Of a stretch of 64,000 nucleotides of DNA, positions 1 to 64,000 are shown in pieces; position 1 is the stretch's first letter; each line of letters begins with the position of its first letter. The DNA is from Candidatus Obscuribacterales bacterium (GTDB taxonomy: Bacteria; Cyanobacteriota; Vampirovibrionia; Obscuribacterales; Obscuribacteraceae), in NCBI GenBank assembly GCA_965228855.1, contig CBDDIJ010000003.1, positions 1,216,001 to 1,280,000 on the forward strand. Direction: 5' to 3'. Below the pieces are notes generated by a model that saw only the letters and a list, made by a program, of their open reading frames with translations, was not told the DNA's origin and ran no database searches. Made by a program: the position numbers and the translations under genes.

Positions 1-274
1 TTGTGACTACGTTGCTAGTGTAAGCAGGGAGCGGAAAGTTCTTCGGCCAGCTGTCCGAGGCGGAGATGTGGTATTTGTCGCTCAAGAGCTTCATTACCTG
101 CTCTTTTGATTTGTATTGCTGTATATCGCGCAGCACTTCAGGGGAAGCGTTTTGGTATTGTTGCGCCACTGCAGGTGGTGCTGCCAGATAGTTCAAGCCA
201 GTCGTCATCGTAGCGGCTAGAGCGAGTTTAGAAATGAAACCTGAGAGTGTGAAAAATGAAAGCCGTCTAGTCAT
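1..274 (-). CDS. Partial secreted hypothetical protein (runs off left edge)
   Basis: ATG at 274 with GGAGAG RBS; open frame MTRRLSFFTLSGFISKLALAATMTTGLNYLAAPPAVAQQYQN... with signal-peptide-like N-terminus ending AVA; no stop before base 1; directly follows the Tad genes. Confidence 0.7.
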   Translation of the reverse strand, partial: MTRRLSFFTLSGFISKLALAATMTTGLNYLAAPPAVAQQYQNASPEVLRDIQQYKSKEQVMKLLSDKYHISASDSWPKNFPLPAYTSNVVT

Positions 275-292
275 GTGATTGCTCTCCGTTTA

Positions 293-2014
293 CTAAAGAA
301 GGCTAGGGACTGCGATCCCCAGTGAATAGATTTCAGTCCAGCGTTTCACTCGAAGATCGCCCAGGCATGAGTTGTAACCCGATCCCGGAGTCCAGTACAC
401 ATCTTTATCCCAGAGACCCCAGCCAATTGGGAGACCGGGAACCATAAGGCACTTTGGAAGCGGCTGTCCAGATGCGCTATTGTAGAGCGCTGCCGGACAA
501 TCAGCATCGTCAACGAGCTTCATCTCGGTTCCATCTGGTTCTTCGTTTTGTTTGAGTAGGAGCCACGGTGCCTTCACTAGAGCAAGATATCTCGGTAAGA
601 CTTCTATGTGTTCTCCGTCCGAAGAAAACATGTAGAACTCGCGTTGATCGGCCAGCAGATACAAGATCGTAAGCGGGCTGTTCAAGCTGTCGTGAACCTC
701 ATCCACGGTCACAACTTTGCCAACTTTGCCAACCATCTCATTGGCGCGATTGCATAAATAGGCTTCGATCTTCTCCTTGCCTTCGTCCGGAAGCCCAAAA
801 ATTATCTGGTCTAGCGTGCGAGCGATAACATCGCCGCCTACTTCAACTTCTCCGGAACTTACATAAGAGCAGAAGGCTCCTCCGAAGGGCATTCTCTTCG
901 CTCCCATCGTTTCCAGTTTATATCCGTATTTTTCAGGATCTCCAAACTCAACCTTCTTGGTTGGACCGAATGGGAAGAAGTACCAATGGACATACATCTC
1001 GTCCAGTTTTATACGGACGAAGGAATGGGGAAGCGACATCCTAAAAGTTTGACCTGGATTGGTTAATACCCATGATGTGGCTTTCTGACCGGCTTTGCCG
1101 CCCTTTGATTCTGCAATTCCCTCTCCTGAAAAAGCATTTGGAACAGGCTTGTCCCAACCTTGAAGAGGTTTTGCTTTAAGCAAGTTGTCTCCGAATTCGC
1201 TTCCGGACACCATGCGTGGTGTCTCGTCGTATACGAAAGGAACTTGCCAGAAATTGCGATCCCCTAGCTGAATTGGCTTATAGCCACTAAGGAAGTAGAG
1301 GTCCTTTCCGCTGGACGGTACGTTCTTCCGTGATGACTTCATTACGAGGTCAGGCATCTGGAAGTTTGGCGGCAGTGAATATTGTGGCGGAGCTACCGTG
1401 ACATTACTTTCGCGACCGCGTTGCATGTAGGAAGTTTGCCAGTTGTTTCCTCGCAAAGCTTTTGTACGAATGTCAGTTCCGAGCATTCTCACAGAGTTTT
1501 TGCCGGCTAATTCGTCGAAGAAATTGTAGAGATTTTCCTTCTGTTGCAGTTTATTAGCCAGGCGATTACTTATTGATTGGGCACCCTCAAACGCTTTTTG
1601 CGCATTTGCCTTTCCCTGTCCGCCAGCGCCTTCACGCTCTGCTGCTTCCGCGTTGATTCCTATCTGGAGTGCCTTTGCCCATATGCGATTGACACGGTGC
1701 AAATTGATTTCTTTCAAATCGGACAGACCGAGAGTCAAACTAGCCAGGTAATCTTCACCATGCGTGGTGTCATTTGCGACATCAGCGAAAATGAGTTCAT
1801 TGGCAGACGGCATGAGGGGGACGCTGACATCATCTGCAACTCGTTTTCCGACATTGAGCATGCCCGCATCGGTTGCGTTCTTCGTTTCATTCTGTCCACC
1901 CATATACATGGTCAAGCCGAAAAAGGCGATCCCGATAAGCAATAGAACAAACGCCAGAACAGCGCCAAGTGAGATGGAGCCGCGGGTTCGGTGTTTCTTA
2001 CTCAATAGCTTCAT
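293..2014 (-). CDS. TadG-like large pilin/adhesin (N-terminal Tad pilin helix)
   Basis: Basic leader, RG|SISL, hydrophobic helix, then ETKNATDAG motif typical of TadG-like proteins; ATG 2014 has AGGAG RBS (track start 2038). Confidence 0.7.
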   Translation of the reverse strand: MKLLSKKHRTRGSISLGAVLAFVLLLIGIAFFGLTMYMGGQNETKNATDAGMLNVGKRVADDVSVPLMPSANELIFADVANDTTHGEDYLASLTLGLSDLKEINLHRVNRIWAKALQIGINAEAAEREGAGGQGKANAQKAFEGAQSISNRLANKLQQKENLYNFFDELAGKNSVRMLGTDIRTKALRGNNWQTSYMQRGRESNVTVAPPQYSLPPNFQMPDLVMKSSRKNVPSSGKDLYFLSGYKPIQLGDRNFWQVPFVYDETPRMVSGSEFGDNLLKAKPLQGWDKPVPNAFSGEGIAESKGGKAGQKATSWVLTNPGQTFRMSLPHSFVRIKLDEMYVHWYFFPFGPTKKVEFGDPEKYGYKLETMGAKRMPFGGAFCSYVSSGEVEVGGDVIARTLDQIIFGLPDEGKEKIEAYLCNRANEMVGKVGKVVTVDEVHDSLNSPLTILYLLADQREFYMFSSDGEHIEVLPRYLALVKAPWLLLKQNEEPDGTEMKLVDDADCPAALYNSASGQPLPKCLMVPGLPIGWGLWDKDVYWTPGSGYNSCLGDLRVKRWTEIYSLGIAVPSLL

Positions 2015-2034
2015 CGGTATTGCTCCTAAGTTTT

Positions 2035-2442
2035 TCAATGAGCAACGACTGGTTCGGTCGCCTGGGCTAAAAATGTATAGCTTGCGCCAATTCCCGGGAC
2101 TGGAATTGGTAGCGAAACGTGCATTTTGGTTGTGGCTGACACGGTTTGCTTCGGCACATAGTCAAGACTTTTGAGACTCAATTCGGTGATGAAGCCGGCG
2201 TTGCCTTTTTTGTTTTCTTTGAGAGAGTTCTGAGCTGCTTCGACAGCTTTTGCTAAAGACGATTGGCTTGCAGCTGCGCGGGCGGCGTTTTTCGCGGCGC
2301 CGTCATTTACACCATTGGCTAAAACCATTACTATTAAATCAATCAGCGCCATTGCGATCACGATGATTATCGTACCGACGGCAACCGCTTCAATCATTTG
2401 CGAGCCGCACTTTCGACGTTTTCTCCTTCGATCATCCGGCAT
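2035..2442 (-). CDS. TadE-like minor pilin
   Basis: RRRKCG|SQMIE prepilin site with Glu+5, hydrophobic helix, AAKNAARAAA motif. Confidence 0.75.
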   Translation of the reverse strand: MPDDRRRKRRKCGSQMIEAVAVGTIIIVIAMALIDLIVMVLANGVNDGAAKNAARAAASQSSLAKAVEAAQNSLKENKKGNAGFITELSLKSLDYVPKQTVSATTKMHVSLPIPVPGIGASYTFLAQATEPVVAH

Positions 2443-2965
2443 TTTCAGGGTTCTCCATTGGTCGTTCCGACTCTATGTGAAGCGGCACAGGAGTATTGAG
2501 TGCTGGGACCTTCAAGATTGGAAACGGCACGAACACTGCAGGATTGCAAACGACAGTTGTTTTGACCATGACATACTTGCTGGTCGATGATGCGTCACCG
2601 CCGGAGATGCCATCTCTATAACTAATTTCGGTGACCGGTCGACCGGCAACATTTACAAATTTGCCTAAACCACTGTCATGCCACTGCGCAGGAATTCCTT
2701 TTTTTACCATCCCATTGGGATCCTGAGCTTGTTCGGCGGGCACCAGGGATGCCTCATGAACCTGGTTGTTGTTTAGAACCTTAACTACGCCGTAGGCGAA
2801 ACAAATGGAGACCAGGTCCAGAACAGGAAAGAAGAAGAGTAAAAGCAGAATGAAAAGTGCGGGACCGAACTCCGCGAGCGTTGCAGCGCAGATGTTTCGC
2901 ACCTTCGCTTTGCGTCGGTGTTTGGTAACACTCAGCTTGAATTGTCGCTTCGAATTGCGGATCAT
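2432..2965 (-). CDS. TadE-like minor pilin
   Basis: Basic leader, A|ATLAEFGPALFILLLLFFFP (Glu+5, hydrophobic helix); overlaps next pilin gene. Confidence 0.7.
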   Translation of the reverse strand: MIRNSKRQFKLSVTKHRRKAKVRNICAATLAEFGPALFILLLLFFFPVLDLVSICFAYGVVKVLNNNQVHEASLVPAEQAQDPNGMVKKGIPAQWHDSGLGKFVNVAGRPVTEISYRDGISGGDASSTSKYVMVKTTVVCNPAVFVPFPILKVPALNTPVPLHIESERPMENPENAG

Positions 2966-3079
2966 GGTTGCTGAAACTTGCGAAAGTAATTACATCAAGA
3001 GTTTCCACAGTATCTCACAAAGTATACTTGGGTAGGCGGACTTTTTAGGACGCCTGAACAGTCAGTCAAGGACCACTGG

Positions 3080-4354
3080 ATGACCTCCAACAACCCTCAG
3101 GACGAAAACAGGCAGCTGAATTACTCTGACCACCTCAGGCGAGTCAGGCAAGTAAAGCGAACTCTGGATGTGGCAACGCCGAACGTTGACACTGTTCACT
3201 CAGCTGATGGTGCCGCCGTACCTCGGTTTTTAAAGCAACAGGAGTCAGCGACCGAAACTTATGGAGCTGACGCGAATCTTGCACGGGAGAGTTCTATCGA
3301 TCCCAAGAAAATGAAGCCAGTAGGGCGCGATCACATTTCTCACGAGTCACTGAGGGACCAAGCCGTCTCGCGGAAGACGAGACGTCCAGCAGAAGACGTT
3401 GACATTGCTAAAGCACTTCTGAACGCAGAAACGCCGGCCGGTCATCCAGCAGAGTCGATACAGCAGCCACAATTCCACCCTCAAGATATATCTCCGGATT
3501 CAGCTAAGCCGCCGACGTCGACCAGTTCAGCGGTCCAACCAGGGGTTGATCAGCCGATGGCCGAAGCTGCTTCCCAAAAGCCGCCACAAACTCCGCCATC
3601 TTCGTCTGTCTGGACTGAGCCGGTTGAGCAAGATGCTTTCCGACGGGGCAGCTCAAGGCAGTTTGTCGCAAAAACGCTCATGGATCACAATGCCATTTTG
3701 AAGGCGCAGGCGTTGCGACAGAAAGCCCGAATAGAGAAGGAGATTGCAGAAAGGCAGAAGCAGCCGGTAAAACTGGTGGAGCCGATCAAGGCGCAGAAGG
3801 AAGTTCGCTCCTGCCCCTTTTCGTGGTCGGAAGACGTTTCTGGTGAGCGGTTTAGGTATTGCAGCAAATGCCAGGCTCCAGTCTATAACCTGGATGGGCT
3901 AGATTTTGCCGAGGCCGAAAAACTGATTTTCAAAAGAGAGAATCGCAAGAAGTTTGCGATCTTCAAAAGACCAGACGGCAAGTTCATGACTTCGGATTGT
4001 CCGGTTGAGAAGAGAAAAAGACAGCAGTTTGTCGGATTGATCGCCCTGTCCGTGTGTTTAGTTATCGTCGTTGTTAGTGTTCTGATAATGATGCCTCCCA
4101 GTACCTCGGTTAGTTCCGATAATTTATTCGAAGCTCCTGCACCGGATCCGGTGTCATCAAACTGGTCGGAAGACCCGCCCGTCTCAGGTTCGAAGTCGAC
4201 AGCCACCAAATCTGGTGAGGGGATCCAGCACTACGAAGCTGGCGATGTTTTACCAAAGGAGCCGGCTAGCAGTGGAATCGATACCAGCAAGCCCGCGCCG
4301 AAGGCGGTCACTGAATCCGAGGAGAACGGAGATTTCTGGGAATTCGGACCGTAA
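3080..4354 (+). CDS. Single-pass membrane protein with Cys-rich putative Zn-binding module
   Basis: 424 aa; low-complexity N-half, CPFSW..RYCSKC..VYNL..KRPDGKFMTSDCP module, then one TM helix. Confidence 0.75.
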   Translation: MTSNNPQDENRQLNYSDHLRRVRQVKRTLDVATPNVDTVHSADGAAVPRFLKQQESATETYGADANLARESSIDPKKMKPVGRDHISHESLRDQAVSRKTRRPAEDVDIAKALLNAETPAGHPAESIQQPQFHPQDISPDSAKPPTSTSSAVQPGVDQPMAEAASQKPPQTPPSSSVWTEPVEQDAFRRGSSRQFVAKTLMDHNAILKAQALRQKARIEKEIAERQKQPVKLVEPIKAQKEVRSCPFSWSEDVSGERFRYCSKCQAPVYNLDGLDFAEAEKLIFKRENRKKFAIFKRPDGKFMTSDCPVEKRKRQQFVGLIALSVCLVIVVVSVLIMMPPSTSVSSDNLFEAPAPDPVSSNWSEDPPVSGSKSTATKSGEGIQHYEAGDVLPKEPASSGIDTSKPAPKAVTESEENGDFWEFGP

Positions 4355-4373
4355 CCGCGTCGACGTACCCGAC

Positions 4374-5939
4374 CTACCTGGCGTGAGCTGCATCTTCACG
4401 TTCTGATCGAACTCGAAGCTGTTTTTCATCCAGAGATCTTCGATAATCTTCAATGACCTCGCTCGATATATGACCTCTATTAGAGAGCTCGTTCAACCGA
4501 TCCTTTTGAGCCATGACCAGCTCGCTGTCAACTTGCAGGCGTTCTAAAACGGTTGCAGAATCGGGCTCTGCATAGGCAAGTTGCAGGAGTTGTTCCGTCT
4601 CCTCTTTTTTGTCTCGAAGTTTTTCGATTTCTTTGCGATGGTGTTTTCTCTCCATCTTGTTTTGTCTAACAAGCGAATCAATGCGCTTCTTTTCATTATC
4701 GAGTCGGGACAGTTGCAGTTCCAATTGTGCGGTCTTCGAAGTTCTAACGGGGATAACTTTCAGCAATTTCACTAATGGTTCCACTGTTAATCCTGGAACG
4801 AGCAAGGTGAAGAGCGCCACACCAAATGTGGTGACGATCACCGCCTCGCGCTGCGGAAAGTCCATGGGCAAGCTTAATGCCATTGCCATGCAGAGCGAGC
4901 CTCTCAGCCCTCCCCAGAGAAGAAGCGCTCGCCACTTCATCGGTATGGGTTGTTGTTTGCTCGATACTAGCGGGCTAAGACCATAGATTACGACAAATCG
5001 TGCAATCAGAATTGCCACGACTCCGGCCAGAATTGATGGAGAATATTTGATCAGTAAGTCGAACTTGATCTGCATGCCAATGAGGAGAAATACCAGCGAT
5101 TCTGCGATGAACGCTGCATACTCCCAGAATGAGTCGACCAGGAGCCTCGTTGATGCGGACATCCTCTGTCTGCTGCCGAAGTTTCCCATGACGATACCGG
5201 AGGTGAGTACTGCTATCACTGCAGATACGTGCAGGTGCTCGGCGCAAATATAGGAGCCGTAAGCAACTAACACCGTAAGAGTGGTCTCGAGCAGATGGTC
5301 ATCAAAATAACGCGTTGCTTTTGACGCCAGAAATCCTGCCGCTGCGCCAACGGCAATGCCACCGCATGTGATGCTGACGAAATCCACCGCTATTGTTGTC
5401 CATGAAAAATCCCCACCCGCAAGAATCGCGGCTAGAAAAATTCTAAAGAGGGCAACTGCGGTGCCGTCGTTCAAAAGGCTTTCGCCTTCCAGTATAGTGT
5501 GCAGCCGTCTGTTTACGTTCAAGCTTTTGAATAATGCTAAAACGGAGATTGGGTCGGTTGCGGAGATCATTGAGCCGAACAGAAGCGCTATCTTCAGATC
5601 AAAGCTGGTCAATGCATGCAGCACGAGTCCAACAGTCACTGTGGACACCATGACACCGACTGTCGCGAAGGCTGTCACGGGCTTCCAGCATTTCTTCAAA
5701 GTTTCGAAGTGCAGGTTCCATGATGCTTCGAAGAGCAGGACTGGCAGGAATATAAGTAAGATCAATTCAGGAGTCATGGCTACGACCGGCAGCCAATGAA
5801 AAACGCCGATGAGTAATCCCACTATCACGAGAGCGATCGAGTAGGGCAGTTTGACCCACTTAGTCACGACTGCCACGCCTGATGCGAGAAGCAACATCGA
5901 GAAGAGTACATACAGATTGAGATTTTCACCGTGATTCAT
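4374..5939 (-). CDS. nhaP: CPA1-family Na+/H+ antiporter
   Basis: LPVLLFEA, SATDPISV, EGESLLNDG and GLRG motifs; many TM helices; ATG 5939 with GAGGAG RBS. Confidence 0.92.
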   Translation of the reverse strand: MNHGENLNLYVLFSMLLLASGVAVVTKWVKLPYSIALVIVGLLIGVFHWLPVVAMTPELILLIFLPVLLFEASWNLHFETLKKCWKPVTAFATVGVMVSTVTVGLVLHALTSFDLKIALLFGSMISATDPISVLALFKSLNVNRRLHTILEGESLLNDGTAVALFRIFLAAILAGGDFSWTTIAVDFVSITCGGIAVGAAAGFLASKATRYFDDHLLETTLTVLVAYGSYICAEHLHVSAVIAVLTSGIVMGNFGSRQRMSASTRLLVDSFWEYAAFIAESLVFLLIGMQIKFDLLIKYSPSILAGVVAILIARFVVIYGLSPLVSSKQQPIPMKWRALLLWGGLRGSLCMAMALSLPMDFPQREAVIVTTFGVALFTLLVPGLTVEPLVKLLKVIPVRTSKTAQLELQLSRLDNEKKRIDSLVRQNKMERKHHRKEIEKLRDKKEETEQLLQLAYAEPDSATVLERLQVDSELVMAQKDRLNELSNRGHISSEVIEDYRRSLDEKQLRVRSEREDAAHAR

Positions 5940-6323
5940 TGGAACTCCTCGGTGCCTATGCACGACAGAACATAGCAAGCGTGTACAACGGAAGTGCGCG
6001 CCATACAGTAATCAGTTTGTAATTTCGCTTGATTCCTCATCCAGCATTTAACCGCGATGGCTCTGCACATCGCGGTTCTAAGCGTGACTCTCGGTCTTCA
6101 AGCTGATAGGTTACCGCGGCTAACGGGCTCTTATACCTGAGCAAATCAAACCGTGTTAACCTTTCGATTATTACGGAAAGATTCTTTCAATAGCCGTTCT
6201 AAACCGAAATTCTTCAGGATTTCGCCGGCGGTTCGTGAAGCAAGTTATGTATGGTAATTGGTCGCGGAGGTGTCGTAATTCGCGTTTGATACCGCCGGTA
6301 GTGACCAATTGGAGCTAGCGATT

Positions 6324-6352
6324 TTGCGCATAATGTACTTTCGTGATATAAT
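6324..6352 (+). promoter_or_regulatory. Sigma70-type promoter TTGCGC-N17-TATAAT with extended TG
   Basis: Read directly; implies a ~200-nt leader before ATG 6557. Confidence 0.6.
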
Positions 6353-6357
6353 TGTAC

Positions 6358-6556
6358 TGAAGGCAAGGTAAGAGGAAGCGCTCCGCAAGCTGATGGCGGG
6401 GGACCATCTGCATTTGGAGGTGTGCTGCAAGTATATAGTGATGAAATAGAGCGGGCACTACCAGTGGTGCAATGAAGGCTGACGGACATCGTAGTCGCCT
6501 TTTGAAGGACCGACTCACCTGCGCGAACCGCGTGGGGTGCTCGAAAGGAGGGGAGA
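6358..6556 (+). ncRNA. Possible structured 5' leader partly resembling the c-di-AMP (ydaO) riboswitch
   Basis: GGCGGGGGACCA...TTGGAGGTG near 5' end and GACTCACCTGCG...GAAAGGAGG near 3' end; several consensus blocks missing. Confidence 0.25.
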
Positions 6557-6961
6557 ATGAAAGATTTTAAGATGTTGCGTTATGTGCTCGCTGGGAGTAC
6601 TGCTCGGCGAGTGCGCAGCTTATACCGTTTGGCCAGAAACAGAAGGGTTCAGCTCCGAGTAAGAGTAGCAGAGAACACGTCATGCCCGATTAGTCTGCTT
6701 GCCATTCTTTCGAACGACGCCAATGCGGAAGTTAGAATGGCTGTTGCGTTAAACTCCAGCTGCACAGACGATCTGCGTCAACTGCTATCAAAAGACGCAA
6801 ATCCTGATGTGCGTTTTCGCATCGCCTCTGCTGGTTATATGCCTATGAAAGTACTTCTGGAGTTGGCTGACGATGAAAATCCATACGTGCAGGCGCGAGC
6901 CGTTCAAACACTAAATAGAGTTGCACAGCAAGGAGTGCTGCGACATCAACGGGTCAGCTGA
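6557..6961 (+). CDS. Leucine-rich-variant/HEAT-like repeat protein
   Basis: Repeats LSNDANAEVRMAVA / LSKDANPDVRFRIA / LADDENPYVQARAV; AGGAGG RBS. Confidence 0.8.
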   Translation: MKDFKMLRYVLAGSTARRVRSLYRLARNRRVQLRVRVAENTSCPISLLAILSNDANAEVRMAVALNSSCTDDLRQLLSKDANPDVRFRIASAGYMPMKVLLELADDENPYVQARAVQTLNRVAQQGVLRHQRVS

Positions 6962-7135
6962 AAGCTGCTCTCGTTTTAAATTGTCGGTTGCGTTGTTAGG
7001 CAATTTAAAGATGTGTCGAATTCGGTGTGATCTTTTCGTGATCGCACTAATCTTGCACAACTGGTATTTGATTTGTTGCGACAATAGATCTGGTGCCGCT
7101 TGTGGCGAACTTGTGATCGTCAGTTTTATGAAATT

Positions 7136-8779
7136 ATGCCAGTGAAGATTGTCCGTGCATTCTTGTTCTCACTCAGCGTTTGCGTTCATCTCGTAACTCT
7201 TCGATGCGATGTAGCCCTTGCTCAATCTTCAGTGAAGGATCAATCAACTGGACGCTCGACGTCAAGCGATTCGTCCTCGTCTATTTCTCCGGAGGCTGTT
7301 TCTCCGCAAATGACTTCGGACAGTTCTCCTGCCGAACCTGAACCATACGGTGATGCTCCGGCTCTTCGTGGTGTAGATCAAAACTATTCGCCAATAATTC
7401 TTAAAAACCGCATACAGCAAAGTGTGTTTGATAAACCATTCACTCTGGAAGGCGCCGTCAGATACGCCGATGAAAACTATCCATCCATTCTCAAGAGTCG
7501 CGCCCAATCAGAAGCAGCTAAGTCTGACATTAAGGTGCAGAAGCTCAATGAATACATGCCGGACTCGCTCTTTCAGTATCAGGACATCATGGCAAGCCAC
7601 AACAAACTGGCGGAAGTATTCTATGGTAGTCCAGTTTTCCCGGCTGTCTCCGGACCTGGAACCAACAAGATCAGCATGGCACCGGTCTTTTACAGCGGTG
7701 GCGGTTTCAGTCTTGATTGGGCGCCGCTTGATTTCGGATTGCATAAATCGCGAATTAACCTTGTAAAATCTCACTACACAAGAGCCCTTGCACAACAGGA
7801 CTTAACGAGGTTTGATGTCGAAATCGCTACCGCCAGTGCGTTTCTTGATGTCGTCGAGGCGCTTGAACAGGTCCGTGCGGCAGAGGAAAACGTTGCTTCT
7901 TTTTCGCAATTCCGAACCGTTGTGGAGGCGCAAGTAAAGTCAGATTTGAAACCTGGCGCTGATGCGTCTTTAGCCGAGGCGCAACTGGCTAACGCGACTA
8001 ATCAGGTTCTACGCGCACGTCTTAACCGCGAAATATCACTTGCAAATCTTGCCAATGCAATTGGAGCGGGCGGCAGAGAAGTGAACATAAATCCATTTGG
8101 TTTCGTCGCTGAGCATCAGCCTCCCATGCATCTTTTCGTCACGCCGCCGCTATTTGAAAATGTGCCACTATTGCGGGCATCGAGAGCTGCCGTAGATTCG
8201 ACGAAGGCACAACGCAAAGTATTAGATAAAGAGTACTTTCCGGTTTTCCATTTCTTAGGAGGGTTCCAAACGCGCTCTTCCGGTCTTTCTCTCGATGGAA
8301 AACGTAGGCAATCGCAAGGCGGAGCAGGGATCTTTCCCGTAATACCTAACTATCAACTGGCTCTGATCATAAACTGGAACTTCCTTGACTATTTCAGAAT
8401 AAAGGCCGAAAAGAAAGTACAGGACCATCGAATTGTCGCTCAGGAGCAGGACTACAATCAAATTCTGCAAAACTTGCAGACTGAAGATGTGACCTCACGA
8501 GCAAAAATACGCACGGCCATTCAACTGGCTGCTAATATGCCGGTCCAAGTAAAAGCCGCTTCCACCGCAGTGGACCAAGCTCAGGCACGCTATAAGGCCG
8601 GACTTGGCAGCGTTGCTCAGGTTGCAGAGGCGACCCAGGTATTAGCTCAATCGCGAATGCAAGAGGCGATCGCACGAGTTGGAATCTGGCGCGCACTGCT
8701 TTCTGTTTCATCGGTGAGGGGAGATCTGAAACCATTTCTTGCCGAAGCCCGTCGCGCCCAAACAAAGAGTATCCAATGA
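7136..8779 (+). CDS. TolC-family outer membrane efflux protein
   Basis: Signal peptide, duplicated coiled-coil OEP repeats (AQARYKAGLGS); first gene of RND operon; start uncertain (7100/7136). Confidence 0.85.
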   Translation: MPVKIVRAFLFSLSVCVHLVTLRCDVALAQSSVKDQSTGRSTSSDSSSSISPEAVSPQMTSDSSPAEPEPYGDAPALRGVDQNYSPIILKNRIQQSVFDKPFTLEGAVRYADENYPSILKSRAQSEAAKSDIKVQKLNEYMPDSLFQYQDIMASHNKLAEVFYGSPVFPAVSGPGTNKISMAPVFYSGGGFSLDWAPLDFGLHKSRINLVKSHYTRALAQQDLTRFDVEIATASAFLDVVEALEQVRAAEENVASFSQFRTVVEAQVKSDLKPGADASLAEAQLANATNQVLRARLNREISLANLANAIGAGGREVNINPFGFVAEHQPPMHLFVTPPLFENVPLLRASRAAVDSTKAQRKVLDKEYFPVFHFLGGFQTRSSGLSLDGKRRQSQGGAGIFPVIPNYQLALIINWNFLDYFRIKAEKKVQDHRIVAQEQDYNQILQNLQTEDVTSRAKIRTAIQLAANMPVQVKAASTAVDQAQARYKAGLGSVAQVAEATQVLAQSRMQEAIARVGIWRALLSVSSVRGDLKPFLAEARRAQTKSIQ

Positions 8780-11700
8780 ATCTCATACGGTTAGCTATGA
8801 CTCGTCCGGTCACTATTATCGTGGTGGTCATGGGTGTTGTTCTGTTGTCGGTTCTGGCGATTTCCCGAATGCAGATAGATATTTTCCCTCATTTGAATCT
8901 GCCAAGAATTAGCGTTGTACAGCCGTACGGCGGTATGGATCCTTCTCAAATGGAAGGATACATGGTGACATTTTACGAACAGCATTTCTTCTACATTAGC
9001 GGTGTCGATCACGTGTCTTCTCGTTCGATTCAAGGCGCTGCTGTCATGGATGTCTATTTCCAACCGGACGCGGACATGGCGGATGCGATGTCGCAGGTCG
9101 TCGCTCAGGTCGAGCGTTCTAGAGCATACATGCCACCGGGGACGGTGACTCCCTTCATCCTTAGATTCGACGTCGGTAACGTTCCTGTTGGATATCTTGT
9201 CTTTTCTAGCCCGACTAGAGATCTCGGGCAAATTCAGGATCTGGTTTATGCCCGAATTCGACCGGTGGTTTCAACCATCCCGGGTGCGTCGACGCCACCT
9301 CCGTTTGGCGGAAATCAACGCTCTATTGTACTCACGGTCGATGCGAATCGACTCAATCAATACCACTTGTCTATTGAAGATATCGTTCAAGCTGTCAATG
9401 AAGGCAACGCCATCGAGCCATCAGGGGTGGTGCGAACAGGGGATTTACAGCGCATGTCTTCTGTAAACTCCGTCATCGGCGATATTCGAGGTCTTCTGGA
9501 CATCCCGCTTCGGAAGGGACCGGGCGCAAGTGTTTTTATTCGTGATATTGCCAGCGTTGAGGATACTACTGATATCCTGACCGGTTATGCACTGGTAAAT
9601 GGACGTCGTACTGTCTACATGGCGATATCCAAGCAAGCCAGTGCGTCTACTCTTCAAGTAGTAGATGATGTGAAAAAGAACGTCGCCTATATGCAGACTC
9701 TCTTGCCGGCTGATATCAAAGTTAGTTTCGAATTCGATCAATCTATTTACGTAACTCAATCGTTAAAGGGTTTGTTGGTCGAAGGCGCTATCGGTGCGCT
9801 TTTAACCGGCGGGGTCGTCCTGCTTTTCCTTCGAGATTTCCGAAGTTCGCTCATTGTTGTTTTGAATATCCCCTTCGCGTTATTGGCCGCTGTAGTCGGT
9901 TTGTGGATAAGCGGGCAGACAATCAACATTATGACGCTCAGCGGTTTGTCTCTCGCTGTCGGAATTCTTGTGGACGAAGCCACAGTTACTATCGAAAACA
10001 TTCACGCGCATCTTTTAGAAAACACGCCTCTAAAAGAGGCGATTTGGAATGCTTCTCTAGAAGTAGTGATTCCTAGGTTGCTGGCAATGCTGTCAGTGGT
10101 GTCGGTGTTTCTGCCGTCCTTCTTCATGGTTGGTGTTACGCAATCGCTTTTCGTGCCGTTGTCGCTGGCGGTAGGGTTAGCGATGTTCGCATCATACCTG
10201 TTGTCTGGAACATTCGTGCCGGTTATGTGCGCCTGGATGTTAAAACCGCACACCGCTACTCACGACGATCATGCGAGGCACAAAGAGGGGCTTATGGACA
10301 AAATCCGCCATAAGTATCAACGTGTCTTAATTAGGTTGATGAGACTAAGGCCGCTTGTTCTTACCATATTCGTACTCACTGCACTAAGCGGTATTCTGAT
10401 TTATCCAACACTTGGTCGAGAACTCTTTCCTGAGGGTAATCCCACTAGCTTCCAATTGCGCGTGAAAGCTCCTGCAGGCACTCGTTTTGAAGTCACAGAG
10501 AAAGTCGCCAAACAGATTTTACGAACGATAAGTGACACCGTTGGTGGTGAGAATGTCAAAGTGTCCATAGGTTATGTCGGCACCCAACCGCCGAGCTACG
10601 CCGTTAGTAATGTGTACATGTGGACCTCCGGACCGCAGGAAGCTGTTTTGCTTGTCGACCTGGAGGAAGGCAAATTTAATATGCACGAGTTGAAAGAGAA
10701 ACTTCGAAAACGATTTCGTGAAGAATTACCGGAAATATCAACGACATTCGAGGCTGGAGACATCGTAAATAAGATAATCCAGGTTGGCTCTCCGACACCG
10801 ATTCAAGTTGATATCAGCGGACCGAACTTCGAGGTACTGGAGAAATATGCGCGCAGGCTGCTAACGGCACTTTCGGACGACAAATATCTGCGAGATGTTG
10901 GTATCGTTCAGCCGCTGTCGTATCCAACAATTAACGTTGCGATCGATAGGGTTAGGGCTGGGCAGCTGGATGTGACTGCGCGCGAAGTTGGTCGGGCTTT
11001 GGTAGCTGCGACCTATTCCAGCCGTTTCGTTACGCCCATCTTCTGGCGAGATTCGAAGAGCGGTTTGGCCTATCAGGTTCAAGTTCAAGTGCCGCAAGGT
11101 CAAGTCAAATCTCTGAATGCGGTGGGAAATATACCGATTAAATCGGGAGGTTATGCAGGTCCGTTTTTGCGCGACGTCGCCAACGTCAGCTTTGGTACCA
11201 CTCCTGGTGAATTTGACCACTACAACATGAGCCGAATGATCAGTATTGCTGCAAACATTGGCACCAACGACCTCGGAAAAATCTCTGAAGATGTACAAAA
11301 GAGAATCGACGAGCTAGGAAAACCTCCTCGCGGTGTGAAGGTTTCCATGCGAGGTCAGGTGCCGCTAATGCAGAGCACGTTTACAGCGTTAATGCTTGGT
11401 GTCGTGTTTGCTGTTGTCGCCATTACACTGATGCTGATCGCGTTCTTCCAGTCAGTGAGACTTTCTCTAGTCATTGTCTCCGTGGTGCCAGCCATCCTAT
11501 TTGGTGCTCTCTTCGCGCTTTTCATCACACATACGACGTTGAACATACAATCATTCATGGGGGCAATTATGGCGACGGGTGTGGGAGTCGCCAACTCCAT
11601 TCTCGTCGTGGTTTTCGCTGAGGAACGGCGCGTCGGTGAAAATATATCGACGCGAACCGCGGCGATCAAAGGTGCAGGTGCGCGTTTAAGACCTGTGTTG

Positions 11701-11931
11701 ATGACCAGTATTGCTATGATCGCCGGGATGATTCCGATGGCCCTTGGGATGAGCGAAGGCGGCGACCGAACTTCACCATTGGGACGGGCGGTAATTGGTG
11801 GTCTCCTAGTTTCCACGCCTTCAGTACTACTAATTGTGCCTTTGATTTACTCGATCGTACAACGAAAAGCCAGTCGTAAAGGCGCCTCGGTAATGCCAGA
11901 ACACGCCGGGGAACCAGTAGCGATATCATGA
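8776..11931 (+). CDS. RND efflux permease (AcrB/CzcA superfamily)
   Basis: 1051 aa; GILVDEATV and RLRPVLMT motifs; ATGA overlap with upstream gene. Confidence 0.95.
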   Translation: MNLIRLAMTRPVTIIVVVMGVVLLSVLAISRMQIDIFPHLNLPRISVVQPYGGMDPSQMEGYMVTFYEQHFFYISGVDHVSSRSIQGAAVMDVYFQPDADMADAMSQVVAQVERSRAYMPPGTVTPFILRFDVGNVPVGYLVFSSPTRDLGQIQDLVYARIRPVVSTIPGASTPPPFGGNQRSIVLTVDANRLNQYHLSIEDIVQAVNEGNAIEPSGVVRTGDLQRMSSVNSVIGDIRGLLDIPLRKGPGASVFIRDIASVEDTTDILTGYALVNGRRTVYMAISKQASASTLQVVDDVKKNVAYMQTLLPADIKVSFEFDQSIYVTQSLKGLLVEGAIGALLTGGVVLLFLRDFRSSLIVVLNIPFALLAAVVGLWISGQTINIMTLSGLSLAVGILVDEATVTIENIHAHLLENTPLKEAIWNASLEVVIPRLLAMLSVVSVFLPSFFMVGVTQSLFVPLSLAVGLAMFASYLLSGTFVPVMCAWMLKPHTATHDDHARHKEGLMDKIRHKYQRVLIRLMRLRPLVLTIFVLTALSGILIYPTLGRELFPEGNPTSFQLRVKAPAGTRFEVTEKVAKQILRTISDTVGGENVKVSIGYVGTQPPSYAVSNVYMWTSGPQEAVLLVDLEEGKFNMHELKEKLRKRFREELPEISTTFEAGDIVNKIIQVGSPTPIQVDISGPNFEVLEKYARRLLTALSDDKYLRDVGIVQPLSYPTINVAIDRVRAGQLDVTAREVGRALVAATYSSRFVTPIFWRDSKSGLAYQVQVQVPQGQVKSLNAVGNIPIKSGGYAGPFLRDVANVSFGTTPGEFDHYNMSRMISIAANIGTNDLGKISEDVQKRIDELGKPPRGVKVSMRGQVPLMQSTFTALMLGVVFAVVAITLMLIAFFQSVRLSLVIVSVVPAILFGALFALFITHTTLNIQSFMGAIMATGVGVANSILVVVFAEERRVGENISTRTAAIKGAGARLRPVLMTSIAMIAGMIPMALGMSEGGDRTSPLGRAVIGGLLVSTPSVLLIVPLIYSIVQRKASRKGASVMPEHAGEPVAIS

Positions 11932-11962
11932 CTGCGACCGTAGATATGAAAAAGGATAAGCG

Positions 11963-13273
11963 ATGACGATTCCGAACAAACCAGCTGTAAATGCCCTGTG
12001 TGCATATTGTATCGCACTACTTCTCACCGCATGTGGTGCAACAAGTCCCGAGAGCAAGCTCGCTAACCATCCGGTACAGAACGGCAAACCAGCCGATGAC
12101 GCTGTTCTTGTTATCACGGCCGAACTCAAGAAATTGAAAAACGAAATCGAGGTGCCGGGCGAATTGCTTGCTTTTCAGGACGTTCCGATTCACGCAAAGG
12201 TTGAAGGATTTATTTCCTGGATCGGTGTTGACCGCGGCTCCTGGGTCAAAAAAGGTCAGAAGATGATCGAAATCTCGTGTCCGGAGCTGATGCAAAAGGT
12301 CGATGAGGCAGATGCGAAATCCAGTGCTGCAGAGTCGGTTGCCCTTCGTGCAAAGTCCGCGCTGCAAACTGAAAAGGCGAAAGTTCAACAAGATCAAGCG
12401 AAGTTCGAAGCGGATGAATTGACTTATAAACGTTTGTTGGAAGCTTCAAAAACTCCTGGAGCAATAGCGCAAAACGAGGTAGATCTCGCCGCGAAGACAG
12501 TCGAAGGCGACAGGGGACGCGTAGCTGCGGGGATAGCTTCTATAAAAGCCGCCGAAGCTGTTGTCGTGGCGGAAGAAAAGAATGTCATGGCAGCTCGGCG
12601 AGTTGTGGACTCTTTGCTCGCGATGCGTTCTTATCTGACCATTCACGCTCCGTTCGATGGCGTAGTCAGTTCGAGGAACGTCCATGAGGGGTCAATAGTT
12701 GCTGTCGATGGTTCTCGAAATGCTACTCCCCTTGTTCGTGTCCAGCAAGTTGATCGGCTGCGTTTGGTCGCTGCAATTCCGGAAGACGCCGTCGGAAACC
12801 TGCACAAAGGCGACAAAATTTCCTTCACCGTACCGGCATATCCTGGAAAGACTTTGTACGGTGTCGTCGCCAGACCTGCCTTCGCTCTGGATCCGGCTAC
12901 GCGCACCATGCCCGTCGAATTGAACGTTGAGAATTCAAAACATGAGTTGGACCCCGGCATGTTTTGCACTGTTCAATGGGTAGTCAGCCGCCCCTATGAG
13001 ACTGTTTTTCTCCCCTCATCAGCGATTGGAACAGACCTCGTTGGCAGTTTCGTCGATAAGGTTAGAGATGGAATACTTAGCAGAGTTCCTGTAAAGAAGG
13101 GTGACTCGATGGGGTCGACTGTCGAGGTGATTGGAGATGTTAAGGCAGGAGATCAGGTTGTCCTGAAGGCCAGCAATGAACTTAAGGACGGAAGTCACAT
13201 TGACTGCAAAATCGCGACGGCTGACCAAACCCAGCAAGCGAATGCTAAGCGAGAGAAAGCGGGAGGCGAATAG
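11963..13273 (+). CDS. RND periplasmic adaptor (MFP), lipoprotein
   Basis: Lipobox LTAC, biotinyl-like halves (VDRGSWVKKGQ; IHAPFDGVV), DPATRTM. Confidence 0.93.
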   Translation: MTIPNKPAVNALCAYCIALLLTACGATSPESKLANHPVQNGKPADDAVLVITAELKKLKNEIEVPGELLAFQDVPIHAKVEGFISWIGVDRGSWVKKGQKMIEISCPELMQKVDEADAKSSAAESVALRAKSALQTEKAKVQQDQAKFEADELTYKRLLEASKTPGAIAQNEVDLAAKTVEGDRGRVAAGIASIKAAEAVVVAEEKNVMAARRVVDSLLAMRSYLTIHAPFDGVVSSRNVHEGSIVAVDGSRNATPLVRVQQVDRLRLVAAIPEDAVGNLHKGDKISFTVPAYPGKTLYGVVARPAFALDPATRTMPVELNVENSKHELDPGMFCTVQWVVSRPYETVFLPSSAIGTDLVGSFVDKVRDGILSRVPVKKGDSMGSTVEVIGDVKAGDQVVLKASNELKDGSHIDCKIATADQTQQANAKREKAGGE

Positions 13274-13833
13274 TGAGAGTATTAAAGTGCGTCATCTCTA
13301 CCGCAGTTTTAATTTGCTATCTATTATTAATAGCGGCGTGCGTGTTTGTTGAAAGAGCTCTGGCGCAAAGCCCAGCGGGAAGACTCGGGGATGCGACCCA
13401 AACACCCGGCTTGTCTAAACTAGATCCATATGGAATCAACAGTCCCGGTAGCGGAAGCAATTTTGTCACCCGTCATCAGCGGTTCGGTAGTGATACCGGA
13501 ATTGGTGGCTCATCAATTGGTACCACCTCTCCGACTGCTGACTCAAGACCAGTGGTGCGTCTCGACTCTCATGATAAATCGCCTGCCCTACCCGATAGGT
13601 CACCATTTCAAAAACCGCTGACATTTTCGGAGTCGATGCTATACTCGCCTGCGCTGCGTTCCGCTACTTCGACCAAGCCGATTTTTAACACTGAGACCGA
13701 CTTCCTGACGCCATTGTCTTCCGGCAACCGCTACGAACCGCTGGATGCAAGAAAATTCGATTATTCCGACCTGTCTGGTTCTGTTCGATTCTCCCGTCGT
13801 TACAGACTTTTGAGCCCCTTCTCGCCGTTTTGA
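13273..13833 (+). CDS. Hypothetical exported protein
   Basis: GTG overlaps MFP stop; hydrophobic N-terminus ending ALA. Confidence 0.5.
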   Translation: MRVLKCVISTAVLICYLLLIAACVFVERALAQSPAGRLGDATQTPGLSKLDPYGINSPGSGSNFVTRHQRFGSDTGIGGSSIGTTSPTADSRPVVRLDSHDKSPALPDRSPFQKPLTFSESMLYSPALRSATSTKPIFNTETDFLTPLSSGNRYEPLDARKFDYSDLSGSVRFSRRYRLLSPFSPF

Positions 13834-13963
13834 CCGACCGTTTGGTCTGCCATCTTCAGTGTCACAGAAATTCACAAAGTTTTTTGCGGGTATGCGGTAA
13901 TATAGCGCTCCTCGTTGTTCCAATCGTGAGTGAAACGATTGGAGCCGCGCACTGTAACCGTGC

Positions 13964-14974
13964 GTGGCGCTGGTATCCCCGAATTTATTGAACATGCAAC
14001 AGACATTAGAATCCTCAATAGAAACGATTGCTCCGGTTTCTCGCAGAAACAACTTTTACAGAAAAGTCATTTACAGTCAGGGTATTCCGATCAAGTCAGC
14101 GGATGCAGTGGATGACGAGGCTCTACTGGTCGCTTCGACCAAACTTAATCGCATGCTATGCGGAAACATCAGCATAGTCAGCAATCTTAAGGAGCATGGG
14201 GCGGAACTTCACGTGCTTGGACGGAATCAGCGAACGACCGACCTTCCCGCTTACAGTCACTTCAAACGCAAACGTCTGGGACGGTCAAGTCCGCTTGATA
14301 CCAAATATAGAGGCAGTGGTTTGTACGCTACCTGCCCCGAAGAAAATCTTCTTGAGCTCGCAGGAGATCGATACGCCGGCTTCGACCTCTGCTCTCACGA
14401 GTTCGCTCATGTTATTTATACGTTTGGCACCGATGTTGAGTTTCGCGAGCGATTTCGCCAGCACTATCGTGCGACTATCAAGTCAGGCCTGTGGAGCGGC
14501 TGTTATGCCGCGACCTCGGATGAGGAATTTTTTGCAGAGTTATCTACCTGGTATTTTGGTTCACTCGGTGATTGCGGACACTTAGAACCGAAACCTGAGC
14601 GAGGACCGGATTGGCTGGAAAGATATGACCCTGAGTCATTTGATCTGCTTGATGATTTATACACCGGAGAACTGCTTCAAAAGCCAAATCCAGGCGTTTT
14701 GATTCAGCCGCAACTGGCATTGAATGTTCAGGAACTCAAATCAAAAACTTCGTTCACTCCGGTTTCTATGAGGTTCGTGAACACAGGAAGTGTTTTTGTG
14801 AAGGTGTACTGGGTCAATTATCAGGGTAAGCCGACACTGCTTGGGAAACTGGCTCCTGGAGAGATTCTTCCGGTGAATACTTTCAGAAATCACCCCTGGT
14901 TGATCAAAAAGCTCAATGGCGATTTGCTTGGTGTATATCTTCCTGAGCCAGAAATTTCGGTGGCGCGGATTTAA
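13964..14974 (+). CDS. Zincin metallopeptidase fused to a C-terminal VHL beta domain
   Basis: HEFAH plus downstream EEFFAE; C-terminal FVN..VYWVNYQGKP..LAPG..TFRNHPW; start 13964 or 13994. Confidence 0.8.
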   Translation: MALVSPNLLNMQQTLESSIETIAPVSRRNNFYRKVIYSQGIPIKSADAVDDEALLVASTKLNRMLCGNISIVSNLKEHGAELHVLGRNQRTTDLPAYSHFKRKRLGRSSPLDTKYRGSGLYATCPEENLLELAGDRYAGFDLCSHEFAHVIYTFGTDVEFRERFRQHYRATIKSGLWSGCYAATSDEEFFAELSTWYFGSLGDCGHLEPKPERGPDWLERYDPESFDLLDDLYTGELLQKPNPGVLIQPQLALNVQELKSKTSFTPVSMRFVNTGSVFVKVYWVNYQGKPTLLGKLAPGEILPVNTFRNHPWLIKKLNGDLLGVYLPEPEISVARI

Positions 14975-15269
14975 GACCGTTATAACAGCTACTAACATTC
15001 TGACGCAGCGATGCAGTCTAGTCGATGCGTCACTCATCAGAGTGTGAATTCTGGCGATTCATCGCATTCTCGACGCCGGTTATGCGTGTCGAAGCTGCCA
15101 CGTAACAGAAAGATTGTGCTAGTGAATTCGAGAGGCGCTCATTTTTTTCACTCCTGTGAGGGATGACATCTCACAGATCTGAATGTAAGGTGTAAGTGGA
15201 GGCAACGTGCGTTCCAGTCTTGGCGTTCGAATTCGCAAGAGCTCGTCGATACGTTGTTGGCGGTGAATA

Positions 15270-16736
15270 ATGGCTTTGAGTGTGATGCTTGTCGAAGATC
15301 AAGCGCTCATTCGCATGGGAATAGAGCTCGCTATAACTAAGGTCTCGCAATCGGAAATTGTAATCTGTTCAGTCGCCGAAAACGGTGATGACGCCGTTCG
15401 CAAATTCACGCACGCTAAACCGGACGTGATCTTAATGGATATGCACATGCCAGGCATGGACGGTCTCGAAGCCTGCAAACAGATCCGTGTTATTGATAAG
15501 CATGCGAAGATAATTTTCCTGACCAATAATGATGCAGTGGAGGACGTCTTCTCTGCATTTTCTAGTGGTGCGAGCGGCTATTGTCTGAAGGATGTTAAGC
15601 CCGACACCCTGGTGGACTTTATCCGGAAGGCTTATGAGGGTGCAATCTCCGTCGACCCGAGAATCGCTGCGGATATGCTTCGTTTTCTCACCTCACGGGA
15701 GGCGATGCCGGACCTCAAAGCGACAGCGCAGATGAATGGTCCATGCTTGAATGCTCGTGATGCTGAAGTTCTTGGTCAGATGATTAACGGTTCGGCCGGT
15801 GAGATCATGACCGTCAACACAAAGTTAAGCATCATCAACATCTTGAATAAGATCGCTTCGTTGAGTAACACCGGACGGACTAAGGCCTACTCGGAGCTTG
15901 GTGATACGGTCGCTGTCTCTGACAAGTACGAGCTCATCGAACTTCTTGGTCGAGGGGGCATGGGAACCGTTTACAAAGCCATGAACAAGAGTTCAGGCGA
16001 CCTTGTAGCGATCAAAGTTCTCACGCCAGGAAGCGCATCTGCGTGGCAGCGGTTCGTACAAGAAGCTAGCATGCTAACGAAGCTTTCGCATCAATCTGTG
16101 GTCAAGGTTTTCGATTTCCTTGTCGACCATGACGGCACTGCGTACATGATAATGGAACTGGTGGATGGTCCGTCGCTTATGAATGTTGTAGATTGCGGTG
16201 GCGCAATCATCGAAAAGGAAGCAGTCCCAATTTTTCTTCGATGCGCCGAAGCGCTTGAACACTTGCATCGCGCGGGAGTCGTGCATCGCGATCTGAAACC
16301 GAGCAACATAATTCTCTTTTGCGAGGACGAGAAGACAATCATTCCAAAAGTCGTAGATTTTGGAGTGTCGAAATTTAGTAACTTGCTATCGGCGGATCGG
16401 CTCACATTACAAGGAGAAGTTCTAGGAAGTCCGTTGTACATGAGCCCAGAGCAGTGCCGTGGTGATGATGTCACCTTCCATTCCGATATTTATTCTTTTG
16501 GGTGCGTCATGTTCGAAGTCCTCACTGGTTTTCCGCCTTTCGTGGGCGCAAACTATTTTGAAACTATGAACCTACATTCCTGTGCTCCGGTTCCAAATCT
16601 TCGAGAGATAACGAGCGCAAAGCATGCATTAAGCTCTGCAATAATAGAGATTGTGGAAAAGTGTTTGACAAAATCTCCCCACGACAGATACGAAAACGCT
16701 GATCAGCTGGTCCAGGCTCTTACTAGCATCACATAG
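15270..16736 (+). CDS. Receiver domain-Ser/Thr protein kinase fusion
   Basis: NarL-like REC (VEDQ, MDMHMP, LK); Hanks kinase GRGGMG, VAIK, HRDLKPSN, DFG, YMSPEQ. Confidence 0.92.
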   Translation: MALSVMLVEDQALIRMGIELAITKVSQSEIVICSVAENGDDAVRKFTHAKPDVILMDMHMPGMDGLEACKQIRVIDKHAKIIFLTNNDAVEDVFSAFSSGASGYCLKDVKPDTLVDFIRKAYEGAISVDPRIAADMLRFLTSREAMPDLKATAQMNGPCLNARDAEVLGQMINGSAGEIMTVNTKLSIINILNKIASLSNTGRTKAYSELGDTVAVSDKYELIELLGRGGMGTVYKAMNKSSGDLVAIKVLTPGSASAWQRFVQEASMLTKLSHQSVVKVFDFLVDHDGTAYMIMELVDGPSLMNVVDCGGAIIEKEAVPIFLRCAEALEHLHRAGVVHRDLKPSNIILFCEDEKTIIPKVVDFGVSKFSNLLSADRLTLQGEVLGSPLYMSPEQCRGDDVTFHSDIYSFGCVMFEVLTGFPPFVGANYFETMNLHSCAPVPNLREITSAKHALSSAIIEIVEKCLTKSPHDRYENADQLVQALTSIT

Positions 16737-16782
16737 ATGAGTTTATTCCTCGGTCAAAAGCAATTTTCAAAACGGTGGCGAA

Positions 16783-19700
16783 ATGTCTCTTCCCGAAATC
16801 CTGATCAATATATTGAACCAAATTCCAGAGGGCATCGCGATTTGTGATAAAAATGGGAGACTATCATTTCTGAACGACACGGGCGCCAACATCCTCGGCG
16901 TCGCCGGCGTCGGAAGTATGGCCGAAGAGTGGACCACAATATTTGGCTTGTATCATGCCGACAAAATTACACCGGTGCCGGTATCAGCTCTTCCGCTTTT
17001 CCGGGCCAGCAAAGGAGAACCTACTTCCGATATCGAATTGTTTGTAAATAACGGTGCAGTATCAGGACGATGGATTACTGTATCTGGTAAACCATTGGTA
17101 GGTCTGGAAAACTTGGAACTTGCGGGGGTGGTCGTATTCAAGGACATAACTGAGCGCAAGACGCAAGAGATTGCCGCGCAGGAGCTAGCAGCAATCGTAG
17201 AGAATTCGAACGATGCGATTGTCGGAAAAACTATCGATGGAATCATTCGGAGCTGGAATAAAGGCGCGCAAATGATTTTTGGCTACGAGCCTGATGAGGT
17301 AATCGGGCGACATGTCTCTCTTTTAATCCCTGCGAATAAGCTCGAGGAAGAGAGCACAATCATTGATTGTGTGAAGGGCGGCGAACGAATTGATCATTTT
17401 GAAACTGTTCGTCTTTCGAAGGATGGCCGCTTGGTCGATGTGTCTCTAACGGTTTCTCCGATTAAGGATGAATCTGGCACAGTAATCGGCGCGTCAAAGA
17501 CAGCTCGCGATATAGGCGAGCGTAAGAAACTCGATGAGGTCCAGAAGGAACGTCTGTACATTACCATGCTAGGTTTGGAAATAAGCACGATCGTTAATGA
17601 GCCTTTGTCGTTGGAACAAATGCTGAACAAGATCGTAGATGCACTGGTAAAACGATTCGATGCTGCATTCGCAAGAATTTGGTTGTTCAACAGGGACGAG
17701 AATGTTCTTGAACTCAAGGCTAGTGCCGGTCTATATACTCATTTGAACGGTAAGCACAGTCGAATCCCTCTTGGGGAATTAAAAGTTGGGGTCATAGCAG
17801 AGGAGCGAAGCGCGCACATTACCAACTCTATTCTCGAGGACCCGCTTATCGCCGACAAAGCTTGGGCTCAACGAGAGGGGCTAGCTTCATTCGTCGGTCA
17901 TCCCCTCGTTGTAGACGGTGAGTTGCTCGGTGTTGTCGCGATGTTCGGCAGAAAGCCTTTTCCTGAATTGACCATGAAGGCGCAAACGTCGGTCGCAAGC
18001 ATCGTTGCACTGGGAATTGCCAGAAAAATTACAGAAGAGGCTCTTAAAGCTTCAAGGAAGAAATTGGAGACCTTGAATCAAGCGCTTTCTCATGCTCGCG
18101 ATCAGGCTCAATCAGCCTCCCAATTTAAATCGGAGTTCGTCGCTAACATGAGTCACGAGATCAGAACTCCTATGAACGCCATTATAGGCATGACAAACTT
18201 TTTGCTGCAAACACCTTTAACAGAGCAACAGTACAGATTTGCCGATAACATCAGCAATGCATCGACCACGCTATTACGTGTCGTGAATGACATTCTCGAT
18301 TTTAGCAAAATTGAGGCCGGAAAGTTTGATCTCGACTGCATTGACTTCGATTTATCTAACCTTGTAGAGGGCGTGTGTGGGCTATTCTCTATCGAGGCGA
18401 ACTCGAAAGGTTTGTCTCTGATGAGTTATATAGATCCAGTTATTCCTCGGACTCTACGCGGCGATCCTGAGAGAATTACTCAGGTCTTGCTCAACCTCGT
18501 TGGCAATGCCATCAAATTCACGGAGTCAGGGCACGTCGTAGTCAGAGTGCTATTGGAATCGATTACCGACGGCTTCGCAACTCTCTGTTTTTCTGTTGAA
18601 GATACTGGAATCGGTTTGTCAGAACATGAGATTGAACGATTGTTTCAGCCGTTTGTTCAGGGTGACGGCTCTATAAGTCGACGATACGGTGGTTCAGGTC
18701 TGGGCTTAAGCATTTCGAACGGACTGGTGAAGCTAATGGGTGACCGAATTCGTGTTGAAAGTCAAAAAGGAGTGGGTTCAAAATTCTCCTTCGCAATCGC
18801 GTTAGAACCGAGAAATTCGAAAAGTGAATCTGAAGTTAAAAAGGCAAGCGTTCTAAACGGGACTAAAGTTCTTGTAGTAGATGATAGCGACCATGCAAGA
18901 GAAATTCTTAATAGCTATCTGCATTCCTGGAAAATGGAAGTTAGCACCACATCTAGTGCAAGCCAAGTCTTGAATCTTCTTCGAGCAGCCAACCAAGAAG
19001 GAAATCCATTCCAGATTGCGATCATTGATATGATGATGCCTGATGTTACAGGACTTGAACTTGGAAGACAAATACTCTCTGACCCCGCTTTAGACCAAAC
19101 AAAGTTGATGCTATTGACTGCGCACGATGTCGCTGGTCTTTCCAAGCAAGCTAATGATGTTGGATTCAGGGCCTTCTTGACCAAGCCGCTTCGTCAATCG
19201 CAACTACTCGAAAGCATCACTCAGGTTCTATCAGGAAAATCTGGTATCAAGGTATCGGCGAGTTACCCAAGAGTGAGGCATAAGGAGCGAGGCGAACGAA
19301 AGGAAGACCAGCAAGACGTGCAACGCCATGAGTTGATACTGATTGTGGAAGACCATCCGATCAACCAGCAAGTAGCCCAAATTTATGCTTCTGAATTGGG
19401 TCTCGAGTTTCACTCAGCGAGCAACGGACATGAAGCGGTTGCCGCCGTGGGACTTCATAACTACTCACTGATCCTTATGGATTGTCAGATGCCCGATATG
19501 GATGGCTTCGCTGCCACGAGCGCAATACGTAACCTGGAGTCTTCACAGGGACACCGGACGCCGATAATCGCAATGACTGCCCACGCTCTGCGAGGAGACC
19601 GTGAGCGTTGCATTGCCGCAGGAATGGACGACTACATCAGTAAACCGATCGACCCCAAAGAGTTTCGCGCCGTAGTGAATAGGTGGCTGGATATTTCTGA

Positions 19701-20079
19701 GCGGACGCTCGTAGAGGCTTGCAAAAATGAACTTGAGCCGACCCTCAAAGAACTTGACACGGAGGCTCTGCTTGAGAAATATGGAGAAGCAAATTCCCAA
19801 AAATTGGTTTCTATGTTCCTGAGAGATATGCCGTCTCAGCTTGAAGAACTCGCAGGAGCCGCCTCCAATCATGACACAGTAAAGGTCAAGGACGTTCTGC
19901 ATCGGATAAAAGGACTAACATCCGCGGTCTGTGCATCCAAAATGTTTGACCTTTGTCGGAACCTGGAGAAGATCGAGTTTACCGGTGACGATGCTGTCGT
20001 TCATACTCACCACATTACGAAGGAATTCGAACAGCTGAGCAATTATTGTCGAACTTCATTTCTTCCGAACGACGAGTGA
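16783..20079 (+). CDS. Hybrid histidine kinase PAS-PAS-GAF-HisKA-HATPase-REC-REC-Hpt
   Basis: [11 protein letters not shown]-box, [17 protein letters not shown], two receivers, C-terminal LHRIKG. Confidence 0.95.
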
Positions 20080-20217
20080 GTCGAACTTCTATTGGAGCGG
20101 ACTTATGAGTTCAGAGAACTCTCGAAATAAGGGATGTCATTGGGGTTTTGAAATTCTATTGAAACCAAAGTGATATAACCTGTCCAATGATGCCACTGCC
20201 CGTGGAGCAAGCCCCGA

Positions 20218-22710
20218 ATGTTTAGTTACTCAAATGGCATGGCGAGTAACGTGTTCACGGTGTGCTTAGCTTTGTTGATGTTGGTTACGTCGATTCCGGC
20301 ATCATGGGCTGCTGAGCCTCCGCCTGCAGTAACTCCTTTGTCTCAACAAGCCGCTGAAATATTAGCGATTAAACCTGAATTAGAAAAGCTCATATATTTA
20401 GAACAGAAGGGTGAAACTTATTCAGAGGAGTCCTTGGCTCTCAGGACTTATATCTACACGCAGATTTTAAAAGGAGTGTTTGATACCAGTGATGGTTGCA
20501 ATACAATCGAACGGGAGCTTGTCTACACTTATGGACTTTTACAGAGACAACAGAAAAAGCAACAGAACGCTGGTGATTTCCTCAACCTTCTGAACTTTGT
20601 GCAATTCGGAACCATTTATACTATCGAGCCAATTGTAAGATTACGTGGACAGTTTGAAGCCTCCGGAATTCTCACTGGAGTAGCTGCGGGTACCGGTATT
20701 GTTCTTCCGACAACAAACATTTTATATGGCAAGCTCTCTAAAACTTCCAATGTTTCGCCACCAAAGGGGTTCCGGCATGTTGTATCCGGCAATCCTGTTA
20801 ACAAATTCAAGTTCCCGAAATCGGTTGAGCTATTCATGGAGATGAAACCGCCTGGAGCTGCCGTCTCTCGCCGTGCGATGCTCCGTGAAGTCTGGCGAAA
20901 ACGTTTCGGCACAAACGAGATGACGTCAGAGGCTCTCCACAGTCTCCTCGACGGGAAGAGTAAAAACGCGAAAGATCTCAACGATCGAATTGTGCATCTT
21001 TGGGCACTGCATACGGTGGTACAAGATTTGGATTCCGCCTTGCTCCAGCTGATGAGATTTGTAGTTCCGCTCAAGTCACCACTTGACGGTGCTGTTCAGA
21101 ATGACCCACCGCTTCAGCTGGATAAGGGTGCCACGGAAGCGCTCAATCTATTAGGTATAAGGAGGGAAGCGGCTGCTCTGGCAGACCTGAACAAATCCGG
21201 GGAGAACGGAAAACTGAGACGAGAGCTCGAGGCATACGTTCTCGGCAAAATTATGTTAGGTAGTTTGGAGATGAGGTGCGCTGTTGATCGAATTTATGAG
21301 GAACTCAACTATGCCTATGATGTCGCTCTCGCTGAGTTGGAAAGTAAGCGTGCACGCGGACTTCAGCGCAATTACGAGGCCAACTTCATTCAGATAAACA
21401 CATTCGGCGCAATCGCAAGCCTCCTCTATCTCAAAGGTTATTCTAAGCCTGGAGACGAGATGTTCGTAATCGGCGATTCAATGAGCATGGCGCTTTCGAC
21501 TCTCGCCTTGCTACAACTGCGTGGTGGCAAGCGAGCTATCGACACCCCGCCCAATTCGCTTGCGGATTTCCTAGATTTGAACCCACCGAATCAGTATTGC
21601 TTTAGTCCTTTTGTCTCCTCTTTTCTCGCTTCCAAGGACCCATATTCTAAAGAAGGACTGACTCACAAGGGAGAACTTTTGGCGATATGGAAGAGAGACA
21701 AGGTGGCGACAATCAACTATGATGACCCCGAAAATCAGATGCGGCTTTCTGCCATGCCTGGTGCCAAGAAAGATACCATCAAAATTCTCAGAAACCGTGC
21801 AAATTTGCTCGCTTCACTTCGGGTTAGATTTCAGTTTCTAGATCAAGAGCTGCTTGATGCTTTAGAGGCTACTGAACCAGGCGCGAGAATAAGTACTTCG
21901 ACAGTCGGTTCTGATGATTCTTTGAGAGTTAACAACGAGCCTACTTGGAGAACTGCACAGCTAATCGGAGCTATTAACGAAGCTAATCGAATCAATGAAC
22001 TTCGACGAAAGGGTGCTTCCGCTGCAGATTTGTTTGAGCCGCGACTTTCATTTACCAGGCAGCTTCTGAAAGCAAAACTTGAAGTTCGAAAGACCTCAGC
22101 GAACATTGAACAGGAAATCGCTGCTGAGCAAACCGAGGTTGACAATCTAAAACGATATCGTGACATGAGTGTTCAGCTCACGAACATCGGCAACTTCTAT
22201 CAGATAGGTGTACTCGGCGTTATATCAGATGGTCTTCTGGGGCTGTCAGGAAAGGCGAATAGCGAGTACCGAGCGAACGTCGTAAATATTGTTTCTGGGT
22301 CGATGGTGACTGGTTTAGGAACTTTCGCGTATCTGCTCAGATCTGGCGGAGTGAGGCTTAAGTCACCACCTCCAAATATGCTTGGTCCATGCCTATCTGT
22401 AGAGTCCCCTGCAAAGAAATTGTACGCTCCCCTACTCATTCGCTACCTCAATGACGAAGACCCGTTATCGTCACCCCGGCAGACTCGTGCTGCCGAACTA
22501 CTTGAGTTTTGGAAAAACTCACGGATACTATCAATCGATATCGGAAAAGCCGAGGTTCAGGAAAAGGTTTCGGCTTCAGGCAAGCACCACCGGTGGTGGA
22601 ACGAGCGGATTAAACTGATTGAAAATCGAATCAACATGCTCTTCGACCTGAGATCGGTGATTAACATGCTCGAAGGGGATCTGTCGAAACTCATGGAAAC
22701 AGTGAGCTGA
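20218..22710 (+). CDS. Secreted protein of three tandem ~265-aa helical repeats
   Basis: 830 aa; signal peptide ending SWA; three alignable internal units. Confidence 0.85.
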   Translation: MFSYSNGMASNVFTVCLALLMLVTSIPASWAAEPPPAVTPLSQQAAEILAIKPELEKLIYLEQKGETYSEESLALRTYIYTQILKGVFDTSDGCNTIERELVYTYGLLQRQQKKQQNAGDFLNLLNFVQFGTIYTIEPIVRLRGQFEASGILTGVAAGTGIVLPTTNILYGKLSKTSNVSPPKGFRHVVSGNPVNKFKFPKSVELFMEMKPPGAAVSRRAMLREVWRKRFGTNEMTSEALHSLLDGKSKNAKDLNDRIVHLWALHTVVQDLDSALLQLMRFVVPLKSPLDGAVQNDPPLQLDKGATEALNLLGIRREAAALADLNKSGENGKLRRELEAYVLGKIMLGSLEMRCAVDRIYEELNYAYDVALAELESKRARGLQRNYEANFIQINTFGAIASLLYLKGYSKPGDEMFVIGDSMSMALSTLALLQLRGGKRAIDTPPNSLADFLDLNPPNQYCFSPFVSSFLASKDPYSKEGLTHKGELLAIWKRDKVATINYDDPENQMRLSAMPGAKKDTIKILRNRANLLASLRVRFQFLDQELLDALEATEPGARISTSTVGSDDSLRVNNEPTWRTAQLIGAINEANRINELRRKGASAADLFEPRLSFTRQLLKAKLEVRKTSANIEQEIAAEQTEVDNLKRYRDMSVQLTNIGNFYQIGVLGVISDGLLGLSGKANSEYRANVVNIVSGSMVTGLGTFAYLLRSGGVRLKSPPPNMLGPCLSVESPAKKLYAPLLIRYLNDEDPLSSPRQTRAAELLEFWKNSRILSIDIGKAEVQEKVSASGKHHRWWNERIKLIENRINMLFDLRSVINMLEGDLSKLMETVS

Positions 22711-22738
22711 GAATTAGCCTAGCTGAGGTTGGAATGTT

Positions 22739-24370
22739 TCAAGCAGGGACTGGAACGGCTGCATCCCATGCTCTTTTGGTAAGTGCCGAAAACGCGTCAT
22801 CGACTGTGGCGAAGTTGTTCTGCTCGTCGATGACGATTCCGACTCCTTCGAGTATTGTGCGATTACCTTCGTTTAGTCCTACAAATACCACACCCCCGGG
22901 CATGCCTTGCCAGTCTTCGAGTGCCTCGTCGAGAGCGTAGGCGCCTGACTGGTCAATGAACGGGACATTATTGAAGCGAAGCAAAACTACTTTTGAATTT
23001 TTCAAATCTGACCATACTTCTATAAAGTTTGAAACTTCTCCGAAGAAAATTGGCCCCATAAAATCATAGACGTAGACTTCGTTTCTCACGATCTCCGGCA
23101 GACCGTCCGTGAGTTCTCTCCAGTGCTGGACCGCTTCTACCGGTCTGACTCTGGAGCGCTTCTCGTCCGCCATTCGCTTCGCAAAGATTGTGCTGGCAAG
23201 CGCAACTCCGATAGCAACCGCCATGATCAAGTCTACAAATACCGTCAAGACCAGCACAATAAGCATAACGGCGGTATCGGTTTTCGGAGCCGTTTTTACG
23301 CTTGACAGTGTTTTAGTGTCTATAATACCGATTCCGACTGTAATGAGAATTCCGGCCAGAACTGACATGGGAATTTGAGCGGCCGTCGATCCCAGTCCCA
23401 GTAAAACGGCCAGGAGTAGGCAGCCGGCAAAAATGCCGGAGATGCGGCTGCGACCGCCAGACGTCACGTTGACGATACTAGGCATCGTCGTTCCCGAGCA
23501 AGGAATTCCGCCAAATAATCCTGCAGCGATGTTTCCAAAACCTTGAGCGACCAATTCTTTATCGCTTTTGTGTCTCTGTTTCGTCGTCTTGTCCACCAGC
23601 ACTGATGTGAGCAACGAATCGATACTTCCAACGACGGCGAACGACAAACCGCTAGCTAGAACTACGTGTATAAGTTCAAAATTAAAAACGGGTATTTGGA
23701 GACGCGGGAGTCCTCCGGGAATTTCGCCTATTGTCGGAACGTTAAGGTTGAGAAGAAGAGAAGCCGAGGTCCCCCCTACGAGTGCCACCAATAGCGGTGG
23801 AATTTTCCAGGGCAGTTTCTGGACGGCGTAGATCGTCGCTATGGTGGCTAACCCGAGCAGAAGCGCTCCTATGTTTGCCTGACTGCCCTTAAGCCAGAGC
23901 ATCTCGAAAGCGGTAAATATGTCTCCTTCTGTGCGGAGACCAATTAGCGGAAGAAGTTGGATGGATATTATTATGACGCCAATCCCGGTCATGAATCCAG
24001 AGACGACAGGATGAGGAATATACTGAATCAACTGACCAATTTCCAGTTTGCCAAGAATTATCTGGAATATACCGGCCGCGATTCCACTGGCAAAAACGAG
24101 TTCTGGCTTGTCTGGATGTTGAAGCGCAAGCGCGGCTATCATGACTGTCACGGGTCCTGTTGGACCTGAGACCATGCCCGGTGTGCCACCGAAGATGGCA
24201 GCGATAATTCCGCAAGCGATCGCGCCGTACAGCCCTGCGATCGCCCCCAGACCTGATGCTACGCCGAACGCCAGCGCCAAGGGGAGTGCAATTATTGCCG
24301 CCAGCAAACCACCGATTAAATCACCGGCGATCTGCTGACCGAAATTGTTTTTCTGTGATGAAGCTGTCAT
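22739..24370 (-). CDS. sulP: SulP/SLC26 anion transporter (BicA-like) with STAS domain
   Basis: ALPLALAFG, GPTGP, ELVAQGFGN; STAS VPFIDQSG. Confidence 0.93.
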   Translation of the reverse strand: MTASSQKNNFGQQIAGDLIGGLLAAIIALPLALAFGVASGLGAIAGLYGAIACGIIAAIFGGTPGMVSGPTGPVTVMIAALALQHPDKPELVFASGIAAGIFQIILGKLEIGQLIQYIPHPVVSGFMTGIGVIIISIQLLPLIGLRTEGDIFTAFEMLWLKGSQANIGALLLGLATIATIYAVQKLPWKIPPLLVALVGGTSASLLLNLNVPTIGEIPGGLPRLQIPVFNFELIHVVLASGLSFAVVGSIDSLLTSVLVDKTTKQRHKSDKELVAQGFGNIAAGLFGGIPCSGTTMPSIVNVTSGGRSRISGIFAGCLLLAVLLGLGSTAAQIPMSVLAGILITVGIGIIDTKTLSSVKTAPKTDTAVMLIVLVLTVFVDLIMAVAIGVALASTIFAKRMADEKRSRVRPVEAVQHWRELTDGLPEIVRNEVYVYDFMGPIFFGEVSNFIEVWSDLKNSKVVLLRFNNVPFIDQSGAYALDEALEDWQGMPGGVVFVGLNEGNRTILEGVGIVIDEQNNFATVDDAFSALTKRAWDAAVPVPA

Positions 24371-24373
24371 GTT

Positions 24374-24601
24374 CTAGCCGGGAACGTTTCTAGGATCGTT
24401 GCCATAGCTGTTTCTTCTTGAAATGCGGCCATTCATGTTGTGAATTATCAATTCCACTTTATTTTTTCTGGCTATGTCGCGCGCTGTATTCACAGCTTCC
24501 TCTTTAGTCTCGTGGGTGCTCATTACTGTGTCCTTGCCTTCTTCTTCAATAGCCCACGAGTCATTTTTGTGTACGACATGAATAAATGGATTCTTTTGCA
24601 T
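24374..24601 (-). CDS. DUF2188-family small protein
   Basis: HVV..W..TKEEAVNTARDIA..ELIIH..GRI..NSYGNDP; ATG 24601 with AAGGAG RBS (track ORF over-extended). Confidence 0.85.
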   Translation of the reverse strand: MQKNPFIHVVHKNDSWAIEEEGKDTVMSTHETKEEAVNTARDIARKNKVELIIHNMNGRISRRNSYGNDPRNVPG

Positions 24602-24867
24602 TTTGAACTCCTTCTGCGATGGCCTTTCAAAAAGAAGGCTCGGGAAATTGTCAGGCACCACCCGCAGTGGCTGTTTTGATGCGACCGTAATCCAAACTTT
24701 AATTTCTTGAAACCGTTGGAACTTTCGCGTAAGGAAAAGCATCAGCCGCCTGAGCTTTATGCGATTTTCATAGCACAAAAAGTTGTTGCCGATAGGTGAA
24801 TTGCCTGTTGTGCTATTCTGATGTGATATCTGTATAGGTTTAACCTCAAAAAGTGAGCGAGTAGAGC

Positions 24868-25611
24868 ATGACCTCATCGGGCTGGGATGCACTGAAGTTC
24901 TGGGGCGAGGACGCTGTTCGTGTTAAACCACTGGCAGGCGGTGTTGCAAATGATGTGTGGAGCGTCACAATCGATGGGACTCTCGCTGTTGGCCGCCTTG
25001 GATCACGAAGCAACGTAGATCTGGCATGGGAAGCCGACCTTCTTCAATTCCTGGACCTTTCGGGCATTTCCGTTCCTGTTCCAATTCCTGCCCAGGACGG
25101 AAGATTGTTCGTTCAGGGGCTGATGGTGATGAAATACCTGGAGGGTGGTCCGCCTGAAACAAAAGCCGACTGGGGTCGTGTAGCAGAAACGCTTCGCCGT
25201 GTCCATGTGTTGACGCAGGGCCGGTCTCAACGACCAGGTTGGCAATCATCGACCGATTTGATTTCCGTCGAAGAGGGGACAAAGGTCAATCTCCGCGCGA
25301 TGCCTGCTGAAGGGGTAGTCCGATGCCGAGCTGCTTGGTCACGGCTCATTGGACGACCGACATGCGTGGTTCACGGGAATCCGAATAATCCAGCTAATAT
25401 ATTGATGACGGCTGATCGGGTTGCGTTAATCGACTGGGACGAATCTCACGTGGACGTCCCTGACCTCGATCTGGTTCTCCCTTATAATGCTGCGGAGCTC
25501 GATGACGTTCGGTTCGACGTTGCAGCGCAAGCGTTCGCGGCATGGGAAGCTGCGGTTTGCTGGGATGACGACTATGCAGTGCGACGGCTTTCAACAGTCA
25601 GAGCGGTGTGA
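24868..25611 (+). CDS. APH/choline-kinase-like phosphotransferase
   Basis: GGVANDVW, VPVPI, VVHGNPNNPAN, LIDWDE. Confidence 0.85.
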   Translation: MTSSGWDALKFWGEDAVRVKPLAGGVANDVWSVTIDGTLAVGRLGSRSNVDLAWEADLLQFLDLSGISVPVPIPAQDGRLFVQGLMVMKYLEGGPPETKADWGRVAETLRRVHVLTQGRSQRPGWQSSTDLISVEEGTKVNLRAMPAEGVVRCRAAWSRLIGRPTCVVHGNPNNPANILMTADRVALIDWDESHVDVPDLDLVLPYNAAELDDVRFDVAAQAFAAWEAAVCWDDDYAVRRLSTVRAV

Positions 25612-25690
25612 GTGGCAGTTCGTATTTTCCCCAGTTACAGCGAGGCGAGAATCCATATGATTGTCCTACGCTGCTATGAGTTTTTATTTT

Positions 25691-26392
25691 ATGCCAAATG
25701 AAATTGCAAAAGAGTTGGATAGCAATGCTGTCCATAAGCTTGAATCGTCAGGCTTGATTAATCGACTTCAAGATGAAACGCATCACGAAAAAAAGAGTGA
25801 GACACTGTCGGGTGTGCAAGCGTCTCTTTCTGACTGGAAAGGTCACCTGGTAAGAGACAGTGCTGGAGCTGCCGCTGGATTTACGATTGGAAAATTCGGC
25901 GACGTCTACGCACCATTTGCACGAAAGGTCCCTTGGATAGTTGGCTCGGCTGTTGCGATCAATCTGATTTACGATGCCGTTGCCGGCGAGAAGGGTGAAA
26001 ACCATTCTAAAGATTTCAACCTCGGGAAGTTCGGCACCGATGTTCTCAGCACCGCGACTGCGGGCTTAATAACCGGGCGGCTTGCCTGGGGGAAAGAAGG
26101 TGCGCAACACCTGGATTATCTGGCGCTGCGTGATGGTTCATCCAGATATGTGCCAGCCCACAAAAGCGTGTATGGTCCTAAGATTTATAGCTTTGGCGCG
26201 CACACCGAATACACCGGTTTGACCATAGGCCAAAAGACGAGAGACGTGCGAGAATTTTTGAAAGATCGTCGGCAACTAGACCAATTGCCGAGCGCGCTTG
26301 AGCGAATGAAAGCCGCTCATAATCCGAATCTCGAGGGACGTATCTGGACTTCGAAGCGCATTCCTGAGAGTGTGAAAAGGAATTTCTTATAG
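25691..26392 (+). CDS. Hypothetical protein with Gly/Ala-rich hydrophobic segments
   Basis: Long ORF filling the gap between neighbours; start uncertain. Confidence 0.6.
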   Translation: MPNEIAKELDSNAVHKLESSGLINRLQDETHHEKKSETLSGVQASLSDWKGHLVRDSAGAAAGFTIGKFGDVYAPFARKVPWIVGSAVAINLIYDAVAGEKGENHSKDFNLGKFGTDVLSTATAGLITGRLAWGKEGAQHLDYLALRDGSSRYVPAHKSVYGPKIYSFGAHTEYTGLTIGQKTRDVREFLKDRRQLDQLPSALERMKAAHNPNLEGRIWTSKRIPESVKRNFL

Positions 26393-26418
26393 AGAGACTT
26401 TGCCTCGTGGAGCTTCCG

Positions 26419-26703
26419 TCAAAACTCTCTTGAGAGTCGTGCCAGGTTGCTTAGAATCGAGCGCTCAAGAATTTCAACTTGAGAAATATCAATGTTGAAT
26501 TGGTCGGCCAATTCCTGGTGTGATGCCTTTTGCTCCAGAAAGTTTTGCCAGATTGTCAACTCCACGTCTGAGAGCAGCTGTCCGAGTTCAAGCATCTTCG
26601 TTGCCCGACGTTCTGCTCTCGTCCGACGAGCAGCGATGCTCGCGTCCGAATGAAACCCCCAGGCGTCGTGGATTTGTTTCTCTGATGTTTGTGAATCGTC
26701 CAT
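26419..26703 (-). CDS. Small protein with sigma70 region-4-like HTH
   Basis: LSDVELTIW..SHQELADQFNIDISQVEILERSILSNL. Confidence 0.6.
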   Translation of the reverse strand: MDDSQTSEKQIHDAWGFHSDASIAARRTRAERRATKMLELGQLLSDVELTIWQNFLEQKASHQELADQFNIDISQVEILERSILSNLARLSREF

Positions 26704-26841
26704 ACCGATCCGAGAGAGCTTTAAGTCTCGCTTGGTTCTTCTTAGATCCAGTTTAGCAGATGGATATCCGCCTCTATGTGTGCGGCTAGATAGAGCCTTA
26801 TAATGGGAAGTGACTGACTTGCTTTGTTCAGAGGAGTTTGT

Positions 26842-27186
26842 ATGCCAAACCAAGAGATGCATCCTGAGGCGGGGAAGGTCTTTCGTATTGATTTGGGACC
26901 AGGACTACAAGCCATTCAGGATGTCCATCTACATGGGAAATTGGTGCGCATCGAGGATTGGGCAGACCGTATGGAATACAGCGAGCTAACCGAATGGCAA
27001 ATCTCGGTAATTCTACAGTTCTATGTGAACCGATGTTTGCCGGACTTTCCCGAACTAGAATTGATCAGACCGTCTGACGTAGATTTGCGAGGTCTAGTGC
27101 TCGGAACAGTTCTTGCTCCGCCGGTACCAGGCGGTTTTGTCGAGAGAACGATTCTAAGGAAAAGCGAGATGGCGTCTGTTGTTTAG
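26842..27186 (+). CDS. Hypothetical protein
   Basis: GAGGAG RBS before ATG 26842. Confidence 0.55.
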   Translation: MPNQEMHPEAGKVFRIDLGPGLQAIQDVHLHGKLVRIEDWADRMEYSELTEWQISVILQFYVNRCLPDFPELELIRPSDVDLRGLVLGTVLAPPVPGGFVERTILRKSEMASVV

Positions 27187-27275
27187 CTTGTCAGTTACTG
27201 CTCCTTTTCGATACCTCTAAAATCAGAACTATCCTATATAATTCTGGCATCCATCTAAGTTGAGTGTCAGGAAAT

Positions 27276-27902
27276 ATGGCTCGTGTGATTCGCATCATAT
27301 TAATCGCGTTGGTTGCCCTGGCGGTTCTCGCAGGCGGCGGGTTTTGGTATTGGACTACGACGCCGGCATATTCGCTCGAGCAGATCCGAGACGCCGTTCG
27401 CGACCATAACCTTTCCAAGTTTCAAATGTACTTTAGCGTTGATGAAGTCGCGGAATCGATGGTGAAAGATCTGCTCGCTTCGCCTGTACGAAAAACGCTT
27501 GGCGGTGAAATGCTGGAGAGAATTTTGTCTAGTGGAATGGTGAGCCAGGCAACTGTTCAACACGAAGTTGCTTCTAGTATCGCAGGCGATATCAAGACTT
27601 TGGTGGACACGGGAAGTTTCGCTCAGCCATCTGGAAGTAATTTTGATAAAGCCTCGATGGGGACGCTCGATCAGCGACTCGGGATCAAGACGATTTCCCT
27701 AACGAAGGTTCAGGATATTAAGGTAGATGGCAGTACTGCTACGGTAACTATGCTCTTACATAGTGGAAAATTTGACACCGATCTTCCACTTGTAGGGGAG
27801 ATGCAAAATAAGGATGGATACTGGCAGGCGACGCGCATTCTGAACACGGTCGAGGTGTTTGGCAAGCTGTTTGAACTTGAGAGCGCGAAAGCGAGCGAAT
27901 AG
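27276..27902 (+). CDS. DUF2939-like membrane-anchored protein
   Basis: N-terminal TM helix followed by TPAYSLEQIRDAVRDHNL..YF. Confidence 0.7.
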   Translation: MARVIRIILIALVALAVLAGGGFWYWTTTPAYSLEQIRDAVRDHNLSKFQMYFSVDEVAESMVKDLLASPVRKTLGGEMLERILSSGMVSQATVQHEVASSIAGDIKTLVDTGSFAQPSGSNFDKASMGTLDQRLGIKTISLTKVQDIKVDGSTATVTMLLHSGKFDTDLPLVGEMQNKDGYWQATRILNTVEVFGKLFELESAKASE

Positions 27903-27951
27903 GATTTGCTTGGTTTTCAATTGCCAAGTTTAAGCGCCTGCACCTATATAG

Positions 27952-28593
27952 TTAGTGAGCGGCAAGTTCTCGGAGAGTCTCAAGCAGTCTATTGGCTTTG
28001 AGAACGTGCACACCGTCTATGGTGCGCTGCGATAATTCCAGTCGAGCTCGCGTAAATGCGAGAATGGGAACGACCCTCCCGCAATTCCTTTGCGAGCTGA
28101 TGATACCTGCTTGTCGCAGAATTACAGCTATCAGGTCACGTTCTAGTTCTTTGTCGCTTCGGATAAGCTTGCCATCTCTCTCGGAGATCACGCCGCTATG
28201 TGATTTTACGTCGACTGCGAAAACCTTTTGATTTGGTGAAGTGACTAAAAAGTCGATGTCACCTTCGCGCGGTAGTAAGACATTTTTTTCAATCGACCAA
28301 CCCTGATCTCTCAATGCCGAAAGCATCTCGCCGACTCGATCTTCAGCCTCTCCTCCTTTCTCCGCACGTATCGCTGCTTCCGTGGCACCTTTGGATTCCA
28401 AAAACAGAAAACGCGCGGCCGCCAGAAAAATACAAACAAGCCAAAATGGGGTATGCGTACCGCCTGTTAGTATCAACACCGCCGGGATAATGATTGACAC
28501 GATCCACGCTACGCGAAAGAGTTTCGCCTTTCGATGACGTTGGAGTGCAAGTTCCTTCGGACCGTTGTAGGGCCTCTTCATACGTGACTCCAT
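27952..28593 (-). CDS. Membrane-anchored NERD (nuclease-related) domain protein
   Basis: Two TM helices; GGEAE..GDIDFLV..VDVKSH. Confidence 0.85.
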   Translation of the reverse strand: MESRMKRPYNGPKELALQRHRKAKLFRVAWIVSIIIPAVLILTGGTHTPFWLVCIFLAAARFLFLESKGATEAAIRAEKGGEAEDRVGEMLSALRDQGWSIEKNVLLPREGDIDFLVTSPNQKVFAVDVKSHSGVISERDGKLIRSDKELERDLIAVILRQAGIISSQRNCGRVVPILAFTRARLELSQRTIDGVHVLKANRLLETLRELAAH

Positions 28594-28663
28594 TAGCGAT
28601 CACTCATGGCTTCGATTGACATTTTACGCGAGCCATCCGTAAAAATAAACGAGTACGCTGTTC

Positions 28664-28755
28664 CACCTCCATTGTTTCAAACTACCTTGCAGTAGCTTGA
28701 CTGGTACGAGCACCTGGGTTAGAGTGAGGTAGATACGGTTAATGCAATGGAGGTG
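28664..28755. repeat. 11-bp perfect inverted repeat flanking a promoter
   Basis: CACCTCCATTG 28664-28674 / CAATGGAGGTG 28745-28755; inner CTACCT/AGGTAG. Confidence 0.8.
28697..28725 (+). promoter_or_regulatory. Sigma70-type promoter TTGACT-N17-TAGAGT upstream of rsgA leader
   Basis: Read directly. Confidence 0.55.
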
Positions 28756-28758
28756 CAC

Positions 28759-28824
28759 ATGAAAGAGATTGTCTCGCTGAGCGGAAGCTTTCCCGTCGTG
28801 CGCGCTTCATTCGCTCGTAACTAA
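28759..28824 (+). CDS. Putative 21-aa leader peptide MKEIVSLSGSFPVVRASFARN
   Basis: GGAGGT SD at 28749-28754; ends 200 nt upstream of rsgA. Confidence 0.6.
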   Translation: MKEIVSLSGSFPVVRASFARN

Positions 28825-29023
28825 TTTAAGTTTTTGAATTGAATCACCAACGACGGCACACGTCCTTGTTTTGCTGCGCATATAGCCGGCAGGTGCAAGG
28901 AACCTGGAGACTGTTGCTATTTCTTGCGCACCGCAAATGGTGCGGGGACTTAGAACGGTTTCGCTCGCCTATTTCAAGCTAATAGATCCACTTAAATTTA
29001 AAACAACCAAGGACCAACCGACA

Positions 29024-30034
29024 ATGATTCCAGAAAATTTTAAAGCGCTTGTGAAAGCGCCGCTTGTCTGCGCGCGCGTAGTCGCGCAGAATCGTGATTC
29101 ATACCAAATCACTTCTGAGGACGGAGAAGTCAGGGCCGAAATCGCCGGCGTTATGCGTTACGAAAATGAAGAAACAACTGAACTTCCAGTCGTCGGAGAT
29201 TTCGTTGCGGCTGAATTATTTGATGGTTTTGCAATCATCAAATCTGTATTGCCTCGCGCTAATTTATTCTCGCGTCGAGGAGTATTTCGTTCTCACTCAA
29301 TGCAGCCGATTGCGGCTAATATAGACCGACTCTTCCTAGTGATGGCTGTTAATGGCGACTTTAGTAGGCGCCGACTGGAACGCTATATGGTGGCAGCCAC
29401 TGCATATGGTGTTCCATGCGCGGTCTTGCTGAACAAAATCGATCTCGCAAACGATCCGCAAAGCTTCCTCGACGAAGCGCATTCGATTTCAGGAGCGCTG
29501 CCGGTTCTTGCCGTCTCCGCTTTGAATGAGATTGGCATGGATGCGTTTCGACCGTATAGAGGGAGGGCGAAAACATTCGCCTTCGTTGGCTCATCAGGGG
29601 TTGGCAAATCTACTTTGATAAACAGGTTGCTCAATCAAGATCTGCTTTCGGTAAGCGGCGTTCGTGAGAAGGATGACAGAGGAAAGCACACGACAACTCG
29701 ACGATGCTTGGTTTATCTCCATGATGGGACCGCAGTGATCGACACGCCAGGGATGCGCGAGTTTGGTCTTGCAGATGCGGGTTCCGGCGTCGAGCAGACG
29801 TTCTCAGACGTTTCAGATCTGGCAAATGAGTGTCGTTTCCGTGATTGCAAGCACGATACCGAACCCGGATGTGCGGTGCGTGGTGCCGTCGAAGATTCTC
29901 GTTTGCACAGCTGGCGAAAGTTAGAACGCGAAGCTGCCTTTGAAGCCCGAAAAACCGATCGCTTGCTCGCAGAGTCGGAGCGCAAGAAATGGCGTGCGAT
30001 TCACAAGGAGGCTAAGCGACGGCAGCGCTACTAG
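29024..30034 (+). CDS. rsgA: Ribosome small subunit-dependent GTPase A
   Basis: VVGD, AANID, NKID, GSSGVGKST, GKHTT, DTPGMREF, CRFRDCKHDTEPGC; ATG 29024 with AAGGA RBS. Confidence 0.95.
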   Translation: MIPENFKALVKAPLVCARVVAQNRDSYQITSEDGEVRAEIAGVMRYENEETTELPVVGDFVAAELFDGFAIIKSVLPRANLFSRRGVFRSHSMQPIAANIDRLFLVMAVNGDFSRRRLERYMVAATAYGVPCAVLLNKIDLANDPQSFLDEAHSISGALPVLAVSALNEIGMDAFRPYRGRAKTFAFVGSSGVGKSTLINRLLNQDLLSVSGVREKDDRGKHTTTRRCLVYLHDGTAVIDTPGMREFGLADAGSGVEQTFSDVSDLANECRFRDCKHDTEPGCAVRGAVEDSRLHSWRKLEREAAFEARKTDRLLAESERKKWRAIHKEAKRRQRY

Positions 30035-30076
30035 ACCTTTCTCGTCTCACAATGGGAACTGCATTGTCTGCCGAGG

Positions 30077-31831
30077 TCAATGTTTTGACGCAACAGCGAC
30101 CTCGGTAGGTGCTGCTTCCGTTTCGACTTTCCCTGTAGCTGCCTTCCATGTCAGGAAACCGCCCGCAAGGTTTTTCGCTTTGAAGCCTTTTTGTGATAAG
30201 AGACGATAAGCCATATATGAACGCTGACCGCTCTGGCAGTATGTGACTATTTTTTTGTCGGCAGGCACGTCTGCGATTCGCTCTCTCAAATCCGGAAGCG
30301 GGATGTGGACGCTGTTCGGAATGTAACCCAGCTTGCGCTCAGCGCTGGTTCTTACGTCGATGATGCAAATGTCGTCGCATTCTAATTCTTCGTCGAGATC
30401 CGACCAGCTTTCTTGCGTGTTCAAACCATCGAGTATGTTTGTTCCAACCATGCCGGCCAAATTGATCGGATCTTTGGCTGATCCGAATGGAGGGGCGTAT
30501 GCGAGTTCCAGCTCTGCGAGATCTCTAATAGTCAATCCTGCCTTCATCGCGGTTGCAATTACATCGATGCGCTTGTCAGCGCCGTTTTTTCCAACGATCT
30601 GCGCACCGAGAAGTTTGCCGCTTTCGCGATGAAACATCACTTTCATGTCGAGGCGTTCCGCGCCCGGGTAGTATCCCGCGTGGTGGCTTGGATGAATGAA
30701 AACGGTTTCGTACGGTATTTTGTCGTCTTTCAACGTTTGTTCATTTAAACCGACCGACGCTGCCGCGAGTTCAAAGACTCTCAAAATGGCAGTACCTATG
30801 GTGCCGTCGTATGTGCGAGTGTTGCCAAAGATATTGTCCGCTACGATTCGTCCTTGTCGGTTAGCGGGACCGCCAAGCGCAATCAACGTCCATGCGTCGT
30901 TAGTTGGATTTTTGACTTCGATTGCGTCGCCCACCGCCCAGATATGTGGAGTACTCGTCTGCAAATGCGCGTTGACGCGGATACCTCCTCTTTTGCCGAT
31001 CTCTATGCCGGCGTCATGAGCGAGTTGCGTTTCAGGTCTGACTCCCAGCCCCAGGATGACCAGGTCTGCTGGTACTGGTGAATTTTCACCGGCCTGCACC
31101 CAGCAGGATTTTGGTGCCGGGTAGATGCAGCTAATTTTTTGCGGTTCAATAAATTCCGAGATTGGCGAACCGAGGACTAGTTGAATGCCATGCTCTCGCA
31201 ACTCGGCATGAACCAGCTCAGCCATTTCCGGGTCGACTGGCGTAAGGACCTGTTTCTTACCATCAATAATGGTGACATTGAGTCCCAGATTTTTGAGTTG
31301 TTCTGCTGTTTCAAGTCCAATAAAACCGCCGCCGGCAATGACAACGTCCTTCGGTTTATGTTGTTTGATCCAGGCTTCGATCAATTCTATATCATGGATG
31401 CTTCGGACTGAAAAAATTCCGGGGCGATCGATTCCAGGAATCGGAGGTCTAATTGGCGCCGCACCAACCGCCAGGATCAGCTCGTCATAGCTCTCTTCAT
31501 ATTGGCGCCCGGATGCTAAATCTTTTACGGAGACTTTTTTCGCTTTCGGATCTATTGAGACGACTTCGCTATTTGCTCTAATATCGAGCTTTAGTTTTTT
31601 TCTCAGATCAGGTTCCTTAACTACGAGCAGTTTATCTTTTGATTTGATTTCGCCGCCTAATAGATAAGGCAAACCGCAATTCGCATAGGAAACATATTCT
31701 CCTCTCTCAAACACTACGATCTCGGCTTGTTCCGAAAGGCGGCGTGCCCTTGCCGCGGCGCTCATGCCTCCTGCGACTCCACCTACTATAACGATTTTTG
31801 TTGCCTGCTCGGCGAAGCTGTGATTGTTCAT
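30077..31831 (-). CDS. CoA-disulfide/persulfide reductase-rhodanese fusion (CoADR-RHD)
   Basis: GGVAGG, SYANCGLPY, GGGFIGLE, LAYAPPFG; C-terminal rhodanese YCQSGQRS. Confidence 0.93.
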   Translation of the reverse strand: MNNHSFAEQATKIVIVGGVAGGMSAAARARRLSEQAEIVVFERGEYVSYANCGLPYLLGGEIKSKDKLLVVKEPDLRKKLKLDIRANSEVVSIDPKAKKVSVKDLASGRQYEESYDELILAVGAAPIRPPIPGIDRPGIFSVRSIHDIELIEAWIKQHKPKDVVIAGGGFIGLETAEQLKNLGLNVTIIDGKKQVLTPVDPEMAELVHAELREHGIQLVLGSPISEFIEPQKISCIYPAPKSCWVQAGENSPVPADLVILGLGVRPETQLAHDAGIEIGKRGGIRVNAHLQTSTPHIWAVGDAIEVKNPTNDAWTLIALGGPANRQGRIVADNIFGNTRTYDGTIGTAILRVFELAAASVGLNEQTLKDDKIPYETVFIHPSHHAGYYPGAERLDMKVMFHRESGKLLGAQIVGKNGADKRIDVIATAMKAGLTIRDLAELELAYAPPFGSAKDPINLAGMVGTNILDGLNTQESWSDLDEELECDDICIIDVRTSAERKLGYIPNSVHIPLPDLRERIADVPADKKIVTYCQSGQRSYMAYRLLSQKGFKAKNLAGGFLTWKAATGKVETEAAPTEVAVASKH

Positions 31832-31864
31832 TATTTAGCTCCGTTTCTAACCACTCACTTATTT

Positions 31865-31890
31865 TAGTATATCGTCGATTAGTTATATAG
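31865..31890 (-). promoter_or_regulatory. Putative ArsR operator overlapping CoADR-RHD promoter
   Basis: Minus strand CTATATAACTAATCGACGATATACTA; 20/26 identical to 32450-32475; includes TATACT -10. Confidence 0.65.
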
Positions 31891-32026
31891 CGAACGACCA
31901 AAAGATTGATTTTTCGTTTCAATGCATGTTCTACAGACGGGCGCTGGGATGGTAAACGAAAAGCGCGCAACTGTCTGCTGCGCGCTGGATTCTGTTGCGG
32001 TGGAAAGGATTGTCTAGTTTTGGTTT

Positions 32027-32389
32027 CTACTGCGAGAAGTGTCTTTGTGCCGCGGCAAAACGTTTCGAAAGTGAGCCGCACACAAGGTCGCATAGCTGAT
32101 AGATCGTCATATCGGCTACTGAGTAGTATACATAGAGACCCTGTTTGCGTCTGTTCAAAATACCCTGTTCCGAAAGAATTGACAGGTGTTTACTGATATT
32201 CGCCTGGCTCATTCCGGTGAGTTCACAGAGCTCTTGGACCGAGTGCTCGCCATCCATTAAATGCTGCAGAAGCTCCAATCTGGTGGCGTCGCCAAGAGCT
32301 CGAAATCGAGCAGCGACAATCTCTAGAGCCTCTTTCGGCAATTGCTGCTTTTTCATGCTGGCTGGTCTGACGCTTTTCTTCGAAGCCAT
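32027..32389 (-). CDS. ArsR/SmtB-family repressor, probable persulfide sensor
   Basis: FRALGDATRL, SQANISKHL, C-terminal LCDLVC; embedded in sulfur cluster. Confidence 0.92.
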   Translation of the reverse strand: MASKKSVRPASMKKQQLPKEALEIVAARFRALGDATRLELLQHLMDGEHSVQELCELTGMSQANISKHLSILSEQGILNRRKQGLYVYYSVADMTIYQLCDLVCGSLSKRFAAAQRHFSQ

Positions 32390-32416
32390 TCGACTCCCTC
32401 CACTTTTCTAATATTA

Positions 32417-32475
32417 AGGATATCAATGCACCGTCGTTTCGTCAATTGACTATTCAACCAATTAACGATATAGTA
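32417..32475. promoter_or_regulatory. Back-to-back promoters around palindrome GTCAATTGAC plus operator
   Basis: + strand TTGACT(32446)-N17-TATAGT; - strand TTGACG(32445)-N17-TATCCT; box 32450-32475. Confidence 0.7.
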
Positions 32476-32505
32476 TGTTTATCAGAACAGTTGGAGGTTT
32501 GTTAA

Positions 32506-33072
32506 ATGGCTACTGGAACTATTACGCGCTTGAGTCCGGCTGAGGTTTCAGCTTCTATCGCCAGCGGTGCTGGTGTTCAGATTGTGGATGTTCGGACTCC
32601 TCTGGAATTTGATGGCGAACACATTGAGCCTTCCAAAAATATTCCACTGGACGAGTTGTCCAGTCGTGGCTCTGAATTAAATAAGGATTCTACAATTATT
32701 TTAGTTTGCCGAAGCGGAATGCGCGCTTCTCGCGCGGCTGACCTTCTCGCATCATACGGAATGGAAATTGGTATTTTGGATGGTGGCGTCGTCGGGTGGA
32801 AACGTGCCGGTTTAGCTCTAAAGGAAGGCAAAAAACGGATGCCTCTCGAGCGTCAGGTGCAGCTGACCATCGGCACAATACTTTTGTCCAGTGTGGCGGC
32901 CGGTTGGACCTTAAATAAAGGTTGGTTTATCGTTCCTGCATTTATCGGAGCTGGATTGACCTTTGCTGGTTTGACTGGAAATTGTGGTCTAGCAATGCTT
33001 TTGGCTAAAGCACCATGGAACAAGCTCGAAAATTGTGAAACATCATCGAAGAAAAACAGTTGCTGCTCCTAG
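32506..33072 (+). CDS. Rhodanese-DUF2892 (YgaP-like) membrane sulfurtransferase
   Basis: DVRTPLEF, VCRSGMRA; C-terminal FIGAGLTFAGLTGNCGLAMLLAKAPWN. Confidence 0.92.
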   Translation: MATGTITRLSPAEVSASIASGAGVQIVDVRTPLEFDGEHIEPSKNIPLDELSSRGSELNKDSTIILVCRSGMRASRAADLLASYGMEIGILDGGVVGWKRAGLALKEGKKRMPLERQVQLTIGTILLSSVAAGWTLNKGWFIVPAFIGAGLTFAGLTGNCGLAMLLAKAPWNKLENCETSSKKNSCCS

Positions 33073-33088
33073 CTGAGGTCGGTTTGCA

Positions 33089-33844
33089 ATGCTGGTTTTC
33101 GGCGTGACATTGGGACTGTTGACAGGGACTCTGTTGGGGCTCCTCGGTGGTGGCGGAAGCATTATCGCTGTTCCGATTATGGTCTACGTGTTAGGTTTTG
33201 ATGCCAAAACAGCGATTGCAACCAGTCTTGTAGTTGTTGGTATCGCGAGCTTCCTTGCCGCGATAAGCCATTACCGAAGAGAGTCCGTGCTGATTCGGAC
33301 AGCAATTTACTTTGGTTTTGCAGGTGCGTTGGGCAGTTTTTTCGGCGCGCTTATCGGCAAGCAAATTCCGAATGACGTGCAGTTGCTGCTGTTTTCAGTG
33401 GTGGCTGCCGTTACCGGATATCTGATGATACGGCGACGGTCGGAAACTTCTGATACCGGAAGAAAAGTTGTTTCGAAGAATGCAGGCGTGAAAGTATTCT
33501 TCGCAGGTCTCGGCTCAGGAATTCTAACCGGACTGCTGGGTGTTGGAGGCGGTTTCATTATAGTACCGGCCCTGACATTCGTGGTCGGTCTCTCTATTAG
33601 AGAGGCGGTTGGAACTTCCTTAGTTGTGATTGGTATGAACAGTCTCGTAGGTGCAGCGACCTACGCTGGCTTCATTCGCTGGGGTGGCAACGTTATGCCT
33701 TATGTTGTCGGAACCCTCGCTGCAGCTCCGATCGCGGGTCACTTCTCTCAATATGTTCGACAGAGAGAGTTGAAAACCACCTTCGCCGTGACACTACTGG
33801 CAATATCAGCCTTCATGTTCGTAAAGCAGATGGTTCACTTCTAA
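33089..33844 (+). CDS. tauE: TauE/SafE sulfite exporter
   Basis: Duplicated GLLGxGGG and A.GTSL motifs. Confidence 0.92.
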   Translation: MLVFGVTLGLLTGTLLGLLGGGGSIIAVPIMVYVLGFDAKTAIATSLVVVGIASFLAAISHYRRESVLIRTAIYFGFAGALGSFFGALIGKQIPNDVQLLLFSVVAAVTGYLMIRRRSETSDTGRKVVSKNAGVKVFFAGLGSGILTGLLGVGGGFIIVPALTFVVGLSIREAVGTSLVVIGMNSLVGAATYAGFIRWGGNVMPYVVGTLAAAPIAGHFSQYVRQRELKTTFAVTLLAISAFMFVKQMVHF

Positions 33845-33873
33845 ATATCTAATACAAACCAGAGGTACTCGAA

Positions 33874-35277
33874 ATGTTCTTCAAGCAATTCTATCTAGGA
33901 TGTCTAGCGCACGGCTCGTACTTGCTCGGCTCTAAAGGCGAGGCCGCTGTTGTCGATCCTCAGCGCGATGTCGACCAGTATATCGAAGAGGCTGAAAAGA
34001 GTGGATTGAAGATAAGGTACATCTTTGAGACACATTTGCACGCTGATTTTGTAAGCGGCCATCGAGAGCTTGCGGCAAAAACCGGCGCCCGGATTATTTT
34101 TGGCGCTAAGGCTGGCGCTGTATTCGATCACATCGCCGCTAAGGATGGCGATACGTTTGAGGTTGGATCGATCAAGCTGAAAATTCTCGAAACACCAGGT
34201 CATACGCCTGAAAGTATTTGCATACTTGCTGAAGACTTGGACGATGAGTCCTCGCCTTCGAAGTTGTTCACCGGCGATACGCTCTTTATTGGTGATGTGG
34301 GGCGACCCGACCTTGTGGCTGTAAAAGGTTTTTCTCAAGAACAAATGGCCTCGATGTTGTACGACAGTTTGTACGATAAGTTGGCTAAGCTCGCCGATGA
34401 AACCGAGATCTATCCAGCTCACGGCGCAGGCTCGCTTTGCGGTAAGAATCTTTCGGACGAGCGTTCTTCGACGCTCGGGAAGCAGAAGCTTTTCAATTAC
34501 GCATTTAAGCCGGGAACTGCAAAACAGGACTTCATCAAATTGGTGACCTCCGATCAGCCGGAAGTTCCTGCTTACTTTCCTAAGGACGTCGAATTAAATC
34601 GTCAGGGACCGGTTCAATTGTCCGAGATTGTTCGCCCTCGCCTGATGAAAGGTGCCGAGGTCAATAAGGAGATGCAGCGGGGAACGGTTTTATTAGATGT
34701 GCGCAGTGGTCAAGAATTTGCCAGTGGACACGTAAAAGGGTCTTTGAACATTGGGCTTAGCGGTCAATTTGCTTCGTGGGCTGGAACACTGATTCCTCTG
34801 GAAACTCCAATCATTCTTCTTGCTAATGATGAGGAATCGATCGAGGAAGCCGTTATGCGACTTGCTAGAATTGGTATTGAAAGTGTTATCGGTTATCTTG
34901 AAGGTGGTGTCATCGGATGGAGCAATGCCGGTTTTGAAATTGTTGAGACGCCCGTAATAACGGTAGATGAATTGCGCTCGGAGCTCGATGAAGGAGAGAA
35001 GATATTTGTTCTCGATGTCAGAAGAGTCGGAGAATACGCCGGAGGTCATGTTGATGGCGCTAAGAACATTCCGCTTGCTGAATTGTCGAAGCATATATCC
35101 GAAATTCCGAGGGAGGGTCAGATTGCTTTGATATGCGCTAGCGGTTATCGCTCATCAATTGCGAAGAGTTTATTGGAGCGGGAGGGAGTGACAAACTTGA
35201 TGAACGTTCTTGGCGGAATGAAAGCTTGGAACTCGAGTAATATAGAAGCGACGGTAGGTACAACTTGCAGTCAATGA
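33874..35277 (+). CDS. Persulfide dioxygenase (MBL fold) with two rhodanese domains (CstB-like)
   Basis: ETHLHADFVSG, TPGHT, GDTLF..GRPDL, PAHGAGSLCG; first rhodanese lacks the catalytic Cys, second has ICASGYRS. Confidence 0.92.
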   Translation: MFFKQFYLGCLAHGSYLLGSKGEAAVVDPQRDVDQYIEEAEKSGLKIRYIFETHLHADFVSGHRELAAKTGARIIFGAKAGAVFDHIAAKDGDTFEVGSIKLKILETPGHTPESICILAEDLDDESSPSKLFTGDTLFIGDVGRPDLVAVKGFSQEQMASMLYDSLYDKLAKLADETEIYPAHGAGSLCGKNLSDERSSTLGKQKLFNYAFKPGTAKQDFIKLVTSDQPEVPAYFPKDVELNRQGPVQLSEIVRPRLMKGAEVNKEMQRGTVLLDVRSGQEFASGHVKGSLNIGLSGQFASWAGTLIPLETPIILLANDEESIEEAVMRLARIGIESVIGYLEGGVIGWSNAGFEIVETPVITVDELRSELDEGEKIFVLDVRRVGEYAGGHVDGAKNIPLAELSKHISEIPREGQIALICASGYRSSIAKSLLEREGVTNLMNVLGGMKAWNSSNIEATVGTTCSQ

Positions 35278-35287
35278 GGTAATTGTC

Positions 35288-36475
35288 TTGAGCCGGAAGG
35301 AAAAAATCGTCATCATTGGTGGTGGCACTGCAGGCATTTCCGTAGGCGCACGGCTGAGAAAGGCTCTGTATGGAACCGAAATCGTGGTGGTTGACCCGGC
35401 TGAGAAGCATTACTACCAGCCCCTGTGGACGCTTGTAGGAGCTGGGGTGTTCGACCGCTCCGAAAGTGCTCGAGATGAAAAGGATTGCATTCCCGAAGGT
35501 GTCACTTGGCTGAAGGAGAGAGTTTCAAAACTATCTCCGGAAACCAATGAGGTTGAACTCGAATCGGGCAAACGGCTGGAATACTCAATTCTGGTCGTTT
35601 GCCCTGGTATTCAGATCAACTGGTCAAAGGTCGCGGGACTGACCGAAGCCATTGGCACAAATGGCGTTTGCAGCAATTACGATTACAACTATGTTGAAAA
35701 AACGTGGGAGAACATCCGCAATTTCAAAGGCGGCACAGCGCTTTTTACCCAGCCGAACACAGTAGTGAAGTGCGGTGGCGCTCCTCAGAAGATCGCCTAT
35801 ATGGCGGAGGACTATTTTCAGAGTAAGGGTATCAGAGATAAGTGCAAGATCATATTTGCGTCCGGGCAGGCCAATATCTTTGCAGTTCCGAAGTACGCTG
35901 CTGCGCTTGAAGAAGTAATTGAACGGAAGCGCATCGAGACATTATTCAAACAGAATCTTGTTGAAATTCGCGCTTCGCAAAAGGAAGCGATCTTTGAGGA
36001 CCTGAACGATGGTTCACGAAAAACAATTGCATATGACATGATTCATGTGTCACCGCCGATGGGACCACCTGACTTTATCAGTTCCAGCCCGCTGGCTGAC
36101 GCAGCCGGTTGGGTTGATGTCAATAAACATTCGTTGCAGCATCCGCGGTTCGAAAACGTTTTCTCTCTCGGTGACGCAGCGAATTTACCGACGTCAAAGA
36201 CGGGCGCGGCGATCCGCAAGCAGGCACCGGTTGTAGTGGCAAATATCCTCGCCCAGCTGGGAGGCTCCGAGCCAACCGCGAGCTACGATGGTTACACTTC
36301 ATGTCCTCTGGTAACTGGTTACAGGAGTTTGATACTCGCAGAGTTTGATTACGCGCTCCAGCCACAGGAAACGTTTCCATTCGATCAAAGCCAGGAACGC
36401 TACTCTATGTACCTGCTGAAGAAGTACGTGCTGCCTACCTTTTACTGGGAAGGAATGCTTAAGGGAAGACTCTAA
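35288..36475 (+). CDS. sqr: Sulfide:quinone oxidoreductase, type II
   Basis: GGGTAG, YYQPLWTLVG, KCGGAPQK, SKTGAA, YDGYTSCP, LAEFDY. Confidence 0.93.
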   Translation: MSRKEKIVIIGGGTAGISVGARLRKALYGTEIVVVDPAEKHYYQPLWTLVGAGVFDRSESARDEKDCIPEGVTWLKERVSKLSPETNEVELESGKRLEYSILVVCPGIQINWSKVAGLTEAIGTNGVCSNYDYNYVEKTWENIRNFKGGTALFTQPNTVVKCGGAPQKIAYMAEDYFQSKGIRDKCKIIFASGQANIFAVPKYAAALEEVIERKRIETLFKQNLVEIRASQKEAIFEDLNDGSRKTIAYDMIHVSPPMGPPDFISSSPLADAAGWVDVNKHSLQHPRFENVFSLGDAANLPTSKTGAAIRKQAPVVVANILAQLGGSEPTASYDGYTSCPLVTGYRSLILAEFDYALQPQETFPFDQSQERYSMYLLKKYVLPTFYWEGMLKGRL

Positions 36476-37569
36476 TTGTTTTCCGGGCATCGCTGATCGA
36501 CCTCTTTGGTGCTCGATTCCTTTACTAGTTTAGCGAGCCTCTTTGATTGTCTTTCAGTCAGATTGTCGGTATTGATTGTCTCAACGAGCGGACTTTTCGA
36601 TGACCTCTGCGAATCTTTATCTATCCAGTTTACGAGTTTGCCGACAAGCGCCGGTGAGAATCTGCCCTCTTCCAATACGAGATGTTCTCCCTCGCCATCA
36701 ATTAGAAATGTTTTGTTCTTTGATTGAGCGTCTTTAAAAAGTCTTGCAACGGCTACTGGTGATACCAGATTGTCATTGAGACCCTGGACGACGAGCAGCG
36801 GCTTGGAGAGGCGTTTCGCATAATGATCTGTTTTAGAAATGAAGCTCATGAAAGCCTTCGCTTCGCCAAGAGTCAATTTGAGTTTATGACTTGAGTCGTT
36901 CATCCAATGATCGCTCAATGATTGATCTTTTGTCGCCTGATGAATGAAAGCCTTTCCAGCGGGACCCGGCATGCTGTGCGGCATGAACACAAACTCTACA
37001 AAACCTTTTAGAGCGTTCCTTTTGATTTTAAGTATTTTCCAAGCCGGTGCTGAACAAATGACTCCGTCGACCAATTCAGGATGTTCAGCGCCAACTCTCA
37101 CTGCAAGCGCTCCTCCCATGGACTCGCCGATCAGAAACACTTTTGATTCCGGCGACTCTTTGTGAATTGACTCCAAAAGTTTGCTTACGTCGTCAACAGT
37201 ATCAACACAGTCAAGCTTGGCGTATTCGGCTTTGTCTCTGTCGGGACCGAAACCGCGAACGTTGACTCCATAGCCGTCGAAACCTGCGTTTTCAAGCTCC
37301 TTTGCCAGCGGTCTGTATGCCCTGGCACAGAGACCCAGACCGTGAATGCAAACGATGACCGTGTTGTTTGGAGTTGGACTGTTCCACTTCAAAATATGTG
37401 TGTCGCCTACAACAACACAAGAAGGCTCTTCTCTGCACGGTGCGCCTATGCTGACTGACTTCTCTTTCGGTCGAGTTGTGCCGTCTGCGAGGGCGGCTGT
37501 ACAGGAACCACTCAAGAGAATTACGGCGAGCAGACCTTGTTGTATAAGGGCGGTAGCGGTTTTTAACAT
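36472..37569 (-). CDS. Exported alpha/beta hydrolase (lysophospholipase-like)
   Basis: Signal peptide, IHGL, GESMGG, QGLND, GEH. Confidence 0.88.
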   Translation of the reverse strand: MLKTATALIQQGLLAVILLSGSCTAALADGTTRPKEKSVSIGAPCREEPSCVVVGDTHILKWNSPTPNNTVIVCIHGLGLCARAYRPLAKELENAGFDGYGVNVRGFGPDRDKAEYAKLDCVDTVDDVSKLLESIHKESPESKVFLIGESMGGALAVRVGAEHPELVDGVICSAPAWKILKIKRNALKGFVEFVFMPHSMPGPAGKAFIHQATKDQSLSDHWMNDSSHKLKLTLGEAKAFMSFISKTDHYAKRLSKPLLVVQGLNDNLVSPVAVARLFKDAQSKNKTFLIDGEGEHLVLEEGRFSPALVGKLVNWIDKDSQRSSKSPLVETINTDNLTERQSKRLAKLVKESSTKEVDQRCPENN

Positions 37570-37715
37570 GGTCGCGTCCTCAGATTTGAAGTATTCATTG
37601 ATGAATCTTCAAGTCTAAGTATATCGTTATTTGGTTGTATAGCGAAGCGTTTGTAAACGATTGCGGACCAACATTTTCTGAAGGCTCAGACCGGTCTTGG
37701 AGTTCGAATTTCGTG

Positions 37716-38519
37716 TTAGTAGAACTGCTTGAACAGGACTTGCACCTCGCCGCCCGATTGCGTCGCAGCTGTTCTTACCAATGTGCAGTTTGCCTTTTTA
37801 TTCACGTTGCCCCAGTTTAACCAAACGCTGTTGCACCCTGGATTTACACTCGATGTGCAGTCGTCGCATCCTGGCGGATAAATTCCGTTGCGATTGAGAT
37901 TCGGGCTGTTTGGTTTGGTGCCAAGAGTCAGATTGGACATCGAGGTTACTGAAGCACCACCCACGGTTAACCAAGGACCGCCTGAGTAGGTCGGCGGATT
38001 GTTCGAGTTCAAATTGCACACGATTCTGCAGTTGACACCATTGACGCAGCTGATATCAGTCGATTCTTGAGGCTGCACCGCCTGCGGTGACTGTACGTAG
38101 GCCGGAGTATTGTTGTTCAGTGTGAATTCTGCCAGATTTATTCCATTCGGATAAGCAACCGGCGGACATAGAAGCGGCGGTGTTCCAAATGAAAGGTTGC
38201 CGCTGATTGCAGTTCCAGCTGGCGATGTGTATGAAACCTTTGCACCGCGTGCTAGTGTAAACGAACCTTGAAGACCGCTGCCGGTCCACGTCACCGGAGG
38301 AGTAAAAGTCACCTGGGTCACATCTTGAACAAAACCAGGATTGCTCGGGTAGAAATTCGGATACGCTCCAAGCGTAAGGTACACAGTCACAGCCGCATTG
38401 CTGTCGTTTTTAACCGTTAATTTGGTTTGACCGAGACCCTGCGCTTCCGCAGGCGCGTTGGTCGTTGCAATCGTAAGCAAAGCACTCAAAAAAACACTCG
38501 TCAGGTAACTTGTTTTCAT
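37716..38519 (-). CDS. Secreted Cys-rich thaumatin-like protein
   Basis: Signal peptide; VKN..VTVY, LAEFTLN, DISCVNG; 8 Cys. Confidence 0.6.
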   Translation of the reverse strand: MKTSYLTSVFLSALLTIATTNAPAEAQGLGQTKLTVKNDSNAAVTVYLTLGAYPNFYPSNPGFVQDVTQVTFTPPVTWTGSGLQGSFTLARGAKVSYTSPAGTAISGNLSFGTPPLLCPPVAYPNGINLAEFTLNNNTPAYVQSPQAVQPQESTDISCVNGVNCRIVCNLNSNNPPTYSGGPWLTVGGASVTSMSNLTLGTKPNSPNLNRNGIYPPGCDDCTSSVNPGCNSVWLNWGNVNKKANCTLVRTAATQSGGEVQVLFKQFY

Positions 38520-38776
38520 AAAAACACCCCGAGGCAATTCCGCACAGACAGATTTACATGCCCAAAGATTTCTTGTTAATCTCGAAGTCTCTGCACTAAA
38601 GAAGTGTACTGTCGCGTAATGCTCACCAGCAGGTTATTTGCGGTTTGATAGAATATTTACAATTAGGTCGAAGATGCTGCCGTTGTTGATGGCAAGCTAG
38701 CGCTCCTTGCAGAAACTTTGGGTCTATGATTAGAGAGTGGTTAGTCCAGCTAAACACTGCTACCAATTATGGTGGC

Positions 38777-39652
38777 ATGTTTCAGCGCGTCGTCACGCTT
38801 TCTATTGTCGTTCCTGTCCTGACGGTCCTTCTTTCGACTTCCACTTTGGCGCTCCCCTCCGATTCGGAACTAATAGCGATCGACTACACGCAGATAGAGC
38901 CATCCGAATTTGTTCGGAAGGTTGAGCCTCTGCTGCTTAACAGCCAGAGTCAAGAGAGTCAGAACAAGCGTCTGAAACCTGCGAAGACTCTGTCCGAGGA
39001 GCAAATTCGAATTGCTAAGCTTAGAATCGAATTTCATTTGAACTCAAAGCTACCGCCGTGTCGCATTCAAAAATTTTGTGTGCCAGCAACAAATTATCTC
39101 GGCATTTTTCAACGACCGGTTTCGATGCCATCAGATATTTTTGTCACCGGAAAACTTTACCCCTCGGATAATCAGTTAGGAAACGTAGAATGGTCCTGCG
39201 TGCTGAGTGAACATGGTGAGCCCATAGATCTGCAGGTAGAAATGTACAAATCCAAAGGAAAGGGCTTTTGGATTATTGATGTTCCTGATCTCACAGAGCG
39301 CGAAACCGATGCCGAATTTGACATGTCGATGGTTCGGAGCATAGTTTTCACTGCGCGTGAAGCGTTTCGCTATTCCTTTGAGCCAGGACAGTTGTATGGA
39401 TTCGACAAGAACTCTCGCGATGCTTGGGGCGTAGTTCACAGTGCCCATATTGATAAGGTTGCAAGTGTTTCATACGATAAAAATGGAAGGATGAACGGCT
39501 TTGTCGCGCGCCTTGAGAATGGGAAGACGCTGACCGCTAACCTCGATAAGAAAATGGAGATGCGAAGAATTCGTCTAGACGGAAAGCCCAATAAGACCTG
39601 GACAAAGATGGGGAATCAGGCAATTAAAAATATTGCGCGTGCGAACAAGTGA
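38777..39652 (+). CDS. Exported hypothetical protein
   Basis: Signal peptide from ATG 38777 ending TLA. Confidence 0.7.
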   Translation: MFQRVVTLSIVVPVLTVLLSTSTLALPSDSELIAIDYTQIEPSEFVRKVEPLLLNSQSQESQNKRLKPAKTLSEEQIRIAKLRIEFHLNSKLPPCRIQKFCVPATNYLGIFQRPVSMPSDIFVTGKLYPSDNQLGNVEWSCVLSEHGEPIDLQVEMYKSKGKGFWIIDVPDLTERETDAEFDMSMVRSIVFTAREAFRYSFEPGQLYGFDKNSRDAWGVVHSAHIDKVASVSYDKNGRMNGFVARLENGKTLTANLDKKMEMRRIRLDGKPNKTWTKMGNQAIKNIARANK

Positions 39653-39732
39653 AGTCTACGTAATTCCTACATTGTGTGGACCATCTGTCCGGTCTAGGAT
39701 AGCTGGACTCGCACAGTTTCTATTCACTCGCT

Positions 39733-40611
39733 ATGTCGGAAGCCTCCTCGAAAGAAATTTCTCGTCACGTAAGCTTAGTACAGCCGGAATCAGCGGCTAC
39801 AGAATCGTCATGGACTAACACCGAGATCGCCACTGGCGCGGCTCTATCGGTTGCGGCAATGGGCGTTGCGATTGCAGCCAGAAAACCGATCGCGGGGGCC
39901 GTTCGCTCGGCGCTCTCCATGGCGGCTAGTGAAACCAAGGCGATACTGCCGGAGCTCAAGGTTGTCGGCTCCGAAACAGGTTTATTGACTCAAGGCGCGA
40001 AGTCCGGTGCTTCATCTCTGACCAGAACGCCGTTTTCATCGCTGGGCGAGCCTTTTCAGGAAAGCGGTCGATTGGTCTCCGGAACGCATCGCCTATCCTG
40101 GGACGAACTCGTGAGGCACTTTGGCACGACGCCAGAGCGCCAGGTGCTGCTGGAAAGGTTTAAACCGATTGCGCACGACCTCAAAGCCGCCAAAGTTGAT
40201 AGCGTCGAAATCGGCGGTAGTTTCGCGTCTAAGAAACCGGCGCCGAAAGACATCGATTTTGCCTGGAACAACGAACAACCCGGTTTCAGCCCCTTGCGAT
40301 TGCGATGGCGGCAGCCCGATTTAATGACGGCAGAAACCGATGCCTTGCAGTATCGCGGACTGCATAACGTCAATGGCGCTAAGGGGGCGAACTATCCGGA
40401 TGCTCTGCAGTTTTTGCGGAAAGTCAAAATTGAACCTAAGGTTGATGTCGACGTTGGAAAAATCAAGTCCCATGCCGAGCTGGTGGAACTTGGCGAGTTA
40501 AGACGGCAAGCTCGAATCGATGCAGCGATGCTAGAGGAACAAATGCGCGCGGCTGGAACTTTGCATCGCAACGGTCTTCTTTCGCTAGACCTGAAGAGCC
40601 TGCCAAAGTAA
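39733..40611 (+). CDS. Pol-beta-like nucleotidyltransferase (DUF6932-like) with hydrophobic N-terminal extension
   Basis: G.H..SWDE..FG..R..L; IGGSFASKKPAPKDID. Confidence 0.7.
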   Translation: MSEASSKEISRHVSLVQPESAATESSWTNTEIATGAALSVAAMGVAIAARKPIAGAVRSALSMAASETKAILPELKVVGSETGLLTQGAKSGASSLTRTPFSSLGEPFQESGRLVSGTHRLSWDELVRHFGTTPERQVLLERFKPIAHDLKAAKVDSVEIGGSFASKKPAPKDIDFAWNNEQPGFSPLRLRWRQPDLMTAETDALQYRGLHNVNGAKGANYPDALQFLRKVKIEPKVDVDVGKIKSHAELVELGELRRQARIDAAMLEEQMRAAGTLHRNGLLSLDLKSLPK

Positions 40612-40645
40612 CTTTCCGATTCGGGAAATCAATTAGCTGACCAGA

Positions 40646-42562
40646 CTATAGGTGAACAGATCGTTCAGCCGCCTCCAGCGAGGCTTTCAACTTCTGGCGA
40701 ACAGTTTCGTCCTCTTTTATTTTTAGAGCGGCCTCGTACTCGACGATACTGCCGGCAATATCATTCTGACCGAAGGCGATGTCGCCGAGTTCGACTCGAT
40801 CCGAAAAACTGTTTGGATCTCTGCCGGCCATTCGCATCATAATTTTGAAATTTTTCATAGTGACCTGATTTGTCGGATCTAAATACAGCGAATTGCGAAA
40901 CTGCTTGAGAGACAACTCGGGTTGAGCTCGCTGTTCCATTCCTAAATTGTTGTATGCAATGGACAAGTTTTGAAAGGCCTTCTTGTAGGATGTGTCGTAT
41001 AGGATGGCATTCTGAAACGTAATAATTGCTGACTCAATATCGTGCTGTTTCAGTCTCAGAACGGCTTGATTATTCAACATCGTTGCTATTGAACGATAAG
41101 AGTGCCGAGGCTTTGCGAGGTGAATGGAGCGCATCAAGGTCACCGGCAACAGCTGCGCGGTTTCCTTGGGGCATTTTGCCGACGTATCTGCCACTACGAC
41201 CACATCTTTCCGTGAGCCGGTCCAATTCTCGACCTGCCAAATTCCTTTTGGAAATTTAGAGAAAACTGACGGCTCTGAATCCGACTTCGTCTCTACAATC
41301 GGCGCCGTTCCTTTTCCAATGTCGACAGTGATAGCCGACACCTGTCCTGAATCGTCCCAAACGAACAGACTGGTCCTCCCTTCGTTTCGCCCGATCAAGG
41401 CGATTTCTGTGGACGATACCACGCATGGTATCGCCACATCGGGATCACTAACAACAGTCCTCGTGATGCTCTGCTCAGTTTTAAATAGTCGTGGTTGGCC
41501 AGTCTTTGCCTCAATTTGCTTTGTTGGCCAAATCTCGGCGAGAGTCAATATTTGGTTCGAGAGATAAGGGAATTCCGATTGCGGCTTCACCCTGAATATG
41601 TTTTTCAAGATAAACCGACGCAGTGCGTGAAGGGCGGGCAACATCGAATTTGAGTGCTTTGAGACTGTAAGAGCCCATGCCTCACTGTTTCCGACCTCAT
41701 CCTCTATCGCCATAGTCGTCTTGCCGGAGGACCTTCCTATCAGAATAACCTCTCGCTTCTCAGTCACGACCGGATCTACAACTTTGGTGTCGGCGACGGC
41801 GATATTGTTTATCCCATCCGGAACGCGGAAGGCTCTGCTCTGCGATACGTTTAAATGCACATTATGACTCGTTTTGTAGTGATCTGTGCGGACATTCGAT
41901 CTGACAGTCACTTTGTCGTTTTTGCCCCACTGTAAGACATCTTCTCTAGGCCCCTTCGCTTTATGCGGCGGTTTAGGGGACAGTGGCGGATTTTTGCTTA
42001 CTGACAGATTGCAATTGACCTGCTTTGTTGCAAACTCCTCTTCCAATTTGATGGAGGGGAAATCGGCGAGGGACACTACAGTTTCGTCCGTAAAATTCAC
42101 TCGACGGTCAAGTTCTGTTTTGGCTGCAACGAGACTAGAGCTTAAAAAGTCGGGAGTGTTTTCAACGCGGACCTCCATTAACAGGGTCGCGCCAAGTTCG
42201 TTCCACAGGATTAGGGTAGTCACTCCGGGCTTCTTTCCCCGGATATATAGGTCAGTTTCGCAAACAACAACTGGTTCAGCAATGTTCGGATCCGCTATTG
42301 CGGTTCTGACAATGTTGTTTTTCGTTCGAAACAGTCGAGCCTGAGACACTGAAAGATCGAGAATGTATTTCTTTTCGAACTCTTGTAACCGCATTGCCTT
42401 GCTCGAAACCGTCGCGCGAGGCTTCTCTTGCAGGCCTGTTAAGGGTGTCGCAATCGCGTTTTCCGCGGAGAAGACGCCCAGCAGAAGCCAAAATGACGCT
42501 GCTTTTAGCGGAAGCCGCGCACAATCTAAACGATGCAAGTAATTACACGATCTCATCGACAC
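40646..42562 (-). CDS. Three CpaC/RcpA-type pilus N-terminal domains plus TPRs
   Basis: RTAIADPNIAEPVV..GKKPGVTTLILW and two more copies; C-terminal TPRs; start uncertain. Confidence 0.75.
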   Translation of the reverse strand: MSMRSCNYLHRLDCARLPLKAASFWLLLGVFSAENAIATPLTGLQEKPRATVSSKAMRLQEFEKKYILDLSVSQARLFRTKNNIVRTAIADPNIAEPVVVCETDLYIRGKKPGVTTLILWNELGATLLMEVRVENTPDFLSSSLVAAKTELDRRVNFTDETVVSLADFPSIKLEEEFATKQVNCNLSVSKNPPLSPKPPHKAKGPREDVLQWGKNDKVTVRSNVRTDHYKTSHNVHLNVSQSRAFRVPDGINNIAVADTKVVDPVVTEKREVILIGRSSGKTTMAIEDEVGNSEAWALTVSKHSNSMLPALHALRRFILKNIFRVKPQSEFPYLSNQILTLAEIWPTKQIEAKTGQPRLFKTEQSITRTVVSDPDVAIPCVVSSTEIALIGRNEGRTSLFVWDDSGQVSAITVDIGKGTAPIVETKSDSEPSVFSKFPKGIWQVENWTGSRKDVVVVADTSAKCPKETAQLLPVTLMRSIHLAKPRHSYRSIATMLNNQAVLRLKQHDIESAIITFQNAILYDTSYKKAFQNLSIAYNNLGMEQRAQPELSLKQFRNSLYLDPTNQVTMKNFKIMMRMAGRDPNSFSDRVELGDIAFGQNDIAGSIVEYEAALKIKEDETVRQKLKASLEAAERSVHL

Positions 42563-42676
42563 GGCACTTCCGCGTTTCTAGACTGACCTAACTATTATAT
42601 TCAACTCGTTCAGTCTCGGCTTGGATTACGTCGGTCGGTGTATGCTGGAGTAGTATGTCTGCTGGGCGGCGTGAAG

Positions 42677-43393
42677 ATGGATGTCGAAGAAGTAATTGCG
42701 AATACGAGAAAACGTTATTCTCTCCTCGAAACATACGAGGACGAGGGTGTTTTCGAGCAGCGTAGTTATGGGCGCATTTACAAGCAGACTTTTCGCACCT
42801 CGTTTTCCAAACCCGGCAACTTGCTTTTTCAAACTCAGTGCGTCAAACCCGATGAGCCTCACTTCGCGCCTTTGGAAAAGTTCGGAGGGCGGCTTGTCAT
42901 GAAAGATGGTAAAGCGGTTTCTCGCTTCAGCCACGCAGTCGGAGAGACCGATCTTTCAGACGTGGCAATCTGGAGTGCTGTCAGTTCTTCTCGCGATATT
43001 TTTAGATTGGTTGTTCCGCTACTTTTGCCAGATGTCGCGGTCTCACCCTTGTTAAATCAAAAATTTAAATTGATTCCCGATCGTTCTGGAGCAAATGACA
43101 GCTACCACCTGTGGTGTCTCGAAAAACGCTTTCATATTTGGATTGACAAGGACGATATGATTATTCGTCGGTTTAAACAGGAGTATGCGGACTCCGGACT
43201 CAAGGACCTCTGGAATGAAACATTTCCGCAGTTCCATACGCGGAGTCAGGGAGACCTATCTGCGGTTTTCGACGAGGTGCGCTGCGATCAGCCTATAGCC
43301 GAATCTGTCTTCTCATTCGATGATTATGTAAGTGAGCCGGTAGCCGTTGAGTCTGCCGTCGCTTTGTTCAAGAAAATGTTTTCTATAAAGTAA
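42677..43393 (+). CDS. Hypothetical LolA-like fold protein
   Basis: F.KPGNLLF, HIWIDKDDMIIRR, IAESVFSF pattern. Confidence 0.55.
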   Translation: MDVEEVIANTRKRYSLLETYEDEGVFEQRSYGRIYKQTFRTSFSKPGNLLFQTQCVKPDEPHFAPLEKFGGRLVMKDGKAVSRFSHAVGETDLSDVAIWSAVSSSRDIFRLVVPLLLPDVAVSPLLNQKFKLIPDRSGANDSYHLWCLEKRFHIWIDKDDMIIRRFKQEYADSGLKDLWNETFPQFHTRSQGDLSAVFDEVRCDQPIAESVFSFDDYVSEPVAVESAVALFKKMFSIK

Positions 43394-43448
43394 GTTCCTC
43401 TACCCAGCGACAAGCTTTGCTGCCGGGCAAAAGGTTCCAAAGTCGGCG

Positions 43449-46091
43449 CTAAAACCAGAATTTAGTTTTCTTGGTCCACTCACTGCCAGGGAAGTTCTTG
43501 TGCAATGCTTGAAACGCCTGCTTTGAATATGCAGTAGTTTTATCGTCGGTGTTGCCGTAGCGCGTCGTAGTGACGACGAGGTGAAGCATCTCTGCCAGAC
43601 GAGGATCTTTAGGATTTGCCTTAGAGAGTGCGAGCACTCTCTGTGCCAGGCTGTTTGGTGCGGTACCAATGGCGGTGATGGCTGCAGTTTCATCTTTCCC
43701 CTGCGACGACTCCGGGGCGCTTAAAAAGGCTGCGTTTACGACCTTCGTCTCGGATTTCTTATCTTCGTCATCGTCCGCATACATATTTCGCGGCGATTCC
43801 GGCATGCTTGCATCCCACCAGTTATTTCGAAAATCATCAATCTTGTCGAAGGCGGTTTCTCTGGGAAGACCAGGTGTCACATAAGGTCGCATGCCCGGAT
43901 TGCGCAAGATCGTTATCAGTGCGGCATACTCTTTATCAGTTCCAGACTTCGCCGTATCGTAGGCTGTGAGCGATTTGCTCAGCTGCGGTCTGAGCTTGGA
44001 GAGCACCGGCGATAGTGTCATCGCCATCTTCTCATTTTTCAACAAAACGCTGCGAACCCAGCCGGCTTGTGCAAGATCTAGACGAACTGTTGCAGGGAGA
44101 CTTGGGTTGGTTGCCAGCGACACATATGTCTGCAGAGGGGTAATCTTATTGACTATGTTTGCCGACTCGTCGGTGAGGCAGCCTGTGTATTTGAAATAGT
44201 CGTTGATGGGAGTTAGTTTCACTGGACCCGGCTCGAAATCACTATCTGTGTCCGGTAGCTCATTTGAATCATAATCCCAGGTGATTACGGCAGGACTGGG
44301 AGCGGCAAATTTGACGAATTCCGCGAGCGAGCCTGCGCACGCGACGCCCATCTCGAACAGCCCATTGCGTGCACTCGGTGGGAGTTTCGCTCCGATTTCC
44401 GTTAAGAGTGTGTTGATGCGCGCGGCCGCTTCTTTCGGTTTATTCTCGTCTATTAGTAATCGGATTTGATGATACTGAAGCGTTATGTACGCTGGCGAGT
44501 CGGACGTGACTTTCTCTGTTTCTGCAAGCACAGCCGCTTTATTCGGGTCAGTTGCTTCAATTTTGGAAATTACTGAGACTAACCACGGCAGTGACTTTGA
44601 TTTTTGCCATTCGTCCATGGCTTGCTTTAGCGAATCTTTTTTCGAATCCTGATAGTTCAAAATCCACTTAGTCATATCATCGTCGAAAACAACGTCCGCC
44701 GCTGACGGCAGCTTCTTATCGCCAGCATTGGTGGCTGTAGCAACTACATGAGTGGATACTTTAGTTTGCGATACGCTGGCGCTTTCGGTTTTAGTGCAAG
44801 CTACCACTCCGCATGACAGAACCGAGAACGTCAAGGCAAGTGCGATCGTTGAGTTCTGAGATAGGTTACTTCGTTGCTCTTTGGTGCGCCACCAGAGACG
44901 GTGCATGCCGAAGAGCCCAAGTACTCCGAGGGCGGCTACGCTCAGTAAGGTATTCTCGGGCGTCGATGCGTCATTGTTGAGCGTGTCGTCGATGCGCATG
45001 CTGGTTGGTGTGTTAGAAGTTTGCTTCTCTATAACTTTGTCTAGCAGGAGCGTATAGTCTCCTAGCGCTTCGGTCAGATCTTCTCCGGAGGATGTCGCAA
45101 GGAGCGCTCCTACAACTTCTTTAGCCCTGTCCGATGGATTCAGACGGAAGTCGACAAAGCTCATCAATCTTTTCGCAGCCGCGTGCATGCTCGCCGTTTC
45201 CTTCGATTGAAGAACTTTCTCGAGCAGCGTCTTCGCTTGCTGCAAATCTTCGGCGGAAACGACGTCTCCGATGGTTGCCTTCCGGCAGAAAGAGCGTGCT
45301 GCCAGGTAGTTGCCCCACTGCTGCCAGGACGAGGATGAGTCTGCCGCAATAGCCTTGAATTTTTCGGCGGCGGCGTCGTAGCGCTTGGAGTAAAAATCCT
45401 CACAGGCACTTTGATATTTTGAGTCGTCCGATGCGCCCGCGGCCGCCACAGATTCTGTCGATTCTTTTTTTGCTGTTGAGCTATTGTCGCTTTCTGAACT
45501 TATGCCGAAAATCGCATCTTGAGCTGTCAACCAGTCTTTGACTTTCTGGTCACCAGCGCCATATTTCTCGATTTTCGACTTGAGCGTTGCGGTAGCGGTG
45601 TTAAACGCGTCAGCATTGTATGTGAGATAACCCATATAGCCGTTGGTGTCGTATGCATTGACGTCTTTGGCTTTGACGTTTAAAACCTTATTACGTTCAT
45701 TTGTCCAGGCTTTCAGTGCGATTTGAACATCTACATCGAGCGCTTCCAATCTGCGGTCCCAGAGGGCGACGAATGCCTTCTGGTCGGCCGGGCTGCTTTT
45801 CACTCCTGCCAGATATCGGTAACCCACAACGAGAAAAGACCTTGCGTAGTGGGGGTTTAGTACACCTAATTCTCCGGCGGCAAATCGCTTCATCGGGAAA
45901 TCCGGATGGTTGCTTGTGACGAACACTGCGATTTTTGAAAAGGGTCCGCAGGCATCAGTTGATTGGGCTGCCACCGCTGATAGTGCGCAGGTAATCGCGA
46001 TGGAGGTGATTGAGTTTCTCTTACGAGCGAAAAACGTTGTGTTTATGGGAGCCTTGTCGTTTGCAAGTTTCTCAACCCGATTGATTCTCAT
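43449..46091 (-). CDS. Large exported TPR-like helical protein, DUF3142 partner
   Basis: Signal peptide then CGPF; C-terminal AFQALHKNFPGSEWTKKTKFWF; ATGA-coupled to upstream gene. Confidence 0.8.
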   Translation of the reverse strand: MRINRVEKLANDKAPINTTFFARKRNSITSIAITCALSAVAAQSTDACGPFSKIAVFVTSNHPDFPMKRFAAGELGVLNPHYARSFLVVGYRYLAGVKSSPADQKAFVALWDRRLEALDVDVQIALKAWTNERNKVLNVKAKDVNAYDTNGYMGYLTYNADAFNTATATLKSKIEKYGAGDQKVKDWLTAQDAIFGISSESDNSSTAKKESTESVAAAGASDDSKYQSACEDFYSKRYDAAAEKFKAIAADSSSSWQQWGNYLAARSFCRKATIGDVVSAEDLQQAKTLLEKVLQSKETASMHAAAKRLMSFVDFRLNPSDRAKEVVGALLATSSGEDLTEALGDYTLLLDKVIEKQTSNTPTSMRIDDTLNNDASTPENTLLSVAALGVLGLFGMHRLWWRTKEQRSNLSQNSTIALALTFSVLSCGVVACTKTESASVSQTKVSTHVVATATNAGDKKLPSAADVVFDDDMTKWILNYQDSKKDSLKQAMDEWQKSKSLPWLVSVISKIEATDPNKAAVLAETEKVTSDSPAYITLQYHQIRLLIDENKPKEAAARINTLLTEIGAKLPPSARNGLFEMGVACAGSLAEFVKFAAPSPAVITWDYDSNELPDTDSDFEPGPVKLTPINDYFKYTGCLTDESANIVNKITPLQTYVSLATNPSLPATVRLDLAQAGWVRSVLLKNEKMAMTLSPVLSKLRPQLSKSLTAYDTAKSGTDKEYAALITILRNPGMRPYVTPGLPRETAFDKIDDFRNNWWDASMPESPRNMYADDDEDKKSETKVVNAAFLSAPESSQGKDETAAITAIGTAPNSLAQRVLALSKANPKDPRLAEMLHLVVTTTRYGNTDDKTTAYSKQAFQALHKNFPGSEWTKKTKFWF

Positions 46092-46906
46092 ATCGTTCCT
46101 ACCTTTCGCAGAAGCTGTTCCATGTGCTCTTTAGTCCATGTGCGCGCCGAAAAAAGATATAAGCGGCGCCCATCTAAAAGTTGTCGTCTATTGTTCTCAG
46201 AAATCAACTCCGTTATTTCGGAGCTGCTGTCCGCCAGACCTATTGCCTTTTCTTTGGAAAAACTCTCAACTTTTTTTCCAGCGTTCAGGTAGTGCGCGAC
46301 CTGCCTAGTGTCCGCACCCATGCTGAAGAACATGGGCACAATCTCATCGGCTGATGTGCCAGCTAGCCAACGATCGCCGGTACACCAGGATGCAAGCGCG
46401 GTCATCGATAAAGTTTTGTCTGCAGGAATGTTCTCTCGTAATTTTGTCAACAAGCGTTTGTAGAAATCGCGCTCCGATAGTTTTGCATCGAAATCAATTT
46501 GAACGTCGCGAACTCCAGGCAGTTTCGAAACTTTTATCACGGTCGCCAAAATGCGGTCCATTTGAGCGGAATCGAGAGTCGGTTTATCGCTTTTGCTGCT
46601 TTCAATACGGATAACGGAGGTTAAGAACGTATCGGAGTTTACTTTTAACGGCTGCAGTCTGGGTTTTGCCCAAACCTTATCGTCGTAGAGTGTGAGAGTT
46701 TCGGCCAAAAATGCTACGCCGATTTGCTGCGAATTAATCCATCGCAGATCGCTAGGTGCTTCCCACGCCCAGAGAATGATCCTGGGTTTCGAGCCCTGAA
46801 AGCGAGGACTCTCGATTTTATTGCTGAAATTGCATCCCGATATTGCCAAGCAAATTGGCAGTATGAAGAGTGCTAACAGCGCTAGTTTGCGTGCAGGTTT
46901 CAGCAT
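46088..46906 (-). CDS. DUF3142-like lipoprotein (GH18-like barrel motifs)
   Basis: Lipobox ISGC; LWAWE, VQIDFDA, LSMTALASW, VPMFF. Confidence 0.8.
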   Translation of the reverse strand: MLKPARKLALLALFILPICLAISGCNFSNKIESPRFQGSKPRIILWAWEAPSDLRWINSQQIGVAFLAETLTLYDDKVWAKPRLQPLKVNSDTFLTSVIRIESSKSDKPTLDSAQMDRILATVIKVSKLPGVRDVQIDFDAKLSERDFYKRLLTKLRENIPADKTLSMTALASWCTGDRWLAGTSADEIVPMFFSMGADTRQVAHYLNAGKKVESFSKEKAIGLADSSSEITELISENNRRQLLDGRRLYLFSARTWTKEHMEQLLRKVGTI

Positions 46907-46934
46907 GGTCGTAGCTTACCAGAACTGCTAACCG

Positions 46935-47549
46935 TCAGCTGTGGTTATGCTTTGGAATATCAAACTTTTTACGTAGATTTTCGTCTAACTTTTTATTTGC
47001 GTCATCAAGATTTTCGATCCGCTCTTTTGCTGATGCTTTAGCCGCTAGATCAGCACTTTTGACCTCGCCTGAAATAAGGCATTCACTGAAACTTTTTTCC
47101 ATCTCGTTGAAATATTGTACATACCCCTGCTGCAGTGCGCGAACCTCCGGTGGGGATGTTAGTGCGCTCAGTGCTGCTCCAGCGGTTGCATATTTCTCGA
47201 CCATTCGTTTGACAAACTTCTCGGCGCCGGTGGATAGCGTCGCTCCTGATTTGAGCGCTTTCTTCAGCGCTGAGCCATACTTCAATTTTTCGATAAGCGA
47301 CATCTCTGCGTCGTTTCTGATTTGGTCGTATTTATCGAACCATTCGACGATGGCTGGGTTTTTAGCGGTCAGTTCGCCCGCTTCTTTGGACGCTGCGGGT
47401 TCTGAATCTTCTGCGAATGCTGCGCTCTGATTGTAGGAAATACCCAAAATAAGCGCGACCACAATCGACAAGGCGATTCGCGTTGCGGCTTCTATGACCC
47501 GAGATAAATAGGCAAGGGACGAGGGAACGGGTATGGTCTTACTATGCAT
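46935..47549 (-). CDS. Exported helical hypothetical protein
   Basis: Signal peptide ending AFA. Confidence 0.7.
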   Translation of the reverse strand: MHSKTIPVPSSLAYLSRVIEAATRIALSIVVALILGISYNQSAAFAEDSEPAASKEAGELTAKNPAIVEWFDKYDQIRNDAEMSLIEKLKYGSALKKALKSGATLSTGAEKFVKRMVEKYATAGAALSALTSPPEVRALQQGYVQYFNEMEKSFSECLISGEVKSADLAAKASAKERIENLDDANKKLDENLRKKFDIPKHNHS

Positions 47550-47614
47550 GCGGACCTGTTATGTTGCTGGCATGATTCTAGCACAAGCGAGACCTGTCGC
47601 TATTCTGTACAGTT

Positions 47615-48298
47615 TCAACGCTCGGTGGTAAGCGAATAGCCGATACCATGAACGGTGCGAATGAACGATGCTTGTCCATCTGAATCAATCTGAGTTCTTA
47701 TTCGGTTGATGTGTTTTCGCACCACATCTGGTGACGCGTCTGTGCTTGACGACCAGATCCTATCAATGAGCGCTTCTGCGCTGAAGACCTTATTGGGGTA
47801 GGTTAAAAACAGTTCCAGGATTGCAAAATCTTTCGGCATGAGCTTCAGTTCCTTGCCGTTTTTTGTGACCAGCTTGGTTTCCTTATTCAATACGACATCG
47901 CCAATTGATAAACAGTCAGTTGGTGCGCTGGTGTTCGGCGCTCTGCGGATAAGTGATTTAATGCGAACGGCTAGTTCTCGCAATTCGAACGGTTTGGTCA
48001 AATAGTCGTCGGCTCCGGCGTCGAAGCCGGATTCTTTGTCTTCGATATCGCGCCTGCCTGTCAGCATGATAACTGGCGTCACCCCACCCTGAGCGCGGAA
48101 TTGCTTGACGATTTCGATGCCGGTCATTTTCGGTAGAACCCAATCAAGCACAATTACGTCGTACTCGTAGGCGCGCAAATATCCAAGCGCCTCAATCCCG
48201 TCCATCGCGCAATCGACGTTGTATTGCTGCGATTCGAGCAGATCGCGAATGTTTTCGCTCAAATCGGCGTTGTCTTCGACTACCAGAATCTTCGCCAT
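47615..48298 (-). CDS. OmpR-family response regulator
   Basis: REC domain plus winged helix IRTVHGIGY. Confidence 0.95.
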   Translation of the reverse strand: MAKILVVEDNADLSENIRDLLESQQYNVDCAMDGIEALGYLRAYEYDVIVLDWVLPKMTGIEIVKQFRAQGGVTPVIMLTGRRDIEDKESGFDAGADDYLTKPFELRELAVRIKSLIRRAPNTSAPTDCLSIGDVVLNKETKLVTKNGKELKLMPKDFAILELFLTYPNKVFSAEALIDRIWSSSTDASPDVVRKHINRIRTQIDSDGQASFIRTVHGIGYSLTTER

Positions 48299-48383
48299 GG
48301 TTTCCCGTCCGTTGGCAATTCCACTTGGGCACTGACAATCATATACAATAATCGCATCCGAATTAGGAGTTCAGGATAAGAAT

Positions 48384-49820
48384 TTGAGCGGCAAAAGACA
48401 ATTCACGCTCGTCGATAAGTTTGTTGTGACGGCAGCCGTGCCGCTCGTCTTTGTTTTTCTTTTGCTCGTTCTCATTGTGATTTTACGTCATCAAGTTGAG
48501 CTGGACGCAAGGCAGAACGATCGGTCCAAGCACCTGATCGCAAAAACAAGCGCTGTTATCGAAGAATGCAACGACGTCGGAGTAGCGTTTATCATCTACG
48601 ACGCCCAGACAAAGCCTTTCTTCGAGGAGCGTTTCGTTAATTCGGTTGCGAAGCTGCGGGCCAGCTATCGTTCTCTCGCACACATTGCAAAGGACTATCC
48701 TCGTTACGAGCCCATTGTCAAGGCTACACGACAAGATGCGGAAGAGGCGCTCGAAATTTTAGGGAGACGCAAGGCAATAATCGACGCTGGTGGACGACTT
48801 GAAATCACTGAGGCATTAAACCTTCAAGACCAACTCAAGCACATCGAGAAAGAACTCGACACTATCATCGCCGACGAGCGCGCAGCGCAACAAGAGCTGC
48901 GCGAAACGCAACGCTCCGGACAGTGGCTCGGCATCGCAATAGTGCTGGCATTTTTTGCGGTTTCCATAGGTATTGCGCTAGTGTTCGCTTTTCGTCGAAG
49001 CACGGCCACTCGTTTAAATGTTCTGATGGAAAACAGCATGCGCCTCGGCGGCGAACAGCCGCTTGCGCAGCGCCTTGACGGGACAGATGAAATAGCTCAG
49101 ATCGACAGAGTGTTTCATGAGGCTGCTTATAAACTAGAGGAGACGACGCGCTTGCGCCAGCAATTCGTGGCTATGATCAGTCACGATATGCGCACGCCAC
49201 TAGCGGCGGTGAAAAGCACGCTTGAATTGCTTGGGGCGGGAACCTGGGGCGAGCTGTCTGAGCGCGCTCAAGCAAAGGTCGGGCGCGCCGAAGAAAATTT
49301 GAAACACACTATCAATTTGATAAACAACTTGATAGATCTCGAAAAAATGCAATCAGGGAAGATCGAAATTTCGCCCGAAGTCATTTCGCTGTGCGACTTG
49401 TTGTGGCGATGTTCGTCTCTGGTTAATCAGCTTGCAGAGAGCCGCTCCATCACAATCGAAAGTCCTGAGTGTGACGTTCCTCTTTATGCTGATGAGGAGA
49501 AATTGACGCAACTGGTGATAAACCTACTCGGCAACGCAGTTAAGTTTTCGCCGGATAATTCGAAGATAAAGATCGATGTAGCGACTGAGCGCTCGATGGT
49601 TAAGGTGTCTATAACCGACCAGGGACCGGGAATTCCTGAGGCGGAACGCCGAAAAGTGTTTGAACGCTATCACCAGATTGCAGGCGAAAAAGCGAAAGAC
49701 GGTAGCGGTTTAGGCCTGGCGATTTGTAAGGCTATAGTGAAAGCTCATGACGGAGAAATCGGCGTTGACTCAGAGGTCGGGAAAGGAAGCACTTTCTGGT
49801 TCAAGCTTCCAGCGGACTAA
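48384..49820 (+). CDS. Membrane sensor histidine kinase (HAMP-HisKA-HATPase)
   Basis: Two TM helices, SHDMRTPL, NLLGNAVKFS, GSGLGL; divergent from the response regulator. Confidence 0.95.
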   Translation: MSGKRQFTLVDKFVVTAAVPLVFVFLLLVLIVILRHQVELDARQNDRSKHLIAKTSAVIEECNDVGVAFIIYDAQTKPFFEERFVNSVAKLRASYRSLAHIAKDYPRYEPIVKATRQDAEEALEILGRRKAIIDAGGRLEITEALNLQDQLKHIEKELDTIIADERAAQQELRETQRSGQWLGIAIVLAFFAVSIGIALVFAFRRSTATRLNVLMENSMRLGGEQPLAQRLDGTDEIAQIDRVFHEAAYKLEETTRLRQQFVAMISHDMRTPLAAVKSTLELLGAGTWGELSERAQAKVGRAEENLKHTINLINNLIDLEKMQSGKIEISPEVISLCDLLWRCSSLVNQLAESRSITIESPECDVPLYADEEKLTQLVINLLGNAVKFSPDNSKIKIDVATERSMVKVSITDQGPGIPEAERRKVFERYHQIAGEKAKDGSGLGLAICKAIVKAHDGEIGVDSEVGKGSTFWFKLPAD

Positions 49821-49919
49821 TGAATTCTAGCGGGGGGCAAACTTCACGAAGCGCTGAATCTCGGCAGCAGGTTGAACGTCGTGTTAACTTGAGAAGTGAT
49901 TCCGTTTCGGAGATCTGAA

Positions 49920-50963
49920 ATGCTTTCTGTTGCTTTCCGACTTGCCCTCGCGGTCTTATTGGCAGTGATCACCGCAGAGTTGACAGCTGCCCCTGTTTCA
50001 AGTCAAGGCATGGCCCCTATGGGCCCCTACAATCCTGACCTCGGGCTCACGGAATCTCAGAGACAAGAGTGTAATGGAATTTACCAGCGATACTACAAAT
50101 TACTTGAGCAAGGGAAGTCAGCGGAGGGTCAGTCTCTGTTGGACTCTGGTCTGAAACTATATCCGAATCGAACCATCTTCTTGCAGGCTAAGGCGGACTT
50201 TCTGAAACAGACGGGTAAGTTCGCGGAAGCTCTCGACTGCCTCAACAAGCTCATTGCAGTAGACCCTTTGAATCCAATGTGGTACTTAGAGAGGGCCTCT
50301 GTCGAAGTTAAGCTAAAAAAGTTTCTTGAAGCGGAGAAGGATATCGGCACTTCTCTGAGTTCTCCATTTATGAGCTCGACGTGTATGCACCACGCCCTTC
50401 TCGAGCAATCAGAGATCGAGCAGAAACTTGGACGCATAGTTAAGGCAAAACAATCTGCAGCTGAGGCTGAGTATCTCCAACGCCGCCTGTGGTCCGATGT
50501 CGCCGGCGGATCGGAGGTGGAGTTCGTTGCGAGGACGAAGGAGAGTGCGCGATTAATAAAACTGATTCAAACGATCGCACAGATGGGGCCTCACCAGAGT
50601 GTTTCTGGCCTCGAAGAACTCCTAAAATTCAAGACAAAAGCGTCAATTTCAGGACCGGAGCATCAAACGCACATTGGTGGTTCGACTACGGACTGGTCCA
50701 AGATCACCGTCAATTCCGCTAAGGATGGAAGTAGGTTGATCAGCGTCAAACTTCAGGTGAACCCTTTGAAAGCGGATCTTTTGTCTAACGATGTGAAAGC
50801 GATATTTGGTGCCGACATGCCTAGTAACGCTTCATCACCGCATGGTCCGAAAGAGGCTTTACTCTATAGCACCGATGAATACGATGTGTTCTTCATGAAT
50901 TTCGAGTATTCGTTAAGCGCTCTGAATACCATCGACATATGCTGGAAAAAGCATGAAGAGTAA
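49920..50963 (+). CDS. Exported TPR protein
   Basis: Signal peptide and TPR-like helices; start 49896 or 49920. Confidence 0.75.
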   Translation: MLSVAFRLALAVLLAVITAELTAAPVSSQGMAPMGPYNPDLGLTESQRQECNGIYQRYYKLLEQGKSAEGQSLLDSGLKLYPNRTIFLQAKADFLKQTGKFAEALDCLNKLIAVDPLNPMWYLERASVEVKLKKFLEAEKDIGTSLSSPFMSSTCMHHALLEQSEIEQKLGRIVKAKQSAAEAEYLQRRLWSDVAGGSEVEFVARTKESARLIKLIQTIAQMGPHQSVSGLEELLKFKTKASISGPEHQTHIGGSTTDWSKITVNSAKDGSRLISVKLQVNPLKADLLSNDVKAIFGADMPSNASSPHGPKEALLYSTDEYDVFFMNFEYSLSALNTIDICWKKHEE

Positions 50964-51084
50964 ATTCGCGAAGCTGTGCTGAAATCAGAAGATACACATT
51001 CACATCATGTAGCATGCGCCTCACAAGCTTCGACGTTGAAGAGCAGGTAGCATATTCCTCGAAATAGCTCTTCAAGCGACGGTA

Positions 51085-51810
51085 TCAATTTCTGCGAACT
51101 ACGAAGATCATTTCTTCTGACTCACGGTCGGTAAAGTCTCCGCCATGCCAATCACCAAAAATGGTGTCAACTTTCAGACCTGCCTCATGAATAAGCTGCT
51201 CGATTTTCTCTTCAGTCAGAAATCGCAACTCGCTGTTAGAAACCAGCGTTTCGTCAGGGAATTGGTATATCAAGTCGAAAGTCATTTTTGCGTTTTCGTA
51301 TGCGATAAATTTTCGCGATTCAACTACTGAGCCGGTCGGCAAATCAATTCTCATCTCGTAGTTCCAATGTTTCGACCAGTCGATCGCAGGATTGCGAGAT
51401 TCGAATACGATTTTTCCGCCGGGTTTCAAGTGCTCGCGCATCGTCGAGAATGCGGCCCTTACGTCAGCATCTTCGAGGAGCACTTGAAACGCATGTCCTG
51501 TCATTATTATCAAATCGAATCGCTTGCTCGATCGAAATGACTGTGCCGATGCTTGAATCCATTCGATAGCGCTTCCAAACGGTTTCTTTCGTGCTACTTC
51601 GAGCATTGCATTCGACGGGTCCGCGCCTGTGACATGATGTCCTCGTTCCGCGTAAGCGTTGCAGAGTAGTCCGGTTCCGCAGCCGAGATCCAGAATTACA
51701 CGCGACGACTCGCCGGCTAAGGCTAGATAGAAATCCCGATCAACGGACCAAGGGCTATCATAGTCATATAGTTCGGCGAGTCTCGCGCTCTGGTAATGTT
51801 GATCCTTTAT
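51085..51810 (-). CDS. Class I SAM-dependent methyltransferase (ATA start or start-loss)
   Basis: Frame extends 68 codons upstream of track start and includes ILDLGCGTG; begins at ATA after an in-frame TAA; GAGGA RBS. Confidence 0.85.
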   Translation of the reverse strand: MKDQHYQSARLAELYDYDSPWSVDRDFYLALAGESSRVILDLGCGTGLLCNAYAERGHHVTGADPSNAMLEVARKKPFGSAIEWIQASAQSFRSSKRFDLIIMTGHAFQVLLEDADVRAAFSTMREHLKPGGKIVFESRNPAIDWSKHWNYEMRIDLPTGSVVESRKFIAYENAKMTFDLIYQFPDETLVSNSELRFLTEEKIEQLIHEAGLKVDTIFGDWHGGDFTDRESEEMIFVVRRN

Positions 51811-51838
51811 TTAACCGTTCCTCTAGCTAGGTTGCTCG

Positions 51839-52057
51839 TTAGACTTGAGCACGATTATTATCCACGATTTCAAGGTCCGGAAGATTTCCGAATTTCAAGT
51901 CGTGACATTCTTGTGGTGTCCTCACGATCGGACCTCCTGGACCGCACTGATAGAGTGCCGCTGCTTCTTGTTGCAGATTGCGCAGCGCTCCATCCGCTTG
52001 TGAGTCGGCGTACGATTTCGTTTGGAGTTCTTGTGGTTGAGCTTCGAGTCTAGGCAT
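51839..52057 (-). CDS. Small hypothetical protein
   Basis: 72 aa, AAGG RBS, co-oriented with neighbours. Confidence 0.55.
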   Translation of the reverse strand: MPRLEAQPQELQTKSYADSQADGALRNLQQEAAALYQCGPGGPIVRTPQECHDLKFGNLPDLEIVDNNRAQV

Positions 52058-52119
52058 TGTTGTAAACCTTTTGGCGCGGGAATAGACATGGATTCGATTT
52101 CGTCTCTACCGTTTATCTA

Positions 52120-52764
52120 TTACGGTTTCGCGAAGTACTTTTCCGCTAAACCTTTGAAAGGGTTTGGGTATGTGCCGTCAAAGTGGCTCTTGATCCATTC
52201 CTGTTCTGCCTTCTTAGAATCTTCGACGCTCATCGCGCCGTCCGGAACTTTAAGTTTTTGGTCAGGTTTCGATGAGTCCATGCTGGAATCGGGATTGCCT
52301 GCTTGGTCTTTAAGCTTATGGGCGTCTTCGAATTTTTTCTTGATCCACTCTTGCTCTGCCTTTATCGAGTCTTCTTTGCTCATCGAGCCGTCTGGAACTT
52401 TGAGTTCCTGTGTATCTTTCTGTTGGGTATTTGCATCGGATTGGTGGCGACCTCCGCGCACATGGTTACTGTCGCCGGTGTTACCGAAGTGTTGCTCTAG
52501 CCAATCTTTGGATTTGACTTCAGCTTCTTTCGGACCACCATCGAGAGAGTTCACTGCGCCCGGATTTTTGCAGGTCACTTTGGAATCTTGGTTTTCGTCG
52601 CTGTTAGTAATGGTCAGTCCTGGTAGTAATTTGTCAGTCTTGCCGATTTCTGCTTTAGATGCCGAATTCAGGTTATTGATGCCACCGATGTAAGAGTTAA
52701 ATGATTCTTGATGATTTTTGGGGGCGAGTTCTTTCATAGAAACTGATTCTTGATGTTCAAACAT
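52120..52764 (-). CDS. Hydrophilic hypothetical protein with internal repeat
   Basis: GAGGA RBS; LKVPDGxMSxEDSxKAEQEWIK twice. Confidence 0.75.
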   Translation of the reverse strand: MFEHQESVSMKELAPKNHQESFNSYIGGINNLNSASKAEIGKTDKLLPGLTITNSDENQDSKVTCKNPGAVNSLDGGPKEAEVKSKDWLEQHFGNTGDSNHVRGGRHQSDANTQQKDTQELKVPDGSMSKEDSIKAEQEWIKKKFEDAHKLKDQAGNPDSSMDSSKPDQKLKVPDGAMSVEDSKKAEQEWIKSHFDGTYPNPFKGLAEKYFAKP

Positions 52765-53002
52765 CGATTTGTCCTCACGATAATAGAAGCTGGGTTTGGG
52801 TTCGCTCTCGGGAATCGCTTTGCTGTCCCGGATGAGCATGAATTTATTTCCGGCACGTGACTTTCATGTGACGCAGAATTTCGGACAGTTTTCGGCCGTG
52901 AAAACTCTATTTGAAGACCTTTATATGAACGGCGATGATAATCGGATCTGGCGTGTGACGTAACCGCCACCCGGTATCAACGATGAAATGAAATGTTCGG
53001 CA

Positions 53003-54649
53003 CTATGAAAGGATGATTGAACCCGCTCCGTGACGCTTAGCTTGCGTGAGTGTGCGGTAAGTGGATTCTATCCATTCTGATACGGTCCTCTCGTTTTTCA
53101 AACTGGCGACACCAAATGTGATACTAGCCCGGAATTGTCCGTTTTCCGACTTGAAAATAGTGTGTTCGAAATCCTGTTTCAGAAGCTGGACTATCGTCAT
53201 GAACTCATCTATAGAAAGGTTATCAGCGACCACGGCGAACTCATCGCCAGACAATCTTCCGATTTCTCCAAATTCTCGGAATGCTTTCTTCAACAATTCG
53301 CCTGCCATGGAAAGCACTTTTTCTCCGACAGAAAATGAATGTTGATCGTTGATGTTCGACAATCCATCAATATCGAGCACAACCATGATTGGATTAATCG
53401 AAGCGTTTTTCTTCATGCGAGCGGCAGCGTTTACAAATTCGGCATAAGAAAGTGCTCCGGTGAGACCGTCGCGACCTACAAGACCTTTGATAGCTCGATA
53501 TCGTTCTATGCGACCAGCGATTGTCGACACCAACAACTCCGGTGTGGCAGGCTTAATCAGATAGTCGTCTCCAAGGCGCTTTCCGCGGACCTGGTTTTGC
53601 AATTGGTTTTGAGTAGTGAGAAAAACAATCGGAGTGGTATCAAACTTGTCGTTTTGTCTGACGAATTTTGCAAGGTCAAAGCCTGTCATTTCGCCGAGCA
53701 GAAGATCGAGGAGGATTAAGTCGGGCTGCGATGCGAGCAAACCTTCCTCGAACAGTGAACAATCAGTCATGACCATTGGTTCAAAGCCGGCTGATTCAAG
53801 GAACGCATGCATCGCTGCCGCTTGAACGGGATCGTCTTCAACGACCAGGATCTTATAACGGGGCGTGCAGATGCGTTCGAAAACACGGCTGGCTTTTGCT
53901 CTTAATACTTCGGTATCCGCATTGATATTCCAAAAATCATCGCAGCCTGCTTTGATAGCGGCAATCTTCTCAGTGAAGGCTCCGTCCTCTCCTACGAGCA
54001 CGATTGGAACATCCTCGCTGTCAGGCTTTTGTCTGACCATGCGAGCGAGTTCTAACGAGGAGCCGCCCCGAAGTGTGGCATCCATAATCAATCCATCGGG
54101 CAGTCTGCGGCTAAACAGCGTATTGCGTGCGGTTGCGAAATCGATTGCGGATTCGGTTTTAAATCCAAGTTCTTTGAAGAGATTCGCAAGTCTGGGTGCG
54201 CAGTCTCCGACCAGAAAGATAGTTCTCTTAAGTGCCTCCAGCGAATGCTGTGACGGCAAAGAACCGCCTGCTGTAGCAGTATTAGATGAGCGTTGCGGCG
54301 CGGACCCCTGGTCTTCGCGATAGGCCATCAGCAAGTGATAAAGTTGATTGATCATGCGAAGCAACTGATCGACGGTCTGATTGGCGGTCGCGAAATCCTG
54401 ATCGAGCAAAGTTATAGAGAGCTCCTCTGCGGCAACTGCGCGGTCGCTGAAGTCGCCCATCTCATACAATCCGCTACTTCCTGCCAGCCGGTGCAAGAAT
54501 TGCGTCAGGTCCTTCACAGCGACTTTATTTCGGGTATCGCGTTTGATCTCGTTGAGCAATGCGCGAATCTTCTCGATACGGTCGAGTGAGATTGCGTAAA
54601 ACTGCTCGCGCGCGTTTTCTACCGTCCGTGCTATGTCGCTGTCTGTCAT
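53003..54649 (-). CDS. Hpt-REC-REC-GGDEF protein (SGDEF variant)
   Basis: LHRLAGS, two receivers, DGLTG, LDID, RLSGDEF. Confidence 0.9.
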   Translation of the reverse strand: MTDSDIARTVENAREQFYAISLDRIEKIRALLNEIKRDTRNKVAVKDLTQFLHRLAGSSGLYEMGDFSDRAVAAEELSITLLDQDFATANQTVDQLLRMINQLYHLLMAYREDQGSAPQRSSNTATAGGSLPSQHSLEALKRTIFLVGDCAPRLANLFKELGFKTESAIDFATARNTLFSRRLPDGLIMDATLRGGSSLELARMVRQKPDSEDVPIVLVGEDGAFTEKIAAIKAGCDDFWNINADTEVLRAKASRVFERICTPRYKILVVEDDPVQAAAMHAFLESAGFEPMVMTDCSLFEEGLLASQPDLILLDLLLGEMTGFDLAKFVRQNDKFDTTPIVFLTTQNQLQNQVRGKRLGDDYLIKPATPELLVSTIAGRIERYRAIKGLVGRDGLTGALSYAEFVNAAARMKKNASINPIMVVLDIDGLSNINDQHSFSVGEKVLSMAGELLKKAFREFGEIGRLSGDEFAVVADNLSIDEFMTIVQLLKQDFEHTIFKSENGQFRASITFGVASLKNERTVSEWIESTYRTLTQAKRHGAGSIILS

Positions 54650-54670
54650 CTAATTGGTCTCTACGGAAAT

Positions 54671-55027
54671 TTAGGCGCCAGTCGCCAGTTGCTTCACGGT
54701 TGCCAGAATATCGTTCATTTTTACCGGTTTTGTAAGAAAACCGTCCGCGCCTGATTCCATAACGTCGTCTTTGCGCCCTCGCATGCCGGTTAACATGACG
54801 ACCTTCGCTTTGCCATTCTTTTCTTTGTAGGTTTTGAGAACATCGAGACCTTCCATGTCCGGCAGCTGCCAATCAAGAAGGACGATAGTGAAACTCTCGG
54901 ACTCAAGCTGTTGAAGCGCCTCGACACCTGTCCCGACACTTGATACATCGTAGCTGCTCGCCGCTAAACAATCTCGCATGAGGTCTGCGAGGAAGTCATC
55001 GTCCTCAACGATCAGGATTTTTGTCAT
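54671..55027 (-). CDS. Single-domain response regulator
   Basis: MTKILIVEDD, LDWQLPD, LTKP. Confidence 0.9.
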   Translation of the reverse strand: MTKILIVEDDDFLADLMRDCLAASSYDVSSVGTGVEALQQLESESFTIVLLDWQLPDMEGLDVLKTYKEKNGKAKVVMLTGMRGRKDDVMESGADGFLTKPVKMNDILATVKQLATGA

Positions 55028-55274
55028 GGTTGATTTGGTCACAGCTTCAGTAAGCCGTTTATTCCACTGGTCAGGTCGCTCGAAACAGTCAGGTATTCCA
55101 CGGAAGCTGGGTCCGCGAGTCCAGGTTCTGCAGATGTCTGCAGCAGACCAGGTCGAACCGGGATCGGGCGAAAAAGCAAAAGATGGCAGCTTTCTTGGCA
55201 TGCCATCATATTTGGTGCTTAAGAGCACGGGCGTTTTTCGCTCGTGCCGATTCAAAATGCGAAGGCGAGAAAAA

Positions 55275-55424
55275 CTATTCCGCTTTATCGCCGCCGGCTT
55301 TACCGCCGACTTCCTTCATTTCTTGAACCTTTTTCAGTTGCTTTGCCAATCGAATAATAATGACTGGCATAATGATCACGCCTGCAACTGCGATCATGAT
55401 TCCGATTTGTCCGACATCCATCAT
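55275..55424 (-). CDS. 49-aa single-TM small protein
   Basis: TAAGGAG RBS; MMDVGQIGIMIAVAGVIIMPVIIIRLAKQLKKVQEMKEVGGKAGGDKAE. Confidence 0.7.
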   Translation of the reverse strand: MMDVGQIGIMIAVAGVIIMPVIIIRLAKQLKKVQEMKEVGGKAGGDKAE

Positions 55425-55623
55425 AAAAGCTACTCCTTACTGAGTGCCACCGTTTAACTAGTAATTCGGGAAGACTAACATATGTTTGATAGCATTCCAT
55501 TGTAATTGTGGCTTGTCAATCGCTCAGTCGGATAAATTAGGTAGGATAGACAACAGAATGCTATAAAGCGGGGCAGGGCAAAGTTGTGAGGCGCCTACCA
55601 AACTCGAAAGAGCCCATAAAATC

Positions 55624-56637
55624 ATGAATTCCCTGATTGCGACTGTTGTCACAAATTTTAAGAAATGCATCATGAACCGGAAAGTCGCATCAATTGAGCA
55701 TTTTTGTTTCGCCAGGCATTCGCTGGCGTTATCTTTTGGGATGGCTCTGGCACTTTGTGTTTCCGCCACTCAAAATGCCGCTGCCGGACCTGCCGACGGT
55801 CGATATGAGTCGAATGCGCATCCCCCGAAAGAGGGAGTGACCAGATTGCTCGCAAATGAAACCAGATTGACCGCAAATGAAACACCTTCCGGTGCCTTGA
55901 GCTCTCTGCGAAGTGACATGGCAAACGACATCACGATTTATGGCGTAGAGATGCAGGAGGCTTTCGGGCGAGACTTCTTCACGCATCTGCGCCTGCGTCC
56001 GATTGCGTATTCTGTAACCAAAGATGGTTTCACAGAAATGCTTCTGAGGCTTCCAAAATCTAGCCAATTAAGAGCTTTGCTGAATTGTTACGTGGTCCTG
56101 GATGATTCAGGCAAGATTATTCGCGCGCGTTTGCATTTGAAGCGCCGAGCGATTTCTGATCGCGTTCAAGGTGCGTTTGCGCGAGACTACGCGAAAAGCT
56201 TTGTTCAAGCAGCGGTACCCGAAAGCGAGTTAGATACCGGTGCTTCGATAGGCAACGAAATCTTTTTTCGCCAAGAAATAACCAAGCTGCAGAAGGCTGA
56301 CCTTGAATCACGCAAGGAGAAGTCCGATCCTGAAAAAACATACTTCAAGCTGGGCTCCGGAAAACTGAAGGAAGGCGATATTATCATCACTGGTGGTGCC
56401 GGAGAATTGCCTGTAATTCCCAAGAAGCCATCAGAGTTCTACCAGGTTTTCATCGGCAACGAAAAGACATCGAAGATGAACTTGGACAACGTGGTATTGC
56501 GATTTTCCAACAAAGTATTGGAAGGCGAAGATACGCTTGTTATCTCGGTTGTGAGAAAGAACGATCCTGCAGAAGAGGATTCTGAGCGCAAGGACGTTGA
56601 TTATGGAAACATGCCGCTCCATGTTCCGATGATTTGA
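55624..56637 (+). CDS. Exported hypothetical protein
   Basis: Hydrophobic segment ending AAA; start uncertain. Confidence 0.7.
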   Translation: MNSLIATVVTNFKKCIMNRKVASIEHFCFARHSLALSFGMALALCVSATQNAAAGPADGRYESNAHPPKEGVTRLLANETRLTANETPSGALSSLRSDMANDITIYGVEMQEAFGRDFFTHLRLRPIAYSVTKDGFTEMLLRLPKSSQLRALLNCYVVLDDSGKIIRARLHLKRRAISDRVQGAFARDYAKSFVQAAVPESELDTGASIGNEIFFRQEITKLQKADLESRKEKSDPEKTYFKLGSGKLKEGDIIITGGAGELPVIPKKPSEFYQVFIGNEKTSKMNLDNVVLRFSNKVLEGEDTLVISVVRKNDPAEEDSERKDVDYGNMPLHVPMI

Positions 56638-56690
56638 CCAAAACTTTTGCTGGCTGTTGTTAGACGTCTTTCCCACGGAGCGGGCGCCGG

Positions 56691-58838
56691 TTATTCGTCA
56701 GCCGGAGCTTCTTCGTCTTCCTCGTCGCCGGCTGCTTCATCTTGAGCCGCGCCATCGTTTTCCCAAACGGTCGGAGAGATCTCCTCAACTTTGGCTATAA
56801 ACCATTTTCTGTTGTCCTTCTTGATCAAGACGAAGCGCATGTATTGTGGACCTTCTTTGATCCAGAACTTGGTGCGAACGAGCACAGCTGCTTTGCCCTG
56901 GTCTTTGTCGTAGGACTCGACCTTGATGTAGTTTCTCTTGACCAGACTGCTGTTCGGAACTTCATCAAAGGTGTAGTTCTTCCACGTGTCCTCGAGCTTT
57001 CTGTAGTCTTCAGCTGCATATTCCGGCATGTAGTATGACGAAAACTGCTCCGAATCAACTTTCTCGCCGGGCGCCGTCAGAGTTGCAAAATTCTGTTTGA
57101 TTAGTTCATTTATCTGGCGCAGATCTTCGCCGCCTTGCGCTTGCTCCGTCCACTCCGCTTCATCCAGAGATTTTTTGTCCAAACCGTTGTGGTAAGTAAC
57201 TTTCCACATGTCGCCGATTCCCGCACCGGTCGCACTTCCGGATTTGTCATCCAGATTCGTATTGTTTGGAATTTGAATTTTCACGAGCTTGCCAGGCGTC
57301 TCATCATCTTCGCTGCTGACGTAAAGGTACATCTCACCGGGCTTCGACTTGGTAGCAGGATTGTAGTAGTAGACCATGCCTTCGACCACGGTCTGAGTCG
57401 AAAACATATTGCCGATTTTGAAATTCTGCATCACAACTACAACGCCAACCAATGCAAATGGAATGACCGCTACTGCAATCAGCGCCGGCAGTGGAATCTT
57501 TTTGAAGATTTCCATCTGTTTGATTTTGTCGAGCGGGCTGGCCGCCTTGTCTTTCACCGCGGCAGGTGGCTCTTCCGGTTTTCGCCGTTGCTGAGTTCTA
57601 GTAGTTCGCAAAGATTCTTTAGGCGAATCTTCTCTCGTCGGTCTGGGTGCCTGCTGCACGGTTGGGTCCGGCGCCATTTGCGCGCCGGTCGCTCTTTGAT
57701 TTTTTGATTCGTAGGGCACGGTCGGCTTAGCCGCGCTCGTAGCGCCCGTTTTACTACCTGCAGGTTGCTGATATTTAGCGAGCGAACTCCTGGTCGAACG
57801 AACCCCTTTGGCTGCCGGACCTGGTCCAAACAACTTCTCTTTGTCGAGTAATTTTGAAACACCCTCCATTGCATCGCGCAATTCCTGCATGGATTGGTAG
57901 CGTTGCTCGGGTTTTTTCGCTAAGGCTTTGAGTACCACGCGTTCCAATGCTTCCGGAATATCCAGATCCGGACGCGATTCGCGGAAAGGTTTAGGCGGCG
58001 TCGACATGTGCATCTGCATGGTGTCGATGATGGAATTGCCCATCAAAGGCGGTTGTCCGGTCAAGGACTCATACATCATCGCGCCCATTGAATAAATGTC
58101 TGACCGTGCATCGAGCGACTGGGCCATGCACTGCTCCGGCGACATGTAAATCGGACTGCCGAAGACCTCGCCTGTCTGCGTGAGGTTTTGAGATTGCTTT
58201 CCTGATGAAGGCATGAGCTTCGCGATGCCAAAGTCCACGACCTTGACGAAGTCCTTTTTGCCCTCGAAGTCAATCAACATAATGTTAGACGACTTCAAGT
58301 CTCTGTGGATAACGCCCTTCTGGTGCGCGTGTTCGAGCGCTTCGCAGGCTTGCATGAATATCGGAATCATCCGCTTTACAGGAACTTGCTTGTCGCGTCT
58401 GATAATGTCTGCCAGGGACTCCCCTTCCAGGAAGTCCATAACTAGATACGGTTGTCCGCTGGCTACAAAACCGTAGTCGTATACCGTAATTACGTTTGGG
58501 TGTTGCAAGTGCGAGGCTGCCTGCGCTTCTTGCTGAAATCGTTTTATGCTTATCTGATCAGAGACTAGCTGCGGAAGCAGCACTTTAATTGCCACAGTGC
58601 GATCCATCAGCTCATGGATGCCTTTGTAGACGGCGCTCATGCCGCCTCGGCCGACTTCCTCGACGACCTTGTAGCGATCGTTCAAAATCTGCCCGATCAG
58701 TTCATCTTTCTGAGGTGTCAGAAGCATCGTTCTGTCCTTCGGACAAACGACTAGATTTGTGTCCTGGTATTCCTCGTTACAAGCAGGACACTTTTTAACC
58801 TTCGGACCACTCGGCTGCGATTCCACAGTAGCTGTCAT
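56691..58838 (-). CDS. Transmembrane Ser/Thr kinase with N-terminal Zn-ribbon-like segment
   Basis: CPAC..CPKD; GRGGMS, HRDLKSSN, DFG, YMSPEQC; TM helix and extracellular domain. Confidence 0.95.
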   Translation of the reverse strand: MTATVESQPSGPKVKKCPACNEEYQDTNLVVCPKDRTMLLTPQKDELIGQILNDRYKVVEEVGRGGMSAVYKGIHELMDRTVAIKVLLPQLVSDQISIKRFQQEAQAASHLQHPNVITVYDYGFVASGQPYLVMDFLEGESLADIIRRDKQVPVKRMIPIFMQACEALEHAHQKGVIHRDLKSSNIMLIDFEGKKDFVKVVDFGIAKLMPSSGKQSQNLTQTGEVFGSPIYMSPEQCMAQSLDARSDIYSMGAMMYESLTGQPPLMGNSIIDTMQMHMSTPPKPFRESRPDLDIPEALERVVLKALAKKPEQRYQSMQELRDAMEGVSKLLDKEKLFGPGPAAKGVRSTRSSLAKYQQPAGSKTGATSAAKPTVPYESKNQRATGAQMAPDPTVQQAPRPTREDSPKESLRTTRTQQRRKPEEPPAAVKDKAASPLDKIKQMEIFKKIPLPALIAVAVIPFALVGVVVVMQNFKIGNMFSTQTVVEGMVYYYNPATKSKPGEMYLYVSSEDDETPGKLVKIQIPNNTNLDDKSGSATGAGIGDMWKVTYHNGLDKKSLDEAEWTEQAQGGEDLRQINELIKQNFATLTAPGEKVDSEQFSSYYMPEYAAEDYRKLEDTWKNYTFDEVPNSSLVKRNYIKVESYDKDQGKAAVLVRTKFWIKEGPQYMRFVLIKKDNRKWFIAKVEEISPTVWENDGAAQDEAAGDEEDEEAPADE

Positions 58839-59101
58839 TCCTAACTCACATTCCTGGCCATGTTAGCAAAACTGCCATAGTTTGTGCGATTTCGGCGGCC
58901 AGGCAATCGTGTAAAGCACGCTGTCTCCACGGGTTTCATTCCACGTACCTGCGATATGTAACCGGCCAAGGTCCTATAAAACATCGATTGCGGCGAACAA
59001 AACAAGGTCTGTTCGATTTCGGAGCCCAATCTCGAAACGTTGGAAAATAACACTGTTTCCCTGCACACCTGACCAATTTCCGCGAACTTACCGAAGAAAG
59101 A

Positions 59102-59620
59102 TTAAACCCGCTCTTCCGGCTTTACAGGCGGGTAGCAACTTAGAAAGACTAATGCTGCGAACATGATGTAGCAAACCAGGTGCATGAATGGATCCAGGTA
59201 GCGTGGCTCCGCCTCCAGGCAGGACTCTTGCGGATTCTCGGGGTTGTAGACCACCGTCACGGCGGTTCCCGGAATATAGCGCGTGCGAATTTGACCGGCT
59301 TCAAAACCAGGAAGACCTAGCCACTCCTGAAACGAAATCGTGTCATTGACGTAGGCTGTTCCATCGACCTTGTAGTGATAAACCACGATTGGACGCCATG
59401 CAGGGTCCCGTCCGAGTACCATATGCGAGAGTCCGGCACGTCTGGTTATGCCTGGTACTTGTTTCCACGACATCGCCTGGGAAGCCTTCATGAGTGGAGG
59501 CAGATCCAGACTGAGAAACAAAGCGATGACGACAGCAACTAGCCCGATTAGGAACGGGATTTTGACTCGTCCTTTCAAGGTCTTTTTATCGACTTTTTCG
59601 AGCGTTTCTGTGATGGTCAC
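59102..59620 (-). CDS. DUF3592-like membrane protein
   Basis: TM helix, SW..VPG, YHYKVDG, VVYNPENPQESCL, TM helix. Confidence 0.85.
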   Translation of the reverse strand: MTITETLEKVDKKTLKGRVKIPFLIGLVAVVIALFLSLDLPPLMKASQAMSWKQVPGITRRAGLSHMVLGRDPAWRPIVVYHYKVDGTAYVNDTISFQEWLGLPGFEAGQIRTRYIPGTAVTVVYNPENPQESCLEAEPRYLDPFMHLVCYIMFAALVFLSCYPPVKPEERV

Positions 59621-60214
59621 GGTGCGGACTGGGTCAGCCAGTTATAGTTTCACTCTAGTAGTGTGCGCAATTTTCGCCTTTGCTAATCCCTGTTTTACGG
59701 AAGGAAACAGAAACAGCCGGCTGTGGGCGGTGTGTGGAACTTTGGCGAAAGGACTCTCCTATCGGTCGCTGAATTATCGGACGGGTGCTCTTGCTGTGCG
59801 CACCTGTCTCCAATCTACGATTAGGGGAAACCCTGTGGCATTACTCAACCGTCGCGATTATTCTCAATGCACATTTACTACGGCGCGGAAGTTTTCTTCC
59901 CTGCCAAAATTATAGAAAACAGTATCGATTGCGAGCACCTGGTGCTTAGCGATAGCGCAGTTCTTCACTCAGGTGTGCAGGCTCGATCCCTCGAGTTTGT
60001 CCGCACCGCCGGTGGTGTCTGTGCCGTTGCTTTGACAAGGTGAGTAGATCCGTTTTGAATACTCTGACTTAAGGTAACTAACGGAACAAGCTTGCTTGTT
60101 CTCTATGTCCGGTTGTCCGTGCAATTATGCAGGGCCGACTGCTGCTGTTTTCTCTTACACGATTACTACGTCAATAACTATCCGGTTCTGACCTGGGTAG
60201 GGAGGAAATTGATC

Positions 60215-63058
60215 ATGATTGAGCTTGAACACGACGCAGAGAGAAGACCGGGCTCCGCTACAGGAGATTCGTCGACCGACAATTCGCAGACCGAAGGTTC
60301 TGAAGACTATTTTGCTGCTGATTGCGCTTCTCCGCAGGATGATAGACCGGATGTTAGTCTTCGCTCAATATTTTTTGATAAACACATTGAAGGCAAACCC
60401 CAGACCGATTCTCCTCAAGTATCAGCGCTTGGAGTTCTTATCGTAATGGGCGGAATTCTCGTACCCGCGCTCACTATCAGTGCCGCCCTCGCTGCGAACG
60501 CTTATAGCGTTTGTGGTGTTTTGTGGCGTCATTGGTTCGAGACGCTAGTACAGTTCGGATTGTTGGTGTCAGTGCCGGCCGGCATCGGTTTTGCCTGGTC
60601 TAAGATCAAAAACAATGATATGCGTCGAGTTCGTCTAATCGGATACGTGATCGGATTGTCGCTAGGCTCCGCACTTTTGACAGCGATAATCACGACTGCG
60701 TCGGTTGTAATGAAATTTCCAACATTGGATCATCAGGGAATCGATCACATTCCAGAAATGTCATATCTCGCTTGCGTATCATGGTTAGCGGTGCTTGCTG
60801 CATCATGTGTTGCTATCCAATTCCGAAGACATTGGCCCACTAAAGGTGCAAAGCGCTCGTCCTCCGTCTACGTTCTGATCGGGGCGGCGCTATCGCTTCT
60901 AGCGCTTGTTGGTTCCGAAGCCAGATCGGCATGTATTCGAATTGCCGAAAAGTTAGTTGTTGCAGGCACATCCGAACAGCAACAAAATGGACTGAATTTC
61001 TTGCGACAGATCGATTGCGAGCGAGACATCAAACTTGATTGCTCTACTGCGCGAGCCTTCGATTTGTCGGGAATGTTTTTGCGCCTGGATAACGAACAGA
61101 ATAAAAAGCTGTACTTCCTCTCTACTGGACAACCTTACCGCTTCGATTTGCTTGATAGAGCTGAATTTTCAGCTTTGCCGGATGAGATGTTGGGGCGAAA
61201 CGTCATTGGCGACAAAGTTGCAAACTTGAGCATGCACAGATCGTTGATTAGCGGCATGCTTCACCCTGAATCTTTGACTTCAACCATTGACTGGACCTTT
61301 GTATTCAAGAATGACGGAGCAGAAGCCAGAGAAGCGCGTGCCGAGATCGGGCTTCCGAAAGATGCGGTGATATCGGAGATGGTGCTCTGGATCAACGGCG
61401 TACCTAAACGTGCCACCATCGCCTCGGCTGAACGAGCGAAAGATGCCTATCAGTGGGTAGTCGGTGGGCGTCGAGATCCGGCGCTGGTTACTGATCTCGG
61501 GAAGGGGCGTGTTCTGGTTCAATGTTATCCGGTTGCCCCACACGCGGAAGTACGTATTAAAATTTCAATGAAGTCTTCAATGAAGCTCGATAAAGCGGGG
61601 GAAGCTGTGGCTAGCCTGCCGACTCTATTGAAGAGCAACTTTGAGGTCGAAGGTGATCATCGTGTTCATCTGCGAGCCGATCGAAAGCTGATGTTGGATT
61701 TAGATAATGTACGTCACGTTGTCGCAAATAATGGATTGCATCAAGTTTCAGGAACGCTTGCATCAGCCAAGCGATCCAGGGATTCGATAGACGTTCGCGT
61801 TCACCGTGATGCAAAAATTACTCCTGTAGCGATCAAGGACCCGCTTGACTCCAGGGGCTATATCGTCCAGCAGTACGTGCCAACGACATCTAATAAACCC
61901 GACCATCTGGTAGTCGTCGTCGATGGATCCTCCGCTATAGCTGCGCACAAGGATGAGATCGTTCGGCAGCTTTCAAAGATTCCGCACACTATTCCAACTT
62001 CCCTCATTGTGGCGTCCGAGCAGTATAAGGACGGCATGCAGTTTCACGAGATAGACGATGCAATCAAAGCGATGAAGCAAGTTAATTTCAAGGGCGGTCA
62101 GGAGAACCTCGGTGCGGTGATCAAAGGCGCTGAACTTGCCGGGGAAACTGAGGGTGGCGCGGTTCTATGGATTCACGGGCCACAACCTGCTTTAGATAAG
62201 GAGCTATATATCATTGCACCGTATCTGGTGAAACCGAAATTCTACGAATTGTCGATTGAAGACAGCGTTACTGATGTCAACGAATTCTTTAAAAATCACC
62301 AGGAAATCGGACCATTCACGGCAGTCGCGAGAAACAGCTCCTTCGAAAAGGATCTCGGACGGTTTCTCCGCAAGTGGCAAGCGGATGGTGTCGACTATAC
62401 GCTCAGATACGCGAGAACCTTTGATAAGCCTGGGGCCCTTGAATCATCGATATATGTTCAGGATGAAATCTCAAGACTGTATGTCGCACAGAGAGTGCGC
62501 GAACTCGTGAACAAAGGCAATCGATGGGATGCAGCTAACCTTGCAGTTTCGTACCAAGTGGTGACACCGGTTACCTCCGCGGTGGTTCTTGAAAATTCTT
62601 CTGACTACGCACGCTTTGGTTTGCACGAGCCCGCAGCAACTGATGGAAGTGATTCCATTCTTGCAAAGACCGCGCCCAAAGACGGTTTCCGTTCCTCTCG
62701 AATCAACACGGTTACTTCCGATTCAAGCGATAGACCTGCAGCTACCGCTAGCGGTGACATGATGAAAGGCTCCGATGCAAGCGCGCCGAGTCTGGTCGGG
62801 GCGACCATGGGAGGTCAGCTTGTATCGGCCTACACCGGGGATGGAACCACACTTCAGGGTGCGACAAATGGAACTATTGCTGCGCAGGGGGCAGATGCAA
62901 CAACGATCATGGGATTAAATACCGCAGGCACCGTGAGAGTTAACAACCTGGCCAACCTGGAAGCATTGCTAAATATCCTTGCGAATTGCTTGCAGGTGAG
63001 TGGTATCGGATTTGGTTTAGTCATATTGACACTTGCATTTATCAAACCGACTCGATGA
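60215..63058 (+). CDS. Multi-pass membrane protein with VIT and vWA-like domains; C-terminus apparently continues in another frame to 63195
   Basis: GGAGG RBS; TM region; EARAEIGLP..LWING..RRDPALV; VVVDGS; VTPVTSAVVLE. Confidence 0.85.
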   Translation: MIELEHDAERRPGSATGDSSTDNSQTEGSEDYFAADCASPQDDRPDVSLRSIFFDKHIEGKPQTDSPQVSALGVLIVMGGILVPALTISAALAANAYSVCGVLWRHWFETLVQFGLLVSVPAGIGFAWSKIKNNDMRRVRLIGYVIGLSLGSALLTAIITTASVVMKFPTLDHQGIDHIPEMSYLACVSWLAVLAASCVAIQFRRHWPTKGAKRSSSVYVLIGAALSLLALVGSEARSACIRIAEKLVVAGTSEQQQNGLNFLRQIDCERDIKLDCSTARAFDLSGMFLRLDNEQNKKLYFLSTGQPYRFDLLDRAEFSALPDEMLGRNVIGDKVANLSMHRSLISGMLHPESLTSTIDWTFVFKNDGAEAREARAEIGLPKDAVISEMVLWINGVPKRATIASAERAKDAYQWVVGGRRDPALVTDLGKGRVLVQCYPVAPHAEVRIKISMKSSMKLDKAGEAVASLPTLLKSNFEVEGDHRVHLRADRKLMLDLDNVRHVVANNGLHQVSGTLASAKRSRDSIDVRVHRDAKITPVAIKDPLDSRGYIVQQYVPTTSNKPDHLVVVVDGSSAIAAHKDEIVRQLSKIPHTIPTSLIVASEQYKDGMQFHEIDDAIKAMKQVNFKGGQENLGAVIKGAELAGETEGGAVLWIHGPQPALDKELYIIAPYLVKPKFYELSIEDSVTDVNEFFKNHQEIGPFTAVARNSSFEKDLGRFLRKWQADGVDYTLRYARTFDKPGALESSIYVQDEISRLYVAQRVRELVNKGNRWDAANLAVSYQVVTPVTSAVVLENSSDYARFGLHEPAATDGSDSILAKTAPKDGFRSSRINTVTSDSSDRPAATASGDMMKGSDASAPSLVGATMGGQLVSAYTGDGTTLQGATNGTIAAQGADATTIMGLNTAGTVRVNNLANLEALLNILANCLQVSGIGFGLVILTLAFIKPTR

Positions 63059-63195
63059 TGCCGTCTCTGGCTTTACGCCTATCACGCTCTTCACGCGTGA
63101 TATTGGGATTGTCGCTTCTCGCATTGGGTCTTGCTACACCTGGATTCCTGAATTACATGGTATCGAGCGCGCGTGATGCGAATCTGTTCAGCTAG
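63055..63195 (+). CDS. Frameshifted tail (or coupled 46-aa ORF) supplying the second helix of a pilin-like hairpin
   Basis: RVILGLSLLALGLATPGFLNYMVSSARDANLFS in the -1 frame; ATGA overlap with upstream stop. Confidence 0.65.
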   Translation: MMPSLALRLSRSSRVILGLSLLALGLATPGFLNYMVSSARDANLFS

Positions 63196-63295
63196 CGTTC
63201 GTCAATGACCGGTTGTTGTTCGTCAGGAGGAGGAGGTGATGCCATGACCGAACTCAATTAACTTCGAGTACTACAGAGAATCAATCAGCGACATG

Positions 63296-63321
63296 AGAAG
63301 GTGACCATCCGGTCACCTTCT
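63296..63321. terminator. Hairpin between convergent genes
   Basis: AGAAGGTGACC-atcc-GGTCACCTTCT, perfect 11-bp stem followed by T-rich bases. Confidence 0.65.
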
Positions 63322-63356
63322 TGATTATTGTATTGCGACTGCGAATTAACGAACGG

Positions 63357-63566
63357 CTACCCACTTTTCTTTTCATGCAAATCTATCATCGCGTCAATTT
63401 CTTCATTGACGCAAATGTGGCATGTCCAGAAACGATTCATGACGGCCCATATGCCGCAGTCTTTTTTATCACAGGTGACGCGATGACATTTGAAACACTC
63501 GCGTCGAGTGGTGGCGTGAAGCTCTTCAAGGCATCGCATGCAATATTTGACTTGATCCGGTTCCAT
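63357..63566 (-). CDS. 69-aa eight-Cys zinc-finger protein, probably leaderless
   Basis: CxxC..CxxC..Cx4C..WxCxxC; TATAAT 6 nt before ATG. Confidence 0.7.
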   Translation of the reverse strand: MEPDQVKYCMRCLEELHATTRRECFKCHRVTCDKKDCGIWAVMNRFWTCHICVNEEIDAMIDLHEKKSG

Positions 63567-63869
63567 TGCTCGATTATAGCCGGTCCAACGATGTCGCGCG
63601 AGCACCGCCTGCAGGCGCACCGGAAACGGTGGCACTCTCACAATGCCAGGAAGCGATTCTGAACCTCAATACATTTATATAGCGCATGTTGGCCACTCTG
63701 CGCTCAATGGAGTGCAGTCGGTAAACGCAAGTTCTGTCTGTGTTTCCGAAGCTCAATGGAAGATATCGGGAACCTATGGTATGCCTTCCGCGTCATTTTT
63801 TGCATACAAGCTGCAGCGAATCGCGTGAAACATTACATGAGTTCTTATGAGGAGAACCGGGAGTACACT

Positions 63870-64000
63870 ATGAAAAGGACAGCACTTTTATCGAGTCTTG
63901 TAGCAATTGGTTTGACTGCCATAAGCCTGCAGCCAGCTTCGGCGGAGAGCTTCAAAGATTTCCAACGGAGAATGCTCGGCTTTCAGGGCGGCTCTGCTGG
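63870..64000 (+). CDS. Partial secreted protein (runs off right edge)
   Basis: GGAG RBS; MKRTALLSSLVAIGLTAISLQPASA signal peptide. Confidence 0.75.
   Translation, partial: MKRTALLSSLVAIGLTAISLQPASAESFKDFQRRMLGFQGGSA

Follow-up and report, generated by a model that had tools for sequence, protein, structure and literature searches.

A membrane-bound VIT-vWA protein of Obscuribacterales carries a selection-kept copy of a probable pilin at its C-terminus, a putative self-mimicking bait

Bacterial VIT-vWA proteins lack, to our knowledge, an agreed function. A guiding image for the protein described here comes from plant immune receptors with integrated decoys, in which a defence protein bears a copy of a host target and lures the attacker's enzyme; the present proteins and compartment are different, the motifs are short and lie in the bacterial envelope, and the comparison is an analogy only. 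Nearer in architecture are the inter-alpha-inhibitor heavy chains, especially ITIH4, which serves as a bait and traps the protease that cleaves it: according to the accessible part of the report, cleavage of ITIH4 occurs in a region susceptible to proteases, the protease is then held via the vWA domain, and complex formation requires an intact MIDAS (PMC7793589). The likeness to these chains consists of a predicted VIT-vWA fold followed by a long disordered region. Unlike ITIH4, as far as the same part of the source describes it, the protein considered here is bacterial, is membrane-bound at both ends and has a degenerate MIDAS, and its exposed region mimics a specific self protein instead of a generic proline-rich stretch. 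A bait-and-trap logic is also common to bacterial alpha-2-macroglobulins, which keep the CxEQ motif in this order. In the accessible portions of two reports (PMC4498604, PMC9918453), these are presented as broad-spectrum inhibitors with disordered baits, the bait sequence determining the protease captured; a substrate sequence placed in the bait of the E. coli macroglobulin led to capture of the matching protease (PMC9918453).

Two further groups bear on the C-terminal tail. The VIT membrane proteins with sorting signals (TIGR04477, an XrtN target; TIGR04286, MSEP-CTERM; TIGR02921, PEP-CTERM integral membrane protein) resemble it in their N-terminal helices, VIT domain and exchangeable C-terminal tag, and the three models give weak matches over the VIT region, all far below the cut-off. 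In contrast to those proteins, the tag here is a two-helix copy, of about 115 residues, of a host protein, and a sorting enzyme was not found adjoining it. The small host protein, designated F1, shares a signal peptide, a helical hairpin and tandem arrays with the VirB2/TrbC-like pilins and the arrays of Patescibacteria (PF04956, PF18895), whose members are on average 25% identical, and the minimal make-up of the VirB4 clusters in the present genome is similar to that of the Patescibacteria systems, as described in the available part of PMC12102498. Unlike the arrays covered there, the F1 copies form a near-invariant module with variation confined to a short N-terminal segment and do not lie inside a VirB4 cluster.

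The gene lies near the end of the window, by which we mean the whole analysed stretch of 64,000 nucleotides (contig CBDDIJ010000003.1, positions 1,216,001 to 1,280,000), and its features are as follows.

60215..63195, + strand: entire coding region of the membrane-bound VIT-vWA protein bearing the F1 tail (993 aa with the missing base restored)
60422..60913, + strand: five predicted N-terminal transmembrane helices, aa 70-233 (hydropathy scan, intact ortholog P0184)
61274..61567, + strand: VIT domain PF08487, aa 354-451 (E 3.3e-9)
61922..62188, + strand: remodelled vWA metal-site region (DGSSA for DxSxS; GGQxN; WIHGPQP)
62561..62593, + strand: end of the predicted folded ITIH-like ectodomain (VTPVTSAVVLE)
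62594..62851, + strand: linker rich in Ser/Thr/Gly/Ala/Asp, predicted disordered (pLDDT <50, model residues 520-615)
62852..62974, + strand: F1 N-segment copy (LQGATNGT...GLNTAGTVRVNNLANLEALLN), conserved mimic and proposed bait (36/41 identity to the stand-alone in the ortholog, saturated synonymous sites, occurrence in macroglobulin baits)
62987..63043, + strand: tail helix 1, drifted to a hydrophobic anchor
63043..63046, + strand: A-run in which the assembly lost one base (intact ortholog, run contigs)
63097..63153, + strand: tail helix 2 with a conserved PG, preceded by a basic loop
63163..63195, + strand: conserved F1 C-end (SSARDANLFS) and stop

The open reading frame 60215-63058 encodes 947 aa ending in ...LAFIKPTR, and a second frame carries ...RVILGLSLLALGLATPGFLNYMVSSARDANLFS up to the stop at 63193-63195, just as the earlier note had read the tail and its continuation. 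The break between the frames is a single missing A in the short A-run after 63043. The reading frame is intact in the ortholog of genome G007 (97% identity), and the extra A is present in 4/4 near-identical run contigs, which over 62700-63400 show no other difference and represent at most two samples, possibly the source of this DNA. The frameshift is an assembly error, a real frameshift or programmed recoding being ruled out by the intact ortholog and the run contigs, and the real product has 993 aa (943+1+49).

According to its structural model, the ectodomain is predicted to fold like an inter-alpha-inhibitor heavy chain, with heavy chain 1 (6FPY) as the top Foldseek match (E 7.6e-22, 584 columns). 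The predicted model thus shows an ITIH4-type heavy-chain fold with an exposed disordered region after it, and the F1 segment lies within this region of about 95 residues, directly after the ectodomain model. The canonical MIDAS of ITIH4 is absent in the protein, which reads DxSxA; DxSxS is complete in 14/61 F1-tailed proteins, and GGQxN and WxHGxQP are invariant further along the vWA domain of the F1-tailed relatives. A complex prediction for the ectodomain and the F1 N-segment scored 0.00, which gives no answer and speaks for neither side.

The disordered linker leads into the tail, which spans about 115 residues and copies F1, a small protein with a signal peptide. The earlier note had mentioned stand-alone versions with a signal peptide in this lineage, and five are present in this genome, along with a second, intact VIT fusion. 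Its view of a copied tail is borne out, the tail duplicating an exported two-helix protein that also exists on its own. When the tail of the ortholog is aligned with its stand-alone F1, identities amount to 36/41 in the N-segment, 16/50 in the core and 12/17 at the C-end. At the identical residues, the codons are the same in just 7-8/21, i.e. synonymous sites are saturated, which excludes recent DNA copying as the origin of the identity; this codon comparison shows that the F1 copy has been maintained by selection at the protein level. The helix core behaves differently. Among 143 stand-alones it has a fixed length and 80-100% conservation per column, whereas in 93 fusions conservation is mostly 10-60% and the core is usually 5-9 residues longer. 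The hydrophobicity of the second helix does not overlap (stand-alones <=1.29, fusions >=1.48), and fusions to F2, a second pilin-like protein, show the same hydrophobic shift. Judged from these alignments, the invariant helix core of F1 is lost in the tail and has turned into an ordinary anchor, with both F1 ends predicted on the periplasmic side. All long carriers of the F1 module are VIT-vWA relatives (93/93, from the best 120 of 638 matches), and the F1 N-motif also occurs upstream of a PEP-CTERM. AAQG, read in the earlier note as mimicking a signal-peptidase junction, is better understood as drift from a conserved GPQG, GP being present in 121 stand-alones and 68 fusions among 236 proteins; the real signal-peptidase site of the stand-alones (A-x-A|Q in 131/143) lies about 40 residues upstream of that position.

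F1 was found in 100/100 genomes of Obscuribacterales, most of which carry multiple copies, and in 0/201 other genomes of the class. It combines a signal peptide with a helical hairpin of marginal hydrophobicity (medians 1.23 and 1.19; hairpin in the model), the layout of TrbC/VirB2. Stand-alone F1 and the tail gave no match to the TrbC/VirB2 pilin families PF04956 and PF18895, and no family cut-off was reached; a T4SS_pilin match was obtained for 1/18 module members (E 0.015). Genome scans with PF04956, PF18895, PF13572 and PF12963 did not return the F1 module; within F1 genes, one of these scans matched signal-peptide stretches alone, in two genes (E 0.17 and 0.31). The only TrbC above the cut-off sits on contig C4 and was discounted, since by G+C and content this contig is a chimeric contaminant. 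The F1 model is a plain two-helix hairpin for which Foldseek returned nothing at E <=0.001 and VIA-align returned tied generic hairpins (best Z 8.6); no pilin was listed, which leaves room for F1 to be one. The nearest named families in the ESM Atlas, to be taken as leads only, are DUF3852 (0.84) and DUF4134 (0.82), both of which we take to be pilin-like. F1 and F2 share no profile similarity (hhalign probability 0.2%), and a resemblance between the F1 N-segment and the N-terminus of L-asparaginase II was dismissed as chance (E 0.96). The F1 arrays are flanked by FliB-like and ThiF-like genes, outside any VirB4 cluster. The order-wide range of F1 is matched by that of a second VirB4 cluster (26/26 versus 0/95) in which no pilin gene is evident, an agreement for which shared ancestry alone would suffice. 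Its layout and arrays, and the other pilus parts copied alongside it, make F1 a probable pilin, possibly that of the second VirB4 cluster lacking its own pilin gene. The pilin copy proposed in the earlier note stands as a probable identity for F1, though not through any TrbC/VirB2 match above cut-off; its display as a mature pilin in a filament is not supported, given the drift of the helix core to a longer, more hydrophobic anchor.

Copies of pilus parts are not confined to F1. Paralogous VIT proteins bear copies from F2 and from the Flp pilin, and the bait regions of macroglobulins in this lineage contain near-verbatim pieces of F1, F2, the Tad secretin and CpaB. Apart from F1, the donors are Tad secretins (PF00263+PF13629), CpaB (PF16976), the Flp pilin and F2, whose gene lies within a conserved VirB4/VirD4 operon; the secretin segments derive from the C-terminal tail and from a loop within the protein. 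Of the located baits across the order, 19/29 bore one or more self motifs (F1 3, F2 7, secretin tail 6, CpaB 9), the query for this set having held F2 and CpaB motifs and not F1 or secretin motifs, and in a second set, whose query held the secretin tail, 22/30 baits carried that tail; the F2, CpaB and secretin-tail counts are inflated by the motifs in the queries and the ranking of loci by score, and the carrying genomes are related, hence the counts are not independent. None of the tested motifs was found in 10/29 baits of the first set and 8/30 of the secretin-tail set. Outside the baits, self motifs numbered 0 in 35,057 flanking residues and 0 in 226,343 other residues, and they were found in 0/16 matches named as Acidobacteria or Deltaproteobacteria. 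The motifs sit in the variable segment just ahead of PF00207, with the thioester motif; CxEQ is retained in 25/26 motif-carrying macroglobulins. This segment is assigned as the cleavable bait by its position, following the established domain order. Unrelated motifs are exchanged, and are stacked within one bait or linker; 34/94 linkers could be located, and these were left out of the counts. 'RDxNLF' in baits was rejected as an F1 C-end, such cases being mostly secretin-tail copies. Some motif carriers are small proteins belonging to neither the VIT proteins nor the macroglobulins (C2:2132830, C3:504129, C3:2587114). No account of natural baits that replicate pilus components of the same cell turned up in the literature searched, partly titles and the beginnings of abstracts and mostly outside subscription journals.

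The tail is best explained as a self-mimicking bait for proteases attacking pilus proteins, a tentative reading whose chance we put a little short of even. A protease aimed at F1 would cut or bind the F1 copy in the tail, whereupon the ectodomain with its predicted ITIH-like fold would trap or sense that protease, cleavage leading either to trapping or to a signal via the five N-terminal helices; the recogniser would be a protease, and a foreign one (from a competitor, predator or phage) rather than the cell's own. The sequence comparisons show that copying extends to four other pilus components, placed in VIT linkers and macroglobulin baits across the order. The degenerate MIDAS makes a trap identical to that of ITIH4 doubtful. 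The full hairpin and C-end kept in the VIT tail, superfluous in a bait for a soluble protease, speak against a bait, as do the exosortase-adjacent PEP-CTERM paralogs, which show the protein family able to serve its own sorting enzyme. Bait capture is a putative function, somewhat less than evenly probable, with protease, cleavage site and complex all hypothetical. Alternatively, and rather unlikely in our estimation, the copied segments may be short binding motifs of the pilus machines that, with no cleavage involved, tether VIT proteins and macroglobulins to these machines or to a common chaperone. Every donor is a pilus-machine part, secretin tails are known to serve as partner-binding sites and both secretin tail and internal loop were copied, motifs occur in small proteins of neither family, and the MIDAS is degenerate. 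The restriction of the macroglobulin copies to the bait segment with the thioester motif kept argues against tethering, but the bait region is the part of a macroglobulin most tolerant of insertions, so docking motifs would accumulate there as well; the swapping and stacking of unrelated motifs suits a set of baits better than a single address.

Sorting or processing, in which the cell's own F1 maturase would read the tail as an exosortase reads PEP-CTERM and the VIT protein would be cut or transpeptidated, is also unlikely. As the earlier note had pointed out, comparable proteins carry PEP-CTERM at this position, and VIT paralogs of the same genome do so, one of them beside an exosortase. The tail shares several attributes described for sorting signals (10.1101/2023.06.07.544157, section 5): it is C-terminal, occurs several times per genome, starts with a near-invariant motif and has homologs with another signal; a membrane enzyme would also account for the retention of both ends and the hairpin. 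However, the tail is made up of two helices followed by a conserved polar end (ARDANLFS), where a sorting signal would have a single central membrane-spanning helix with a basic cluster at its end; its long carriers are VIT-vWA relatives throughout the best-scoring matches cited above, with no varied passengers; and an exosortase relative adjoins 0/16 F1-tailed genes versus 5/6 PEP-tailed ones, as far as short and partly incomplete flanks go. The N-motif is found upstream of a PEP-CTERM and in macroglobulin baits without a membrane helix, where sorting is impossible. The sorting tag of the earlier note accordingly keeps a minor share of probability, weakened by these missing exosortase neighbours and helix-free copies. 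Co-assembly with F1, which would let the tail cap or nucleate a filament or present the VIT-vWA domain on it, draws on the whole-module homology to a conserved multi-copy protein and on the role of vWA domains as pilus adhesins; it is very improbable given the lost conservation and added length of the core, the separate hydrophobicity ranges of the second helix, the like shift in F2 fusions, and five N-terminal helices that would keep the protein membrane-held. The free drift of the core would also suit a relic of chance fusion that is today a mere two-helix anchor. Nevertheless, the soluble ends are 88-93% identical despite saturated synonymous sites, two paralogous ectodomains share 176/450 residues, and the pattern recurs with other donors; the conserved ends and saturated sites largely refute such a relic, which we consider scarcely credible.

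In this order, VIT proteins and macroglobulins carry selection-kept copies of pilus components from the same cell, in the place at which protease cleavage would be expected. If these copies are baits, one can test directly what bacterial macroglobulins target in nature and what VIT proteins do, since each bait names its substrate and offers a means of fishing out the protease. If they serve docking or sorting instead, they still mark short functional motifs of the Tad and two chromosomal VirB4 systems in a widespread uncultured order, and under those readings, too, they single out F1 as a core structural protein still lacking annotation. It is possible, at well under an even chance, that Obscuribacterales possess an envelope immune layer of self-mimics, in which ITIH-like membrane sensors and macroglobulins with exchangeable pilin, secretin and CpaB baits act against enemy proteases directed at the pilus machines; such a layer would be the equivalent in bacteria of integrated decoys, and its baits would list the attacked targets along with unannotated pilins such as F1.

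The open reading frame at 60215-63058 encodes 947 residues with a VIT domain, and its tail, as the earlier note had read it, does run on into another frame, where it stops at 63193-63195. The break comes from the assembly and is no genuine feature of the gene, a single lost A explaining it: the 97% identical ortholog from another genome (G007) is one open frame differing by one A in the A-run at the break, and the extra A, with no other difference, is present in all four run contigs covering the region (at most two samples, possibly source DNA). The true product has 993 residues; by database names, its family falls in Obscuribacterales. For the intact ortholog, hydropathy predicts five helices near the N-terminus and a further two within the tail. 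An AlphaFold2 model covering the final 701 residues shows a confident VIT-vWA body, ~95 residues of pLDDT <50, the conserved tail start among them, and a terminal hairpin; Foldseek ranks inter-alpha-inhibitor heavy chain 1 first for this model (E 7.6e-22, 584 columns). The vWA metal site is remodelled (DxSxA in the window protein, DxSxS in 14/61 relatives), GGQxN and WxHGxQP being near-invariant in this region of the relatives. On the metal face (61922-62188), near-invariant Asp, Ser, Gln and His replace the canonical MIDAS and could form either a metal site of another kind or a catalytic one.

The tail copies F1, a small signal-peptide two-helix protein. Stand-alone versions, suggested in the earlier note, are indeed encoded in the window's own genome (G000): five signal-peptide copies, four of them in tandem on contig C5, alongside a second, intact VIT fusion with an F1 tail. 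The module is present in 100/100 genomes of the order versus 0/201 other genomes of the class. Among 236 F1 proteins (the best 120 of 1,044 and the best 120 of 638 matches), 143 are stand-alones with a near-invariant module of fixed length, and all 93 fusions are VIT-vWA relatives, which keep both F1 ends and lose the helix core, usually 5-9 residues longer (n=93). Identity between the ortholog tail and one stand-alone is 36/41, 16/50 and 12/17 in N-end, core and C-end. Since codons agree at only 7-8/21 same-residue positions, recent copying is ruled out as the source of this identity, and the match is maintained by protein-level selection. Median helix hydropathies are 2.01 and 1.97 in fusions versus 1.23 and 1.19 in stand-alones, with no overlap between the second-helix ranges; the fusion helices are ordinary anchors. 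AAQG, once taken for a signal-peptidase junction mimic, is rejected as such, having drifted from the conserved GPQG.

A FliB-like (CxxCxxCC) gene occurs at 25 and a ThiF-like gene at 28 of 57 F1 loci, typically bracketing the array with variable genes between F1 copies; a second family of the order has the same flanks. Such arrays with varying cargo include G000:C5:978488-986868 (L021) and loci L033-L088. The flanking genes may modify F1 or merely share its synteny. At G000:C3:3122536-3123378 (L026), a signal-peptide protein carries a diverged F1 hairpin and then a superinfection-immunity domain match (PF14373, E 0.0025, below cut-off).

F2, a second, pilin-like module, occurs in the window's genome as two stand-alones, one VIT fusion and one fusion to another domain (identity across the order 87-100% for stand-alones, 52-66% for fusions). 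It lies within a conserved cluster with VirB4-like and VirD4-like ATPases and a relaxase; at nine F2 loci, a large VirB6-like gene adjoins in eight and VirB4 in six, the labels VirB6, VirB8 and PrgI being assigned by size, helices and position, none of them backed by a family match. Two chromosomal clusters share VirB4-like ATPases, DUF2225 and very large membrane proteins:

G000:C3:3042918-3065593 (L090, L022), first VirB4 cluster, with F2 pilin-like genes, a VirD4-like gene and a relaxase
G000:C2:1990026-2007700 (L259), second VirB4 cluster, without an evident pilin gene

Contig G000:C4 (182 kb; ~28% G+C over 50 kb, then ~65% G+C with a Trb-type conjugative element) is a chimeric contaminant, to be excluded from the gene inventory.

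F1 and F2 N-motifs are stacked, helices absent, in further VIT proteins, and some of the order's VIT proteins copy the C-terminal end of the cell's own Flp pilin. Flp-end scores reach 44-60 in 3/20 VIT proteins versus a maximum of 40 among 3,000 genome proteins; three further VIT proteins exceed their own shuffles (p <0.01), and the window genome's member of the same clade does not.

Membership of TrbC/VirB2, to which the tail had been likened, is not supported by family profiles, F1 reaching no cut-off among those of pilins. Structure comparison of the modelled F1 returned generic hairpins. F1 is nonetheless probably a pilin, given its layout, its arrays, the other identified donors (all pilus parts) and the second VirB4 cluster, which lacks an evident pilin gene and has the same range as F1 (26/26 genomes of the order versus 0/95 others, confounded by shared ancestry). 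Language-model neighbours point the same way, as leads only. Patescibacteria pilin arrays (PMC12102498) are far more variable than F1 arrays.

The F2 query also matched an alpha-2-macroglobulin, the two sharing 18 identical residues in the stretch that precedes its PF00207 domain. A survey matched 38/107 genomes; 30 loci were taken and 29 baits located, with donor identities from Pfam. A self motif lies in 19/29 baits (F1 N-segment 3, F2 N-segment 7, Tad secretin C-tail 6, CpaB 9; the F2 and CpaB counts are inflated because the query contained those motifs), and none in the 35,057 flanking residues. F1 or secretin motifs, absent from the query, occur in 9/29. Of 120 database homologs, 26 carry a self motif, every time within the bait, and 25 of these retain CxEQ; 16 homologs named Acidobacteria or Deltaproteobacteria have none. 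In a second macroglobulin clade, 22/30 baits carry the secretin tail (query-biased), the window genome's member having an internal secretin loop as well.

Elsewhere in this genome, single motifs have further carriers: the F1 N-motif occurs in a secreted vWA protein (G000:C5:644755-645894), a soluble VIT-vWA protein (G000:C2:2330702-2333227) and a small two-helix protein (G000:C2:2132830-2133411), and the secretin tail in a small secreted protein (G000:C3:2587114-2587761). The second VirB4 cluster also encodes a secreted protein (G000:C2:1991160-1991864; L259:2163-2864) that shares a segment with a few macroglobulin baits (2/30, short BLAST) and is a possible further donor. One gene joins an unannotated Cys-rich N-terminal domain (PC..W..M.GD...RFC) to a complete F2 module, and another fuses it to an F2-like N-motif; a third copy of the domain adjoins the F1 array:

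G000:C3:504129-504809, Cys-rich-domain gene
G000:C2:183402-184055, Cys-rich-domain gene
G000:C5:979885-981012, Cys-rich-domain gene

The copies exist at these positions and are under selection; the bait protease, its origin and the outcome we infer. ITIH4 is cleaved in an exposed region and then retains the protease via its vWA domain (PMC7793589), bait cleavage triggers bacterial macroglobulins, proposed to block proteases entering the periplasm (PMC4498604), and a substrate sequence inserted in a macroglobulin bait steers capture (PMC9918453). Proteases targeting pilus proteins would meet self-copies acting as baits, the window's tail serving as a full membrane-embedded F1 mimic. This simplest joint reading is advanced tentatively, doubt slightly outweighing confidence, and is weakened by the degenerate MIDAS and by the fact that baits tolerate any insertion.

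A docking tag is unlikely. A sorting tag read by the cell's own maturase is rather improbable: the tail fits some published sorting-signal attributes (section 5 of 10.1101/2023.06.07.544157), and the earlier comparison with PEP-CTERM stands insofar as another VIT paralog in this genome has a C-terminal PEP-CTERM beside an exosortase gene, but the F1 tail departs from the single-helix-plus-basic-end form, and an exosortase relative occurs in the short flanks of 0/16 F1-tailed versus 5/6 PEP-tailed loci. The drifted, anchor-like fusion helices speak against filament co-assembly, hence against the pilin copy displayed in a filament that had been suggested, and make a minor pilin very improbable; a relic is scarcely credible.

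Exchangeable tags on VIT proteins, baiting by ITIH4, macroglobulin baits and Patescibacteria pilin arrays were each already known; no report of VIT tails and macroglobulin baits carrying pilus motifs copied from the cell itself was found in the literature covered, mostly outside subscription journals. Together with the bait reading, these motifs might, though we consider it rather doubtful, represent a categorically new, decoy-based defence of the envelope.
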